A program made the position numbers and the translations under genes. DNA of 64,000 nt, taken from positions 7,060 to 71,059 of the forward strand of contig JAZRFY010000017.1 in NCBI GenBank assembly GCA_045643885.1. Direction: 5' to 3'. The first letter of the stretch is position 1. Each line of letters opens with the position of its first letter. Below are positions 1 through 64,000 of this stretch, in pieces. The notes beneath the pieces are model-generated. The model was not told the origin of the DNA. It searched no databases and saw nothing but the letters and a program-made list of their open reading frames with translations. Source of the stretch: Eubacteriales bacterium (GTDB taxonomy: Bacteria > Bacillota > Clostridia > Oscillospirales > CAG-272).

Positions 1-25
1 CTATGCGGCTACGAATTGCACATTG

Positions 26-167
26 TTGTAGGGACCGGCGTCCTCGACGGTCCGTTTTAAAAGCGAAGTAGCTTTTTACAAGAGAATGTTAGATTTTGTT
101 TTATACGAAGCCGTAATAATATCAGTTATTCATTATAGCGGACCGTCGGGGACGCCGGTCCCTACAA
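26..167. repeat. GTAG-family REP-like inverted doublet (REPIN-like)
   Basis: TTGTAGGGACCGGCGTCCTCGACGGTCCG (26-54) and its reverse complement with one mismatch (139-167); each has GTAG followed by a GGACCG/CGGTCC hairpin; 84-bp spacer. Confidence 0.75.
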
Positions 168-224
168 GGTTACTTTAATTTGAAAGTTGGTTTGTACTAA
201 CATCCCTATAAATCCCAATTTATC

Positions 225-254
225 AAAAAAGCACCGCGGTGATTCGCGGTGCTT
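225..254 (-). terminator. Intrinsic terminator-like hairpin
   Basis: GCACCGCG-gtgatt-CGCGGTGC stem with an A-run on its left (U-run on minus strand), downstream of the minus-strand gene 492-2090. Confidence 0.65.
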
Positions 255-491
255 GGGGGTGATTTTTGAATTTTTTGTAATCATAGGCTAATACATAAAA
301 ATTTTGCCACAACTTCCAATTTCCATTAATACATTTTCGGGTAATTCTGTTTCTATTAGATACGGTTGGTTTGTGTATCCAAAAAATAAGTAAAATACTT
401 AACGGATGATTTTAGTATTTTAGAGTAGTCCTTATTTTTGAAGGCAGCAATTCTATTTTGATTTGTTTTTTCGTGCATAAAACAATCCTTC

Positions 492-2090
492 TCATATAAT
501 TTTAACCTTGTCCAGCAAAGCGAGTGCCGAAAGCACTCCGTCGTAGGCACTTGTAACGATGCCTCCTGCATATCCTGCTCCTTCACCCGAAGGGTAGATA
601 TGCGGATGTGCAAGAGCTTCCTTTGTCTCCTCGTTTCGAAGAATTCGTATTGGGGAAGTCGTTCTTGTTTCAGGGCCCGTCATCACTGCATCGGGCATAT
701 AAAAGCCGGGCATCCACTCATCAAAATCCAGAAAGGCATCCTTAAGGGATGCACCGATATATTCGGGCATATATTCATGTATTGAGAGGGGAATAGTGCC
801 TATCGGATACGACGGCTTTACTGCGCCAAGGCTAGAAACAGTATTTTTTCCTTGTGCGATATCCTCCATCGTGCAGCTTGGGGCTTTATAGGTTGAATTT
901 GAAACGGCAAACGCCTTTCTTTCTATCTTTCTTTGAAGCTCGATGCCTGCAAGAGGATGGTCACTTGCAAAATCCTCAGGAGTTACGGAGACCAGAAGGG
1001 CAGAGTTGGAATTGTCTGCATCGCGAGAGAAAACGCTCATTCCGTTTGTGACGATGCCGCCCTCTTCACTTGCCGCAGGAACTACCGTGCCGCCCGGACA
1101 CATGCAAAAGCTATAAACGCTTCTTCCACTTTTTAAGTGAGTTACAAGGTGATAAGTCGCAGTTTCAAGAGAGGGATCATAGCCCTTTCCGTAAACAAGC
1201 TCGTTTATATGCTCTCTTGGATGCTCAACTCTGAGACCTATGCCAAATCCCTTGGGAATCATCTGGAATCCCTTGTTGTAGAGGTCACTTATCGTGTCGC
1301 GAGCACTATGACCGATTGCCAGAATGGCGTCGGTGCAGGGAAGGATCATCTCACTTCCGTCTTTTATATATTTAACGGCACAAAGCTCGTTGTCCGAATA
1401 CACAAACTCGGTAAATTTTGCACCGAATACAAAGCTTCCGCCGTTGTCGATGATCTTTTGACGAATGTTTTTTACGATATTGCCAAGCTTGTCCGTGCCA
1501 AGATGGGCTGTGGATGAATAGGAAATGTCGGGGGTAGCACCTGCCTTGATGAATTCGTCAAGGATCTTTTGTTTGTATTTGTTTTTTGAACCGACCTTGA
1601 GCTTTCCGTCGGAATACGTACCTGCTCCACCCTCGCCAAACTGAACGTTGCATTCGGGATCGAGCATTCCGTACTTTATAAAGGCATCGACCTTGGTTTG
1701 CCTTTCGTCAATGGAAAGTCCTCTTTCCAAAACTACGGGCTTGGCACCTGCCTCGGCAAGAATCAACGCGGCAAAAAGACCGCAAGGACCTGCTCCGATC
1801 ACCACAGGAGATATCTTTTTTGTGTCATATCTATCGTATTCAAGGCTAAGCTCTTCGACGTAAGAGCAGACCTTTTTTCTCAGCTTGAATTTTTCTTCAA
1901 GCTCCAAGTCGAACGAAACACCTATTGCCGCCTTGTAGCAAATATTTTGCTTGTCGGTCAAATCAAGGGATAATTTCAGCAATTCGTATGATTTTATGTC
2001 GCAAATTTCAATAGGGAACACGGAAACTATTTTGCTTTTTATGTCATTTTCGGTATATTTTAATGGTAATTTGGTATCAATTCTTAACAT
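492..2090 (-). CDS. Uncharacterised FAD-dependent oxidoreductase (COG2509-like)
   Basis: VIGAGPCG dinucleotide motif, FGEGGAGTYSDGKL, YSFCMCPGG, GEGAGYAGGI; AGGAGG RBS. Confidence 0.85.
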   Translation of the reverse strand: MLRIDTKLPLKYTENDIKSKIVSVFPIEICDIKSYELLKLSLDLTDKQNICYKAAIGVSFDLELEEKFKLRKKVCSYVEELSLEYDRYDTKKISPVVIGAGPCGLFAALILAEAGAKPVVLERGLSIDERQTKVDAFIKYGMLDPECNVQFGEGGAGTYSDGKLKVGSKNKYKQKILDEFIKAGATPDISYSSTAHLGTDKLGNIVKNIRQKIIDNGGSFVFGAKFTEFVYSDNELCAVKYIKDGSEMILPCTDAILAIGHSARDTISDLYNKGFQMIPKGFGIGLRVEHPREHINELVYGKGYDPSLETATYHLVTHLKSGRSVYSFCMCPGGTVVPAASEEGGIVTNGMSVFSRDADNSNSALLVSVTPEDFASDHPLAGIELQRKIERKAFAVSNSTYKAPSCTMEDIAQGKNTVSSLGAVKPSYPIGTIPLSIHEYMPEYIGASLKDAFLDFDEWMPGFYMPDAVMTGPETRTTSPIRILRNEETKEALAHPHIYPSGEGAGYAGGIVTSAYDGVLSALALLDKVKII

Positions 2091-2281
2091 TTCCGTCCTC
2101 CTTTAGTGTATTTGTAATAGTATTATACCATAAAACTTGTATAAAAGAAACAAAAAAATCAATAATTGGTAAAATTTTTTCAAAAGCTATTGATTTTTAA
2201 AATTAATAGTGTTAAAATAATTAAAAAGTTTTAAAAAACCATTAGTTTATTTGGGATTTTGAACTATTTAAGGAGGAAAAT

Positions 2282-4003
2282 ATGAATCTTAAATTAAGAA
2301 TCGTTGCGTTGTTGCTCGTTATCTTGATGTGTCTCACATCCTGCGAATTCATGGGCAATATCTTTAACCCCACAACAACTGAAGCAACACAGACTACAAC
2401 AAAGAAAACAACACCAAAGATTACAACAACAGCTAAGCCCGCCGAGAATAAGTGGAAGAGAGCGGACCATTCCATCACTTCTGCAGACCTTAAGGAAATG
2501 TACACATTGACAAGAGAAGAGGTTGACGCTACTCTTGCATTGCTTGACGACATGCTTGCAGCTTCCAAGACAGCTACAGCTGAGGATACAACCGAATTTG
2601 ATGCTATTTACGAGCAGTTTGAAGAGAGCTTCTATCACATGGCAGAGCAGAGAACTATCGCGATGATCCTCTATTACGTTGATATGAGCAACGAAGCTAA
2701 TACAACTACTCAGGAAGAAGCAACAAATATGTTCATGGAAGTTCAGGATAAGTACAACATCATCTGCAGACAGATGTATCTTGAATCTCCCATCAAGGAT
2801 ATCCTTTTCGAGGGTTGGACAGAAGAAGAAATCCAGTCTCTTATGGACTACGATCCCATAGTTATGGAGATCAGAAAAGAAATCAATACTCTTGAAGATG
2901 AATACAATAAGCTTGATTCTTATGCCGAAGACTTTGACGACAAGGTAGCTGAAATCTATGCTCAGATCGTTGTAAAGAACAACGAGCTTGCAGACTACTA
3001 CGGTTATGACAACTACTACGAATACGCAACTGAAAACGTATACGGAAGAGATTACGATATCGATCAGCTCGAGGTGTTCAAGGAATACGTTGTTGAATAC
3101 ATCCTTCCCGGATTCAGTACATCTTATGCAAGATATAAGGCGGTTAGCAGCTTGGGAACAAGTGATAAGAACTTTGTAACCAAGTTTATGAACGGTAAGT
3201 TCGACGGTATGGACAAAAACTACCTTCTTAATTATCTTGATTCTCTCGGTGACACAACAATGGGTAACGGTATGCGTCACATGTTCGAAAACAAGAACTG
3301 CATCTTCTCAGGTAAACCCGATTCTCACCCCACAGCGTTCTGCACATACCTTTACGAGTCAGAGGTTCCTTTCTGCTTGTTCGGTAGCTCAGGTCAGTCT
3401 TCTACAACAATGGTTCACGAGATCGGCCACTACTATGCAGACCTTACTAACAGTGATCTTACATCCTACGACTTGCTCGAGACACACTCTCAGGGTAACG
3501 AATTCTTGTTCCTTGCATACTGCGAGCCTCAGATTTCTGAAGCAGCATTTGACGTAATCTATGCTTACCAGCTTGTTAACGCATGCTACATCATCGTTAT
3601 GGCATCCATCATCGACGAGTTCGAGCAGAGAGTTTACGCGCTTGACAGCGAAACAGTTGCTGCATATACATCTGAAGATTTCGACGCTATCATGGAAGAA
3701 GTTTGCAAGCCTTACGGTGGTTCAGTATACGTAGAGAGTGAACTTGCTGATCCCTTCAACTACTGGAGACAGGTTACAGTTACTAACCCTGTTTACTACA
3801 TCAGCTATGCGGTTTCTGCAGTAGCAGCTCTTGAAATCAACTCCTTGGTAAGAGTTGATGAAGCAGCTGCATATACAGCATACACAACACTCGTTGAGGG
3901 TGTTACATCTGAAGACGGCTTCCTTGGTGCTCTTACAATCGCAGGACTTACAAGCCCCTTCGAAGAAGAAACATACACAGCAATCGCTGAAGAATTGAAA
4001 TAA
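2282..4003 (+). CDS. Lipoprotein M3-family (oligoendopeptidase-like) zinc metallopeptidase
   Basis: Lipobox LTSC, Thr-rich linker, HEIGH zinc motif, downstream ETHSQ Glu ligand, YYISYAVS. Confidence 0.75.
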   Translation: MNLKLRIVALLLVILMCLTSCEFMGNIFNPTTTEATQTTTKKTTPKITTTAKPAENKWKRADHSITSADLKEMYTLTREEVDATLALLDDMLAASKTATAEDTTEFDAIYEQFEESFYHMAEQRTIAMILYYVDMSNEANTTTQEEATNMFMEVQDKYNIICRQMYLESPIKDILFEGWTEEEIQSLMDYDPIVMEIRKEINTLEDEYNKLDSYAEDFDDKVAEIYAQIVVKNNELADYYGYDNYYEYATENVYGRDYDIDQLEVFKEYVVEYILPGFSTSYARYKAVSSLGTSDKNFVTKFMNGKFDGMDKNYLLNYLDSLGDTTMGNGMRHMFENKNCIFSGKPDSHPTAFCTYLYESEVPFCLFGSSGQSSTTMVHEIGHYYADLTNSDLTSYDLLETHSQGNEFLFLAYCEPQISEAAFDVIYAYQLVNACYIIVMASIIDEFEQRVYALDSETVAAYTSEDFDAIMEEVCKPYGGSVYVESELADPFNYWRQVTVTNPVYYISYAVSAVAALEINSLVRVDEAAAYTAYTTLVEGVTSEDGFLGALTIAGLTSPFEEETYTAIAEELK

Positions 4004-4022
4004 TAAATAATTTCAAAATAAT

Positions 4023-4056
4023 AATCCCCACTCCGATCGGAGTGGCGATTTTGTTT
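4023..4056. terminator. Hairpin terminator between convergent genes
   Basis: CCACTCC-gatc-GGAGTGG stem followed by T-rich run. Confidence 0.65.
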
Positions 4057-4675
4057 ATCTTATGAAATTTGTTCTTGCGGGAGGCTCTTTGTCAGGAAGG
4101 CCGAATTTTTCTTTACCAAGCTCTATGCTCTTCATAAGGAAGGTCATATTCTTGGCAAGAGTTCTCATTGTCTGCATTCCCTCAAGGTCCTGCTCAGCTT
4201 CACCCTTCGCGCCACCGTGCACACTGTTCCAGTATTGGCTTGATGCAATAGGCATGCCACTTATGGTGAAATATTTATTCAACTGATCGAAGGTGGAAGA
4301 GCAGCCTCCTCTTCGCGCCACGGCTACCGAAGCGCCAACCTTCATTCTCTTGTCAAATTTTGTGCTGTAAAACAGTCTGTCAAGCAAGGAAGTGAGCGTG
4401 GAGTTTGCGCCCGCGTAGTATACGGGGGAGGCAATCACCATACCGTCGCACTCTTCGAATACAGGAGCAAGCTCGTTAACGATATCATCGATAACGCAAT
4501 CCTCTCTTCCGTTGTGGCAAGCGGCACATCCAAGACAGCCTCGAATGCTCATCTGTCCTACCTGAACGTAATGAACGTCAATTTCGTTTTCTTTAAAAAT
4601 CTTCATCATTTCGTCAAGAGCCAGATGCGTGTTGCCGTTAGCTCTCGGACTTCCGTTAATGATCAAAACCTTCAT
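4055..4675 (-). CDS. Flavodoxin-fold iron-sulfur flavoprotein / NADPH-dependent FMN reductase family
   Basis: INGSPRxxGNT FMN loop, CxxCxxCx5C cluster motif, ASPVYY, ARRGG. Confidence 0.85.
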   Translation of the reverse strand: MKVLIINGSPRANGNTHLALDEMMKIFKENEIDVHYVQVGQMSIRGCLGCAACHNGREDCVIDDIVNELAPVFEECDGMVIASPVYYAGANSTLTSLLDRLFYSTKFDKRMKVGASVAVARRGGCSSTFDQLNKYFTISGMPIASSQYWNSVHGGAKGEAEQDLEGMQTMRTLAKNMTFLMKSIELGKEKFGLPDKEPPARTNFIR

Positions 4676-4691
4676 AATGAGAAACCTCTTA

Positions 4692-6101
4692 TTAGTTAAG
4701 TATAAAGTTAGTTATAAGTGTTGCAGTTTCAAAAATTTGTTCTTTGGCTGTTATAGTGGGAGTGCCGTCGCCGTCCTGATGACCGTACATAGCAAATCCG
4801 GAGTGGTTACCGCCGTCAAGCTTCTTTTCAACAAGCTTACCGGAAAATTCACCGGGGAGATTTTCTTTATACTTTTCGTAATTGGACTTTTCCATTACCT
4901 CGTCTTTAGAACCGTAAACGGACAATACTCTATAGCTTGAAATGTCAATATTTGAATAGGAAGCAAGAAGGATAATACCTTCAAATATATCGGGATGAGT
5001 GTTTGCACAAACAGATGCCATGCTTCCACCAAGGCTGTGACCGCCTATGTACCAGGATTCGATAGTGGGGAACATCTCGACAACGTCGATTGCCTTGTTG
5101 ATTCCGAATACTGCAAGGTTAAAGGGCATTTCAACTACCACGCAAAGGATTCCGTCACTTGCACACTCTGCCATAAGGGCTGTGTATGACGTGGGATCAA
5201 CTCTTCCACCGGGGTAGAAGATAAAGCCTGCCTTTGTATGACCTGTGGGAGCATAGATGATAACGTCCTGCTCGTCGATGACGGTCTGCGTATAGGAGCC
5301 GTTGCAGTTTTCTTCAACGTATTGCTCGATCTGGTCGTTATTTGCAGGATAAACCTTTGTAAGATACATAGTAACCATTGTCATAAGTGTTGCGAGAACA
5401 ACACCCACTGCAATGATGGGAGCCCACGTATTCTTTGCCTTTTGCTGAATTCGTCTTGTAAACTTTGCTTTCTTGGGTGCGTTAACGATATAGTCAGTAA
5501 CGGGAGTAAGAAGAGCCATGATGAGGATAGCGTAAATTACGGGGTAGATACCGTCTGCAGGGTCCTCGTACATAACGATTGAAAGAGAAAGGATCAAAAA
5601 GTCACGAATGAACTGGATCCAACCGAAGTTGAAGGCGCCGCGCTTAACGATTGCCATGGTAAGAGCCTGTTCACCGGAGGGAGCACTACCGTATCTGTGT
5701 GTGATAGCAGTACCAACTTCAACGAAGAGTGCACCTACAAGAGCTGCCAAAAGAGGATACTCAGCCATTGATGGAACGAGTCCGCTAAGTGCCTCGGATG
5801 AGAAGATAGCATAGAACACTGAGAAGCCGATGGTAGCGACACCTGTGTTAAGAATGTATTTAGTACCCATCAAACGCCAAGCGAGTATGTAACAAAAGAC
5901 TGTTATGATGATGTTTGAGATTGAGGGGTGGATTCCGGTAAAGTGCTCGATGATAAGGCACACACCGATCATACCTGCCTCGGGGATATCGGAGTTAACG
6001 TAGATATAACTTGTACCAAACGCCAAAATTGCCGAGCCGAGCAAGGAGAAGAAAATATTTCTCCAGTTGGCGTATAAAAGTATTTCCTTGATTTTTTTCA
6101 T
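4692..6101 (-). CDS. YitT-family membrane domain fused to an alpha/beta hydrolase
   Basis: N-terminal ~210 aa multi-TM YitT-like region; C-terminal FIFYPGG, GHSLGG nucleophile elbow, GSKD, GGNH triad; one continuous frame. Confidence 0.75.
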   Translation of the reverse strand: MKKIKEILLYANWRNIFFSLLGSAILAFGTSYIYVNSDIPEAGMIGVCLIIEHFTGIHPSISNIIITVFCYILAWRLMGTKYILNTGVATIGFSVFYAIFSSEALSGLVPSMAEYPLLAALVGALFVEVGTAITHRYGSAPSGEQALTMAIVKRGAFNFGWIQFIRDFLILSLSIVMYEDPADGIYPVIYAILIMALLTPVTDYIVNAPKKAKFTRRIQQKAKNTWAPIIAVGVVLATLMTMVTMYLTKVYPANNDQIEQYVEENCNGSYTQTVIDEQDVIIYAPTGHTKAGFIFYPGGRVDPTSYTALMAECASDGILCVVVEMPFNLAVFGINKAIDVVEMFPTIESWYIGGHSLGGSMASVCANTHPDIFEGIILLASYSNIDISSYRVLSVYGSKDEVMEKSNYEKYKENLPGEFSGKLVEKKLDGGNHSGFAMYGHQDGDGTPTITAKEQIFETATLITNFILN

Positions 6102-6121
6102 TGTTATTTACCTCTTTCTGT

Positions 6122-6886
6122 TTATCCGAGTAAAACGTCTGAAATAAGCATTATGCAAAATCCAACTAAAAGCGCATAGGTCGCACCTCGTTCGTTGCCG
6201 TGGGAGTGAGTTTCGGGAATCATCTCGTCACTTATAACGTAGAGCATCGTTCCACCTGCAAATGCGAGTGAGAAGGGAAGGATGACCTGAGCCACGCTAA
6301 CGGCAAAATAGCCTATCATCGTGCCGACCACCTCAACAACTCCCGTAGCTGCTGCACATATGAACGTCTTTTTGGGACTTATTCCACTTGCGAGCATTGG
6401 TGCGATTATGACCATACCCTCGGGAATATTCTGAAGTGCGATACCACCTGCGATCAACAGCGCCTTTTGGGGATTGTCAGATCCAAATCCAACGCCTGCC
6501 GCAATTCCTTCGGGAAGATTATGTATCGCGATTGCTGCCACAAAGAGCAGGACCTTGCTTATGTTTGCGTTGTTATGCTCCTCGGTGTCCGTTCCCACGA
6601 GCTTGTGAAGGTGGGGAACGAGCTTGTCAACGAGATTCAAGCACAACGCACCTGCAAAAATTCCGACAACCGTTGTGATGATGCCGTATGCCATTCCTTG
6701 CTCCGTTCCGTAGTCGAGAGAGGGAATGATAAGTCCAAGCACCGCCGCGGCAAGCATAACGCCTGCGGCAAAGCCTAAGGTGATATCGGTGAATTTATGC
6801 GTTATCTTTTTGAAAGCGAATCCGAGCAGGGCACCGATAAGTGTAGCGCCACCAACTCCGAGTGCGGTTAACAAAACTAAATCCAT
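6122..6886 (-). CDS. ZIP-family divalent metal transporter (ZupT/GufA-like)
   Basis: GFAAGVML, IAIHNLPEG, LQNIPEG, EMIPE motifs. Confidence 0.9.
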   Translation of the reverse strand: MDLVLLTALGVGGATLIGALLGFAFKKITHKFTDITLGFAAGVMLAAAVLGLIIPSLDYGTEQGMAYGIITTVVGIFAGALCLNLVDKLVPHLHKLVGTDTEEHNNANISKVLLFVAAIAIHNLPEGIAAGVGFGSDNPQKALLIAGGIALQNIPEGMVIIAPMLASGISPKKTFICAAATGVVEVVGTMIGYFAVSVAQVILPFSLAFAGGTMLYVISDEMIPETHSHGNERGATYALLVGFCIMLISDVLLG

Positions 6887-7115
6887 GAATATATCTCCAA
6901 AGTATAATTATCCATAATAATTCATAGTAAGTATATCACACTTTTCCATCTTTTTCAATAATATATAAAAAAATATATTTAATTTTTTAATCTTATGCAT
7001 TTGTATCAATAACCTTATGGTGTTGACAAAAGTTGCTTTGTGTGTTAAAATACATTCAAGCTTCGACTTTTTGAGGCTTTTTTCATTTCAATATTTATCT
7101 TTGGAGGCATATTTT

Positions 7116-8519
7116 ATGGCAAACAAACAGAAGACTGCCGGCGGCCTTACCAAGAAGCATTGGTTTGGTTACATGCTCGGTGACTGGGGCGGATGCATGA
7201 CATTTGCTCTTATGGCAAGTATTTTCTCAATTTACTGTACTGACGTACTTGGTATCGATCCAAACGTAATGGGAATTCTCACAATCATCTGGACAATCTG
7301 GGACGCAATCAACGACCCCATCATGGGTGCTCTTATGGACAAGGCGTTTGCAAAGAAGCACGACAAGAGAGGAAAGTTCCGTCCTTGGCTCCTCCGTGCA
7401 ACACCCTTGCTTGCAGTGAGTGCTATCGCGATGTGGACAGTTCCCACATTCCTTGACGGCATTCCCCTTCTCGTAGCTCTTTTCTCATTCAAGATCCTCT
7501 ACGAGGCATCCTACACAATGTTCAATATCCCCATGGGATCACTCCTTTCCGCAATGTCCAAGAATGACGCTGAAAGAGCTTCTCTTTCCTCTGCGCGCGG
7601 TGTTGGTTCAATGTTCGGTAATATGATTCCCGGTATGGTTGGCCCCGTTCTTATCGGTATGTTTGGCGATAAGAATTCAACAGGTTATATGATTACAGGT
7701 GTTGGCTGTGCAATCATCGGCTTTGTTGTTTGCTTGCTCCACTATGCTTTCACTGAGGAACGCGTTGTTGTAAACGAGGAAACAAAGGCAGACGACATCA
7801 AGATCTCTGATATCTTGCAGGTTATTAAGAAGAACCGTGCATTCGTTGCGCTCTGCATCCATGGTGTTTGCATCTGCACAATGCAGTACCTTGCTGAAAA
7901 CCTCAGTATGTACATGTACTCTGCGGTTTATAATGACGTTACATATAAGACTATCGCATCCGTATTGTCCGCACCCTTTATGGTGGGCTCTATGGCTGTA
8001 GTACCCTTCCTTTGCAAGAAGCTCGGTCTTGAAAAGATCATCCGTTACACACTTCTTGCAGGTGGTGCAATTTGTGGCTTGCTCTTCGTAATGCATCTTG
8101 TTATGGACGTTAATCCCCTTGTTCACGGTGTTATCCTTGGTATCGGTTCAGGTATGGCTATGGTATCAATTCAGATGCAGTGGGGACTTGTTGGTGAAGC
8201 CATCGACTATAACGAATTTATCACAGGCAAGAGAACAGAAGGCTCTATTTACGGAACGTTCAACCTTTCTCGCCGTATCGGTCAGACAATCGGTCTTGGC
8301 TTTAGCTTCTTTGCTCTTGACTGGATCAGATATAATCCCGAAATTGAGATTCAGACTAACGGCACAATCTTTGGCTTTAAGATTTTGTGCGTATTGATTC
8401 CTGCACTCTTCATCCTTGGCTCTTGGGCGGCATTCAAGTTCGTTTGGAACATCACTCCCGATATTCGTGCTAAGATGTTGGCTAAGAAGGAAGCTGAGGC
8501 AGCTGCTAAGGCAGAATAA
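7116..8519 (+). CDS. MFS glycoside-pentoside-hexuronide (GPH/MelB-like) cation symporter
   Basis: WDAINDPIMG, GKFRPW, EAIDY..GKRTEG motifs; start reassigned to ATG 7116 after GGAGG. Confidence 0.88.
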   Translation: MANKQKTAGGLTKKHWFGYMLGDWGGCMTFALMASIFSIYCTDVLGIDPNVMGILTIIWTIWDAINDPIMGALMDKAFAKKHDKRGKFRPWLLRATPLLAVSAIAMWTVPTFLDGIPLLVALFSFKILYEASYTMFNIPMGSLLSAMSKNDAERASLSSARGVGSMFGNMIPGMVGPVLIGMFGDKNSTGYMITGVGCAIIGFVVCLLHYAFTEERVVVNEETKADDIKISDILQVIKKNRAFVALCIHGVCICTMQYLAENLSMYMYSAVYNDVTYKTIASVLSAPFMVGSMAVVPFLCKKLGLEKIIRYTLLAGGAICGLLFVMHLVMDVNPLVHGVILGIGSGMAMVSIQMQWGLVGEAIDYNEFITGKRTEGSIYGTFNLSRRIGQTIGLGFSFFALDWIRYNPEIEIQTNGTIFGFKILCVLIPALFILGSWAAFKFVWNITPDIRAKMLAKKEAEAAAKAE

Positions 8520-8584
8520 GCCCATACTTTCAGTATAATAATCAAGTGGCACGATCGTGCCACTTGAGTTTTAAGGAGATAATT

Positions 8585-9943
8585 ATGGAAAAATATATTA
8601 TCAATACGCCCTGTGGCAAGATTCAGGGAACGGATTGCCGTCTTGACGGCGTCGTTGCCTATAAGGGCATCAGATATGCAACTGCAGGCAGATGGGAATA
8701 TCCCAAGCAGGTAACTCATTGGGATGGCATTTACGATGCAACAGAGTTTGGTCACTGTGCATATCAGCCCCGTACTTTTATCAGTGAGGCGGATAATCCC
8801 AATAAGAGATTCTACTATAAGGAATTTCGCGAGGGAATCGAATACACATACAGCGAGGATTGCCTTTTTCTTAACATATGGAAGCCCGAGGATGCAAAGG
8901 AAGGGGATAAGCTCCCCGTTCTTTTCTACATTCACGGTGGTGGATTCACAGGGGGATGCGCTCACGAAAAGCAGTTTATCGATCCCATCTGGGTACAAAA
9001 GGGAATCATTGCAGTAAGCATTCATTACCGTCTTGGCCCTCTTGGCTTCATCACTCTTCCCGAGCTTAAGGAGGAGGCAGGAAAGACGGGCAACTACGGT
9101 CTTTACGATCAGCTTTGTGCGATGAAGTGGGTAAGAGATAATATTTCAGCCTTTGGTGGAGATCCCGATGCAGTAACTATCATGGGACAGAGTGCAGGTG
9201 CTATGAGCGTTCAGCAGCATAGCTTCAGCCCTCTTTCAAAGGGACTTTTCCGCGGCGCAGTAATGAGCAGTGGCGGTGGCGTACACAAGGTGCTTTCTGC
9301 AGCTCCTGCAGATAAGATGTACGATTTTTGGCACGGAGTTATGGAGATCGCAGGAGTTAAGACTCTCAAGGAATTCAGAGAGCTTGACGTTACAAAGCTT
9401 TTCGAGGCTTGGCAGCTCGGTCAGAAGCAGCTCAAAAAGCCTGCTTCATGCTTCCCCTGTGTTGACGGAGAATTCGTTCTCGGTGCAGGATGCGACCTTT
9501 TTGCAAACGGTGTTCAGCACGATATCAGCTATATGGCAGGCTCAACAAGTCACGATATGATGCCTCCCTTTATCTATTCTATGTCAAAGAAGTGGTGTGA
9601 GGGACAAAAAAAGAAGAGCTTTACCTGGTTCTTTGACCGTGTTCTCCCCGGTGAGACCTACGGTGCTTGGCACTCAAGTGATCTCTGGTATTGGTTTGAC
9701 ACACTTGATAACGGCTGGCGTCCCTGGACTGAAAAGGATAGAAAGCTTGCGTCCATGATGAGTGATTATCTTGTCAACTTCGTTAAAACGGGTGATCCCA
9801 ACGGTGAGGATCTTCCTGAGTGGAAGAGCGCTCAGGATAGCAAGAAGGCGCTCTTTATGGGTGAAAAAGAGCCTGAGATGTCCAATCCTTCAATACTCAA
9901 GCTTTATCATACGATGCTTACAAATAAGAACGTTGGCTTCTAA
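8585..9943 (+). CDS. Type-B carboxylesterase (PnbA-like), cytoplasmic
   Basis: SEDCLFLNIW, IHGGGF, FGGDP, GQSAG nucleophile, GAWH; start reassigned to ATG 8585 after AAGGAG. Confidence 0.9.
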   Translation: MEKYIINTPCGKIQGTDCRLDGVVAYKGIRYATAGRWEYPKQVTHWDGIYDATEFGHCAYQPRTFISEADNPNKRFYYKEFREGIEYTYSEDCLFLNIWKPEDAKEGDKLPVLFYIHGGGFTGGCAHEKQFIDPIWVQKGIIAVSIHYRLGPLGFITLPELKEEAGKTGNYGLYDQLCAMKWVRDNISAFGGDPDAVTIMGQSAGAMSVQQHSFSPLSKGLFRGAVMSSGGGVHKVLSAAPADKMYDFWHGVMEIAGVKTLKEFRELDVTKLFEAWQLGQKQLKKPASCFPCVDGEFVLGAGCDLFANGVQHDISYMAGSTSHDMMPPFIYSMSKKWCEGQKKKSFTWFFDRVLPGETYGAWHSSDLWYWFDTLDNGWRPWTEKDRKLASMMSDYLVNFVKTGDPNGEDLPEWKSAQDSKKALFMGEKEPEMSNPSILKLYHTMLTNKNVGF

Positions 9944-9949
9944 AATAAC

Positions 9950-9977
9950 AAAACGGAGGGCTTAGCCCTCCGTTTTT
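9950..9977 (+). terminator. Intrinsic terminator
   Basis: AAAACGGAGGGC-tta-GCCCTCCGTTTTT. Confidence 0.8.
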
Positions 9978-10029
9978 GCATAGATTTGATAAAAGACCGA
10001 ATATTGTGCAATTAAACACCCTAAAAACC

Positions 10030-10058
10030 TTGACAAATCAAGGGCTTTCGTATAAAAT
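10030..10058 (+). promoter_or_regulatory. Sigma-A promoter of pepF
   Basis: TTGACA-17 nt-TAAAAT. Confidence 0.7.
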
Positions 10059-10092
10059 GAATGCATAGTACTTTTGGAAAAAGGAGAAAACT

Positions 10093-11892
10093 ATGAAAGA
10101 CAGAAAAGATATACCCGCAAAATATAAGTGGGACTTGTCCGTTATCTATGCGGACGAAAAAGCCTTCTATACTGACTATGCTCAGGTAGAAAAAATGATT
10201 AAGGAATTCCCCAAGCACGAAAAGACAATGACAAAGAGTGCAGAGGGACTTTACAATTGCCTTCGCGCTATGTGTGACACAGAGGCAATTATCGAAAAGC
10301 TTTGGAGCTATGCTTCTCTCAACTTTTCAGTTGATTCAACAAACAATGCTTTCCAGGCACTTAACGGCAAGGTTCGTTCACTTGCGGTTCAGGCAGGCGC
10401 AGCTTCTTGGTTTGTAAGCCCCAGACTTCTTTCTCTTGACACAGAAACGGTTAACGGCTGGATCGCAGAATATCCTGCACTTGAGACATTCCGTAGATTG
10501 ATTGAAACAACAATGAGAGAAAAGCCCCACCTTCTTTCCGACGAATGCGAGCAGCTCATGTCCAAGCTTCAGGACGGCTTTGGCACACACGGTGACATCA
10601 GAAGCATCTTTGCAAACAGCGACCTTCGTTTCGGCAAGATCAGAAACGAGGAGGGCAAGCTCGTTGAGCTTACAGATACAAACTACGTGACCTTCCTTAT
10701 GAGTGGTGACAGACGCGTTCGTCAGGCAGCATTCAGAAAGATTTATGAAACTTACGCTCAGTTTGGCAATACTTTTGCAACAACCTTCAACGCGATGGTT
10801 CGTGAAAGAGGTACTCTTGCAAAGGTAAGAGGATATAAGAATTCCATCACTGCATCCACATTCCGTGACGAGGTAACTCCCGACATCTATAACAACCTTA
10901 TCAACTGTGTTCATACAGGTCTTCCTGCGCTTTACGAGTACTATGGACTCAAGGCTGAGGTTCTTGGCGTGCAGAAGCTCCACCTCTATGACGTATATGC
11001 TCCTCTTATCGGTGAGCTTGAAAGAGTTTACACATATGACGAGGCAGTTGAAGAGGTTCTTGAAACAGTTAAGATTTACGGTGACGAATATTACAATGCT
11101 CTCCGTGCAGGTCTTCTTGAAAAGGGATGGGTTGACGTTTATCCCTCAAGAGGTAAGAGGGGCGGCGCGTTCAGTGCAGGTACTCCCGTAACTGAGCCAT
11201 ATATCCTTCTTAACTACAAGGAAACTCTTGATGACGTGTCCACACTTGCACACGAGGCAGGTCACTCAATGCACTCATGGTTTTCAACTCACTATAATGA
11301 GCCTCATAACTCTAACTACACAATCTTTGTAGCTGAGGTTGCATCAACTGTTAACGAGCTTCTTTTGTTCCACAGAAAGCTTCGCGAATGCACAGACGAT
11401 AACGAAAAGCTCTATATCCTCAATCAGCTTATGGAAACGTATAAGGGCACACTCTACCGTCAGACAATGTTTGCTGAATTCGAGCGCGACATGCACGCGA
11501 TGAGTGAAAAGGGAACACCCCTTACAGCTGAGGTTATCAACAAGCACTACTACAAGCTCGTTAAGAAGTACTTTGGCAAGGACGTTGCGGTTGACAAGCA
11601 GATTTCTATGGAGTGGATGAGAATTCCTCACTTCTATTCAAACTTCTACGTATACAAGTATGCAACTTGTATCTCTGCAGCATCTGCCATCGTTAAGAGA
11701 ATCGAAAACGAGGGTGAGGCATACGTTAACCAGTATATCGACTTCCTCAAGTGTGGCGGTTCCAAGTCGCCTCTTGATTCACTCTTGGTTGCAGGTATCG
11801 ACATGAGAGATCCCGAGGTCGTAAACGGCGCTATCGAAGATTTCAGAAACGCTGTTGCCGAGTTCAGAGAAATCTACAATAAGAGAAAGTAA
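10093..11892 (+). CDS. pepF: Oligoendopeptidase F (M3B)
   Basis: KWDLSVIY N-terminus, GKRGGAFS, TLAHEAGHSMH, AEVAST, WMRIPHFY..FYVYKYATC. Confidence 0.95.
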   Translation: MKDRKDIPAKYKWDLSVIYADEKAFYTDYAQVEKMIKEFPKHEKTMTKSAEGLYNCLRAMCDTEAIIEKLWSYASLNFSVDSTNNAFQALNGKVRSLAVQAGAASWFVSPRLLSLDTETVNGWIAEYPALETFRRLIETTMREKPHLLSDECEQLMSKLQDGFGTHGDIRSIFANSDLRFGKIRNEEGKLVELTDTNYVTFLMSGDRRVRQAAFRKIYETYAQFGNTFATTFNAMVRERGTLAKVRGYKNSITASTFRDEVTPDIYNNLINCVHTGLPALYEYYGLKAEVLGVQKLHLYDVYAPLIGELERVYTYDEAVEEVLETVKIYGDEYYNALRAGLLEKGWVDVYPSRGKRGGAFSAGTPVTEPYILLNYKETLDDVSTLAHEAGHSMHSWFSTHYNEPHNSNYTIFVAEVASTVNELLLFHRKLRECTDDNEKLYILNQLMETYKGTLYRQTMFAEFERDMHAMSEKGTPLTAEVINKHYYKLVKKYFGKDVAVDKQISMEWMRIPHFYSNFYVYKYATCISAASAIVKRIENEGEAYVNQYIDFLKCGGSKSPLDSLLVAGIDMRDPEVVNGAIEDFRNAVAEFREIYNKRK

Positions 11893-11904
11893 TATAAACA
11901 AAAC

Positions 11905-11933
11905 AAAGGGAACTCTTTCGAGAGTTCCCTTTT
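11905..11933. terminator. Bidirectional terminator
   Basis: AAAGGGAACTCT-ttcg-AGAGTTCCCTTT between convergent genes. Confidence 0.8.
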
Positions 11934-11950
11934 CAATATACTGTTGTAAT

Positions 11951-12742
11951 TTATATAAGCTCTATGATTCTTGACAATATTTGTTTGATTATGTGTATTC
12001 CAAAAATAAAAACAAGTATAGTAATACCGATTATCACGAGAAAAAGGATTCCACATCCCTTGAGACAACCACCCAGACAACTTTCATCATTATTACTGTT
12101 TTCCTCTTGTGGAGAAGGGGTGGGTGCAGGATTGTTTTTTTGTGATTGAGATTCCCAATAATTGTTTGTGCTTGTAGGTATGGGAGGAGGCAAAATATTT
12201 TTGAGTTCTTTGAGCGCGCCTGCAGGTATCCAAGAGTCCATTCCCTTGCACCATACATGATCATTGGGGTGCAATTCACCAGAATTGGCCATTTGGATCA
12301 ATTGGGCAATAGGATACGGTCCTATTGTCTTTTCGCCTTTTGCAACCAGATATAAGGAATCATTTTCCTTTTTAGGTGCTTCTTGGGCAGGAGTTTCTTT
12401 AGATTTATCTTCGATGGGTGTAGAGTCATGTGTTGGTGCGAATGCTAAAGCAAATGATATTATTATAACTACCGCCGCAATCACCACACAAACAATGGAG
12501 ATTATTATAGTCGTATCATCAAGCGACTCATTTGTTTGGTTTGAAGAGGTTGTGTTGCTTGAAACCGTGTTACTGACAACACCCATATTGAATGTGTCAC
12601 CGGCAATACTTGAATTGTTGGTAACTATACGTTCGAAATAATCAATGTATGGACCTTCTGACAAGCTACATCCGACAAATGAAAGGCACGATATCAATAA
12701 AGTAATAAATAAAATTACTGAAATGATTCTTGATTTTTTCAT
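11951..12742 (-). CDS. Membrane protein with GYF_2 (DUF4339) domain
   Basis: Lipobox-like FVGC, TM helix, GPY..L..G.L...D.VW..GM..W..PPP motif, Cys-rich C-terminal TM (CLGGCLKGCG); start after AGGAGG. Confidence 0.7.
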   Translation of the reverse strand: MKKSRIISVILFITLLISCLSFVGCSLSEGPYIDYFERIVTNNSSIAGDTFNMGVVSNTVSSNTTSSNQTNESLDDTTIIISIVCVVIAAVVIIISFALAFAPTHDSTPIEDKSKETPAQEAPKKENDSLYLVAKGEKTIGPYPIAQLIQMANSGELHPNDHVWCKGMDSWIPAGALKELKNILPPPIPTSTNNYWESQSQKNNPAPTPSPQEENSNNDESCLGGCLKGCGILFLVIIGITILVFIFGIHIIKQILSRIIELI

Positions 12743-12870
12743 GATTTCCTCCTTTAAAAGCAAAATATGAAGAAAACTCCTCTGACTTGGGCTGTTTTTT
12801 TGTGTTTGGTGTAATTATTCTAACACAAATTTGTATCATTTGCAACAGTTTTGTTTTACATGCTAAAAGA

Positions 12871-12898
12871 AAAGGGAAAGCCCGGCGGCTTTCCCTTT
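12871..12898 (-). terminator. Intrinsic terminator
   Basis: AAAGGGAAAGCC-cggc-GGCTTTCCCTTT just after the stop of 12902-14293. Confidence 0.75.
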
Positions 12899-12901
12899 AT
12901 T

Positions 12902-14293
12902 TTATTTGCAATTTGCAAGTGCCTTATTAAATTCTTCGTCTATCATAGCGGAGTTATCAGCACCGAGCTGATATTTTTTAAATATCGACTCAACGAGCGC
13001 GCCAACGCTCTCTCTTGCTTTTTCTGAGCCTTTAAACATCGGTGTTGTAAAGCAATAGTTTGCTTGCTTGGGAACAAGCTCCATAGCAAGATATCTCAAT
13101 GAACCTCCTTCAAAGGAATTCTTGATGTAAGCCTTGTATTCATCAGAATCCTTTACCGAGTTCAAAACAGGCATAGAATTAAACTGTGCCGAGCTTCTTG
13201 CTTGGAATTCCATATCGGTCATAAGGAATTTCAAGAAGAGCCAGGATGCGTATATTTCCTGTGTGTTCTTACTTTCTATAATACAAATTGAAGCTTCATT
13301 TTCGGCAAGTGCTTTCGGATTTGAAGCATCCATCTGAGGAATGGGTTCAACACCCAATTCAAAGGTGAATTCACCGTCAACCTTGGCGGGATAATAGTAC
13401 ATAATTCCAACTGAATTGCCGATATACATAAGAGTTTCGGAATTCGCAAAGTCGTCGTATGGACCGTAGGCAAGCTCGGCTAATTTTAAATATCCCTTTT
13501 GATACCATTCAGCAAATTTTGCAACGATTTTCTTATTCGTTTCGTTTACGAAGATATAATTATCTCCCGTTGCACTTGTGTAATCCGAGCCACATTGTGC
13601 AGCAAGTGTGATAAACAGATTTTCCGGTGATTGGTATCCCAAGGGGGTGCGATCAGGATATACTTCCTTTAAGTATTCAACGCATGCCTCCATCTCGTCC
13701 CAGGTTGTGGGAGCGTTTATGCCAAGCTCATCAAAAACGGTTTTGTTGTAATAAAGAAGGTCGGTCGATTTAGCTAAGGGGAGGGAATACAAGGTGTCAG
13801 ATCCGTTGATGATCTTGCCATCGTTATAAAACGCGTCAACAAAATCGTCAAGCTGCGCCTGTGTAAATCCCATTATATCGTTTGTGGATGCCACAACGTT
13901 TTCATTATTGATCAAACCATCCAAGGGTACGACCGTGCCGTTTTCATGGTATGCCAGAAGTGTCGAGTATGAGCAAAAAACAAGGTTTGGCATAGCTTCA
14001 TCGGTGCTTTTGTTCACGTGCTCATAGATTTGGTCGGCATGAGCGAAAGTCTTTGTTTCTATAGTGATATTGGGGTATATCTCTTTGAATTCGTAAGCAG
14101 CTCTTTCTATTGGAGATATACCGCTGCTTGTGGCAAAGGTGTGCCAGAATTCAATGGTCACCTCAGAACCGTCGTATCCGGATTTGATAAGGGTGCAACC
14201 GTAATCAAATGGATTTTTCCACTCGCAAGAACAAAATGCAAGTGTTGATAATACAAGGGTGAAGAGTAAAATAAATGAGATAGATCTTTTCAT
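12902..14293 (-). CDS. ABC-type extracellular solute-binding lipoprotein (sugar/G3P family); no permease adjacent
   Basis: Lipobox, VTIEFWH, YSLP..KSTDLLYYNKTVF..LGI.APTTWDE, SWLFLKFL. Confidence 0.85.
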   Translation of the reverse strand: MKRSISFILLFTLVLSTLAFCSCEWKNPFDYGCTLIKSGYDGSEVTIEFWHTFATSSGISPIERAAYEFKEIYPNITIETKTFAHADQIYEHVNKSTDEAMPNLVFCSYSTLLAYHENGTVVPLDGLINNENVVASTNDIMGFTQAQLDDFVDAFYNDGKIINGSDTLYSLPLAKSTDLLYYNKTVFDELGINAPTTWDEMEACVEYLKEVYPDRTPLGYQSPENLFITLAAQCGSDYTSATGDNYIFVNETNKKIVAKFAEWYQKGYLKLAELAYGPYDDFANSETLMYIGNSVGIMYYYPAKVDGEFTFELGVEPIPQMDASNPKALAENEASICIIESKNTQEIYASWLFLKFLMTDMEFQARSSAQFNSMPVLNSVKDSDEYKAYIKNSFEGGSLRYLAMELVPKQANYCFTTPMFKGSEKARESVGALVESIFKKYQLGADNSAMIDEEFNKALANCK

Positions 14294-14448
14294 AAATATA
14301 TACCGTCCTTGATCATTGTAATTGTAAAGAATACCTTACAATTTGATTATAGCATATAAGAAAAAAATATCAACAATTTTTTAATGTTTTAAATCATTTT
14401 TTTGCATTTTGTGTTATAATGGGCTTATTAAACCGTAAGGAGAAGAAT

Positions 14449-14865
14449 ATGAAGGGCTATAACGTTATCGTTGTGTTTAATAAAGAAGCAGACAAAATGC
14501 TTATGTGCAAAAGAATAAAGGAACCTTATAAGGGGCTTTCGAATTTTGTTGGTGGAAAAATAGAAGCAGGTGAAGACGGCACGGATGCCGCATATCGCGA
14601 GCTTTTTGAAGAGACCTCGATAGTCAGGGAGAATATTAAGCTCACGCACCTTATGGATTTTACCTATCATATGGCAAAGGAATATGTTGAGGTCTACGTT
14701 GGAAGATTAAATAAGGAAGTTGAAATAAAAGGGGATGAAAATATCCTCTATTGGACGGATTTAAATCACGATTTCTTTGATCCCACACTCTACGCAGGTG
14801 AGGGCAACATAGGTCACATCATGATGCACGTTGATTTCAACAGGGAGAAGCTGTTGGAAATATAA
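14449..14865 (+). CDS. NUDIX hydrolase
   Basis: Nudix box GGKIEAGEDGTDAAYRELFEET; start after AAGGAG. Confidence 0.9.
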   Translation: MKGYNVIVVFNKEADKMLMCKRIKEPYKGLSNFVGGKIEAGEDGTDAAYRELFEETSIVRENIKLTHLMDFTYHMAKEYVEVYVGRLNKEVEIKGDENILYWTDLNHDFFDPTLYAGEGNIGHIMMHVDFNREKLLEI

Positions 14866-14869
14866 GATA

Positions 14870-14910
14870 AAATAAAAATCCCGACGGATATTTCGTCGGG
14901 ATTTTTATTT
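14870..14910. terminator. Bidirectional terminator
   Basis: AAATAAAAATCCCGACG-7 nt-CGTCGGGATTTTTATTT. Confidence 0.85.
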
Positions 14911-14918
14911 GCTTTTAA

Positions 14919-16304
14919 TTATTTGCTTCTGATGTATTCATCCATTGCCTTAGCTGCTGTTTTACCGGCACCCATAGCAAGAATTACTGTCGCAGCACCT
15001 GTTACGGCGTCACCGCCTGCATAGATGCCTTCGCGAGAAGTAAGACCGTTTTCGTCTGCGATGAAGCAACCCCACTTGTTTGTGTCAAGTCCCTTTGTTG
15101 TGTTTCTGATAAGGGGATTGGGGCTTGTACCGATGGACATGATTACACAGTCAACGTCGAGTACGAATTCGGAATCGGGCTTAACGATGGGACGGCGTCT
15201 GCCGGAAGCATCGGGCTCACCAAGCTCCATTTCAACACACTTGATGCCTGTTACGAACTTATGCTCGTCACCGAGAACCTCGATGGGATTTGTGAGTGTC
15301 TTGAAGATGATACCCTCTTCCTCAGCATGCTCAACCTCTTCCTTACGTGCGGGAAGCTCCTCCATTCCACGACGGTATACGATGTAAACGTTTTCAGCAC
15401 CAAGACGCTTAGCAGAACGAGCTGCGTCCATAGCAACGTTACCGCCACCAACAACTGCAACGTTCTTGCAATCCTTGATAGGAGTATCGGAATTCTTGAG
15501 ATAAGCCTTCATAAGGTTTACACGGGTAAGGAATTCGTTAGCAGAGTAAACACCCTTAAGGTTTTCACCGGGGATGTTCATAAAGTTGGGAAGACCTGCA
15601 CCTGAGCCGATGAAGATGGACTCATAGCCCATAGCAAAGAGCTCGTCGATCTCGATCGTTCTACCAACAACAACATTTGTTTCAACCTTTACGCCAAGAG
15701 CCTTAAGGTTTTCAATTTCTCTGTGAACGATCTTCTTGGGAAGACGGAACTCGGGGATACCGTAAACGAGAACGCCGCCTGCAAGGTGGAGTGCCTCGAA
15801 AATTGTAACCTCATAGCCCATTCTTGCAAGGTCTCCGGCACATGTAAGACCGGAAGGACCTGCGCCGATGATGGCACACTTGTGACCGTTTGACTCGGGC
15901 TTTACGGGAGCTTCTGTTGCATGAGCATTGTGCCAGTCAGCAACGAATCTTTCAAGACGGCCGATAGCAACGGGTTCACCCTTGATGCCTCTTACACATT
16001 TGCTTTCGCATTGTGTTTCCTGAGGACAAACTCTACCGCAAACTGCGGGAAGAGCAGAGCTTTTTGCGATTATCTGATAAGCACCCTCAAAATCCTTCTC
16101 CTTGATCTTGGAGATGAATGCAGGGATGTCGATAGCAACGGGGCAACCTGCAACGCAGGGCTTGTGCTTACAATTGAGGCATCTTTCTGCCTCGTCAACT
16201 GCCTGTTCGGGTGTATATCCAAGAGCAACCTCAAGGAAGTTACCGTTGCGGACCATTGGGTCCTGAACGGGCATTTCATTCTTTTTAAGACTCATGTTAG
16301 GCAT
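14919..16304 (-). CDS. nfnB: NfnB, large subunit of NADH-dependent reduced ferredoxin:NADP+ oxidoreductase (often annotated GltD-like glutamate synthase)
   Basis: EAERCLNC..PCVAGCP, CGRVCPQETQCE, GAGPSG, GGGNVAMD, AGGDAVTG; TAATG overlap with the upstream nfnA. Confidence 0.88.
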   Translation of the reverse strand: MPNMSLKKNEMPVQDPMVRNGNFLEVALGYTPEQAVDEAERCLNCKHKPCVAGCPVAIDIPAFISKIKEKDFEGAYQIIAKSSALPAVCGRVCPQETQCESKCVRGIKGEPVAIGRLERFVADWHNAHATEAPVKPESNGHKCAIIGAGPSGLTCAGDLARMGYEVTIFEALHLAGGVLVYGIPEFRLPKKIVHREIENLKALGVKVETNVVVGRTIEIDELFAMGYESIFIGSGAGLPNFMNIPGENLKGVYSANEFLTRVNLMKAYLKNSDTPIKDCKNVAVVGGGNVAMDAARSAKRLGAENVYIVYRRGMEELPARKEEVEHAEEEGIIFKTLTNPIEVLGDEHKFVTGIKCVEMELGEPDASGRRRPIVKPDSEFVLDVDCVIMSIGTSPNPLIRNTTKGLDTNKWGCFIADENGLTSREGIYAGGDAVTGAATVILAMGAGKTAAKAMDEYIRSK

Positions 16305-17146
16305 TATTTTACCTCCTTCTTGAAGAGATTGCATGTCTCTTCGTGCTTCTGTCTTTCAAATCCGCGATACATTGAAGAACGCTCGATAGCTTCGTCGAAG
16401 TCAACGAGGTGGCCGTCGAAGTCGGGACCGTCAACGCATGCAAACTTTGTCTGACCGCCAACAGTAAGACGGCAACCGCCGCACATACCTGTTCCGTCGA
16501 TCATGATGGGGTTCATGGAAACTACTGTATTGATGCCGTACTGCTTTGTGAGCTTGCAAACGAACTTCATCATCACAAGAGGACCGATAGCAATAACCTC
16601 GTCGTATGTGTGACCTTCCTCGATAAGACCGAGAAGAGCATTTGTAACAAGGCCCTTAGTACCGTGTGAGCCATCGTCTGTCATAACCTCAAGAACGTCA
16701 CTTACTGCAGCAAATTCATCCTCGAGAATAACGAGATCCTTGTTTCTGAAACCGATGATGGAGTGGACCTCACAACCAAGATTGTGGAGCTTCTTTGCAA
16801 TGGGGTAAGCGATAGCGCATCCAACGCCACCACCAACTACTGCAACCTTCTTGAGTCCGTCTGTGTGAGAGGGAACACCAAGAGGGCCAACGAAATCGTG
16901 AATGTATTCGCCTTCCTCGAGCATGTTGAGTTTTTCTGTTGTGGAGCCAACTATCTGGAAGATGATTGTGATTGTGCCTGCTTCGCGATCGAAATCTGCA
17001 ACTGTAAGGGGAATTCTTTCTCCCTCTTCGTCAACGCGAAGAATGATGAACTGACCCGGCTCTGCCTTCTTGGCAACGAGGGGTGCCTCGATATCCATAA
17101 GTGTTACTGTGGGATTGAGGACTTTCTTTCTAAGAATCTTGTACAT
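16304..17146 (-). CDS. nfnA: NfnA small subunit (ferredoxin-NADP reductase / PyrK-like)
   Basis: PGQFIILR, GERIPLT, GPLG, MIDGTGMCGGCR..FACVDGP [2Fe-2S] motif. Confidence 0.9.
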   Translation of the reverse strand: MYKILRKKVLNPTVTLMDIEAPLVAKKAEPGQFIILRVDEEGERIPLTVADFDREAGTITIIFQIVGSTTEKLNMLEEGEYIHDFVGPLGVPSHTDGLKKVAVVGGGVGCAIAYPIAKKLHNLGCEVHSIIGFRNKDLVILEDEFAAVSDVLEVMTDDGSHGTKGLVTNALLGLIEEGHTYDEVIAIGPLVMMKFVCKLTKQYGINTVVSMNPIMIDGTGMCGGCRLTVGGQTKFACVDGPDFDGHLVDFDEAIERSSMYRGFERQKHEETCNLFKKEVK

Positions 17147-17215
17147 ATCCTATACCTCTTTCGTTTGTAAAAAACCGATAAAACGGTTTATATTTATCTT
17201 TATATAAAACATACT

Positions 17216-17250
17216 TTGTGATTATATCACAATAAGAGAAATAAAGTCAA
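17216..17250 (-). promoter_or_regulatory. Sigma-A promoter of nfnAB overlapped by palindrome TTGTGATTATATCACAA
   Basis: TTGACT-18 nt-TATAAT (extended TG) on minus strand; 17-bp palindrome 17216-17232 covers the -10. Confidence 0.6.
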
Positions 17251-17347
17251 GAAAATTCTGTTATTTATTTAACGATTTTGTGCAATTTGAATATTTTTGT
17301 TAAAAAATCTTTTTCAAACAAATGAGATTTTGTTGATTATGTATATA

Positions 17348-17377
17348 AAAAACGAACGCCCTCGGGCGTTCGTTTTT
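17348..17377 (-). terminator. Intrinsic terminator
   Basis: AAAAACGAACGCCC-tc-GGGCGTTCGTTTTT after the DUF1622 stop. Confidence 0.75.
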
Positions 17378-17383
17378 ACCTTA

Positions 17384-17713
17384 TTAATCGTCGTGTGTGT
17401 TCTTAAGCTCGAAGTGAATAAGGATGCTCATAAGTGCTCTGAGTGCGAACACCGCACCGAGAACGATGAGCTCGTCAAGCTCCTGTACGATAACTGTTTT
17501 CAAGATCTCTGCACCAAGCTTGAATTCAAGTGCTGTCGCAAGTCCCTTAGCAAGATGAGTCTGAAGGGCAAAGTGTTTTTTCATGAACGTATTTTGAATG
17601 TACTCACCCAAAGCTCTCACGCTGGACCAGAAAATGATGAAAATACCAATTACCTCAAGGACAATTACCATGTAGTTAACTACTGTTTCAAGGATTAAAT
17701 GTAATGTGTGCAT
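17384..17713 (-). CDS. DUF1622-family small membrane protein
   Basis: LAKGLATALEFKLGAEILKTV...L..LG....LRALMS..IH.E pattern. Confidence 0.8.
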   Translation of the reverse strand: MHTLHLILETVVNYMVIVLEVIGIFIIFWSSVRALGEYIQNTFMKKHFALQTHLAKGLATALEFKLGAEILKTVIVQELDELIVLGAVFALRALMSILIHFELKNTHDD

Positions 17714-17845
17714 ATTGCTACTCCTAAGTTTTTTATCGCACCTATTATAGTTTGAAACTCGAATTTTGTCAAGTCTTTTTTACTTTTTCGCGAAAATGTA
17801 CCATTTTATCAAAAAAATTAGATATATATAATATTTATGTTTTTG

Positions 17846-17874
17846 TTGACAAACAACAATTGCTATGCTATAAT
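17846..17874 (+). promoter_or_regulatory. Sigma-A promoter of the rnf operon
   Basis: Perfect TTGACA-17 nt-TATAAT with extended TG. Confidence 0.8.
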
Positions 17875-17953
17875 ATACTGATGTTTTATGCGCATATGTG
17901 TGCGTGTAGGGCAGTAGATTGGTTAAACAAATACTCGAAAGGTAGGATTGTAT

Positions 17954-19249
17954 ATGTCTTTTTTCATGAATAGCATTCCTGTTCCGCTTAAAAAGAATAC
18001 TATGGACGTGCCCTCTGTTCGCATGAGTGGAGTAACAACAGTTACCATTCCCATGCAGATGCATATCGGCACACCTGCAAAGCCCGTTGTAAAGATGGGT
18101 GATCTTGTTCAGGTCGGAACATTGATTGCTGAAGCAAACGGAGATGTTTCATCTCCAATCCATGCTAGCGTTTCAGGTAAGGTTGCCAAGATTATTGACT
18201 ACGTTACCTCAAGCGGTGCTACAGTTCCTGCAGTTGTTATCACATCCGACGGTGAGATGACTCCTTGCGAAGGCCTTGAAGCTCCCGTTGTAAACAGCAA
18301 GCAGGATCTTCTTACGGCGATCCGTAACAGCGGTATCGTAGGTCTTGGAGGCGCAGGCTTCCCCACACACGTTAAGTTTGACGTTGATTTCGATAAGCTT
18401 GATGAGCTTATTATCAACGGCACAGAATGTGAGCCCTATCTCACAAGTGATAACCACGCTATGATTGAGCGTGTATCCGACATCGAGGTAGCACTCAATG
18501 CATTCAAACAGCATTTTGGTATCAAGCGCATCATCATTGTTGTCGGTGACAACAAGAAGGCAGCTTATGCCAACATGAAGGAGCTTGCTTCCCGCATTGA
18601 CGGTGTCAAGGCTATGACAACTCCCTCAACATACTCTCACGGAAGTGAAGAGGCTATCATTTATTACACAACAAAGAAGGTTCTTTCTGCGGACAAGCTT
18701 CCTATCGATCTTGGTTGTCTTGTTTCCAACGTAACAACTGTTGCAGCTATCGGTTCTTACCTCAAGACAGGTATGCCCCTTGTTGAAAAGCTCGTTACAG
18801 TTGACGGCGGATGCGTAGCTGAGCCCAAGTGCGTATATGCTCCCATCGGTACAAGCCTTGCTGACCTTTTCGCATTCTGCGGCGAGTTCACATGCGATCC
18901 CGAAAGAGTAGTTTACGGTGGACCTATGATGGGTATCACAGTTCCCGATCTTACAGCTCCCGTTCTCAAGAACACAAATGCAGTTTTGGCACTTTCCGCT
19001 AAGGACATAAAGGCTCCCAAGGAGTCACCCTGTATCCGTTGCGGTGAATGTACAAATCACTGTCCTTTGGGACTTGCTCCTGCTGCAATCGCTAAGGCGT
19101 ATGCACAGAAGGACGTAGAGCAGCTTGAAGCACTCATGGTTACATCCTGCATGGAATGCGGAAGCTGCAGCTATCTCTGTCCTGCACGCCGTCCCTTGGT
19201 TCAGAACAATAAATTGGCAAAAACTCTCGTAAAGGAGGCTAATAAGTAA
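17954..19249 (+). CDS. rnfC: Rnf complex subunit C
   Basis: MHIGTPA, PIHASVSG, GIVGLGGAGFPTHVK, ECEPYLT, GGPMMG, two CxxCxxCxxxCP motifs; start reassigned to ATG 17954. Confidence 0.92.
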   Translation: MSFFMNSIPVPLKKNTMDVPSVRMSGVTTVTIPMQMHIGTPAKPVVKMGDLVQVGTLIAEANGDVSSPIHASVSGKVAKIIDYVTSSGATVPAVVITSDGEMTPCEGLEAPVVNSKQDLLTAIRNSGIVGLGGAGFPTHVKFDVDFDKLDELIINGTECEPYLTSDNHAMIERVSDIEVALNAFKQHFGIKRIIIVVGDNKKAAYANMKELASRIDGVKAMTTPSTYSHGSEEAIIYYTTKKVLSADKLPIDLGCLVSNVTTVAAIGSYLKTGMPLVEKLVTVDGGCVAEPKCVYAPIGTSLADLFAFCGEFTCDPERVVYGGPMMGITVPDLTAPVLKNTNAVLALSAKDIKAPKESPCIRCGECTNHCPLGLAPAAIAKAYAQKDVEQLEALMVTSCMECGSCSYLCPARRPLVQNNKLAKTLVKEANK

Positions 19250-20178
19250 TGGATAAGATGTTGCATTTATCTGTTTCTCCTCACGTTCATTGCGGAAGAA
19301 GCACTTCTACAATAATGCGTGACGTTCTTATTGCTCTTGCTCCTGCAACAATCGCAGGTATTGCAATCTTTGGACTTAGCTCTCTTTTGATTCTCATCAC
19401 TTGCGTTGCAAGCTGTGTGATCTTTGAGGCTCTCTTCAACAAGATTGTTAAGAAAGAGCAGACAATCGGTGACCTTAGTGCAGTCGTAACAGGCTTGCTT
19501 CTTGGTCTTAACCTTCCTACAGGACTTCCTATCTGGCAGTGTGTGATTGGTTCACTCTTTGCTATCGTGGTAGTTAAGTGCCTCTTCGGTGGTATCGGAT
19601 GCAATCCCGTTAACCCCGCAATCACAGCAAGAGTATTTATGCTCGTTTCCTTCAGCGCTGCAATGTCCGTTGCAGGCACACCTACAGGTGTTGACGCAGT
19701 TGCGGGTTCTACTCCTCTTGTAGAGCTTGCTGCAGGCAAGGAAATCGATATCAAGACACTTCTTCTTGGTACACACGGTGGTACAATCGGTGAAACATGT
19801 GCTATCGCACTCATCATCGGCTTCTTGTATCTCATCGTTCGCAACGTTATTACATGGCACATTCCCGTTTCCTTTATCGGTAGCGTGTTCGTGCTTTCAC
19901 TTCTCGTTGAGGGCGACGCTATGAAGGCTCTTTCAATGGTGCTTTCCGGCGGACTTCTTCTTGGTGCTATCTTCATGGCAACAGATTACGTTACAAGCCC
20001 CGCAACACCCGCAGGCAAGATCATCTTCGGTCTTGGTGCAGGTCTCCTTACATTCCTTATCAGATATTATGGCTCTTATCCTGAAGGCGTATCCTTTGCG
20101 ATCCTCCTTATGAACATCATCAGCCCCTATATCGAAAAGGCAACTGCACACAAGGTATTTGGAGGTAAGAAGGCATGA
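19249..20178 (+). CDS. rnfD: Rnf complex subunit D
   Basis: SPH N-terminus, FGGIG.NPVNPA, DAVAGSTPL flavinylation loop, GTIGETC, FMATDY.TSP, YPEGVSFAIL. Confidence 0.95.
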   Translation: MDKMLHLSVSPHVHCGRSTSTIMRDVLIALAPATIAGIAIFGLSSLLILITCVASCVIFEALFNKIVKKEQTIGDLSAVVTGLLLGLNLPTGLPIWQCVIGSLFAIVVVKCLFGGIGCNPVNPAITARVFMLVSFSAAMSVAGTPTGVDAVAGSTPLVELAAGKEIDIKTLLLGTHGGTIGETCAIALIIGFLYLIVRNVITWHIPVSFIGSVFVLSLLVEGDAMKALSMVLSGGLLLGAIFMATDYVTSPATPAGKIIFGLGAGLLTFLIRYYGSYPEGVSFAILLMNIISPYIEKATAHKVFGGKKA

Positions 20179-21356
20179 TGAAACATTTGAAAAGCGTTTT
20201 GACACTTGTGGTGATCATCTCCATCGTTTCAGTTGCACTTGCAGTTTGCTTTGAAATCACAGATCCTATTATCAAGGAACAGCAGGCAGCAGCAGCAAGC
20301 GGAGCTCTTCTTGAGGTTATGCCCGACGGCGGTAGCTTCGAAAAGATGGACATCTCCTCTTATTCACTTCCCGCAACCATTGTTGAAGTAAACAAGTCAA
20401 GCAATGGTGGTTACGTATTCCAGGTATCCTTCTCAGGATTTAACCCCGGTAACGTTGCTATGATCGGCGTTTCTGCCGACGGCAAGATTACAGGTACAAA
20501 GTGTATCACAAATGCAGAGTCAAGCGGCTTTGGTGCGGATAGAATCCCCGAGCTTGATTCCAAGGGTCATTACAACGGTGCAGACGTTAGCACTATCGAC
20601 GGTGTTGACACAGTTACAGGCTGTACTGTTTCTACAAAGGCATACCGTGCAGTAGTTAAGGATGCTCTTAACGCAGCACTTATTCTCGGTGGTGGTGAGG
20701 TTGACCTTCGTACACCCGAGGAAATTCTCAATGAAAATCTTAACGTTGCACTCGGTACAGAGGGCGTTGAGTTCGATAAGCACTTCTTTGCAGAGGTTGT
20801 TGAAGGCGTTGAAGCTATCTACGTTGCAAAGAACGGTGCAGGCTACGTTGTAGCTATCGATGAAGAAACATTCGTAGGTGTCGGTGCTGACGGTGTTACT
20901 GTTGGTGAAACAAATGAAGTTGCAGAAGCAGCAATCGCTACAATCAAGGCAACAACATTCACAGATATCGATCTTACAAAGTATGAAGGACTCTCTAAGA
21001 GAGTTAAGTCCGCTAAGGTAACCGAAAACGGCGTTTACGTTCTTGAGGTTGAAGGCTCCGGCTTTGGCAAGAACGGCGATGCTCACTACGGTGCATCCGG
21101 CGAATACATCGTTATCAGAGTTGCTATCTCTGCTGACGGTACAATTATTGATTGTTACACTGTTTACCAGAGTGAAACAAACGGCTTCGGTTCTGTATGT
21201 GCAGAAGAATCCTTCTACGGTCAGTATGCAGGCAAGACAGAAGCAAACTATAAGGAAATCGCAATCGCAGGTTCCACTATGACAACAAAGGGTTACCAGG
21301 GCGCTATCCTTAATGCCTTTAAGGCAGTTACAATTTTTGAAGGGGGAGCAAAATAA
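20175..21356 (+). CDS. rnfG: Rnf subunit G, elongated with two FMN-binding domains
   Basis: Position between rnfD and rnfE; N-terminal anchor; two domains each with E(S/T)xGFG and a flavinylation-like motif (VDTVTGCTVST; IAGSTMTT); 393 aa. Confidence 0.85.
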   Translation: MMKHLKSVLTLVVIISIVSVALAVCFEITDPIIKEQQAAAASGALLEVMPDGGSFEKMDISSYSLPATIVEVNKSSNGGYVFQVSFSGFNPGNVAMIGVSADGKITGTKCITNAESSGFGADRIPELDSKGHYNGADVSTIDGVDTVTGCTVSTKAYRAVVKDALNAALILGGGEVDLRTPEEILNENLNVALGTEGVEFDKHFFAEVVEGVEAIYVAKNGAGYVVAIDEETFVGVGADGVTVGETNEVAEAAIATIKATTFTDIDLTKYEGLSKRVKSAKVTENGVYVLEVEGSGFGKNGDAHYGASGEYIVIRVAISADGTIIDCYTVYQSETNGFGSVCAEESFYGQYAGKTEANYKEIAIAGSTMTTKGYQGAILNAFKAVTIFEGGAK

Positions 21357-22048
21357 TGAGTAAGAATAACAATCTTTCTATTTTGACAAAGGGTATTATC
21401 AAAGAAAACCCTGTTCTCATCCTCGTTCTCGGTACTTGCCCCACACTTGCTGTAACAAACAACGTGTTTGGTGCATTCGGTATGGGTATCGCAGCTATGA
21501 TAGTTCTTATCTGCTCCAACATGCTCATCTCCGCTCTTCGTAAGGTTATTCCCGATAGCGTAAGAATTCCTTGCTATATCGTAATCATCGCAGGCTTCGT
21601 TACTATCGTTCAGATGGTAGTACAGGCGTTCTTGCCCGACCTTTATACACTTCTTGGCGTATATCTTCCCCTTATCGTTGTTAACTGCGTAATTCTTGGT
21701 AGAGCCGAGATGTTCGCAAGCAAGAACGGTGTAGTAAAGAGTGCGCTTGACGGTGTTGGTATGGGTATCGGCTTTACACTCGCGCTTGTTTGCATGGCAA
21801 CAATCCGTGAGGTGTTCGGCGCTGCAAGCTTTGCAGGCATCGCAATTCCTTTCCTTGAATCCTTCAAGATTGAATTTCTTGTAAAGGCTCCCGGTGGCTT
21901 GTTTGTATACGGCTTGCTCATCTCCCTTGTATACGTTCTTACAAAGGGTAAAGGACCTAAGAAAAAGTCATTCTCATGTGAGGGCTGTCCTGCAGCTTCT
22001 CATTGTAATCCCGCTCAGTGCGACGGAGCAGAAAAGGAGGAAGCGTAA
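21356..22048 (+). CDS. rnfE: Rnf complex subunit E
   Basis: ENP..VLGTCPTLAV, VRIP, LPLIVVNCVILGRAE. Confidence 0.95.
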   Translation: MSKNNNLSILTKGIIKENPVLILVLGTCPTLAVTNNVFGAFGMGIAAMIVLICSNMLISALRKVIPDSVRIPCYIVIIAGFVTIVQMVVQAFLPDLYTLLGVYLPLIVVNCVILGRAEMFASKNGVVKSALDGVGMGIGFTLALVCMATIREVFGAASFAGIAIPFLESFKIEFLVKAPGGLFVYGLLISLVYVLTKGKGPKKKSFSCEGCPAASHCNPAQCDGAEKEEA

Positions 22049-22648
22049 ATGGAAGCTATTAAGGGTTTGCTTGTAATTTTACTTTCATCAGTACTTGTAA
22101 ATAACTACGTACTTAGCCGTTTCCTTGGTATCTGTCCCTTCCTTGGTGTATCTAAGAAGATAGACCAGGCAACCGGTATGGGTATTTCCGTTATTGTAGT
22201 TATGCTTCTTGCAACTGCAGCAACATGGCCTATTCAAAAGTTCATTCTTGATCCCATGGGACTTGGATACATGCAGACGATCGTCTTCATCGTTATCATC
22301 GCGTCCCTTGTACAGATGCTTGAAATCTTCTTGAAGAAGTTCATTCCTTCTCTCCACGCAGGTCTTGGTGTGTATCTTCCCTTGATCACAACAAACTGTG
22401 CGGTTCTTGGTGTGGCTATCAACAACATCAACGATGGCTACAACTTCCTCGAATCTATGATCAGCTCTCTTGGAGCAGGTCTTGGATTCCTTCTTGCAAT
22501 GGTTCTTTTCTCAGGAGTTCGCTCCAGAATTGATGAAACAAAGGTTCCCAAGCCCTTCAGAGGTATTGCTATCACACTTGTGGCAGCATCCTTCCTCTCT
22601 CTTGCATTCATGGGTCTTGCAGGAATCGTTGAAAAGCTTTTCGCTTAA
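22049..22648 (+). CDS. rnfA: Rnf complex subunit A
   Basis: NNYVLSRFLGICPFLGVSKK, LGVYLPLITTNCAVLG. Confidence 0.95.
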   Translation: MEAIKGLLVILLSSVLVNNYVLSRFLGICPFLGVSKKIDQATGMGISVIVVMLLATAATWPIQKFILDPMGLGYMQTIVFIVIIASLVQMLEIFLKKFIPSLHAGLGVYLPLITTNCAVLGVAINNINDGYNFLESMISSLGAGLGFLLAMVLFSGVRSRIDETKVPKPFRGIAITLVAASFLSLAFMGLAGIVEKLFA

Positions 22649-22663
22649 TAAGGAGGTAGAAAT

Positions 22664-23464
22664 ATGTTGACTAATGTATTGATCGCCCTTCTTGTAATGG
22701 CAATTGTTGGTTTGGTTCTCGGTGTGTTGCTTGCACTTTGCACACATTTCTTCGGTATAGAGGACGATCCCAAGGTAAAGGCAGTCAGAGGTGCGCTTCC
22801 CGGCGCAAACTGTGGTGCATGTGGATTTAAGGGTTGTGACGACTATGCTAATGCAGTAGCAGAGGGCAGAGCGGCTCCCAACCTTTGTATCCCCGGTGGT
22901 GCAGACACAGTTGCTGCTATCTCTGAGGTTCTTGGCGTAAGCGCTGAGGCTGCTGAAGCAAAGGTTGCATTCGTTCACTGTAACGGTGTTTGCGGTGCAA
23001 CAAATCCCAAGGCTATCTACGACGGAGCAGAGAGCTGCAAGGCTGCTAACATGCTCTTTGGTGGATGCGGCTCATGTATCTACGGCTGTATCGGCTGTGG
23101 TGACTGTGTAAATGTATGTCCTGCAGATGCAATCTGCTTGAAGGATGGCATTGCTCACATCGATCCCAGAGCTTGTATCGGTTGCGGTATGTGTGCAAAA
23201 ACTTGTCCTAAGAACGTTATTTCCATGCTTCCCAAGGATTCCAAGGTTGCAGTATTCTGCAGCAACGAGGAAAAGGGTGCAGACGCTCGTAAGCATTGTT
23301 CAAATGCTTGTATCGGATGCAAGAAGTGTGAAAAGACTTGTCCTAACGGTGCAATTACAGTAATCAATAACAACGCAGTTGTTGACTACGAAAAGTGCAC
23401 AGGCTGTGGTATGTGCGCAGCGGCTTGTCCTACAAAATGTCTTAAGGAAGTTAGCTTTCAGTAA
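22664..23464 (+). CDS. rnfB: Rnf complex subunit B (polyferredoxin)
   Basis: LPGANCGACGF.GC, multiple CxxCxxCxxxCP motifs. Confidence 0.95.
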   Translation: MLTNVLIALLVMAIVGLVLGVLLALCTHFFGIEDDPKVKAVRGALPGANCGACGFKGCDDYANAVAEGRAAPNLCIPGGADTVAAISEVLGVSAEAAEAKVAFVHCNGVCGATNPKAIYDGAESCKAANMLFGGCGSCIYGCIGCGDCVNVCPADAICLKDGIAHIDPRACIGCGMCAKTCPKNVISMLPKDSKVAVFCSNEEKGADARKHCSNACIGCKKCEKTCPNGAITVINNNAVVDYEKCTGCGMCAAACPTKCLKEVSFQ

Positions 23465-23474
23465 TTAAAAATGA

Positions 23475-23506
23475 TTTTGGGGAGGCTTTTCGCCTCCCCG
23501 AAAAAA
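23475..23506. terminator. Hairpin after rnfB (terminator or mRNA-stabilising stem)
   Basis: TTTTGGGGAGGC-ttttc-GCCTCCCCGAAAA; lacks a plus-strand U-tail. Confidence 0.5.
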
Positions 23507-23536
23507 GATTTTATTGAAATTTTAAGAGGTGTTGAT

Positions 23537-23935
23537 ATGGCAGAGAAGAGTAATGCCAAGAAAATTAAAAACGATATAATTTTTATTGTGGCTCTGGTCC
23601 TCATTCTTGCCATAATCGGTGGATTGATGTTTCTTTTGGGAGAAGAGGGAAATACCGTTGTTGTTAAAATAGACGGTGAACTCTTTGGTGAATATCCGCT
23701 TAATGAGGATAGAGTGGTCGAAATAAGATCCGAGCATGGATATAACATCATGGTTATAAAGGACGGTCAGGTTTATGTTGAGGATGCAGACTGTCCCGGT
23801 AAATATGCATGGACTAAATGCACAAATCAATCTCCTATATCATACACTTGGCAGCATATCTGGTGCCAGGAAAATATGGTGGAGATTTCGATTAACGGCA
23901 AAGTCGAGGATGGCGGTCTTGATATCGTTTCGTGA
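23537..23935 (+). CDS. NusG domain II-containing (DUF1312) exported protein
   Basis: N-terminal TM, N.MVIKDGQVYVEDADCP...C..Q......IWC pattern; start after GAGGT. Confidence 0.8.
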   Translation: MAEKSNAKKIKNDIIFIVALVLILAIIGGLMFLLGEEGNTVVVKIDGELFGEYPLNEDRVVEIRSEHGYNIMVIKDGQVYVEDADCPGKYAWTKCTNQSPISYTWQHIWCQENMVEISINGKVEDGGLDIVS

Positions 23936-23946
23936 GGTGATTTGAT

Positions 23947-24453
23947 ATGAGAAGTAGAATGAAAATTCAAAGATTGACTCTCCTTGCGCTCTGTATATCC
24001 TTGGCTATGATTTTATCATACGTTGAGTTGCGACTTTTAGGAGACCTTCCTTTCAGACCCGGTCTTCCTAATATAATAATAATCTGGGCACTTTATACAC
24101 TTGGGATTAAGGACGCGTCCATGATCTCTTTTGTAAGACTTTTCCTGGTTTGCGTTTTGTTTGCTCAGGGACGAGTTGACAGACTTATGTATAGCCTTGC
24201 AGGAGCACTTCTTAGTCTTCTTGTGATGGCATTGCTCAAAAAGCTTAATTTTCTCTCCAGCGTGGGAGTTAGTGTTTCGGGCGCTGTGATGCATAACGTA
24301 GGTCAGGTACTTGTCGCGGCGTTTTTGTTTGATACGTGGGCAGTGGGAACAATGCTAATCCCCCTTGCTATCACGGCAGTTGCTTCGGGCATATTCATCG
24401 GAATGTGTGGAGCATTCCTTGTAAAACGCTTCGATAATATATTAAAACGGTAA
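23947..24453 (+). CDS. Gx transporter family / heptaprenyl diphosphate synthase component I
   Basis: LAMILSYVE, GLPNIII, SLAGALLS, GVSVSGAVMHNVGQ. Confidence 0.85.
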   Translation: MRSRMKIQRLTLLALCISLAMILSYVELRLLGDLPFRPGLPNIIIIWALYTLGIKDASMISFVRLFLVCVLFAQGRVDRLMYSLAGALLSLLVMALLKKLNFLSSVGVSVSGAVMHNVGQVLVAAFLFDTWAVGTMLIPLAITAVASGIFIGMCGAFLVKRFDNILKR

Positions 24454-24579
24454 AAAAACATATTTTTTGCTTATTTTTTTATGAACATATCTCAATTTCT
24501 ATTGACAAAGCAGAAAAATATGGTATAATACAAGGTGGCGAATGCCTAATAATAATTTAATAAAGGGGTTAAAAACACT

Positions 24580-25650
24580 ATGAACAAGAAAACATTAGTT
24601 ATCGTTACAGCGGTAGTAGTTGTTCTCGCAGTAGTTCTTGGTATCGTTTTCCTTGGTGGAAACACAGAAACACCTGCTACAACAACAGACAAAGAATACA
24701 AGCTCGGTATGGGCGTTGCATTCGGCGAATTCACAAACGCACAGATCAATGGTACTGTTGCTACAGTAGTTCTTGACGATGCTGGTAAGATCGTTGCTTG
24801 CCGTATCGATACATTCCAGAACAAGTACACAGCAGACGAAGAAGTAACATTCACAAGCACAAAGTCCAAGATGGAGCTTGGCTACGACTACAACATGTCT
24901 AAGTTTGGTCACTCTCTCGTTGGTAATGAAACAGTTAAAGAATGGTTCGAACAGGCTAAGGCTTTCGAAGCATGGGTAGTTGGCAAGACAGCTAACGAAA
25001 TCAAGAACATGAAGCTCCAGACAATGTCTAACGGTTACGTAATCGCTAACGAGCAGGATCTTCTTGACGCAGGCTGCACAATCTCTATCGAAGAATTCAG
25101 AGATGCAGTTGTAAAGGCTTGCAATGACGAGCAGGGCACATCCTTCAAGACATCCGAGACATTCACACTCGGCGTTGCTCTTGTAAGCGAAGACAACGGT
25201 TCTTCCGTTTCTGATGAAGGTTACTCTGTAAAGATGAACATCGACATGGCTGCAACAGTAGTTGCAGGTGGCAAGATCCTTGCTACTCTTAACGATGCAG
25301 CTCAGCCCGTAGTAGTTGTTGATGCTGAGGGCAACGTAACAGAAACATCTGTTGGTAAGGGTGCTGGCATCATCAAGACAAAGAGAGAGCTTAAGGAAGA
25401 CTACAAGATGGCTGCTTTCGGCACATCTCTTGTTGGTAACGAAAAGGCAACTGAATGGTACATTCAGTCTGCAGCATTCTCTGCACACGTTACAGGCATG
25501 ACAAAGACAGAGCTTAAGGCTATGCCCACACAGACAATGAGCAATGGTTACGTTATCTCTTCTGATAGCGAGCTCCTTGATGCTGGTTGCACAATGTCTA
25601 TCACAGGCATCATCGACGTAGTTGCTAAGTCTATCGACAACGCAAGATAA
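24580..25650 (+). CDS. Membrane-anchored protein with two tandem FMN-binding-like repeats (probable ApbE substrate)
   Basis: Signal anchor; internal duplication K(S/T)KxELxxDYxM...EWxxQxxAF...LLDAGCT(I/M)SI; directly upstream of apbE. Confidence 0.7.
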   Translation: MNKKTLVIVTAVVVVLAVVLGIVFLGGNTETPATTTDKEYKLGMGVAFGEFTNAQINGTVATVVLDDAGKIVACRIDTFQNKYTADEEVTFTSTKSKMELGYDYNMSKFGHSLVGNETVKEWFEQAKAFEAWVVGKTANEIKNMKLQTMSNGYVIANEQDLLDAGCTISIEEFRDAVVKACNDEQGTSFKTSETFTLGVALVSEDNGSSVSDEGYSVKMNIDMAATVVAGGKILATLNDAAQPVVVVDAEGNVTETSVGKGAGIIKTKRELKEDYKMAAFGTSLVGNEKATEWYIQSAAFSAHVTGMTKTELKAMPTQTMSNGYVISSDSELLDAGCTMSITGIIDVVAKSIDNAR

Positions 25651-25716
25651 TTTATCTTAAAAACAATTGAAAAGGGAGGAGCTTTTCCTCCCTTTTCTTA
25701 AATTAAGGGTGAGATT

Positions 25717-26793
25717 ATGAAGAAAAAGCTTCTTATGACTTTATGCGCGTTGGCACTTGTTGCCGTAGCAATCGTGCTTGTTTTTGTAAATGCCGAAAAA
25801 GAGGTCGAAAAAACAAGATACGCTGCAACTGAATACGGATATTTCGACACCGTAACAACGATTACAGGATATGCCGAAACAGGTGAAGAGTTTGAAAAGA
25901 CAGTCAACGAGATTCTTGTGCTTCTTGCTGAATATCACAAGCTTTTCGACATCTACAACGAGTATGACGGAATGGAAAATCTTTATACTATAAACAAGCT
26001 CTATGACGGAGAGCACAGGGTGATCAAGGTCGATCAAAGAATAATAGATATGCTCCTTTATGCAAGGGATATCTATGACAAGACCAATGGAAAAATGAAT
26101 ATTGCTATGGGTAGTGTCCTTTCGATCTGGCACGATTATCGTACCGCGGGTGAAGAAAATCCTCAGAAGGCAGAGCTTCCTCCTATGGAGATGCTTCTTG
26201 AAGCAAGCGAGCATATGGATATAAACGATCTCATCATTGATAAGGAAAATTCCACAGTTTATCTTGCCGATCCCAAGATGAAGCTCGACGTTGGAGCTAT
26301 AGCAAAGGGATATGCCGTTGAAATGGTGGCAAGATACCTCGAAGAAAAGGGAATTGATAATTTCGTTATCAACGTTGGTGGCAATATAAGAACCATCGGC
26401 AAAAGATATGACGGAAAATTCTGGTATGCAGGTATTGAAAATCCAGGTCTTGATATTGAAGAAAGCTATATAGCTTATCTTGGACTTTCCGGTGAAGCGA
26501 TCGTTACAAGCGGCTCATATCAAAGATTTTATTTCGTTAAGGGAAAGGCATATCACCACATTATTGACGGTGAAACTCTTATGCCTGCAGAATATTTGAT
26601 TGCAGTATCGGTGATTTGTGAAAATTCTGCCGACGGTGACGGACTTTCAACTGCACTTTTCTGCATGTCCTTGGAAGAGGGACAGGCACTTGTTGAATCT
26701 CTTGAAGGAGTTGAGGCTATGTGGACCTTACCTGACGGAACAAGAGTAAAATCAAGCGGATTCTCTCGTTTTGAGGATCAGTATCAAAAATAA
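25717..26793 (+). CDS. apbE: FAD:protein FMN transferase
   Basis: YFDT, LDVGAIAKGYA, INVGGN, VTSGSYQR..YHHIID, ADGDGLSTALF. Confidence 0.93.
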   Translation: MKKKLLMTLCALALVAVAIVLVFVNAEKEVEKTRYAATEYGYFDTVTTITGYAETGEEFEKTVNEILVLLAEYHKLFDIYNEYDGMENLYTINKLYDGEHRVIKVDQRIIDMLLYARDIYDKTNGKMNIAMGSVLSIWHDYRTAGEENPQKAELPPMEMLLEASEHMDINDLIIDKENSTVYLADPKMKLDVGAIAKGYAVEMVARYLEEKGIDNFVINVGGNIRTIGKRYDGKFWYAGIENPGLDIEESYIAYLGLSGEAIVTSGSYQRFYFVKGKAYHHIIDGETLMPAEYLIAVSVICENSADGDGLSTALFCMSLEEGQALVESLEGVEAMWTLPDGTRVKSSGFSRFEDQYQK

Positions 26794-26796
26794 AAG

Positions 26797-26828
26797 AAAA
26801 AGAGCATCGAAAAGATGCTCTTTTTTTA
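26797..26828. terminator. Bidirectional terminator
   Basis: AAAAAGAGCATC-gaaaa-GATGCTCTTTTTTTT between apbE and udk. Confidence 0.8.
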
Positions 26829-26838
26829 TTATAAATTT

Positions 26839-27453
26839 TTATTCTTCAAGTCTTTTTGCTATTCTTGTTGCCACGATATCGAGGGCGGTTTTGTTTTTGC
26901 CACCGTTTATAATGATGTCGGCATATTTTTTCGTCGGCTCAACATAGATTCCGTGCATGGGCTTAACTGTGCCAAGATACTGATTGATAACGCCGTCAAT
27001 ATCACGTCCACGCTCGTTTACGTCACGGCGAAGACGACGAAGGATGCGCTCGTCCGCATCTGCATCGGTAAAGATTTTGATATCAAACATTTCACGAAGG
27101 CGTTCATCGTGGAAGGTAAGGATGCCATCAACTATGATGATGGGAGAGGGCTCAAGACGGGAAAGCTCTGCCTTTCTTGTGTGGATCTTGAAATCGTAAT
27201 TGGGAACGTCAACCGCTTCACCCTTTTGAAGAACACGAAGGTGCTTAACGAGAAGATCCGTGTCAAGTGCATCGGGGCAGTCATAGTTTGTCTTGATTCT
27301 TTCCTCAAAGCTAAGATGATCCTGTGGCTTGTAGTAGTTGTCATAGGAGATAACAGTTATCTCGTCAGGGAAGAGAGCAAGAAGACGCTCGGCAAAGGTT
27401 GATTTACCACTGCCTGTGCCTCCTGCAATACCGATGAGCATTGGAGATTTCAT
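26839..27453 (-). CDS. udk: Uridine kinase
   Basis: GIAGGTGSGKST P-loop, DNYY, NYDCPDA, RRLRRDV.ERGR, VKPMH..YVEPTKKYADII. Confidence 0.95.
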   Translation of the reverse strand: MKSPMLIGIAGGTGSGKSTFAERLLALFPDEITVISYDNYYKPQDHLSFEERIKTNYDCPDALDTDLLVKHLRVLQKGEAVDVPNYDFKIHTRKAELSRLEPSPIIIVDGILTFHDERLREMFDIKIFTDADADERILRRLRRDVNERGRDIDGVINQYLGTVKPMHGIYVEPTKKYADIIINGGKNKTALDIVATRIAKRLEE

Positions 27454-27657
27454 AATTGATTTTCCTTTTCAAAAAGTATTATTTTATCGAATAATATTAT
27501 ATCATTCAGATATTAAAATGTCAATCTTTTTTACCTTGTGATAACAAAAATAAAATCATTGTGAAAAAGCACTATTTTGACTAAATAAACGTTGTGCAAA
27601 ATGCATAATCAAGTGAAAATATTTTATTAAAAATTGTAATAAAAATATAAAAACCTC

Positions 27658-27719
27658 TTGAAAAAAATAAAATTAAATGATAAAATTATACTGTGATAAT
27701 TTACGCATACCGTTGCGAA
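27658..27719 (+). promoter_or_regulatory. Promoter of CE8 gene with LacI-type operator-like palindrome
   Basis: TTGAAA-17 nt-TAAAAT (27658-27686); CGCATACCGTTGCG at 27704-27717. Confidence 0.5.
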
Positions 27720-27748
27720 AAATCTATGATTATCAGAAAGGAAAAACT

Positions 27749-30700
27749 ATGAAAAAGTATTTAGCTTTATTTCTCATCTGTTGCATGGTCATGACAGTTC
27801 TTGCTTCTTGCAGTTGGTTCCACAAGGAATGCACAGAGCACGTTGATGCAGATTCCAACTACGTCTGCGACAACTGTGGAGCAGAGCTTGAAAAGCCTCC
27901 CGTCATTTGTGACGAGCACACAGACAAGGATAACGACGCAAAGTGCGACGTTTGTGGAGAAGACATTCCCGATCCCCGTCCTCCCGTATGCGAGGAGCAT
28001 AAGGACGAAGACGGCGACCTTAAGTGTGACGCTTGTGCTCACGTAATGTTTGAGCAGGTTAAGTACACACTTAACATCAGTGATATCGAAACAGGTGTTC
28101 GTTCCGATAATGATATCATCAGCAAATTTACAATTGCTTCAGGTACTGAGGTAAGAAACAGAACAAAGTCTTTTGAGGGCGTTGAATATAGCAAGTCCGT
28201 TAAGATCGGTGGAACCGGTCATAAGATTGTGGTTGACGTTCCCGGTACAGGCACACTTAAATTTATCGTGCAGAACGGTTCAAGTGGTGCAGAAATGCAG
28301 TTTATCAAGGTTATAGGTCCTGACGGAAAAACTCAGGATATCGAATTCGTTGGTAGCATAGAATCCAGCCCCCTTGTTATGATCGAGGTTGAGGTTACTG
28401 AAGGTCAGTGGACTATCACTCGCGGTAAGAACGGTGGCACACAGGATATCTTCTATCTTGAGCTTGAATGCATCGTAGCGGTTGCTCCCGAAAACGGATT
28501 TGAGCTTGTAAGTGAAGGTAAGGTTGATTACCTTGTTGGAGAAGAGCTTAACTTTGCTAAGCTTTATCTCAATTCTACATTTGAAAACGGCAAGACAGAA
28601 ACTCTTCCTCTTGAAAACGTTGTAATCGATACATCCCTTGTAAATATGGGACAGTCAGGCACATATCCTATCACAATTAAATATGCAGAATATGAGCCCA
28701 TTACTTATTACGTAAACGTATATGCTCCCGAATCTATCAAGCTTGGCTTTGATGCTATTGAAAAGCTTGCTCAGAACTCCGCTGCAGGTAACGGTGTTTA
28801 CTACAACCACAGCTGGAAAGAGGTTTATATGATCGGTGAAGAGCTTGATACCGACGGTCTTTCTGTTATCGTAGTTGCTAGCTGCGGTGACAAAACGATC
28901 GAGTTCTTGGTTAAGGATTATGAGATCAATGGATTTGATTCCTCCTTTGCAGACTTCAACAAGCTCACAATCGTTGCACACGGACTTGAAACCGAGGTAA
29001 CAGTTCACGTTACTGAATCTCAGCCCACAGCTAACGAGGATGACGTTTATATGCTTCTCGTTGATCCTGCATACCTTGGTATTGCAGGTGCTATTAGTGG
29101 TCCTTACCATGTATTCAGCACTATCCAGGGTGCTCTTGACTACGCTGAACACATCGAAGATAGCGCAGTTAAGGAAATTTACGTTGCTCCCGGTCTCTAT
29201 ACAGAAAAGCTTGAAATCACAATTCCTAATCTTAAGCTCATCGGTATTGGCGACACTCCCGACGAGGTAGTTATCGAATGGGATTCTCTCTACGGTCTTG
29301 AGGATGCAGGTGGATTCGTTCACACCACAGACTCCACAGCAACTGTTGCCGTAAGAGAAAGCGCAGTTAACTGTGTGATCGAAAACGTAACTATTTCTAA
29401 CTACTGGAACACTCAGGAAAGAATGGATGAAGCAGGTCTTGCAATCGAAAGAGGTCTTGCACTTCTCGTTCAGTCCGACAGATTCATTATGAAGAACGGC
29501 GCGCTTCTCGGTATCCAGGATACACTTGAGCTTTTCACAGGCCGTCAGTATTTTGAAAACGTGTTCATTTCCGGTTATACCGACTTTATCTTCGGTACAA
29601 ACAACACAACATACTTTGAGGGTTGTACAATCCACGTTATCGACACTGAAAAGGACGATAAGGGAACAGCAGGTTATATCACAGCGTTCAAGGGCTCTAA
29701 CAAGAACGAATCCGACGCTATTACATACGGTGCTATCTTCGACGGATGTAACTTTACAGCTGACGAAGGCGTAACACTCGGCTGCACAGCAATCGGCCGT
29801 CCTTGGGGCGCATATGCTGCAGTTGCAGTTATGAATTCCGAGCTTGGTGGACACATCTCCACAAAGGGCTTCTCAACAAGCAAGAACGAGCGTTACGTTT
29901 CTATGACAGTTAAGCCCACAGATGCAACTGCTCAGTTTGTTGAATACAACAACACAGGTGCAGGTGCTATTACTGAAGAGGTTGCAGGTATGAGAATGCT
30001 CACAGATGAAGAGGCTGCAACATATGCAAACTTCGAAGTAATCTTTGGCACAACAAACAGAAACGTTTCTTATCTCGATCCTTGGGACCCCATGTCCGAA
30101 GAGGTTGTAGTAGATGACAGAACATACTATTACTTTAACGGTGGAAAGGGTACGTCCGGTACGTCCTACACTTACACAGATAACCTTCAGGGAACAACAG
30201 GCTCTATCGGTGACATCGCTATCGATGCTACAAAGGGCAAGGTTACTGCAAGAGGCTCTGACACACAGATCAATGCAGGTGCAAAGCTTACGTTCAATGT
30301 TGAAGCCGGCACACTCGTAACAGTAATCTCTTATCCCGGTTACGGTTATTACACACTCAACGGCGTTGCTCACAACGCAAACGATTCCTTCAGCCAGTAT
30401 TATGCAGAGGCAACTGAGGTTGTTTTTGAGGCTACTGCAACAGCATACATCTATCAGATCATTATCGATCCCAACAGTGATGCTCCCGAAGCACCCTCCA
30501 TCAATCAGATCAAGGTTGAGGGTATGAATACAAATTATACAGTTGGTGATGAGATCTCTCTTGAAGGTGCAAAGGTTAACGTATACTATTCCGATAACTC
30601 CATCGTAACTGTTTCCGACTATACTGTTGATTCAAGTGCAGTTAACAATGCAGAAGCAGGAACATATGACGTAGTATTCAGCTTTGGTGGTGTTTCTGCT

Positions 30701-31417
30701 ACAGTTTCTATAGTTTATGAGGGTGCTAATGCAGATCCAGCTATCACAGAAAATACTGTTCTTGATTTCACAACACAGGACGGCTTGGACGCAATCGCTA
30801 ACAACAAGAGAATAACAGTTGAAGCAGTTTCAGGTCAGTACTACTTCAATAACGGCAACAGCCGTTTTGAGGGAACTATCTCCTTCATGGTTAAGGCAGG
30901 CGCTAAGATTATCGTAACTCCTTACCACGATGCTAAGTACGTTTCTTACACAATTGGTTACCTTGGCGAAGAAGAGCTTATGACTTACACAGGCGCTTAC
31001 ACTTACGAGGTGGATTCCGATTGCACAATGGTTTATACAGGTCTTGCAGGCAACTATATCTGCTCAATTCAGATCGTATATCCCGCTGCTAAGGAAAATG
31101 CCAGCGTTACATTTGGTTCTGAAGGCAACTACAAAACATCTTCTGTGATCGACGTTAGCGGAATGAGCATAAGAGATAACGGTGGTAACAATAGCCAGCT
31201 TAGCTCAGGTACTATCAAGCTTACAGTATATGCAGGTGCAACAGTTACTGTTCACGGTTATCCCAGCTACACATCCTACACAATTAGTGACGGTATTAAC
31301 ACAACTGCAGAAATCAATGACTCAGAATACACATACGTTGTAGAGGCAGACGGTGAGCTTATCATCTCCGCTGTGAATTCAAACAACTATTTCTACGGTA
31401 TTGACATTACTTATTAA
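27749..31417 (+). CDS. Multimodular lipoprotein with CE8 pectinesterase domain, Ig-like domains and Cys/His/Asp repeats
   Basis: Lipobox LASC; PGLYTEKL, QDTL, DFIFG, GRPW CE8 motifs; Big_3-like segments; start reassigned to 27749 after GAAAGGA. Confidence 0.85.
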   Translation: MKKYLALFLICCMVMTVLASCSWFHKECTEHVDADSNYVCDNCGAELEKPPVICDEHTDKDNDAKCDVCGEDIPDPRPPVCEEHKDEDGDLKCDACAHVMFEQVKYTLNISDIETGVRSDNDIISKFTIASGTEVRNRTKSFEGVEYSKSVKIGGTGHKIVVDVPGTGTLKFIVQNGSSGAEMQFIKVIGPDGKTQDIEFVGSIESSPLVMIEVEVTEGQWTITRGKNGGTQDIFYLELECIVAVAPENGFELVSEGKVDYLVGEELNFAKLYLNSTFENGKTETLPLENVVIDTSLVNMGQSGTYPITIKYAEYEPITYYVNVYAPESIKLGFDAIEKLAQNSAAGNGVYYNHSWKEVYMIGEELDTDGLSVIVVASCGDKTIEFLVKDYEINGFDSSFADFNKLTIVAHGLETEVTVHVTESQPTANEDDVYMLLVDPAYLGIAGAISGPYHVFSTIQGALDYAEHIEDSAVKEIYVAPGLYTEKLEITIPNLKLIGIGDTPDEVVIEWDSLYGLEDAGGFVHTTDSTATVAVRESAVNCVIENVTISNYWNTQERMDEAGLAIERGLALLVQSDRFIMKNGALLGIQDTLELFTGRQYFENVFISGYTDFIFGTNNTTYFEGCTIHVIDTEKDDKGTAGYITAFKGSNKNESDAITYGAIFDGCNFTADEGVTLGCTAIGRPWGAYAAVAVMNSELGGHISTKGFSTSKNERYVSMTVKPTDATAQFVEYNNTGAGAITEEVAGMRMLTDEEAATYANFEVIFGTTNRNVSYLDPWDPMSEEVVVDDRTYYYFNGGKGTSGTSYTYTDNLQGTTGSIGDIAIDATKGKVTARGSDTQINAGAKLTFNVEAGTLVTVISYPGYGYYTLNGVAHNANDSFSQYYAEATEVVFEATATAYIYQIIIDPNSDAPEAPSINQIKVEGMNTNYTVGDEISLEGAKVNVYYSDNSIVTVSDYTVDSSAVNNAEAGTYDVVFSFGGVSATVSIVYEGANADPAITENTVLDFTTQDGLDAIANNKRITVEAVSGQYYFNNGNSRFEGTISFMVKAGAKIIVTPYHDAKYVSYTIGYLGEEELMTYTGAYTYEVDSDCTMVYTGLAGNYICSIQIVYPAAKENASVTFGSEGNYKTSSVIDVSGMSIRDNGGNNSQLSSGTIKLTVYAGATVTVHGYPSYTSYTISDGINTTAEINDSEYTYVVEADGELIISAVNSNNYFYGIDITY

Positions 31418-31435
31418 TAATAAGATAATAAAAAT

Positions 31436-31467
31436 AACCCCTCGGATTTTTCCGAGGGGTGTTTTTT
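31436..31467. terminator. Bidirectional terminator
   Basis: ACCCCTCGGA-tttt-TCCGAGGGGT with flanking A and T runs. Confidence 0.8.
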
Positions 31468-31505
31468 GTTTGTTTTGTTTATTGATTCAGTTTTATCGGA
31501 TTTTA

Positions 31506-32858
31506 TTACTTGCTCTTTTTAAGGTTTACAAGAGCATTTGTGATAATACCAAGGATGAGTGAGCAAGCAACTGTTGTGATTGTGATTTCACCCAATGTAA
31601 GGGTAAGACCACCGATACCGGAGATAAGGATTACAGATACTACAAAGAGGTTTCTGTTATCGTTGAGGTCAACGTTCTGCACCATTTTAAGACCGCTTAC
31701 TGCGATGAAGCCGTAGAGAGCTACGCAGATGCCACCCATTACGCAAGAGGGGATTGTGGACAAGAATGTTGCGAAAGGACCGAAGAAGCTGATCACGATT
31801 GCAAGGATAGCTGTTACAACGATTGTTGCAACGGACGCGTTGCCGGAGATCGCTACGCAACCAACGGATTCGCCGTATGTTGTATTGGGACATCCACCGA
31901 AGAGTGCACCTGCCATTGAACCAAGACCGTCACCAAGGAGTGTTCTGTGAAGACCGGGTTCTTCAAGAAGATCCTTTTCGATGATGGAAGAAAGGTTCTT
32001 GTGGTCTGCGATGTGCTCTGCGAATACTACGAATGCAACGGGCATATAAGCGACTGCGATTGTGCCGATGTATGCTCCAAGAGTTCCGTTTGTACCGAAG
32101 TCATATTCACCGCTGAATGCTGTAAGGAATGTGAAGTCGGGAATCCACTGGATATTTTCAAACTTTGCAAAGTCGATAAGAAGAAGTGCAGAGTTGTTTG
32201 TGAGGTGACCGATAACTGTGAAGATTGTTGCTACTACGTAACCTGCAAGGATACCGCAGATGAAGGGAATCATCTTGATTGTCTTTTTGCCGTATGTTGA
32301 GCAGAGGATTGTTGTGAAAAGAGTTACAAGGCCACAGATAAGTGCTACGTAAGGAGAAGCGATGCTTACACCTTCAACGAGCACGCTACCCTTAGAGAGG
32401 TCGCCGATTGCATTGCCTGCAAGAGAAAGACCGATGATAGCAACTGTAGGACCAATAATAACTGCGGGCATAAGCTTGTTAATCCAGTTTACACCTACGA
32501 GCTTAACAATGATACCAAGAACAACGTAAACAAGACCTGCAGAAACTGCACCAATGATAAGACCAAGGTAACCAACGCTCATTGAAACGCCACCTGCGAA
32601 CGCAGCCAACATAGAACCAATGAATGCGAAAGAAGAACCAAGGAATACAGGGCTCTTAAACTTTGTCAAGAAGAGATACACAAGTGTACCAACACCTGCT
32701 CCGAAAAGAGCTGCTGTGGGGGACATACCGTTACCGATGATGCCGGGAACTGCGATTGTTGCAGCCATGATTGCAAGAAGCTGCTGGAAAGCGAACAAGA
32801 TGGTCTTTACATAACCGATCTGCTTCGGCTTTGCGTCAATGTTGTAGATAAGTTTCAT
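31506..32858 (-). CDS. NCS2-family uracil permease (UraA/PyrP-like)
   Basis: SPVFLGSSFAF, EHIADH, GLHRTLLGDG, PNTTYGE signature. Confidence 0.92.
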   Translation of the reverse strand: MKLIYNIDAKPKQIGYVKTILFAFQQLLAIMAATIAVPGIIGNGMSPTAALFGAGVGTLVYLFLTKFKSPVFLGSSFAFIGSMLAAFAGGVSMSVGYLGLIIGAVSAGLVYVVLGIIVKLVGVNWINKLMPAVIIGPTVAIIGLSLAGNAIGDLSKGSVLVEGVSIASPYVALICGLVTLFTTILCSTYGKKTIKMIPFICGILAGYVVATIFTVIGHLTNNSALLLIDFAKFENIQWIPDFTFLTAFSGEYDFGTNGTLGAYIGTIAVAYMPVAFVVFAEHIADHKNLSSIIEKDLLEEPGLHRTLLGDGLGSMAGALFGGCPNTTYGESVGCVAISGNASVATIVVTAILAIVISFFGPFATFLSTIPSCVMGGICVALYGFIAVSGLKMVQNVDLNDNRNLFVVSVILISGIGGLTLTLGEITITTVACSLILGIITNALVNLKKSK

Positions 32859-32904
32859 TTAAACTTTCCTCCTGATTTTTTATTTGAATTTTTATTTTGA
32901 CCAT

Positions 32905-32930
32905 AAAAAAAGCTGACGGGATACGTCAGC
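32905..32930 (-). terminator. Attenuator-type intrinsic terminator in the permease leader
   Basis: Minus strand GCTGACG-tatcc-CGTCAGC-TTTTTTT, between the promoter and the permease RBS. Confidence 0.8.
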
Positions 32931-32936
32931 AATAAA

Positions 32937-33017
32937 TCAAATATTAAAAGAAAAAACAAAAAGGGAATAGGACACCACGGCAACGCAAATTCTGTTTTTG
33001 AAGATAGAATGCATCAT
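32937..33017 (-). CDS. Putative 26-aa leader peptide MMHSIFKNRICVAVVSYSLFVFSFNI
   Basis: AAAGGTGG SD 8 nt before ATG; U-run-rich 3' half; TGA 6 nt before terminator stem; below the ORF-track size cutoff. Confidence 0.6.
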   Translation of the reverse strand: MMHSIFKNRICVAVVSYSLFVFSFNI

Positions 33018-33051
33018 CGTTTTGTCCACCTTTCTGTTTACACTGGGAGTG

Positions 33052-33080
33052 ATTATATCACAATAAAAACACAATGTCAA
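33052..33080 (-). promoter_or_regulatory. Sigma-A promoter of uracil permease leader
   Basis: Perfect TTGACA-17 nt-TATAAT with extended TG. Confidence 0.85.
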
Positions 33081-33377
33081 GAGAAATTTTAAGAAAATTT
33101 CAAAAAAATTAAATAAAAAAATCGAAACAAAGGTTTATTTTGCACTTTTTGACAAAATAAGGTGGTTTATTTTGCATCTTATGCTATTTTCTTTTTCATT
33201 TGCATAATGTATAATGATTACACAAGGTTGAGATATATGATTATAAATATTTGGTTAATTCAAATTTCAAAATATTGACACCATGTGAAAAATATGCTAA
33301 AATAATCTTAGTTGTATAACGAATGCAGATTCGTTTATATATAATATGAAAAAACTATATAAAAAGGAGAAAAAAAT

Positions 33378-34322
33378 ATGGTATATGGTATTATTGCTGT
33401 AGTTGTTATCGTACTCATCATTTCTTGCATTAAGGTAGTTCCTCATACAGAGAGCTACGTTATTGAGCGTCTTGGTAAATTCCACGACGTTTGGGGTGCA
33501 GGTCTTCACCTTCTCGCTCCCTTCGGCATTGACAAGGTAGTTGCCCGTGCAACAACTAAGGAAAAGGTGCTTGACACACCTCCTCAGTCCGTTATCACAA
33601 GTGATAACGTTCCTCTTACAATCGACGCGGTTGTATATCACAAAACATTCGAGCCCAAGCTCTATGCTTACGGTGCTGCTAATCCCGTTGAGGCTCTTGC
33701 AAACCTCACAACAACAACTCTTCGTAACATCGTTGGTGAGCTTACACTCGACGAATCTCTTACATCCCGTGACTCCATCAACGCAAAGATGACTGCTTCT
33801 CTTGACGCAGCTACTGACGAATGGGGTATTCGCGTGACTCGTGTTGAAATTCGTAACATCACACCTTCTGCAGATATTCGTGAATCCATGGAAAAGCAGA
33901 TGAAGGCTGAAAGAAACAGACGTGAAACATTGCTTGAAGCAGAAGGTCACAAGCAGGCTGTTATCACTCGTGCAGAGGGTGATAAGCAGGCGATGATCCT
34001 TGCAGCTGAAGGTGAAAGAGATGCTCGCATTGCTCGTGCTGAAGGTGAAGCTAAGGCAGTTCTTCTTCAAAAGCAGGCAGAGGCAGACGGTCTTCGTGCC
34101 ATCATGTCCGCATGTCCCACACCCGAGGTTATCGAGCTTAAGAGATATGAGGCTCTCGTTGAAATGGCTAACGGTACAGCTTCCAAGCTTATCGTTCCTA
34201 CTGATACAGTTGAGATGGTTAAGAAGAATGCCATCTTTACAGAAACAACAGGTCTTGGTGACGACACACCCGCAGCCAAGAAGCCCACTAAGTCCGCAAA
34301 TAAGGACGTTTGCTGCGACTAA
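33378..34322 (+). CDS. SPFH/band-7 (stomatin/QmcA-like) membrane protein
   Basis: YVIERLGKF, QSVITSDNV, TTLRNIVGEL.LDE.LTSRD.IN, MEKQMKAER, AEG repeats. Confidence 0.92.
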   Translation: MVYGIIAVVVIVLIISCIKVVPHTESYVIERLGKFHDVWGAGLHLLAPFGIDKVVARATTKEKVLDTPPQSVITSDNVPLTIDAVVYHKTFEPKLYAYGAANPVEALANLTTTTLRNIVGELTLDESLTSRDSINAKMTASLDAATDEWGIRVTRVEIRNITPSADIRESMEKQMKAERNRRETLLEAEGHKQAVITRAEGDKQAMILAAEGERDARIARAEGEAKAVLLQKQAEADGLRAIMSACPTPEVIELKRYEALVEMANGTASKLIVPTDTVEMVKKNAIFTETTGLGDDTPAAKKPTKSANKDVCCD

Positions 34323-34334
34323 TTACTAAATGAT

Positions 34335-34523
34335 ATGGCAAACAAGAATAAAAGATTTATATTGACATACTCAGAAAATGCGTTTTCAGGACATGGTTTT
34401 GAAATCTGGGTGGATAAGGAAACAGGTGTAAACTACGTTTGGCGCGGATCCGGTTATGCAGGCGGTCTTACCGTTTTGCTCGACCGAGACGGAAAGCCCG
34501 TTGTAACACCCGTTGAGAAATAA
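34335..34523 (+). CDS. DUF6440-family small protein
   Basis: I.VDKETGVNY......GGLTVLLDRDGKP pattern. Confidence 0.75.
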   Translation: MANKNKRFILTYSENAFSGHGFEIWVDKETGVNYVWRGSGYAGGLTVLLDRDGKPVVTPVEK

Positions 34524-34574
34524 GTAATTAACTAAGGGGGAGTTGAAAAGCTCCCCTTTTAAATAAGGAAAGCT

Positions 34575-35048
34575 ATGAGATTAAAATTCAAACAAAGATT
34601 TTTTTCGTGGTTTGATAGCTACGATATATATGACGAGGCGGGAAACGTAGTTTACTGTGTAAAGGGTGAGCTTTCCTGGGGCCATCTTCTTCGTATATAC
34701 GATGCAAACGGACGCGAGCTTGGACACATAAAGCAAGAGATATTCACCTTTTTACCCGAGTTTCATATGTACGTTGGAACCGAGAGGGTTGGCAGCATAT
34801 GCCGTGAGCTTACTCTATTCAAACCTAAATATAGCATCGACTATAAGGGCTGGAAGGTCGAGGGCGACTGGGTAGAATGGGATTATGCCATTTATAATGC
34901 CTCAGGCACACATATTGCGCAGATTTCAAAGGAGATCTTTAACTTTACCGATACCTATATTATCGATATAAGATATCCTGAGGACGCACTTTATGCTCTT
35001 ATGCTCGTCCTTGCCATTGATGCTGAAAAATGCTCAAGGGATAATTGA
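34575..35048 (+). CDS. LURP-one-related / tubby-C scramblase-like protein
   Basis: KQRFFSWFDSYDIYDE.G..VY.VKG, W.VEGD..EWDY, FTDTY.IDI, VLAID. Confidence 0.85.
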   Translation: MRLKFKQRFFSWFDSYDIYDEAGNVVYCVKGELSWGHLLRIYDANGRELGHIKQEIFTFLPEFHMYVGTERVGSICRELTLFKPKYSIDYKGWKVEGDWVEWDYAIYNASGTHIAQISKEIFNFTDTYIIDIRYPEDALYALMLVLAIDAEKCSRDN

Positions 35049-35091
35049 TAAGAATTATTCCGTTATTTGTGCCAACAATCCTATTTATCTT

Positions 35092-35127
35092 AAACCCCTT
35101 GACACACAAGGGGTTTTTTGTTATCAT
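35092..35127 (+). promoter_or_regulatory. Overlapping terminator hairpin and sigma-A promoter
   Basis: AAACCCCTTG-acaca-CAAGGGGTTTTTT contains TTGACA (35099) with TATCAT 17 nt later. Confidence 0.6.
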
Positions 35128-35161
35128 ATGGGTAATGTATCCAATCGAAAGGACTAAAAGC

Positions 35162-35677
35162 ATGGCAAGAGTATCATCTAAAAAGGATAAAAATATATAT
35201 CAGCAGACAAGAGAAAAACTCGAGCTTTCTCGTGAGGGAGCAAGTGAGCTTCTTGAGTGGATTTCTCCCGAGAGAATTGAGAGAATCGAAAACGAAAAGA
35301 GCTATCCCAATCCCGACGAGGTTTTGCAGATGGCTGACAAATACAAATTGCCCCGTCTTTGCAACTACTACTGCTCAAATCAGTGCCCCATAGGCCAGGA
35401 ATACGTGCCCGAGGTAAAGGTTAAGGAGCTTTCTCAAATCACTCTCGAGCTGCTTGCATCTCTTAACACGATGAATTCTCAGCGCGAGCGCTTGATTGAA
35501 ATCACAGTTAACGGCAAGATTGACGATGATGAAATTGCAGATTTCGTTGGCATTCAAGAGGATCTTGAACGTATTTCCGTTACCGTTGAAACTCTTCAGC
35601 TCTGGTGCGAGAGAATGCTTGCAAACGGAGTTATCGACGAGGAAAAATACAAAGCATACAAAAATAGAGAAAAATAA
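35162..35677 (+). CDS. XRE-family HTH transcriptional regulator
   Basis: REKLELSRE.AS....ISPERIERIENEKSYP.PDEV HTH; YCS..CPIG; start reassigned after GAAAGGA. Confidence 0.8.
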   Translation: MARVSSKKDKNIYQQTREKLELSREGASELLEWISPERIERIENEKSYPNPDEVLQMADKYKLPRLCNYYCSNQCPIGQEYVPEVKVKELSQITLELLASLNTMNSQRERLIEITVNGKIDDDEIADFVGIQEDLERISVTVETLQLWCERMLANGVIDEEKYKAYKNREK

Positions 35678-35710
35678 GAAAAAACGCCGATATTCCGGCG
35701 TTTTTCTTTT
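35676..35710 (+). terminator. Intrinsic terminator
   Basis: AAAAACGCCG-atattc-CGGCGTTTTT. Confidence 0.75.
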
Positions 35711-35766
35711 TTTATTTGGCAAAGAAATATTGACTTTATGCTAAAAATGGCATATAATATATAAAA

Positions 35767-35788
35767 CAGTTGAATGAACATTCAATTG
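35767..35788 (+). promoter_or_regulatory. ArsR/SmtB-type operator
   Basis: CAGTTGAATG-aa-CATTCAATTG inverted repeat just downstream of TTGACT..TATAAT and upstream of the ArsR gene. Confidence 0.7.
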
Positions 35789-35801
35789 AAAGGAGAAAGC
35801 T

Positions 35802-36170
35802 ATGCCAAGAAACGAATACTCTTGTGACTGCAACGTTGTGCATCACGATGCAGTTGAGCGTTCACTCAGTGCCATGCCGAGTGACGAAACAATAAAGGAC
35901 CTTTCAAATTTTTATAAAATAATGGGAGATGGCACTCGTTGCAAAATGATATGCGCCTTGCAAAGTGGAGAAATGTGCGTTTGCGACCTTTGTAACGTGC
36001 TTTCAATGTCAAAATCCTCAATATCCCATCAGCTTGCCAAGATGAAGGAAAGTGGGATTGTTAAATCCAGAAGAGAGGGCAAGGAGGTATATTATTCACT
36101 TGACGACGATCACGTAAGTGAGATTTTTGCCACAACACTTGCTCATATAGAGCATAAAAAAGGAGAATAA
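35802..36170 (+). CDS. ArsR/SmtB (CadC/CzrA-like) metal-sensing repressor
   Basis: EMCVCDL, SISHQL, RREGKEVYYSLDDDHV, N-terminal CxC..HH. Confidence 0.92.
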   Translation: MPRNEYSCDCNVVHHDAVERSLSAMPSDETIKDLSNFYKIMGDGTRCKMICALQSGEMCVCDLCNVLSMSKSSISHQLAKMKESGIVKSRREGKEVYYSLDDDHVSEIFATTLAHIEHKKGE

Positions 36171-36174
36171 CACA

Positions 36175-37164
36175 ATGAAAACTGAAAAAAATATACTTGT
36201 TGCATTTATATTAAATCTTGCTTTTTCTATATTTGAGCTTGTTGGAGGAGCAATAACAGGAAGTGTTGCCATTATGTCCGACGCGGTTCACGATATAGGA
36301 GATGCTGCAAGCATCGGCATTTCGTATTTTCTTGAAAGAAAGAGCAAAAAGCAGCCCGATAAAACTCACACCTTCGGTTATCTCAGATATTCCGTTATCG
36401 GTGGCTTGATTACAACGGTTATCCTTCTTGTTGGCTCTATTGGAGTTATCATCAATGCAATTGCCAAGCTTTTCGAAGCTGAACGCGTGATAAATTATGA
36501 CGGAATGATCGTTTTTGCCGTTTTTGGGGTGCTTGTTAATCTTGCGGCGGCATTCTTTACAAGAGAGGGAGATTCCATCAACCAAAAGGCAGTAAATCTT
36601 CATATGCTTGAGGACGTTCTTGGCTGGGTGGTAGTACTTATCGGCGCTATCGTTATGAGAGTCGCAAACGGAGCTATTGACCTTTCCGTTATCGACCCCT
36701 TGATGTCCATAGGAATTGCAATATTCATTCTTATCAATGCAATAAACAATTTAAGAGAGGTGGTTGATCTTTTCCTTGCAAAGCTTCCTGAGGGATTTGA
36801 TATCGACGAGATCAAGGAGCACGTTTGCCATATCGACGGAGTTGTTGACGTTCACCACATCCACATTTGGAGTATGGACGGACAAAACCACTATGCGACC
36901 TTGCACGTGGTTGTAAACGGCGACCACAAGCAGATCAAGGAAAAGGTAAGGGAAGAGCTTAAGGAGCACGGCATAGGTCATGCAACGCTCGAGCTTGAAA
37001 ACGAGGGAGAGGAATGTGGCGAGGAGCATTGTCACGTTGAGCATAAGGAGTCCCACGGGCATCACCACCATCACCATCATCATCACGGACACAAGCACGG
37101 TCATCACCACGATCACGACGAGCATCACCACGATTGCAAATGCGAGCACGGTCATCACAAGTAA
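36175..37164 (+). CDS. Cation diffusion facilitator (CzcD-like) with His-rich tail
   Basis: SDAVHDIGD, TFGY.R, NLHMLED, HHIHIWSMD; C-terminal poly-His. Confidence 0.92.
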   Translation: MKTEKNILVAFILNLAFSIFELVGGAITGSVAIMSDAVHDIGDAASIGISYFLERKSKKQPDKTHTFGYLRYSVIGGLITTVILLVGSIGVIINAIAKLFEAERVINYDGMIVFAVFGVLVNLAAAFFTREGDSINQKAVNLHMLEDVLGWVVVLIGAIVMRVANGAIDLSVIDPLMSIGIAIFILINAINNLREVVDLFLAKLPEGFDIDEIKEHVCHIDGVVDVHHIHIWSMDGQNHYATLHVVVNGDHKQIKEKVREELKEHGIGHATLELENEGEECGEEHCHVEHKESHGHHHHHHHHHGHKHGHHHDHDEHHHDCKCEHGHHK

Positions 37165-37196
37165 AAACACCCCGAAGGATATCCTTCGGGGTTTTA
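37163..37196. terminator. Bidirectional terminator
   Basis: ACCCCGAAGG-atat-CCTTCGGGGTTTT. Confidence 0.8.
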
Positions 37197-37205
37197 TTTG
37201 TTTAA

Positions 37206-38861
37206 TTATTTGTTCCAAAGATAAACTCTTGCTTCATAGGGCTTGATAACGGATGCTTCAACGCTATCATAGTTTTGCAAAACAAGCTTTGCAGAATCAA
37301 GATCGAATCCCTTGGGAGCTTTGAACTTAACACTCTTGTCGGTGAATGAGCAAACGACAAGGAGCTTTTGCTTATCGTCCTCTCTTGAGTAGGTATAGAG
37401 CTTGGATGAGCATTTTCCGTGTTCTGTGTACTTACCTTTCTTAACTACGGGAAGCTCTTTTCTGAGTGCGATCGCCTTGCGATAGAAGTTGAGAACGGAA
37501 TTTTCGTCCTGCTCCTGATCGGCAACGTTAACTTCCTTATAATTTTCGTTAACGTAGAACCAAGGTGTGCCTGTTGTAAAGCCTGCATTTTCCTCTGCGC
37601 TCCACTGAACGGGAGTACGGGCAGAGTCGCGAGAGCCGTCCCAAAGTCTCTTAAGACGCTTTTCGGGACTCTTGTTGGTTGCCACGTTGAAATACTGCCA
37701 ACGAGTCTGAACGTCCTCATACATTTCGGGATCCTTGGGATACCAGTTGCTCATACCGATTTCCTGTCCCTGATAGATGAAGGGAGTACCCTTTTGGAAG
37801 AGGTAGGAAACTGCGAGCATCTTTGCGCTTTCGTTTCTGAATTTTTCACTTCCGTAGCGGGAAACCATTCTGGGATGGTCGTGATTTTCGATGTAGAGCA
37901 TATTCCAACCCTTGCCGTCAAGCTTTTCTTGCCAGCTTGTATAGGCCTTTTTGAGCTTGCGAAGATTGAAGGGCATGTGATAGTAATCGGTCATGAAGCA
38001 GTCAGCCTCCTGAGTGGAGAACTGAATGAACATATCAAGAACGGGATCGTTGTTCTCGTCGATATATTCAAGTGCCTTTTTGGGAGTTACCATGGGGGAC
38101 TCTGCAAGAGTCATACAATCGTATTTAGAGAAAACGTCGCGATTGAATTCCTCAAGGTATTTGTGAAGATTAGGACCGTGGTTGAACATGAAGATACCCT
38201 TGGATGCGGGCATGAGCTTATCGTCGGGCAAGCCCTCGGGCTTGGAGATGAACGTGATAACGTCCTCTCTGAATCCGTCAACGCCCATGTCGAGCCAGAA
38301 GCGAAGGATGTTCTTTACCTCCTCACGAACGAGGGGATTGTCCATATTAAGGTCTGCCTGCTGGATTGCGAAAAGGTGCATGTAGTATTCCTTGCGCACC
38401 TCATCCCACTGCCAAGCCTTGCCTTCAAAAAGTGAATCCCAGTTGTTGGGGAGTTTTCCGTTAGGCTTTGCAGGGCGCCAAATATAGTAATCGGTATATG
38501 GATCGATTCTTTGACGGCTCTTCTGGAACCATTCGTGCTGATCGCTTGTGTGATTGACAACAAGGTCCATAATAACCTTCATTCCGCGCTCGTGAGCGCC
38601 GTCAAGCACCTTTTTAAATGCGTCCATACCGCCAAATTCCTCTGCGATATTGTAATAATCTGAGATATCGTAACCACAGTCAATTCCGGGAGAGGGGTAG
38701 AGGGGTGAGAACCAGATGCCGTCGCATCCGAGTGATTTTATGTAGTCAAGCTTGTCATAAACACCGTAAAGGTCACCCATTCCATCTCCGTTTCCGTCCT
38801 TGAATGAACGGGGCCAGATCTGATAAAATACTTTATCCTTATACCATTGTTTCTTTTCCAT
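37206..38861 (-). CDS. GH13 oligo-1,6-glucosidase / alpha-glucosidase
   Basis: YQIWPRSF.D.NGDG.GDL, DLVVNHTSDQH, DGFREDV, ENHDHPR, SRDSARTP; start reassigned after AAGGAG. Confidence 0.92.
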   Translation of the reverse strand: MEKKQWYKDKVFYQIWPRSFKDGNGDGMGDLYGVYDKLDYIKSLGCDGIWFSPLYPSPGIDCGYDISDYYNIAEEFGGMDAFKKVLDGAHERGMKVIMDLVVNHTSDQHEWFQKSRQRIDPYTDYYIWRPAKPNGKLPNNWDSLFEGKAWQWDEVRKEYYMHLFAIQQADLNMDNPLVREEVKNILRFWLDMGVDGFREDVITFISKPEGLPDDKLMPASKGIFMFNHGPNLHKYLEEFNRDVFSKYDCMTLAESPMVTPKKALEYIDENNDPVLDMFIQFSTQEADCFMTDYYHMPFNLRKLKKAYTSWQEKLDGKGWNMLYIENHDHPRMVSRYGSEKFRNESAKMLAVSYLFQKGTPFIYQGQEIGMSNWYPKDPEMYEDVQTRWQYFNVATNKSPEKRLKRLWDGSRDSARTPVQWSAEENAGFTTGTPWFYVNENYKEVNVADQEQDENSVLNFYRKAIALRKELPVVKKGKYTEHGKCSSKLYTYSREDDKQKLLVVCSFTDKSVKFKAPKGFDLDSAKLVLQNYDSVEASVIKPYEARVYLWNK

Positions 38862-39036
38862 AAAAATCTCCTTAAAGATAAGATTATTGAAATCATTATA
38901 CCACATAAAACCGTGCTTGTCTATAACAAAAAGCAATTTGTTTTCCATAAGCTCAAAAAAGCAATATGTAAATATCGATTGACAACGCGTCTTAAATAAT
39001 ATATAATTATCATATAAAAATATTAAGGAGTTTACT

Positions 39037-41259
39037 ATGGTTATTTACGAAAAGGGCAATCTCAGAATAAGTCTTATAACTCCAAGACTTTTGAGAACCG
39101 AAAAGGGTGCTTTTACCGATCTTCCCACGCAAACCGTGCAAAATAGAGATTTTGAAGAGGTGAAATATACACTCGAAGAAAACGGTGATAAGATAACGGT
39201 AGATACCGGCAGAGTATTTTTCTATATAGACGCCAAAACCGGAAACGTTGAGGCAATTTTTGGACATTTTAAAACAAAATTTGCGCACAAGCCGCTTCCC
39301 GGCACTGCCAGAACGCTTGATACTGTAAACGGAGCAACAAGACTTAATGACGGAATTACCTCCCGTTACGGCGCTTCGGTAATGGACGATAGCAAGAGCC
39401 TTGTTATCCACCCCGACGGCAACGTTTTGCCAAGAGAAAAGAGCAAGGATAGATATTGGTTCGTGTATGGACACAGTTATCTTGAGCAGTTAAGAGATTT
39501 CTTTAAGCTCACGGGTGAGGTTCCTCTTATTCCAAAGTTTGCACTTGGCAACTGGTGGAGCAGATACAGAGCGTATACTCAAGAGGAATATCGCACACTC
39601 ATGCAAAAATTTATCGATAAGGAGATACCGATAACCGTCGCTACCATCGATATGGACTGGCATTGGACTGACGTTATCTCAAGATTTGGTGAAGAGGCGC
39701 GTTCAAACAAGCCAAGATGCATTGAAGAGGCGCTTTATTACTATCTTCTTCAAGGTTGGACGGGATATTCCTGGAATACCGAGCTTTTCCCCGACCACAA
39801 GGAGCTTCTTTCATGGTTGCACGAAAACGGATTTAAGGTTCCGCTCAACGTTCATCCTTCGCAGGGTGTGAGATTCTTTGAGGATCAGTATGTTGCGATG
39901 TGCAAAAGACTTGGAAAAGATCCAAAAAAGAAGGAGATAATTCCGTTTGACATAACGGATGCAGAATTCAGAAGGGCATATTTTGAAATATTGCACCGAC
40001 CTCTTGAAAACGAGGGCGTTGACTTCTGGTGGCTTGACTGGCAGCAGGGAACAAAGACCAATACCAAGGGACTTGATCCATTGTGGGCACTCAATCACTA
40101 CCACACGATTGATTCCAAGAGAGAAAACAAGCGTCCGTTGATTCTTTCAAGATATGCAGGACTTGGAAGTCACCGTTATCCTCTTGGATTTTCAGGCGAT
40201 ACCATCGTCAGCTGGAAGAGTCTTGATTTCCAGCCCTATTTCACAAGCTGTGCTTCAAATGCAGGCTATACCTGGTGGAGCCACGATATAGGCGGTCACA
40301 CAGGAGGAGTTCAGGACGACGAGCTTTACCTTCGTTGGCTTCAGCTCGGTGTGTTCAGTCCCGTTAACAGACTCCACTCTTCAAACTCCGACTTTATGGG
40401 TAAGGAGCCTTGGAAGAGAAGCTGGGCAGTAAATAAGATATCCGAGGATTTCTTGCGACTTCGTCACAAGCTTATTCCTTATACGTACACGGCAAACTAT
40501 CACACTCATAAATACGGCGAGCCGATTTGCATGCCCATGTATTATAAATATGATGAAAAAGAAGCTTATGAGGTGAAAAATCAGTATATCTTTGGTGGTC
40601 AGTTGATTGTTTGTCCGATAACATCTAAGATGGATAAAAGACTCAATCTTTCATCCGTCGACGTTTGGTTGCCCGAGGGAAGATGGACCGATATATTTAA
40701 CGGAAGATCCTATGAGGGTGGCAAAATGGTGAGAATGTATCGCGATCTTGATTCAATTCCCGTTCTTGCTTGTGAGGGAGCTATCGTGCCGATGTATGCA
40801 AATGACAGAAGTAATGATCTTTCTCTTGATCAGCCCATTGAAATACACATCTGGCACGGCAATGGTCATTATGAAATGTATGACGATGACGGAGAGACCT
40901 GCGATTTTGAAAAGGGCATCTTTGCAATAACGAGGTTTGACGTTGCAAGCGAGGGTGACTCTTTGAAGGTGACGATTACTCCAAATGATAACGGAGTATT
41001 CGCAAAGGCAAGAAAAATGGTTTTGAAATTCAGAGATATCGAAGCGGATGACATTGAGATCACTCTTGAAAACGAGCCTGTTGCCGTTGAAATAGCAAAG
41101 GTTGCTCTTTGTAAGAACGAAAGCATTGAGGAGCTTAAAAATGAGATACTCACAAGAGCACAGGGCTCTAACAACGTAAAGGGAAGCACCTTTAATAATG
41201 GCAAATATCCAAGACACATCCTTGACGCAATCAAGGAGCTTGATGCACTTGTAAAATAG
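39037..41259 (+). CDS. GH31 alpha-glycosidase (subgroup including alpha-1,3-glucosidases)
   Basis: LGNWWSRY, IDMDWH, GWTGYSWN, DFWWLDWQQG nucleophile motif, GFSGD, WSHDIGG; no signal peptide. Confidence 0.9.
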   Translation: MVIYEKGNLRISLITPRLLRTEKGAFTDLPTQTVQNRDFEEVKYTLEENGDKITVDTGRVFFYIDAKTGNVEAIFGHFKTKFAHKPLPGTARTLDTVNGATRLNDGITSRYGASVMDDSKSLVIHPDGNVLPREKSKDRYWFVYGHSYLEQLRDFFKLTGEVPLIPKFALGNWWSRYRAYTQEEYRTLMQKFIDKEIPITVATIDMDWHWTDVISRFGEEARSNKPRCIEEALYYYLLQGWTGYSWNTELFPDHKELLSWLHENGFKVPLNVHPSQGVRFFEDQYVAMCKRLGKDPKKKEIIPFDITDAEFRRAYFEILHRPLENEGVDFWWLDWQQGTKTNTKGLDPLWALNHYHTIDSKRENKRPLILSRYAGLGSHRYPLGFSGDTIVSWKSLDFQPYFTSCASNAGYTWWSHDIGGHTGGVQDDELYLRWLQLGVFSPVNRLHSSNSDFMGKEPWKRSWAVNKISEDFLRLRHKLIPYTYTANYHTHKYGEPICMPMYYKYDEKEAYEVKNQYIFGGQLIVCPITSKMDKRLNLSSVDVWLPEGRWTDIFNGRSYEGGKMVRMYRDLDSIPVLACEGAIVPMYANDRSNDLSLDQPIEIHIWHGNGHYEMYDDDGETCDFEKGIFAITRFDVASEGDSLKVTITPNDNGVFAKARKMVLKFRDIEADDIEITLENEPVAVEIAKVALCKNESIEELKNEILTRAQGSNNVKGSTFNNGKYPRHILDAIKELDALVK

Positions 41260-41338
41260 GCATATACTCATAAATTGTTGACTTTTGTAACAACATATGA
41301 TATCATTGAATCACAAATTATAGAAAAGGAGAAATATT

Positions 41339-42100
41339 ATGGAATTCTCACTTAACAGTCCGATTATCTTTGCACTCGTTGCAGTGATACTCGCTGTAGT
41401 TGTAGCTCAGTCCGTGTTCTTTCTTGTAAAGGCTTATAAGAGAGGTCGTGAATTGGGCATTGAAAAATCAGTATTGAACGATACTATTAAAAGATCTGCT
41501 ATTTTTACAATAGCACCTGCTGTTGCTATCTTTATGGGTGTTGTATCACTTGTAAAGATGCTTGGCGTTGCACTTCCTTGGTTAAGACTTTCTATTATCG
41601 GCGCACTTACATACGAATTGCCCGCAGCCGAGCAGGCACTTGCTGCTCTCGGTGTTGATGCAGTTACAGATGCAAAGCAGTATACAACGGTTGCATTCGT
41701 TATGACATTCGGTATTGCAGCAAGCCTTATCGTTGCTCCCATTACATGTAAGATGATCAGTGGTGGTATGATGAAGATTAAGGATAAGGACAAAAAGTGG
41801 ATGGACTACCTTATGACAAGTATGTTCGTTGGTATGCTTTCTACCTTCCTTGGCTATATCGTTTGTGATCTTGGCTTGGTATTTGAAAAGGTGGACGGTG
41901 TTAAGACACTTGTTTTCCACTATCAGATTGAGCATTGGATTCCCGTGTTTGTTCTTATAGTTTCTGCATCACTTATGGCTATTTGTGGCCTTCTTCTTAA
42001 GAAATTCAAATGGAAATGGCTTAATGACTATGCGCTTCCCATCTCCATGATAGGCAGTATGGCATTGGCTATCCCGATTTCTATACTTATTTTGGAATAA
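41339..42100 (+). CDS. DUF5058-family membrane protein
   Basis: QSVFFLVKAYKRG.ELG, PWLRLSIIGAL.YE.PAA, W...YALP.SM..SM. Confidence 0.8.
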   Translation: MEFSLNSPIIFALVAVILAVVVAQSVFFLVKAYKRGRELGIEKSVLNDTIKRSAIFTIAPAVAIFMGVVSLVKMLGVALPWLRLSIIGALTYELPAAEQALAALGVDAVTDAKQYTTVAFVMTFGIAASLIVAPITCKMISGGMMKIKDKDKKWMDYLMTSMFVGMLSTFLGYIVCDLGLVFEKVDGVKTLVFHYQIEHWIPVFVLIVSASLMAICGLLLKKFKWKWLNDYALPISMIGSMALAIPISILILE

Positions 42101-42112
42101 GGAGGTAACGGT

Positions 42113-42784
42113 ATGAATTATATTGATAAAATGCATAAATGGGGAAGAACCTGGGCACTTGTTACTTGCACCATGATCTTTGCTTTCCCCTTTGCTTTGG
42201 CTATTATTTTTAATGCATGGCCCGACCTCGGCGTATTCTTCAAGGGACTTTTTGGTGTTGCATTTACCTTCTGGCCAGTTGGCATTATTGAAGTTCTTAC
42301 ATACACACCCATGCTTGGTGTTGGTGGTACTTATCTTAGCTTTGTTACAGGCAACCTTACTTCTCTTAAGGTTCCTTGCGCTCTTGATGCGATGGAAAAG
42401 GCAGAGGTTAAGGCAGATAGTGACGAGGGTGAGGTTATTTCCACGATTGCTATCGCAACTTCTTCAATTATGACTATAATCGTTATCCTTATTGGTGTAA
42501 TTATGATCTTCCCCTTACTTAGATTTATCGAAAGCTTCCCTCAGATGAATTACGCCTTCGACAACGTTCTTCCCGCACTTTTTGGTGGACTTGGCGTTGT
42601 TTACTTGTCAAGATATTTCAAGATAGCGATCTTGCCCGTATCCATCATGCTTCTTTTGTTCGTTTTCGTGCCTTATCTCGATTCAGGAATGGTAGGTATC
42701 ATGATTCCCGTAAGCATGTTGATTACTCTTGCTTACTCAAGAGTTCTCTACAATAAAGAGAGAAGAGCAAACGGAGAGATATAA
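42113..42784 (+). CDS. Uncharacterised membrane protein, partner of DUF5058
   Basis: Multi-TM; E..TY.PMLG.GGTYLSFVTGNL..LKVPCA, VLPALFGGL; AAGGAGG RBS. Confidence 0.75.
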   Translation: MNYIDKMHKWGRTWALVTCTMIFAFPFALAIIFNAWPDLGVFFKGLFGVAFTFWPVGIIEVLTYTPMLGVGGTYLSFVTGNLTSLKVPCALDAMEKAEVKADSDEGEVISTIAIATSSIMTIIVILIGVIMIFPLLRFIESFPQMNYAFDNVLPALFGGLGVVYLSRYFKIAILPVSIMLLLFVFVPYLDSGMVGIMIPVSMLITLAYSRVLYNKERRANGEI

Positions 42785-44220
42785 TGATAGCTTTATATAT
42801 TGTTTTAGGCATTGTCGTTTTGCTTCTTGGCATAGCAGTCGTTAAGGCCTTGACCTTCGTTCCTTATAAGGAAGAGAAGATCGAGGTCAAGGAAGTAAGC
42901 GTTGACGTTGACAAGGCGGCAAATGCTCTTTCTGAAATGATAAAATGCAAGACTATCTCTCACAGAGATAGATCCTGCGAGGATGATGCGGAATTTGAGC
43001 GCTTTATCGAGCTTTTGCCCGTACTCTTTCCCCTTATTCACAAAAATTGCACTCGCGAGCTTGTGGGTGACAGAGCTGTTCTTTATAGACTTTGTGGTAA
43101 ATCCTCTGAAAAGCCCACCGTTTTGACTGCACATTACGACGTTGTTGACGTGGACGAGGAAAACTGGAGCAGAGCGCCGTTTTCGGGTGACATTGAGGAC
43201 GGTACAGTATGGGGAAGAGGCTCTTTGGACACAAAGGTAACTCTCAATGCTGCAATGCAGGCACTTGAGGCTCTTCTTGAAAAGGGATTCGTTCCCGAAA
43301 ACGATATCTATCTTGCCTTTTCAGGTAACGAGGAGATTAACGGAGAGGGACAACCCGAAATCATCAAGCTCTTCAAGGAAAGAAATATTGATCCCGCCTT
43401 GGTTCTTGACGAGGGTGGAGCAGTTGTAAATCACGTTTTCCCAGGTGTTCATACTCCCTGTGCTCTTATCGGCATTGCTGAAAAGGGAATGCTCAACGTT
43501 GAACTCAGATTCACAGGTAAGGGAGGACATGCATCATCTCCCAAGCCCCATACTCCCATAGGCAGACTCAGTGCAGCTTGTCTGAACATTGAAAATCATC
43601 CCTTTAAATATACTCTTTCCACTGCGGCGGCAAAGATGTTTGATACACTTGCAAGACATTCAACCTTTGCATATAAGCTCATTTTTGCTAATCTTTGGCT
43701 CTTTGGACCTGTGCTTTCCCTTATCGGCAAGCTCAGTGGAGGTGAGCTTAATGCTCTTATAAGAACCACATGCTCATTCACTCAGATGGAAGGCTCAAAG
43801 GGAATAAACGTTATTCCTCCCAATGCTACAATGTGTGCAAACCTTCGTTTGATCCCCGGTGAAACCAAGGAGAGCGCAGAGGCATACCTTCGCAAGCAGA
43901 TAAAGGATAAGGATATTCAGCTTACAGTTTTAGAGGGTGAAAATCCTTCCCCCATCTCAGTTGTTGGCGGTGAAGCTTGGAAAAAGATATCCGATGCAGT
44001 TAAGGGCACATGGAAGGATACCCTGGTGTCCCCATACCTTATGTTTGCTTGCTCTGACGCAAAGCATTGGAGCAGAATCTGTGATAAGGTATACCGTTTC
44101 TCTGCAATGGCTCTTACTAACGAAGAAAGAGCAAGTATTCACGGAAACGATGAAAAGATAACTCTTGACGGAATCAAAAAGAGCGTTGAGTTTTATACAA
44201 GACTTATTGAAAAATGCTAA
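42784..44220 (+). CDS. M20-family peptidase/amidohydrolase (carboxypeptidase S / PM20D1-like) with N-terminal anchor
   Basis: AHYDVV, WGRGSLDTK, NEE, LDEGG, GGHASSP, IHGNDE; TAATG coupling. Confidence 0.9.
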   Translation: MIALYIVLGIVVLLLGIAVVKALTFVPYKEEKIEVKEVSVDVDKAANALSEMIKCKTISHRDRSCEDDAEFERFIELLPVLFPLIHKNCTRELVGDRAVLYRLCGKSSEKPTVLTAHYDVVDVDEENWSRAPFSGDIEDGTVWGRGSLDTKVTLNAAMQALEALLEKGFVPENDIYLAFSGNEEINGEGQPEIIKLFKERNIDPALVLDEGGAVVNHVFPGVHTPCALIGIAEKGMLNVELRFTGKGGHASSPKPHTPIGRLSAACLNIENHPFKYTLSTAAAKMFDTLARHSTFAYKLIFANLWLFGPVLSLIGKLSGGELNALIRTTCSFTQMEGSKGINVIPPNATMCANLRLIPGETKESAEAYLRKQIKDKDIQLTVLEGENPSPISVVGGEAWKKISDAVKGTWKDTLVSPYLMFACSDAKHWSRICDKVYRFSAMALTNEERASIHGNDEKITLDGIKKSVEFYTRLIEKC

Positions 44221-44225
44221 AAAAT

Positions 44226-44255
44226 CGGCTATTCCTTTTGGATAAGGAATAGCCG
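44226..44255. terminator. Hairpin terminator between convergent genes
   Basis: CGGCTATTCCTT-ttggat-AAGGAATAGCCG. Confidence 0.75.
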
Positions 44256-44261
44256 TTATTT

Positions 44262-45461
44262 TTATTTATTTTTGTTTCGCAATTCGTAGAATCTCTTGAC
44301 CATATTAACAAACTTCTGAGCGAGCTTGCCGTCGTCAAGCACGCAACGGTAGGTCGTTTTACCGTTTTGAATTTCAATTCTGCATCCAGGCTTGAAGGGA
44401 ATGGATGCAAACGAGGTAAGGGGTACTTCGATATACGCAGCCTCGCCGTTTATTGTGCCGTCGATGATGAATTTATCTTGGTTAAGAGTAATTTTTGCTC
44501 TGCCGACGTCAAGGTATTTCTTTTTGTTAAAGTCTATCGTCTGGATGGTCGCATTTGATGAAAGCTCTGAGAGGGAGCCGTCTTCAATGCTTTCTCCCAC
44601 CTTGCTATAAACCATACGTGCCCAGTCGGAAACGTATATTATCTCCTCATTTGTACTGCCGGAATTGTGCAAGAAGCCGTATTCGTCGGATGTGTGTGCA
44701 AATCCACACTCGGTACAGTAAAGAGTGTTTTTATCCTTTGATCTGATAGTAAACTCTTTTTTACAGTGAGGGCATATGTAAAGAACGTTTTCAAGTCCTT
44801 CAACGTTGTCGCCGTTCTTGTATTTAACGCGTGCCTGCTCCTGCTCTCTGTACGCATCAAAGAGAAGCGCATTTTTAACAAGCTCTTCAACCTTTTCTAC
44901 GGGCATATTGGGAAGCTCAGCTCTATCGATAAGCTTATAAACGTCCATATAAGTTCTACCTGGACGCATTTTTCCACTCCACTTGGGAGTACAGAAATAA
45001 GTTCCCGCAGTTCTTGCCACAAAGATATCTGCGTCAAGTCTTTGCAAGAATGCATAGGTCGATGAGGGGATGGGCGTTGAAAGGCCGTCCTCACACATAA
45101 GACCTGCAGGATAAATCATAAGAATTTTATTTTCCTTTATCGTAGAACGCATTTTGATAACGTCCTTGATAGAGGTCTGAAACTGTTGCTTAGGAATAAC
45201 TCCCACCTTGTCCATTAGTCCTCTGAAGGGGAGGGTATTATAGAATGAGTCGCTCACAACAAAGGTCATAGGACGCTTGGTTGCGCTAACGAGAGTGGTA
45301 AAATCAAGGGCAGCCTGATGATTGCCTATAAGTACGATAGGGCCTTCGGCATTCTCTATTTCATTGCGAATGAATTTCCTTTTGAAAACGAATGAGGAAA
45401 CAACACCCGCAAGCGCCTTAGCAACTCCGTAAACGAGCATATTCTGCTTAGCTTTAGCCAT
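44262..45461 (-). CDS. PlsC-like lysophospholipid acyltransferase with C-terminal zinc ribbon
   Basis: NHQAALD (HxxxxD), IYPAG, CPHC..CTECG. Confidence 0.82.
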   Translation of the reverse strand: MAKAKQNMLVYGVAKALAGVVSSFVFKRKFIRNEIENAEGPIVLIGNHQAALDFTTLVSATKRPMTFVVSDSFYNTLPFRGLMDKVGVIPKQQFQTSIKDVIKMRSTIKENKILMIYPAGLMCEDGLSTPIPSSTYAFLQRLDADIFVARTAGTYFCTPKWSGKMRPGRTYMDVYKLIDRAELPNMPVEKVEELVKNALLFDAYREQEQARVKYKNGDNVEGLENVLYICPHCKKEFTIRSKDKNTLYCTECGFAHTSDEYGFLHNSGSTNEEIIYVSDWARMVYSKVGESIEDGSLSELSSNATIQTIDFNKKKYLDVGRAKITLNQDKFIIDGTINGEAAYIEVPLTSFASIPFKPGCRIEIQNGKTTYRCVLDDGKLAQKFVNMVKRFYELRNKNK

Positions 45462-45832
45462 AATTATCTCTTTCTATTCGGGGATTTTGATAATATATGT
45501 ATATTTATCGATAATATTTTAACACAAAATCGCGCTCGTTTCAATCCTTTATTTTTAAAAATAACAAAATTTTTCAAATTTGTGTATAAAAAGCCAATAA
45601 TTGACCTTCTACAACGCCCAAGATTTTACAAAAACATTGTGCATATTGCATATATTTAGATATATAAACATTGAGAAATGTGTACAAAATAATTACCGTT
45701 TATGCTACATAAATGCAATTTGTGAAAACTACTTTTTTATTGGTAAATTTTATGATAATATATATTAAAAGATTGATAATTAATACACATACTGAATAAA
45801 TATTCGAATACAAGCAAATTACGGAGGACTTT

Positions 45833-46396
45833 ATGAATAAAATCAAGCAGATGTGGAATGATTTTGCAGATAAAAATCCCAAAATTGCTCAGTGGGCAAG
45901 AGAAGGAGGACTTTTCTTCCTTGTAAGTAACCTTATAACCATCATAAGAGGCCTCCTTGTTTCACTTTTGCAGCCTGCTTTTGGATTTTTGGGAAGTGCA
46001 GCAATCGGATTTCCCGATTTACAAATGAATATTTTGGGAATTGAGTTTTCCTGGTATATCATCGGTGCTAACGAAGAGCAGGGTGGTGTAGCTTATTTCA
46101 CAGCGTTTTTGATTGCTTTGTGGGTATGTGAAATCATCAACTTCTTTATGCAAAGAAAATTCGTTTTTAGAAGCAACGGAAATATCGGTCGTCAAGCGGC
46201 ACTCTATTTCCTTGCATTTACAGTTGTAACGTGCGTGGTAAATGCCATCAGCAATCTTTGGATTGGTGTTGCAAGCAATTTTGTTAGTCCCATCATCTAT
46301 AACCTCGTAACGACATTTATAACAGGTGGTGTTGCAATGGTGGTATTCTTCTTTGCAAACAGATTCATCTTCAAGGAATCCGACAAAAAGAATTAA
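45833..46396 (+). CDS. GtrA-like membrane protein
   Basis: About four TM helices, INFFMQRKFVFRS, FFFANRFIFK. Confidence 0.7.
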   Translation: MNKIKQMWNDFADKNPKIAQWAREGGLFFLVSNLITIIRGLLVSLLQPAFGFLGSAAIGFPDLQMNILGIEFSWYIIGANEEQGGVAYFTAFLIALWVCEIINFFMQRKFVFRSNGNIGRQAALYFLAFTVVTCVVNAISNLWIGVASNFVSPIIYNLVTTFITGGVAMVVFFFANRFIFKESDKKN

Positions 46397-46420
46397 AATT
46401 TTTATTAAAGGATAAACACA

Positions 46421-47209
46421 TTGAAAAAAGTATTTAAAAAAACGTTAATCAGCAGTACAAGAGTCATCTTGCTTTTGATTGTCATATTAGTTCTTACGGT
46501 TTCGTGCAGAGTGCACGCTCCGTCTATGGGTGGTGGAAATATAAGACCCTCTGACAAGATAGAAAACAGACTGACTTCCGATGAATACAAGATAGCGACC
46601 TTCGAAAACGGATCTCCAAATGGATTTCATTGGAGAAACGACAGAGGAAACGGATATCCCTTTAACTGTGAGTTCCGTGGCTCCAACATCTCTTTTGAAA
46701 ACGGAGTGATGAAGCTGATATTAAATAAGGTCGAAAATAAATATATCGGTGCCGAATACAGAACGAATGCAAAGCTTTCATACGGATATTATTCAGTTTC
46801 GATGAAGGCTGCAAAGTGCCCCGGCGTTATCTCCTCATTTTTTACGTACACCTGGGGACCCTGGGATGAAATCGACATCGAGTTTCTTGGTAACAACACA
46901 ACGATAGTGCAATTCAATTATTACACAAACGGTGTTGGAGGCCACGAATATTACTATGAGCTTGGCTTTGACGCGTCCGAGGATTTTCACGAATACGGCT
47001 TTGATTGGCAAGAGGACTCGATAACCTGGTACGTTGACGGTGTTGCAGTATACCGTGCGACAGAGGATATTCCTTCAGCTCCCGGTCATATTATGATGAA
47101 CCTTTGGAATGTAAACGAGGCTGTTTCGGAATGGGCAGGCAGATTTGATGAAACTCAGCTTCCCGTACAGTCCGAATATGAATGGATAGGATATCAAAGC
47201 GTTGAATAA
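46421..47209 (+). CDS. GH16 beta-1,3-1,4-glucanase (lichenase-like) lipoprotein
   Basis: TTG start, lipobox TVSC, YGYYSVSMK, GVISSFFTY, WDEIDIEFLG, LGFDAS.DFH.Y, MMNLW. Confidence 0.9.
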   Translation: MKKVFKKTLISSTRVILLLIVILVLTVSCRVHAPSMGGGNIRPSDKIENRLTSDEYKIATFENGSPNGFHWRNDRGNGYPFNCEFRGSNISFENGVMKLILNKVENKYIGAEYRTNAKLSYGYYSVSMKAAKCPGVISSFFTYTWGPWDEIDIEFLGNNTTIVQFNYYTNGVGGHEYYYELGFDASEDFHEYGFDWQEDSITWYVDGVAVYRATEDIPSAPGHIMMNLWNVNEAVSEWAGRFDETQLPVQSEYEWIGYQSVE

Positions 47210-47261
47210 AAGAACGCTTAGGATATATATAAAATTATTTTTTTAAATATAGGAGGAAACT

Positions 47262-50138
47262 ATGAAAAAGAGAATTTTAGTAATGATCGCATTGATGCTT
47301 GTAGTGGCTATGTCACTTAGCAGCTGTCAGCTTCTCAACACTATCACTGATTTCTTCAGAGAAACATTCGGCAAAGAAGTTGCTTTGACAGATGCTCCCC
47401 TTAACGCAGAAATGCTCATTAACTTCGCAGACGGAGCAAATCCTGACGTTTTGTTCGAGTCTGACGGTTGGTCAAACGGTGACGTTTTCAACGTTGTTTG
47501 GAAATCACACAACGTTCACTATGAAGACGGCATTATGAGACTCGGTATCACCGAGGAAAAGGCAACAGCGTGGATCGATAATGCAGAGGTTGAATATAAC
47601 TATACTGCAGGTGAAGCACGCTCACAGAATTACTATCATTACGGTGATTATGAGGTTTCCATGAAGCCCTCTGCAAATCCCGGTACTGCAAGTACATTCT
47701 TCGTTTGCACAGGTCCTTATGACCTTAAGGACGGCGTTCCCAATGCACACGACGAAATCGACATCGAGTTCCTCGGTGACGACACAACACATGTTCAGTT
47801 CAACTTCTTCGTTGACGGCGTAGGTGGCAATGAATTTATGTACGACCTTGGCTTTGATGCATCCGAGGAATTCCATACATACGGATTCCGTTGGGAACCC
47901 AACGCTATCACATGGTTCGTTGACGGTGATCCTGTTTACAAGGTAACAACAGACGAGGTTGAAGAAGGCAAGAACCTTAATCACGTTGAAAAGCTCCCCT
48001 CCACAGCAGGTAGAATTCTTACAAACTACTGGTGCGGTAACGAAAGAGCTTGGGGTTGGATGGGCAAGTATGAAGGTGAACAGAACGATAACGGTACAAC
48101 ATATCAGTGGATCAAGACAAGTGCTGAAGGCGCTCCTCTTAATCCTCCCGTAGACGTTCCTCCCGTTGAGGGTGGTGACGAAATCGATTGGACAGCAATC
48201 GATCCTATCGCTCCTACTTTCGTAACAACACCCGAATATACAGTTGAAATCGATGGCAACAAGGCTAACGTAACTTATACAGACGTAAGCGGTAGCGCTT
48301 ATAAGCCTATTGAAATGGACGTAACAGAGGCAGTTGAAGGCAAGAACTTCGTACACCTTTTGGTTACAAATAATGGTACAGAAACAGTTAACGTTCGCGT
48401 TAATATGTACGATCCCACTCTCACAGGTAACAACACAGCATCCAACATCTCCGCTACAATGAACGGTGAAGCTGTAAGAACAGACCTTGAATGGGGTGGC
48501 TCATTCTTCGATATTCCCGCAGGTGAAACTGCAGAGCTCGTTGTACACTTTGGTGTTGGCGGCATTAAGCTTCAGCTTATGATCGACTCCTCCAGAAATG
48601 ACGGCGTTCTTCGTTCCGGTAACGTTACCATCGAAGATATCAAATTCACAGCAGTTGGTGAAGTTGAAGCTCCTCATAAGTGCGAGGACGCTGATGAAGA
48701 CGGCAAGTGTGACGGTTGTGGTGAGGATATGCCCATCGTTACTCCTCCTGCTGCAGATCCCGAATCCGGTAACCTTACATCCACAATCGGTGGTGTTGCA
48801 GTTCAGCTCGGTGGTAACGTAACAGACGGTTACGGTGTTCACGGTGACGAGGAAAACGGCACAATCAGAGTAGAATACACAAATATTTCTACAAATACAT
48901 ATGAAAACGTTTGGGCACAGATTTCTGAGGTTGCTGCAGGCAAGTCAGAGGTAAGCCTTAAGATTAAGAACAACGGTGAAGCAACAGCTTATATCACAGT
49001 TAAGATCGAGGCTGCAGGTGCAGTTGCTCTTATGGAAGGCAAGATGGAAATCCCCGCAGGTGAAGAACAGACATATACAGGCACATTTGAAGGTGTTGCT
49101 GATAAGCTTTACTTCTTCATCGACTCCGGTTGGAGCATGGAAACAACAACACACGCAGGTGAGGTTGTTATTTCTGAAATCGTATTCGCAGGCGAGACAG
49201 CTCCCGATGACGGTGGAGACGAGCCTCATCCCGAAAAGCCCACAATCGAATACACAGACCTTTACGTTGAATGGAAGACAGAAAACGCATACGTTATCAC
49301 AACAACAGATACATATGTAAATGCTGCCAGAATTTCTTATGAAGGCATGGCTCAGAATTCTTGGGCTAACGTAAATATGTGGGTAGAAGACAAGTCTGCT
49401 GATTGCTCAGTATTCAGCATGAAGCTCACAAACCACGGCGAAGCAACAGTTAGCGTTTGGGTACAGATGAAGGATGGCACAGGTGCTGAGCTCATCAACC
49501 AGAACGTTGATATCGCAGCAGGTGCAGAAGAGGTTGTAACATTCGACTATACAGGCACAGCTCAAATGATCTTCTTCTTCATCGACTCTACTCACGAGGC
49601 AGATGCAGAATCCAACACAGGTGATATCACAATCTCCGAAATCAAGCTTGGTAAGGTTGTTGAAGCCGAAGAAAAGCCTCCCGTACAGGAAGAGCTTAGC
49701 CTTGAATGGTGGACATCAAGCAATGATTATTCAGTAGAAGGCAATACAGTTAATTATAACGGTGCAGGTAACTCATATTCATGTGCAGGCGCTCCCATTG
49801 ATTCCTTGGCATCCGGCAAAACAACATTTACAGTAACTATCACAAACAACGGTGAATCCGATTCTCGCGTTCGCGTTGACATCCAGGGTACAGTGAGTGT
49901 AGGTAACCACGCGGTTATCAACACTGCTGCAACAGGTGGCGACGTTTGGACAGATGCTGAATGGGGTGGCTCAACTGTTACTGTTAAAGCAGGTGAGAGC
50001 GTAACTCTCGTTATCACATACGACGAAACAACAGAACGTGGTGCAGTTACAAATCTCGTGGTAATGGTTGACTCCGGCAGAGGTGTTGCTGATACATTTA
50101 ACAGCAGTGTTACTTTCTCCGCAATGAGCTTCCAGTAA
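47262..50138 (+). CDS. Multimodular GH16 beta-glucanase lipoprotein with four repeated C-terminal modules
   Basis: Lipobox LSSC, HDEIDIEFLG, LGFDASEEFH; four homologous beta-rich modules separated by Pro/Glu linkers. Confidence 0.88.
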   Translation: MKKRILVMIALMLVVAMSLSSCQLLNTITDFFRETFGKEVALTDAPLNAEMLINFADGANPDVLFESDGWSNGDVFNVVWKSHNVHYEDGIMRLGITEEKATAWIDNAEVEYNYTAGEARSQNYYHYGDYEVSMKPSANPGTASTFFVCTGPYDLKDGVPNAHDEIDIEFLGDDTTHVQFNFFVDGVGGNEFMYDLGFDASEEFHTYGFRWEPNAITWFVDGDPVYKVTTDEVEEGKNLNHVEKLPSTAGRILTNYWCGNERAWGWMGKYEGEQNDNGTTYQWIKTSAEGAPLNPPVDVPPVEGGDEIDWTAIDPIAPTFVTTPEYTVEIDGNKANVTYTDVSGSAYKPIEMDVTEAVEGKNFVHLLVTNNGTETVNVRVNMYDPTLTGNNTASNISATMNGEAVRTDLEWGGSFFDIPAGETAELVVHFGVGGIKLQLMIDSSRNDGVLRSGNVTIEDIKFTAVGEVEAPHKCEDADEDGKCDGCGEDMPIVTPPAADPESGNLTSTIGGVAVQLGGNVTDGYGVHGDEENGTIRVEYTNISTNTYENVWAQISEVAAGKSEVSLKIKNNGEATAYITVKIEAAGAVALMEGKMEIPAGEEQTYTGTFEGVADKLYFFIDSGWSMETTTHAGEVVISEIVFAGETAPDDGGDEPHPEKPTIEYTDLYVEWKTENAYVITTTDTYVNAARISYEGMAQNSWANVNMWVEDKSADCSVFSMKLTNHGEATVSVWVQMKDGTGAELINQNVDIAAGAEEVVTFDYTGTAQMIFFFIDSTHEADAESNTGDITISEIKLGKVVEAEEKPPVQEELSLEWWTSSNDYSVEGNTVNYNGAGNSYSCAGAPIDSLASGKTTFTVTITNNGESDSRVRVDIQGTVSVGNHAVINTAATGGDVWTDAEWGGSTVTVKAGESVTLVITYDETTERGAVTNLVVMVDSGRGVADTFNSSVTFSAMSFQ

Positions 50139-50228
50139 TAGCACACATTATTTGCTAAAAAGCAATAAATAAACAGCAAGGCGGCTGTCATTTGACAGCC
50201 GCTAAGCAATAGATTATAGGAGAAACCT

Positions 50229-53200
50229 ATGAACAAAAAAGAAAAATCAAAGGATAAAAGCCTAAACAAAGGTATAACCGGTCTTGCTATCGGTATGGCT
50301 GTGTTGTTCATTTTCACAATTGTGTTGAACACATTATCCCTTACAAAATTTGATAACATTTTTGAAAAATTCTTTGGCTCTACCGAGTCAGGTGTTAAGG
50401 GTGACACTCTTGGTGCCGACGTAGAATACTACAAGAGTGATTTCAACAGTGCAAGTGAGTTATACGCATATGAAGAAAAGAAGGTAGCCGAGATAGCAGA
50501 AGAGGGTATCACACTTTTCGAAAACAACGGTGTGTTGCCCCTTAAGGTCGGCACAACCATCAGTATCTTCAGCCATTCCTCCGTTGACCTTGTCAGTGGC
50601 GGTTCAGGCTCGGGATCGGGCTCATTCGAGCTTACAAAGGACCTTAAGGAAGGTCTTGAGAATGCAGGTCTTAAGGTAAATGAAACACTTTGGAACTTTT
50701 ATAAGAGTGGCGACGGCTCATCCTATAAGCGTGGCACAGGTGTTATCAATTACGGTGCAGACCTTGACTGGTCAATCAACGAATGCCCCTTGAGCGTTAT
50801 TACAGGCAACCGTGCGGTTATGAATTCACTTGACGGCACAGTGGCTATGTTCGTTCTCTCCCGTACAGGCGGTGAGGGTGGTGACGAGGCTCGTGATATG
50901 GCTGCATTTGGCGGCAAGTCAGGTCAGCATTATCTTGAACCCGACAAGACAGAGCTTGAAATAATCAAGTATCTTAACGAAAATTTTGATGACGTAATCC
51001 TTCTTATTAACTGTAACAATGCGATTGAGCTTGGTTGGGTAAAGGATTATGAAAATATCAGTGCAGTAATCAATTTCCCCGGTAGTGGTAGAACAGGTAC
51101 TTACGGACTTGGATATATGCTCACAGGCTATGATGCCGACGGCAAGGAAATATCTCCCTCCGGTCACCTTGTTGACACTTGGGTATACGATAACTTCTCA
51201 TCTCCTGCAATGCAGAATATGGGTGACTTCCGTTTCACAGGAACGGATTATTATTACGTAAACTATAGCGAAGGCATTTACGTTGGCTATAGATATTACG
51301 AAACAAGATATGAGGACGTTGTTTTCGGAAGAAGTAACGTTGGCTCATACGATTATGCATCAACAGTAACTTATCCCTTCGGATACGGTCTTTCTTACAC
51401 CAAATTCGAGTGGAGTGATTTCAGTATGAGTGAAGCAGACGAAAACGGTATGATAGATATCACCGTTAAGGTAACTAACGTCGGCTCTCGCACAGGTAAA
51501 GAGGTAGTTCAGATTTACGGTCAAGCACCCTATCTTGGCAACGTTGAGAAATCTTCAGTCGTGCTTGTAGGCTTTGCAAAGACTAATGATCTTGCTCCCG
51601 GTAAATCCGAAACGGTTAAAATCACTGTGGATCTTAAACATCTCACGTCTTATGACGTTAATGCAAACGGTGGCAAGGGTGGATATATTCTTGACAAGGG
51701 CAATTACTACATAACCGCTGCAAGCAACGTTCACGAGGCTCTTAACCTTATCATCAATGAAAAGGCAGAGCGCGAAGGACTCACACTTGATGCATCCAAG
51801 CTCGTTGAGGGCAAGCAGGACGATTCCTATGCTCGCGACGGTGAAAGCATGATAGGTGTTCATATTCAGGAAAATTATGATTCCACAACTTATTCTGTAG
51901 CCGATGAGGGCTTGCAGACAATCGAAAATCAGTTTAACGACTCCACTCTTGAGGATGCAGTATATCTTTCAAGAAGCAACTGGAGTGTCATGGAAAATGA
52001 AGGTCTTCGTTACGGAGATATCTCCTCTGTAAACAGCAAGGCAGAGGTTAACGGAAAGCAGTTCCAGGCAGAGGCATCAGCCGAGCTTTTGGAGGCGCTT
52101 AAATCATTCTACTCCCTCAATCCCGACGCAGGCAATGAGGCAATAGTTGAAGTGGCATTCGGCAAGGATGGAGACGTTGATTTTATCGACCTTCGCGGTC
52201 TTGCATATGACGATCCTCTTTGGGATGAGCTTCTTGATCAGATCACTCTTAAGGAGCTTTCCAAGCTTATCGACGAGTGTGGATATTGCTCACCTGAGAT
52301 CAAGTCCATCAATAAGCCCAAGGTAACCGACCTTGACGGCCCTGCAGGACTTAACGATATCATCGCACACGGCTCAATGCCCATCGGTGAAGGTCTTCAG
52401 GCTATGACGTGGCCCACACAGTATATGCTTGCATGTACATGGAACGTAACTCTTGCAGAGGAGATGGGTAGAGGAATTGCCGAGGATGGCCTTTATTCAG
52501 ATACTTGTGGTTGGTACGGTCCCGGAATGAATATTCATAGAACTCCCTTCGCAGGAAGAAACTTTGAATACTATTCAGAGGACGCTTTCATCTCCGGTGT
52601 GCTTGGTTATGCTGAGGTAAACGGCGCTGCTCAAAAGGGTATGTATGCGTTTATTAAGCACTTTGCACTTAATGACCAGGAAACGCACCGTGATGAATAC
52701 GGTCTTGCAACCTTTGCAGACGAGCAGACTATTCGTGAAATCTATCTCAAGCCATTTGAGATGACTATTATCGATAACACTGTGGAAATCGATTACAACG
52801 AGCCCATCAAGAACGATGAGGGCAAGATAATCGGCTATACTAAGAAGCAAACAACTGTTCCTGCAGCAACTGCTATTATGACGTCCTTCAATAGAATCGG
52901 CGCAACCTGGGCAGGTGGTCATTACAATCTTATCACCGAGGTTTTGAGAAATGAATGGGGCTTTAACGGCTTCGTTCTTACCGACTATGAGGTAGGCAGA
53001 GGCAAGGGTGCTTATATGGATACTATCCAGAGCCTTGCAGCAGGCGGTGACGGTAAGCTTAAAACAGTTGGTATGGATGCTCTCTTTGGATTCAATATCG
53101 CTCAGTATCCTGAATATCAGGAAATGGGTAAAGAGGCAGCTCACCACATTCTTTATACAGTAGTTAACTCTGCAGGTGCAAACGGATTCGTTCACGGCGT

Positions 53201-53351
53201 TCAGTACGTTAACGGATTTGCATACTACAAGATAATCCTTATCGTTTGGGATATCCTTGCAGTAGCTGCTCTTGTATATCTTGGTGTCAGAATCAAGAAA
53301 AAGCTCAAAATGCCGCGCGTTGAATCTAAATCAGACGAGGCAGAGGCTTAA
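50229..53351 (+). CDS. Membrane-anchored GH3 beta-glucosidase (permuted domain order)
   Basis: SR.GGEG, Y.EGIYVGYRYYET, YPFGYGLSYT, DGPAG, GRNFEYYSED, KHF, LRNEWGF.GFVLTDY; TM helices at both termini. Confidence 0.93.
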   Translation: MNKKEKSKDKSLNKGITGLAIGMAVLFIFTIVLNTLSLTKFDNIFEKFFGSTESGVKGDTLGADVEYYKSDFNSASELYAYEEKKVAEIAEEGITLFENNGVLPLKVGTTISIFSHSSVDLVSGGSGSGSGSFELTKDLKEGLENAGLKVNETLWNFYKSGDGSSYKRGTGVINYGADLDWSINECPLSVITGNRAVMNSLDGTVAMFVLSRTGGEGGDEARDMAAFGGKSGQHYLEPDKTELEIIKYLNENFDDVILLINCNNAIELGWVKDYENISAVINFPGSGRTGTYGLGYMLTGYDADGKEISPSGHLVDTWVYDNFSSPAMQNMGDFRFTGTDYYYVNYSEGIYVGYRYYETRYEDVVFGRSNVGSYDYASTVTYPFGYGLSYTKFEWSDFSMSEADENGMIDITVKVTNVGSRTGKEVVQIYGQAPYLGNVEKSSVVLVGFAKTNDLAPGKSETVKITVDLKHLTSYDVNANGGKGGYILDKGNYYITAASNVHEALNLIINEKAEREGLTLDASKLVEGKQDDSYARDGESMIGVHIQENYDSTTYSVADEGLQTIENQFNDSTLEDAVYLSRSNWSVMENEGLRYGDISSVNSKAEVNGKQFQAEASAELLEALKSFYSLNPDAGNEAIVEVAFGKDGDVDFIDLRGLAYDDPLWDELLDQITLKELSKLIDECGYCSPEIKSINKPKVTDLDGPAGLNDIIAHGSMPIGEGLQAMTWPTQYMLACTWNVTLAEEMGRGIAEDGLYSDTCGWYGPGMNIHRTPFAGRNFEYYSEDAFISGVLGYAEVNGAAQKGMYAFIKHFALNDQETHRDEYGLATFADEQTIREIYLKPFEMTIIDNTVEIDYNEPIKNDEGKIIGYTKKQTTVPAATAIMTSFNRIGATWAGGHYNLITEVLRNEWGFNGFVLTDYEVGRGKGAYMDTIQSLAAGGDGKLKTVGMDALFGFNIAQYPEYQEMGKEAAHHILYTVVNSAGANGFVHGVQYVNGFAYYKIILIVWDILAVAALVYLGVRIKKKLKMPRVESKSDEAEA

Positions 53352-53366
53352 TTAAATAAAAAACAA

Positions 53367-53402
53367 ACCGAGCTTGGCTTGTGCCAAGCTCGGTGCTTTT
53401 TG
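53367..53402. terminator. Bidirectional terminator
   Basis: ACCGAGCTTGGC-ttgt-GCCAAGCTCGGT between GH3 and GT2. Confidence 0.8.
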
Positions 53403-53403
53403 T

Positions 53404-54420
53404 TTAGTTGAATCTGACTATTTTATTAGCCAATCTATAGAAAAATGTTGAAAGAGCGCGACCAAATTTTCCGTGAATGCAAATAATGCTCAGGGGAGTG
53501 AAGTGTCTGAAGTGACGTCCCCACTTTTTATCGTGCTTTTTGCAATTGTCCCACATTTTTTCAAGATCGGCATCGGACTTATCGGTATTGTTTAGTCTTG
53601 TGAACATGATTGAGATGCCAAACATCATAAAAAGCTCGTGCTTCAAATATTTTTTAAGCATCTTCTCCTTGATTTCATCGATGTGGAATGCTTCAAAGCT
53701 CTTTTCGGTAACGAGAAGCTGATGTGTATATCTGTTTTTCATCACGTTTTCTTGAACGGATTGGTCAGGTCTGCCTATCCAATAACGGTAGAGATCGTGG
53801 GGAAAATAGTACATTCTTTCAACGCGGGGAAGAGTCTTGCATACCATAAGGTTATCCTCGTAGAACACCTTTCTTGGAAGAGGCTCGTGCCATTTCTTCA
53901 TATGCTCAAGTCTGAAAGTACATGAGTGGATAGTGAGCATTTGGTGAAGGGCAAAGGGACGTGTTTCGCTCCAGGAAAAGATTCTGCTTTTTGGGAGCGC
54001 GTTTGAATAATCGATGGATCTGTCACCGATCCCGTCAGTATGTACGTAGAAATAATTGCTTACGACAAGGTCAGCGCCACCTTGATTTTCACACTCCTCA
54101 AGCGCGTCGAGGAAGGCAGGGAAGTCGGAGCTTAGGGTATCGTCACTGTCAACGACCTTGAAATATATGCCCGTTGCATTATTAACACCTTGATTTATGC
54201 CCTCTCCATGACCACCGTTCTCCTGATGAACCACCTTGACGATGTCGGGGTGCTTTTCGGCATATGAATCTGCAATCTTGCCCGTGTTATCGGATGAGCC
54301 GTCATTTATTATGATGATTTCAACTCTATCTCCTCCCAAAAGAAGACTGTTGATGCAATTTTCCATATAGTCCTGCGAGTTATAGCAGGGCACTGTAATA
54401 CTCAAAAGCTTTTTACTCAT
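53404..54420 (-). CDS. GT2 glycosyltransferase
   Basis: LSITVPCYN, INDGS.D, ENGGHG, VDSDD, FYED, YWIGRPDQSV. Confidence 0.92.
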   Translation of the reverse strand: MSKKLLSITVPCYNSQDYMENCINSLLLGGDRVEIIIINDGSSDNTGKIADSYAEKHPDIVKVVHQENGGHGEGINQGVNNATGIYFKVVDSDDTLSSDFPAFLDALEECENQGGADLVVSNYFYVHTDGIGDRSIDYSNALPKSRIFSWSETRPFALHQMLTIHSCTFRLEHMKKWHEPLPRKVFYEDNLMVCKTLPRVERMYYFPHDLYRYWIGRPDQSVQENVMKNRYTHQLLVTEKSFEAFHIDEIKEKMLKKYLKHELFMMFGISIMFTRLNNTDKSDADLEKMWDNCKKHDKKWGRHFRHFTPLSIICIHGKFGRALSTFFYRLANKIVRFN

Positions 54421-55516
54421 AAAGCTCTCCTTCCATAGTGTCAAGTGCTGACAATATTACTGCGTCCATATCGAAATATCGATACTGACCAAGTCTGCCA
54501 CCGAATATTACGTTGCTTTCATTACCTGCAAGGGATTTGTATTTTTCATAAAGAGCATTGTTTTCGTCGTCGTTGACGGGATAATAAGGCTCTTTACTTA
54601 CTGTCCATTCCTGGCTATATTCCCTGGAAATAACAGTCTTCTCTTGCTCACCGAAAACAAAATGCTTGTGCTCGATGATTCGTGTGTAGGGCACGTCGAT
54701 ATCGGTATAATTTATTACGGCATTGCCTTGATAATTTTTTATATCCAGAGCTTCGGTTTCAAATCTTACGCTTCGATAATTTAAAGGGCCATAGCAATAT
54801 TCAAAATACTCGTCGATAGGTCCTGTGAAAATTATTTTTTTTGCAAGAGAGGAAAGCTCGTTGCGATTTTTAAGATAATTCGTATTGAGCTGTACCTCGA
54901 TGCCATCAAGCATCTTTGCTATCATTTCGGTGTATCCCTCTTTGGGAATGCCTTGATATGCAGCATTGAAATAGTTGTTATTGAACGTAAATCTTACGGG
55001 CAATCTTTTAATTATGAATGAGGGAAGCTTGTCGCAAGGACGTCCCCATTGCTTTTGTGTATAGCCCTTGATGAGCTTTTCATAGATGTCCGTACCAACA
55101 AGGCTGATTGCTTGCTCCTCAAGATTTTTGGGCTCTGTAATGCCTGCAGCCTCTCTTTGCTTTGCAATTATTTTCTCTGCCTCAACAGGAGTTGTCACTC
55201 CCCACATCTTATTGAAGGTGTACATATTGAAGGGGAGGGAATATAATTCGCCCTTGTAATTGGCAACGGGGGAATTTACGTAGTTATTGAAATCTGCAAA
55301 ACGGCTTACGAAATCCCACGCCCTCTTACTATTGGTGTGAAATATATGAGCGCCGTATTTGTGCACTTGGATTCCTTCAACGTCTTCGGTATAGATATTG
55401 CCTGCGATATGGTCTCTTTTATCTATCACAAGCACACTCTTGCCCGAATCGGTCAACACGCGAGCACACGTTGCTCCGTAAAGACCTGCACCGACGATGA
55501 GATAATCATATTTCAT
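54413..55516 (-). CDS. glf: UDP-galactopyranose mutase
   Basis: VGAGLYG, HIAGN, HKYGAHIFHT, YQGIP, TRIIEHKHF, EPYYP, GRLGQYRYFDMD. Confidence 0.95.
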   Translation of the reverse strand: MKYDYLIVGAGLYGATCARVLTDSGKSVLVIDKRDHIAGNIYTEDVEGIQVHKYGAHIFHTNSKRAWDFVSRFADFNNYVNSPVANYKGELYSLPFNMYTFNKMWGVTTPVEAEKIIAKQREAAGITEPKNLEEQAISLVGTDIYEKLIKGYTQKQWGRPCDKLPSFIIKRLPVRFTFNNNYFNAAYQGIPKEGYTEMIAKMLDGIEVQLNTNYLKNRNELSSLAKKIIFTGPIDEYFEYCYGPLNYRSVRFETEALDIKNYQGNAVINYTDIDVPYTRIIEHKHFVFGEQEKTVISREYSQEWTVSKEPYYPVNDDENNALYEKYKSLAGNESNVIFGGRLGQYRYFDMDAVILSALDTMEGELYE

Positions 55517-55527
55517 ATTGTTAAGCC

Positions 55528-56838
55528 TCAATTCTTTTTAGGTATTGCTATTTTTATGTCAAACCAATTGCTGTCTGTGTTGATGTAAACTGCGCCGTCA
55601 TATCGGTCGGCAGTGTATTTTATACTTTTGATTCCGTATCCGTGATATTTGGTGTCGTCCTTTGTGGTGAGATATTCTTCGCCGTCGGTTTTGAGAATAC
55701 CCTCGAAATAGTTTTCTATTCTGATCATCACAAAATCGTTTAACTGTGATACGGTAACGTGGATAAGTCTTTTTTCCTTGTCATCGATTCGCATTACGGA
55801 TTCTATTGCGTTGTCGAGCGCGTTTCCGAAAATGTTGCAGATGTCAACAACCTCCATAAAATCAAGCAAGGTGCCGTCTGCAACGCTTGTCATAGTGATT
55901 CCGTGCTTGTAGCAATAAAGACTTTTTCCTGTGAGGATGGTGTCAAGAACGGCATTACCCGTCTTGTTTTGAAGCTCAAAGCTCTTGATATCCTTTTCAA
56001 GCTGATCGAGAAATTTGTTTCTCTTGTTGGCATCGGTTTCACTTCTCAAGAACTGTATCTGGTGCTTAAGATCGTGATATTTCATGTTGATAACGTCGAT
56101 GCTTTCTCTTGACTGCTTGTACTGTTGATACTGTGTTTCAAGAGTTTTTTGTACTGCCTCAAGCTCACGCAAAACGGAGGTGTTATAGCAAGAAACGTAA
56201 TGTGCGTAGAGAACTGCCACACCCGCAAGGTCGACAAGAGTTCTGACGTTTGCAATCTCGCGTGAATACTGACCGCTGACGATACCGGGATCAGTGATAA
56301 ATCGAAGATTACTGAATCCGAACACGACTGTTATGATGAAGAGGGCAACAAAGCAATCTCCTCGACTTATAGGGACGTTTCTGCTAAGCGCCATCTTTTT
56401 GCTGAACAAACGGTATTCGATGAGCATTATCAAGCCGTATATAGCTATGATCAATCCAATCTCTACCCAAATGGGAATGTTGGGTACATTGTATATAAGG
56501 TTGACTATCTGCCAATCAGTTGATGCCATAAGCTCTGCAACTGAGAAGGCAATTACGGAGAAGAATACGCTTTTTGTGTAATTCACTCCTGCGCCCAAAT
56601 AGATGAATGCCGTCATCATCAGGAATGCAATAAGCATGCAAGGGAGCCACATCCAAATAACGATATTGGCAGTCAACTCCATAAATACGATAAGCACGAA
56701 AAGATACAATGCCGAGCAAAGAGCGAGCTTAAATCCCTTGATTTTGGGCTTTAAGAGGATAACCATCATAAAGCAGGACAACCACTCGGCAAGTGCCGTA
56801 TATATTCTGGGAATATCGGGTATTACGTTAGTGGTCAT
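55528..56838 (-). CDS. Membrane GHKL histidine kinase (AgrC-like, HATPase_c_5)
   Basis: About seven TM helices, YHDLKHQ, TGN.VLDTIL, IFGNALDNAIE, HGYGIKSI; ATGA overlap with the regulator. Confidence 0.9.
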   Translation of the reverse strand: MTTNVIPDIPRIYTALAEWLSCFMMVILLKPKIKGFKLALCSALYLFVLIVFMELTANIVIWMWLPCMLIAFLMMTAFIYLGAGVNYTKSVFFSVIAFSVAELMASTDWQIVNLIYNVPNIPIWVEIGLIIAIYGLIMLIEYRLFSKKMALSRNVPISRGDCFVALFIITVVFGFSNLRFITDPGIVSGQYSREIANVRTLVDLAGVAVLYAHYVSCYNTSVLRELEAVQKTLETQYQQYKQSRESIDVINMKYHDLKHQIQFLRSETDANKRNKFLDQLEKDIKSFELQNKTGNAVLDTILTGKSLYCYKHGITMTSVADGTLLDFMEVVDICNIFGNALDNAIESVMRIDDKEKRLIHVTVSQLNDFVMIRIENYFEGILKTDGEEYLTTKDDTKYHGYGIKSIKYTADRYDGAVYINTDSNWFDIKIAIPKKN

Positions 56839-57563
56839 TTCATCACCTCTCCCCAATACTGTGCAAGTGCTTCCATAAATTCCTTTTTACGACCGCGGCT
56901 TAAGGGAACTATCTTGCCACCCTTGAGTCTTGCGCAGCCGTCCTCAAGACCGTCGACCTGCTGAAGATTGATAATGTACCATTTGCTTCCTCTGAAGAAG
57001 TGGAATGGACGCAACACCTCTTCGGTGTCCTTCATTGTGCCCGAGGCGATATATTCGCCCGTCGTTGTGTGATATATTATGTCGTGGCCTTGACTTTCAA
57101 TATAATATATAGTGCTGATATCCAAACGGACAGAGCCACCCTTAACGGAGATGACAACGCTCTTTTGCTCGCGTTTTTTCATTCTTCCGATAGCTCTTGC
57201 AAGTCTTTGAGAGAACGCAAAATATGACACGGGCTTTAATACGTAGTCAAGTGCCTCAACTGCATAGCCGCGAATGGCATACTGTGGCATATTGGTGATA
57301 AAGATGATAACAACGTCCTTGTCCACCTTGCGAATCTCCTCTGCGGCGGACATGCCGTCCATAAATCGCATTTCAACGTCCATAAGGATGATGTCATACT
57401 GGGAGTGATAATCCTTAACTATCGCGTCACCGTCAAAATAGGTTTTGATATCAAAGCTTTCAGAAAATTCGCCACGATAACGGCACAAATAGTCCTGGAG
57501 CTGATTTGCATAGTTGATGTCATCTTCAACGATTGCTATTCTGATATTGTCGGTTGATTTCAA
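56835..57563 (-). CDS. LytTR-family response regulator
   Basis: IAIVEDD, ILMDVEM..MDGM, IFIT, DYVLKP, IYYIES..H, PLSRGRKKEF. Confidence 0.93.
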   Translation of the reverse strand: MKSTDNIRIAIVEDDINYANQLQDYLCRYRGEFSESFDIKTYFDGDAIVKDYHSQYDIILMDVEMRFMDGMSAAEEIRKVDKDVVIIFITNMPQYAIRGYAVEALDYVLKPVSYFAFSQRLARAIGRMKKREQKSVVISVKGGSVRLDISTIYYIESQGHDIIYHTTTGEYIASGTMKDTEEVLRPFHFFRGSKWYIINLQQVDGLEDGCARLKGGKIVPLSRGRKKEFMEALAQYWGEVMK

Positions 57564-57638
57564 GTTGTTTCACCTCCCACAATGATACTTATTCCATTAT
57601 AACACATAAAAATCTATTTTTCAACAATTATATAAAAT

Positions 57639-57666
57639 AAAAGCACACCGTAAAGGTGTGCTTTTT
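57639..57666 (-). terminator. Intrinsic terminator
   Basis: AAAAGCACACC-gtaaa-GGTGTGCTTTTT just after the stop of 57670-60876. Confidence 0.8.
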
Positions 57667-57669
57667 GAT

Positions 57670-60600
57670 TTAGTTTGTTGTATTACCTACGAGAGTTGTA
57701 GTACCTGTAACGATAATTTTCAAGGAGTTTGTTGCTGTATCCTCGATTATGTTAAGACCGGGATAGATTGAAAGTCCGTTTGCGTCTTTATCGTTAAGAT
57801 TGGATATACCCTTGATAAGTGTGATTTTGCTAAAGTCTGATGCTGAATCACATCTGATTTCAATAACAACACCTCGTTCAAGAATGAGTGTGCCACCATT
57901 TTGAATATCAAAAAGAGTTGCTGATGCATTTTTGTTAAGGTTTGTAACGCGGAATATAAGATTACCGTGTTGGGAAATTCCACCACTAACAGTGAGTGAG
58001 GAGCCGCTGTTGATTTGGAAGAGAGTCCATGCCTTAGCAGCACTATGTGAAGCATCGTAGGAAAGCTCGAATGAGTTGAGCGAAAGGTAAGCATCCTTAT
58101 CCGTAACACCTGAGGCTGTGACGTTTGCCATAAGTTCCTGGTTGCCTGCGGAAATTTTTCCTGTGAGATCCCTTGACATGATAGCAGTCTTGCCTTGAGA
58201 GAGGGCATTGAAGAGCGCGTTAGCATCAGTAAAGTCCGAAAGAATCTCGGGATTTTCATCAACAGTATAAACGGGCTTAATGATAATGTCGCTCTTTGCG
58301 TTTTTCAAAAGGTCTGCATAAGGCTCCCACTGTCCGTAATAACCTGCTACTGTGGGAACTGCGGGAACGTTTTTGAGTGACGTTGCACCGGGTATGAACT
58401 GTTCGGAATAGATTTCCTGACCTGAAACGTCAACAAATCTTGCATAGAACTTTGTGACGTCGTTTTTGTAAACGACTATAGTCTGATCCTGGCCTGCAGG
58501 GATCGACGTGATTACTTTTCCGTTGCTGTCGATCCAGTTGAAGCCTTCTTCCGATGCCATGAGGTTGTAAGCCTTTGAATTGTCAGTTACGTATTCAACT
58601 TCGAGAATGCTCGTACCTTCAAGATAGATAACGTCGTAATCGTATGTGAGGATTTCAACGCCGGGATGCTCAAATACGGGATTTGCTCCCCAACCGTAGC
58701 CTGTGAAGAGCTGAGAGAAGGGAAGATAGCAAGCAAGCTTGTCCTCGTTAGGTGTATGTGCATGAGTACAGCTGATAGCATTTCCTTCAAGGTCAAATAC
58801 GATGTCCTTGTCGTCAACGCGGCTGAACTGGAAGTCTTCTGTATAGGAAGCAGAGGAATTCTTTTCGAATTCGCAATAGTAATAGTCCGACCAGCTACCA
58901 AAATATACCTTGCAGTTATGGCATTCAAGGTTGGATGCAACGGGTGTGCTATCTCTGCCGATAGTACCGACTATCATACCTGCATATCTGTATTGGTAGT
59001 ACTGATAGTTACCGCAAACGTCGTTATAAACGTCGATAGTAGCTGCAACTGTGCAGTTTGTCATAACTGCCTTGCTTGTTGTACCGAGGTAACCCATGAT
59101 ACCGCCACAAGAAACGTCCCAAGAGCCCCAAAGAGCAACGATTTTGTTGGAGCTGCCAACTGTGATATCTGTAAATGTGTATTGTGCGTTGTCGCCCTCG
59201 TCCCAACCGATGATTCCACCAACACCTGTGTTATAAGTGCAGGGAAGACATCTACGGAGTGTGATATTTTCAAAGGTACCACCGTTTCCTCGTCCTGCTA
59301 CGCAACCTGTGGGAGCGAATTCACCCTCAAGAATAAAGTTTTCGAGCGTGAGGTTCTTAACTGTACCGCCACTTACAAGTGCAAACAAGCCAAGGGATTT
59401 TTTGTAGTATGTTCCGTTATAGTGTCCCTTGATGTTCCATGTGTTCTGGTAAAGATCCTTGATCTTCTTGTTATTACCGTCGAATGTACCTTCAAAGGGA
59501 TGAGGAGTATCGTTTGTGTCGTTTACATCGTATTTATAGCCGATGGGGTAGAATACCAAGGGATTTCCGTTTTCATCGGTATGTCCCTCACCACCAAGGT
59601 CGAGGTCGGAATCAAGCACGATTGTCTTGCCGTAGAAGGTGTTGCCGTTTGCAACGAGCTCACCGAGACCTGCGAGCTCTTCTGCTGTGCTGATGTGGAA
59701 TTCCGTGTCGGTATCGTTGTACCAAGAGGTATCAACGCCGCCGTTCCATGGGTTGTCGATAGCAACTACTGCAGTTACCTCACTGAAGGAAGCAATGTGG
59801 ATGCTGACCTCACCTGTATCGGAGTTATATGTAAATTGGTTGTGAGCTGTAAGGCTTGTAACAAGCTCCATCTTGTTAGCCACGCCGTTTTCAACGTGGA
59901 AAAGCTCAACTGAAGAATCCTTAAGTCCTGTGGGAAGGATTGCTCCAAGATTGATTGTCATGGGAACAGTATTGTTTTGCGCGATACCGTCGATGTGAAC
60001 GTCGATACTGCGTGAAAGCGTACCGTCATTCATGGTAATGTTTGATGAGCGCTCTGTCTGTTCAATTGTAAGAGTGAGCTTAGTTGCACCGTCCGCTACC
60101 TGAACGCCTGCAGGAATATACGCGTTTGAGAGGTCGGTTGATTTGCCGATAGTGATGTCATTTGACGTTGTGTTGTCGTTGTTGAGCATGCCGTCAAGAG
60201 AAGCTGAGCTTGATGATGATACGGGCATGTCGGGGAAGACTGAATCGTTATCATATGTTTCATCATAGCTATCGGATTCACTTGAATACTGAGTTGCTGC
60301 GATCTGAATATCGAACTCACCAAGAGATTCACCCATATATTCGTTGCCTGCGGACTCCTGCATCTTGAGTGCGATACCGAGAGTTGCGATTTCACCTGAA
60401 AGCAACGTGCCGTATGTTGTGCTCTTAATGGTGTTTACAAAATCTGCAACTGTTCCAACCTTAACGTATCCGTCAAGATTGCGATCGGCAGGATATCCTG
60501 TAGCACCGGGGCAAACGTAAACGTCAATCACGTTTGCAAGTGAAGAAAGCTCGTTTGGAGAAACGAATCTTGCCTCCCACTTGAGTGCGAGATTGCCCTC

Positions 60601-60876
60601 GTTTTCAACTCTAAAAAGAGTTACTGCAGTATATCCGGGCTCCCAAAGATCATAGTCGAAGATTGCTTTGGCGGAATCCTTGATAGAGGACAATACGCCA
60701 CTCTCCTTGTCGAGTATTTCCAAATCAATTTTGAGGTTACCTGCAACAACCTTGTTTCCGGAGCTTGTTACTTCGTCAGTAAACCAAGCCCATGTTGTAC
60801 CAAGCAACATTGCAAAGCAAAGCATCAAAGAAATTACGCTTGTTATGAGCGTGCGCTTTGTTGAAATTCTTTTCAT
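57670..60876 (-). CDS. Large surface protein with SipW-class signal peptide / TasA-like N-terminus and GLUG-type beta-helix-like region
   Basis: LLGTTWAWFTD...N.V.AGNL.I, LWEPG, V.NEGNLALK, MQESAGNEY, ATQ...E.DS; W.G.VDTSWY..I.TAEELAGL, F.GTFDGN. Confidence 0.75.
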   Translation of the reverse strand: MKRISTKRTLITSVISLMLCFAMLLGTTWAWFTDEVTSSGNKVVAGNLKIDLEILDKESGVLSSIKDSAKAIFDYDLWEPGYTAVTLFRVENEGNLALKWEARFVSPNELSSLANVIDVYVCPGATGYPADRNLDGYVKVGTVADFVNTIKSTTYGTLLSGEIATLGIALKMQESAGNEYMGESLGEFDIQIAATQYSSESDSYDETYDNDSVFPDMPVSSSSSASLDGMLNNDNTTSNDITIGKSTDLSNAYIPAGVQVADGATKLTLTIEQTERSSNITMNDGTLSRSIDVHIDGIAQNNTVPMTINLGAILPTGLKDSSVELFHVENGVANKMELVTSLTAHNQFTYNSDTGEVSIHIASFSEVTAVVAIDNPWNGGVDTSWYNDTDTEFHISTAEELAGLGELVANGNTFYGKTIVLDSDLDLGGEGHTDENGNPLVFYPIGYKYDVNDTNDTPHPFEGTFDGNNKKIKDLYQNTWNIKGHYNGTYYKKSLGLFALVSGGTVKNLTLENFILEGEFAPTGCVAGRGNGGTFENITLRRCLPCTYNTGVGGIIGWDEGDNAQYTFTDITVGSSNKIVALWGSWDVSCGGIMGYLGTTSKAVMTNCTVAATIDVYNDVCGNYQYYQYRYAGMIVGTIGRDSTPVASNLECHNCKVYFGSWSDYYYCEFEKNSSASYTEDFQFSRVDDKDIVFDLEGNAISCTHAHTPNEDKLACYLPFSQLFTGYGWGANPVFEHPGVEILTYDYDVIYLEGTSILEVEYVTDNSKAYNLMASEEGFNWIDSNGKVITSIPAGQDQTIVVYKNDVTKFYARFVDVSGQEIYSEQFIPGATSLKNVPAVPTVAGYYGQWEPYADLLKNAKSDIIIKPVYTVDENPEILSDFTDANALFNALSQGKTAIMSRDLTGKISAGNQELMANVTASGVTDKDAYLSLNSFELSYDASHSAAKAWTLFQINSGSSLTVSGGISQHGNLIFRVTNLNKNASATLFDIQNGGTLILERGVVIEIRCDSASDFSKITLIKGISNLNDKDANGLSIYPGLNIIEDTATNSLKIIVTGTTTLVGNTTN

Positions 60877-61073
60877 TTGTTGACCTCCTGCGTGAAGATG
60901 TTATGTAACGAAATAATAAATTGTATAATTAGAAATACTATTATACAATATATTACGCTAATTGTCAACAAAAAATGCGATTTAGTTGCTTTTGTGCAAG
61001 CAAAGCCGACGTTTAGCTCCACCAAAACAAAAAAGTTACACCGTACGGATAATATTGTAAGTGCTAACAATGC

Positions 61074-61226
61074 CCCACTCGCGTCGCATAGTCGTCTTGC
61101 TTCGTGAATGATTCACTCGCAACACTCCTTGCTTTGGCTCCTTCACAAAAGAAAAAGGACACACCGTGTCCTTTTTCTTTTGTTCACCCACTCCCTCCTC
61201 CGTCGGTCGTGGCTTCAAATCCCCAT
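61074..61226. repeat. Structured tRNA-linked element with inverted copy of the tRNA T-arm
   Basis: 18-bp perfect stem at 61145-61183, palindrome GTGAATGATTCAC, and GGTCGTGGCTTCAAATCCC (61205-61223) matching the tRNA-fMet T-arm in opposite orientation. Confidence 0.55.
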
Positions 61227-61239
61227 CTACTCATAACGG

Positions 61240-61279
61240 ATAAAACAAAAAGCACACCGATTGGTGTGCTTTTGTTTTA

Positions 61280-61280
<1 letters not shown>
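61240..61280 (-). terminator. Terminator of tRNA operon
   Basis: AAAAGCACACC-gatt-GGTGTGCTTTT with extended A/T flanks directly after the CCA end. Confidence 0.8.
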
Positions 61281-61357
<77 letters not shown>

Positions 61358-61374
61358 ATATCTGGTGATTAAGG

Positions 61375-61463
61375 TGGTGCCGGGAACGGGAATCGAACCC
61401 GTACGGTGCTCTCGCACCACGGGATTTTAAGTCCCGGGCGTCTGCCAATTTCGCCACCCCGGC
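61375..61463 (-). tRNA. tRNA-Leu (UAA)
   Basis: GCCGGGG...GACTTAAAATC anticodon arm, long variable arm GGTGCGAGAGCACC, GGTTCGATTCC, CCA end. Confidence 0.95.
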
Positions 61464-61508
61464 GGAATTTGCATCGCCACGACTGTGACCACTCTTAATT
61501 GCTTGAGT

Positions 61509-61537
61509 ATTATAACACACAAAAACGCTTTTGTCAA
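61509..61537 (-). promoter_or_regulatory. Sigma-A promoter of tRNA operon
   Basis: TTGACA-17 nt-TATAAT with extended TG. Confidence 0.85.
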
Positions 61538-61628
61538 CACCCTTTTTAGAAAAAATATTGACTTTTTTTGATGAAAGGGTTACAATATTATATATTACAA
61601 TATATTATATAAGAAAGCCAGCTTGTTT

Positions 61629-62042
61629 ATGCTTAAAAAATTTAAAGACATTGTTTCCGAGGTTTTCTTTGGTGAGATTATTGACGGATTTGATCCCAAA
61701 AATTCGTTTTGCTTTGAATCGTTTGCATTTTCTTTGGTCAGTCTGATGTTCCTTGCAAGAAATTATTCTGCAGACAGGAGTGCAGGACTCAAGATATACG
61801 TTGACGAGATGGGATTTTATTATGATTTTGGTTTTAAGATAGCCAAACAATACAGTGGTGAGGAGCTTTCGAGGGTTGCTCCCGAGCTTAAGCACCTTAT
61901 GATCAAGGCTGATGACAGGCTCTTCACTTGCTTTTGTGTGCAAAAGGAGGACACCTTCGTTCTGCGCGCATTTCCTTGGTTGAGGCATCCGAATTCTGCC
62001 GACCTCAAGGAGAGACAGGAAAAATTCAGATATGATTATTGA
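61629..62042 (+). CDS. Hypothetical protein upstream of recG
   Basis: 137-aa ORF after a TTGACT-17-TACAAT promoter, ending 18 nt before recG; no motif recognised. Confidence 0.55.
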   Translation: MLKKFKDIVSEVFFGEIIDGFDPKNSFCFESFAFSLVSLMFLARNYSADRSAGLKIYVDEMGFYYDFGFKIAKQYSGEELSRVAPELKHLMIKADDRLFTCFCVQKEDTFVLRAFPWLRHPNSADLKERQEKFRYDY

Positions 62043-62060
62043 TGATAGGAGGGAAAGGGT

Positions 62061-64000
62061 ATGAAAAAATTGAGCAATGCACCGATAACTGTTCTTCAAG
62101 GTGTAGGCCCTGCACGTGCAAAGGCTTATGCAAAGCTTGGCGTGGAGACTGTGTCCGATATTTTATATCATTTCCCGAGAGCTTACGAAAACAGAGGGGA
62201 CGTAAAGCCTTTGTCCGATTGTGTTGCGGGTGAAAAATCATCGGTATGTCTTGTTATTGGAACTGTACCCAAAAAGACGATGATAAGAAGGGGGATGACT
62301 CTTCTTAAATTCACAGCGTTTGACGAAAGCGGAACGTGCGAGATAACCTTCTATAACCAAAATTATCTTGCTGATAAATTCCCGCTTGGGGCGACCTTCA
62401 GATTTTACGGACAGGTTGAGAAGGTAGGAAAGCGCTATAAAATGAACAGTCCTGCATACGATATGGTCATCGAGGGCGAGGAGCTTCCACCGTTGGTTCC
62501 CGTATATCCTATGACCGAGGGATTGACCAAAAACCGACTTTCAGCCGACATCAAGGCAGCCATGAGCGCACTTGCCCCCGAGGTCTCCGACTATCTTCCT
62601 GACGAGATAAGAAGAAGATACAGGCTTTGCACCTTGCCCTTTGCTTTAAGGGCAATACACGATCCTGCCGATTTTGAATCGGTTGCACGAGCAAAAAGAA
62701 GAATCGTATTTGACGAATTCTTCACCTTCGCTCTCGGAATGGCCATCAGTGGCAAAAAGAGACGTGAATACGGCGCTCCAAGATGTGAGAATAATGATAT
62801 AAGCGACCTTATTTCTTCGTTCCCCTACGAGCTTACGGGGGATCAGATGAAGACGATTGAAGATATAAAACGCGACATGGCAAGTGACGTGCCGATGAGC
62901 AGAATAGTTGTCGGTGACGTTGGCTGTGGCAAGACTGTATGTGCTATGGCTGCAATGTGCATTGCTGTGCAAAGTGGACGTCAGGCAGTGCTCATGGCTC
63001 CCACCGAGATACTTGCGCGTCAGCATTTTGCCGATATCTCTCCCATCTTTGAAAAAATGGGATATAGCGTAAGACTTCTTGTCGGCTCTATGACTGCAAG
63101 TGAAAAGAAAAAGGTAAGAGCTGATCTTTCCGAGGAGGACAAACAAAGAAGAGTTGACGTGGTTATCGGTACACACGCGCTTATTTCCGACGGAGTTGAG
63201 TTTGCCGATGCAGGTGTGCTCGTTACCGACGAGCAACACAGATTCGGTGTTGCGCAGAGAGCTACTCTTTCCAAAAAGGGAGAGCGTTCGCACGTTCTCG
63301 TTATGAGTGCAACTCCTATTCCGAGATCACTTGCACTCATACTTTACGGTGATCTGGATCTTTCCAAGATCAATGAGATGCCCCGTGGCAGACAAAGGGT
63401 TGATACCTTTGTTGTTGATGAGGCCTATCGTGCAAGACTTAACGCATTTATTGAAAAACAGGTTGCCAACGGCGACCAGGTATATATAGTATGTCCTTCA
63501 GTCGAGGAGAAGGAGGAGGAAGAGCTTTCGGGAGAGATTGCTCTTTCCGAATTTGGCTCGAGCAAAGAGGATATGCCTCCCTTAAAGGCGGCAATTCAGT
63601 ATTCAGAGGAGCTTTCAAAGGCCTTGCCAAGCCTTAATGTTGCCTTCCTTCACGGAAGGATGAAGGGCGCTGAAAAGGATGAGATAATGAAGCGCTTTGT
63701 TGACGGTGAGATAGACGTTCTCGTATCGACCACCGTTATTGAGGTTGGCGTTAACGTGCCAAACTCCACTCTTATGATAGTTGAAAATGCCGAGAGATTC
63801 GGACTAGCTCAGCTCCATCAGCTGAGAGGACGCGTTGGAAGAGGAAGCAAAAAATCGTATTGTGTTCTTGTCAGTGACAGCAAGGGTGAAAATGCCCGTC
63901 AGCGTCTTGAAACGATGAGAAGGGAATACGATGGATTTGCTATTGCCGAAAAGGACCTCGTTTTGAGAGGCCCCGGTGACTTTATCAAGGGCTCGTCAGA
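62061..64000 (+). CDS. recG: ATP-dependent DNA helicase RecG (runs off window end; absent from ORF track)
   Basis: Manual translation: LQGVGP..LYHFPRAYE.R, GDVGCGKT, MAPTEILARQH, DEQHRFG, MSATPIPRSL, QLHQLRGRVGRG, LRGPG. Confidence 0.95.
   Translation, partial: MKKLSNAPITVLQGVGPARAKAYAKLGVETVSDILYHFPRAYENRGDVKPLSDCVAGEKSSVCLVIGTVPKKTMIRRGMTLLKFTAFDESGTCEITFYNQNYLADKFPLGATFRFYGQVEKVGKRYKMNSPAYDMVIEGEELPPLVPVYPMTEGLTKNRLSADIKAAMSALAPEVSDYLPDEIRRRYRLCTLPFALRAIHDPADFESVARAKRRIVFDEFFTFALGMAISGKKRREYGAPRCENNDISDLISSFPYELTGDQMKTIEDIKRDMASDVPMSRIVVGDVGCGKTVCAMAAMCIAVQSGRQAVLMAPTEILARQHFADISPIFEKMGYSVRLLVGSMTASEKKKVRADLSEEDKQRRVDVVIGTHALISDGVEFADAGVLVTDEQHRFGVAQRATLSKKGERSHVLVMSATPIPRSLALILYGDLDLSKINEMPRGRQRVDTFVVDEAYRARLNAFIEKQVANGDQVYIVCPSVEEKEEEELSGEIALSEFGSSKEDMPPLKAAIQYSEELSKALPSLNVAFLHGRMKGAEKDEIMKRFVDGEIDVLVSTTVIEVGVNVPNSTLMIVENAERFGLAQLHQLRGRVGRGSKKSYCVLVSDSKGENARQRLETMRREYDGFAIAEKDLVLRGPGDFIKGSS

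Follow-up and report, generated by a model that had tools for sequence, protein, structure and literature searches.

A candidate ribosome-dependent attenuator in the leader of a uracil-type permease gene of PyrR-less Clostridia

The window, by which we mean the whole 64,000-nucleotide stretch of DNA analysed here, carries on its minus strand a gene for an NCS2 nucleobase:cation symporter of the uracil-permease type (31506..32858; 450 aa; ATG at 32858). The leader and permease are neighboured by an HflK-like gene and a pectinesterase-like gene, and a candidate regulator gene is absent next door. The top NCBIfam matches of the permease are TIGR00801, for the NCS2 superfamily (261.8 bits, cut-off 291.8), and NF007995, for uracil permease (260.3 bits, cut-off 477), so that both fall below their curated cut-offs. 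Homologues are common in Clostridia-type metagenome-assembled genomes (MAGs), with at least 595 relatives, of which the best 80 were kept. In 30 of these best 80 loci the permease follows directly on a PyrR-like gene, at a distance of 24–87 nt (once 427 nt), and the upstream gene of one locus, L004, was confirmed as PyrR with 227 bits on NF003549 (cut-off 138). Because relatives place the orthologue behind pyrR, the transporter is, by its context, predicted to be a PyrP-type uracil permease.

The permease gene is preceded by a leader with its own strong promoter, a short upstream open reading frame (uORF) and an intrinsic terminator. The promoter is of the sigma-70 type, TTGACA-17 nt-TGnTATAAT (33052..33080, minus strand), with the −35 hexamer TTGACA at 33080-33075, a 17-nt spacer and the −10 hexamer TATAAT at 33057-33052; a TG at 33060-33059 extends the −10 element (TGaTATAAT), and all 12 hexamer positions match (12/12). 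It is the sole perfect match among 10 promoter-like sites in a scan of 31000-35000, and a near-consensus promoter stands at the equivalent position in the aligned leaders of relatives. From promoter spacing alone, transcription is likely to start at about 33045-33044. The Shine-Dalgarno sequence (SD) of the uORF, AAAGGTGG (33033-33026, minus strand), lies 8 nt ahead of the ATG at 33017, within a wider purine run, AGAAAGGTGG (33026..33035, minus strand). The uORF itself (32937..33017, minus strand) has 26 codons, a U-rich 3′ half with runs of U5 (32962-32958), U6 (32956-32951), U4 (32949-32946) and U3 (32941-32939), and a TGA stop (32939-32937). The U-tract as a whole (U5, U6, U4, U3, U3; 32931..32962, minus strand) reaches up to the terminator and is a putative UTP-sensitive pause zone. 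Six nucleotides separate the stop codon from the terminator stem. The terminator (32905..32930, minus strand) consists of a stem with a 5-nt loop, GCTGACG-tatcc-CGTCAGC (32930-32912), in which 5 of the 7 pairs are G-C, followed by T7 at 32911-32905. Between it and the permease lies an A-rich spacer with the permease ribosome-binding site (32859..32904, minus strand; AGGAGG at 32873-32868), in which the scan found no promoter-like site.

The perfect promoter, the SD, the 26-codon uORF with its U5, U6, U4 and U3 runs, and the stop codon 6 nt before a 7-bp GC hairpin with U7 and then the permease ribosome-binding site had all been named in the original prediction, and inspection of the minus strand found each of them at its place. 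A further suggestion, that the start region might add NTP-dependent start-site switching, is not supported. The bases between the −10 element and a CAGTG motif differ among the leaders (cactcc, ctctct, ttgagc, ctcaac, ctatcg and others), and there is no homopolymer run conserved across leaders in the 6–9 nt after the −10 element, the start site being placed from spacing.

A search of the leader against Rfam gave no family at gathering score and 13 chance-level matches at E ≤ 10, with no PyrR element among them; over the whole window, only two tRNAs reached gathering score. Contigs of the single metatranscriptome run that was found (X1, share 0.06) align only within the permease gene, at 31722-32477, and come from relatives, since their identity is mostly 90–95%.

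The leader also contains a hairpin, P1 (32954..33039, minus strand), that is absent from the original description. Its 5′ strand holds the SD and AUG of the uORF, and the U-tract supplies, with its first part, the 3′ strand, which acts as the anti-SD strand of the pairing: AAACAGAAAGG.UGGAC..ACG.AUGAUGC pairs with GCGUUG.CCG..GUGUCC..CCUUUUUGUUU. Once transcribed, the first U-runs would close P1, and the uORF SD and AUG are therefore predicted to be buried in it. The 198-nt leader has a minimum free energy (MFE) of −48.2 kcal/mol (z = −4.09; 0 of 200 shuffles fold as well), and a hairpin of the same kind, enclosing SD and AUG, is found in 15/15 leaders folded. Alignment A3 was fitted to a covariance model and hence is biased toward structure by construction; in it, 90.1% of the cells of P1 and the terminator are paired, versus at most 59% in slid-partner controls, and 16 of 28 pairs have changes on both sides, a figure that none of 500 shuffles equals. 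A compensatory C-G to U-A swap is found in the terminator stem in 4/15 leaders. The internal loops of P1 are invariant inside the close group, and its loop and bulge sequences differ in the divergent leaders L183, L171, L118 and L278, where pairing alone is kept. P1 accounts for part of the U-richness of the leader, by way of its anti-SD strand, and it alters the likely kinetics.

The element does not have the makings of a riboswitch. In place of a conserved aptamer whose loop or junction nucleotides are invariant, it offers one hairpin with variable loops and has no Rfam match. Alternative pairing with the arms of the terminator, of the kind an antiterminator would provide, is found in none of the MFE, centroid and consensus folds, in agreement with the original observation that no antiterminator was obvious, which holds for single-sequence and consensus folds alike. 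One pairing seen in the MFE fold, between a 5′-most CUCCC and the permease SD, was rejected, because those bases vary among the leaders and probably precede the start site.

Sixteen leaders, 14 from the genus together with those of L118 and L079, were compared for signs of a maintained reading frame. Read from the ATG, the frame stays open as far as the stop in 16/16, with an SD-like purine run before the ATG in 16/16, whereas stops occur in the +1 frame in 13/16 and in the +2 frame in 14/16; composition-matched shuffles of each ORF body are open in 10–36% of trials. The uORF has 26 codons in 11 leaders and 22, 25, 27, 27 and 35 in the remaining five. Its stop lies 4–7 nt from the hairpin in 15/16 leaders and within the 5′ arm in L171. 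TGA is the stop codon of 15/16 uORFs, compared with 24.7% of 942 long open frames of the genome. The encoded peptide is another matter. Minimum changes per codon position are 21/20/22, with no third-position excess. In codons 2–12, pN/pS is 0.70 in frame versus 0.76 in both shifted frames, and this N-terminal half drifts freely across leaders; in codons 13–26, the values are 0.39 in frame versus 0.79 and 1.16 in the shifted frames, and this C-terminal half is conserved inside the close group. The latter difference is a mild signal that may reflect some constraint on the C-terminal half of the peptide, inseparable from constraints on the RNA. Outside the close group, the peptides of L183, L182, L171, L118, L079, L278 and G321 are unrelated in sequence, with no residue pattern common to different lineages; those of L183, L182, L171, L118 and L079 are nevertheless all heavy in U-rich codons. 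Such an outcome had been foreseen in the original prediction, which proposed aligning related leaders and looking for a conserved SD, ATG, set of U-runs and stop-to-hairpin spacing beside an unconserved peptide: these features, together with the open frame, are kept in 16/16 leaders.

Within its own genome (1.56 Mb, 29% T) the leader is unique. One rule set, applied to the whole genome, returned 567 terminator-like hairpins, and only 3/567 combine an SD-led ATG ORF of 10–45 codons, ending between −8 and +10 nt of the stem, with a downstream gene. The other two of these three candidates were rejected as ordinary gene ends in a different frame, with a new promoter after each, which leaves the permease leader as the sole true case among the 567. 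The 35 nt preceding its hairpin are 69% T, which ranks 1/567 (mean 27%, sd 9%). The leader is more than a chance arrangement in its genome.

Among the best 80 permease loci, the layout of the window is shared by L001, L016 and L079 only. A pattern built on the terminator arms matched 97 times in 84 stretches; nine of the 97 matches are followed by a permease, and the uORF is present in 9/9 of these. A covariance model built from 10 leaders, R1, matches the own genome once, with all other own-genome matches at E > 0.6. A sample of 150 other genomes of the order gave no credible match, and a sample of 150 from the family gave only two members of the genus and one weak match. Within the genus, R1 matches 14/23 genomes, 13 of them at E ≤ 3.4e-17 and G258 at 3.6e-4. 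The permease is present in exactly the same 14 of the 23 genomes, and in 14/14 the leader stands ahead of it.

Looser analogues of the leader occur in three other Firmicute genomes. Beyond the genus, a second lineage is represented by L278 (deposited as Coprobacillus sp. CAG:698) and G321, out of seven genomes in the genus of L278. Their leader has the same layout in unrelated sequence: an SD, a 26-codon uORF with its stop at the 5′ edge of the terminator, and an orthologue of the permease. A hairpin in this lineage again encloses SD and AUG and has a U6 run as its closing strand (z = −3.49), in a pre-terminator flank whose T content reaches only about 42%, with a single U6 run. A third case, L079, has a 27-codon uORF; its nearest relatives carry other upstream regions without the leader, and among the best 80 loci related to the L079 permease a uORF ending at a terminator was found in L079 and L278 only. 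The recurrence of one layout in unrelated sequence may mean that gut Firmicutes without PyrR invented it more than once, or that it was transferred along with the permease.

The original prediction saw no PyrR loop and called for a genome check for pyrR and a scan with the Rfam model; both searches bear it out. No protein reaches the PyrR cut-off (NF003549, 138 bits) in any of the 23 genus genomes, all of them MAGs, including the own genome (85% complete), and the best score over the genus is 39.6 bits; PyrR is above cut-off in 55/151 genomes of the family sample and in 0/3 of the outlying genomes that bear the leader. The own-genome ORF that most resembles PyrR proved to be Hpt, a hypoxanthine phosphoribosyltransferase (213.6 bits on TIGR01203). 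The PyrR binding stem-loop, RF00515, is matched neither in the leader (E ≤ 10) nor in the own genome, with the caveat that the model returned 0 matches at gathering score in 20 relatives' loci and a single sub-threshold site (40.6 bits, in L009) at E ≤ 0.05 in eight. PyrR-loop-like motifs noted before the permease in L009, L013, L022, L061 and L062 were set aside; Rfam backs only that of L009, below threshold.

In the own genome (85% complete), searches for pyrB, carB and pyrG came back empty and those for pyrE gave only weak, sub-cut-off matches; it does have upp, behind a plain promoter and a short 5′ UTR, without a leader. In the genus, pyrB is found in 0/14 of the genomes that bear the permease and is above cut-off in G294, G295 and G303, all without permease, an exclusion that is counted over kin and not over independent genomes; G313 has a partial pyrB match and no permease. 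Two outlying leader-bearing genomes, G315 and G316, do have pyrB. Because the leader occurs, within the genus, in genomes without pyrB, these may obtain their pyrimidines mainly through the permease. The pyr operons of the PyrR-less relatives G303, G294 and G315 have plain promoters and short 5′ UTRs and lack such a leader. Since these operons and upp have plain promoters, the device is tied to the permease alone, and the broader idea that it serves as a general regulator of pyrimidine genes has to be given up.

We propose that the leader is a pyrE/pyrBI-type attenuator that depends on a ribosome, does without an antiterminator, most likely responds to UTP and controls the uracil-type permease, a reading to which we give even weight for and against. 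It is favoured by the occlusion geometry and by the lack of alternative pairing with either arm of the terminator: a terminator precedes a pyrimidine gene, a stop codon lies within 10 nt of its stem, the flank is U-rich, and an antiterminator is absent. The sequence data establish the anatomy, its conservation and rarity, the maintained frame and the lack of PyrR; translation of the uORF, pausing of the polymerase and UTP as the signal are what we infer. The strong promoter would drive synthesis of the leader RNA, and transcription would by default end at 32930-32905. Only a ribosome that is at work on the 26-codon uORF and keeps close to RNA polymerase could avert this; once its A site had come to the TGA or its vicinity, 6 nt from the stem, the ribosome would cover the 5′ arm of the terminator. 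Work in E. coli gives this geometry force. When a stop codon was moved from 28 to 5 bp before a terminator, termination fell from about 90% to less than 10%, an effect that required translation of the ORF, while amino-acid attenuators keep a gap of more than 20 bp between stop and terminator and so avoid occlusion (PMC4824070). Likewise, regulation of pyrE hinges on the distance between the rph stop codon and the attenuator (PMC2784333).

P1 adds a kinetic side to this attenuator. It would sequester the uORF SD and AUG once its 3′ strand, the start of the U-tract, exists, and loading of the ribosome would therefore be limited to a short co-transcriptional window. If loading of the ribosome has to precede synthesis of the U-rich closing strand, slow transcription of the U-runs at low UTP would lengthen the window and also aid catch-up. 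At low UTP, then, the polymerase would be slow or paused in U5, U6 and U4, P1 would close late, the ribosome would catch up, and the permease mRNA would be completed. At high UTP the polymerase would run ahead of the ribosome, P1 and the terminator would form, and transcription would end. The coupling that this model needs is not a given, because the B. subtilis polymerase is reported to outrun ribosomes (PMC13323073). Also on the other side of the balance are the share of the U-richness that P1 explains, the lower T content of the flank in L278 and G321, the pyr operons and upp that lack such a leader, the pyrB of two outlying genomes and the lower pN/pS of codons 13–26. As a more tentative and somewhat doubtful elaboration, we offer that the leader may be a protein-free kinetic UTP sensor suited to bacteria whose polymerase outruns the ribosome; the U-tract would be anti-SD strand, pause zone and 3′ half of the terminator-blocking uORF at once, and low UTP would create on demand a coupling that is otherwise absent from Firmicutes. 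The ribosome-coupled, protein-free attenuator of the original prediction is partly supported, as far as sequence comparison reaches, with comparative checks that came out as foreseen, and has to be amended for the SD/AUG hairpin that it had missed.

The same occlusion by a ribosome could answer to another signal, such as translation capacity or growth state, UTP-independent pausing with NusG or NusA, or charged tRNA (Phe, Ser, Ile, Tyr). The U-tract holds TTGTTT, TTTTTT and TTCTTT, which presumably fit the NusG pause motif, and the pyr operons of relatives do without the device. At B. subtilis yxjB (tlrB), T-rich NusG-dependent pauses buy time for initiation on a leader peptide (PMC6851288). 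We nonetheless consider another signal unlikely. What is regulated here is a transporter of the uracil type, in genomes that lack pyrB, and a pyrimidine signal is the most economical reading of this. A tRNA signal also meets a problem of geometry, as a ribosome halted at a hungry Phe or Ser codon, at least 18 nt before the stem, would leave the terminator free; amino-acid starvation would therefore lower uptake, which is odd logic. Sensing of phenylalanine, which the original prediction had named among the outcomes that would count against it, does not fit the leader in particular: its four Phe codons are scattered, the Phe_leader model scores 15.8 bits (gathering 55), no antiterminator appears in the folds, and the gap between stop and stem is 6 nt.

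Quite unlikely, in our judgement, is a protein, small RNA or small ligand that acts in trans on P1 or the U-tract and so sets access to the SD or termination, with the uORF as expression platform. Conservation of P1 with covariation and the invariance of its internal loops in the close group are what such a factor would leave behind; loops and bulges are, however, not kept in L183, L171, L118 and L278, where only pairing persists, a single hairpin without a junction makes a poor aptamer and belongs to no Rfam family, and the adjoining HflK-like and pectinesterase-like genes offer no candidate regulator.

The promoter-terminator unit might also be a small gene in its own right, for a hydrophobic 26-aa peptide or a stable small RNA, with the permease expressed by constitutive leakage and no sensing at all. 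The strong promoter, good SD and strong terminator would suit such a gene, as would the mildly lower in-frame pN/pS of the C-terminal half (0.39 versus 0.79 and 1.16). We judge it distinctly improbable all the same, given that the peptides are unrelated in L183, L171, L118, L079, L278 and G321 while length (22–35 codons, mostly 26) and stop position are kept, that the completed RNA would hide the SD and AUG, an odd arrangement for a translated gene, and that the unit is attached to the permease in 14/14 genus cases. Finally, a nascent peptide that responds to a pyrimidine metabolite by arresting its ribosome on the UGA, in the manner of TnaC, so as to mask the terminator, would make sense of the excess of TGA stops (15/16 against 24.7% in 942 long frames) and of the C-terminal half conserved within the close group, but is highly improbable in view of peptides that share no residue pattern between lineages and of P1 pairing and a U-tract that explain the conserved stretch equally well.

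UTP-sensitive coupling of ribosome and polymerase is known for enteric pyrimidine genes, and Firmicutes are taken to use PyrR. The part of the literature that we covered yielded no published leader-peptide attenuator on a uracil permease and no UTP-type attenuator in Clostridia; leader peptides were for a long time held to be rare in Firmicutes (PMC2965389). If the proposed UTP-sensitive attenuator is correct, it would be a second, independent invention of UTP-coupled attenuation, in a lineage that lost PyrR, and would offer a natural test object for transcription-translation coupling in Firmicutes under a slowed polymerase. At about 140 nt and without a protein component, the leader is also a candidate part for nucleotide-responsive control of expression.

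Several known systems resemble the leader in part. PyrR attenuation of pyrP and the pyr operons in Firmicutes has in common with it an orthologous uracil permease and premature termination in a leader, but PyrR, its binding loop and the pair of antiterminator and anti-antiterminator are all absent here. At E. coli upp-uraA, UTP-sensitive reiterative transcription links uracil uptake to UTP, again with no regulatory protein. It works at the level of initiation and depends on a start-site T run, whereas the permease leaders have no conserved run there.

The pyrBI operon of E. coli has a leader peptide and a U-rich pause before the terminator, with a ribosome that blocks the terminator at low UTP. 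No SD-burying hairpin is known from the model of its control. Like pyrBI, with its pyrL leader, the permease has a dedicated leader peptide and a U-rich region right before the terminator; unlike it, in which the terminator lies inside the leader ORF, the stop codon here lies 6 nt ahead of the stem, the leader is shorter, and its origin appears to be independent. Pause-mediated coupling is mentioned for the 135-bp pyrBI leader gene (PMC4824070). The permease leader resembles that of B. subtilis yxjB/tlrB (PMC6851288) in its leader peptide, in its intrinsic terminator and in T-rich sites at which pausing would aid ribosome loading. Resistance attenuators of that type rely on drug-stalled ribosomes and alternative structures, whereas here the regulated gene is metabolic and no such alternative structures were found in the folds.

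A further parallel is E. coli rph-pyrE. The two differ in that the pyrE attenuator uses the end of a real gene where the permease has a dedicated 26-codon leader, and the present case also has a transporter as its target, a Clostridia-type Firmicute as its host and an added hairpin that would sequester SD and AUG, with no sequence homology between them. In both, however, the target is a pyrimidine gene, antiterminator and regulatory protein are absent, and only a few nucleotides separate the stop codon of an ORF from an intrinsic terminator, so that a leading ribosome occludes the stem, as we propose for the permease leader; the role of the distance between stop and attenuator is described for pyrE in PMC2784333 and the general effect in PMC4824070.

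TGA ends the short upstream open reading frame (uORF) in 15 of the 16 leaders of the NCS2 uracil-type permease (positions 32937-32939 in the window); among 942 long open frames of the genome that holds the window, only 24.7% end in TGA and 70.7% in TAA. At two loci, L118 and L171, the uORF stop lies within a GCTGA context that resembles the GCTGA of the terminator stem itself. In the leader of L079 (2310-2500, plus strand), a 27-codon uORF ending in TTTTTTGA is separated by 6 nt from the terminator, which has an ACTGAC... stem, and the permease downstream is 69% identical to that of the window. The closest relatives of the L079 permease (L202-L208) have quite different upstream regions. In one genome (L161:2310-2790, equivalent to L180 and G298:C192), the permease gene starts only about 450 nt after the leader terminator, and this spacer contains at least two copies of a repeat of about 60 nt.

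A second lineage has the same layout as the window in unrelated sequence (L278:445-603, plus strand; G321:C59:4735-4892, minus strand, also recorded as L307). Its leaders combine an SD with a 26-codon uORF, the SD and AUG being enclosed in a hairpin whose closing strand is a U6 run; the uORF stops at the 5′ edge of the terminator, and the permease orthologue follows. This leader type occurs in two of the seven genomes of that genus.

In the window, the permease gene is neighbored by a plus-strand gene for a 1246-aa protein (27677-31417), the middle part of which resembles a pectinesterase (88.9 bits, far below cut-off), and by a divergently transcribed HflK/SPFH-like gene (33378-34322, plus strand) with its own promoter, TTGACA-17-TAAAAT (33275-33303). 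Two tRNA genes lie at 61283-61463 on the minus strand.

The genome of the window, 85% complete, contains upp, gave no match to pyrB, carB or pyrG, and gave only weak matches to pyrE, all below cut-off. Across the 23 genomes of the genus, the permease is present in 14 and pyrB in three, plus one partial match, and the two never occur in the same genome. On this gene content, pyrimidine auxotrophy is likely in most species of the genus.

In three PyrR-less relatives, the pyr biosynthetic operons start with near-consensus promoters and short 5′ UTRs (L303:1990-2154; L305, 2250-2400, reverse strand; L304:440-520), and no attenuator is visible at these starts. Upstream of the permease at five other loci (L009, L013, L022, L061 and L062) is a common motif, UCUUUAAG...GGUACnGAGAGACCG, which by appearance looks like a PyrR loop. 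The Rfam model of the PyrR binding site, RF00515, reports only L009 among the five, at 40.6 bits against a gathering score of 54, and may under-detect PyrR-loop-like sites in these Clostridia.
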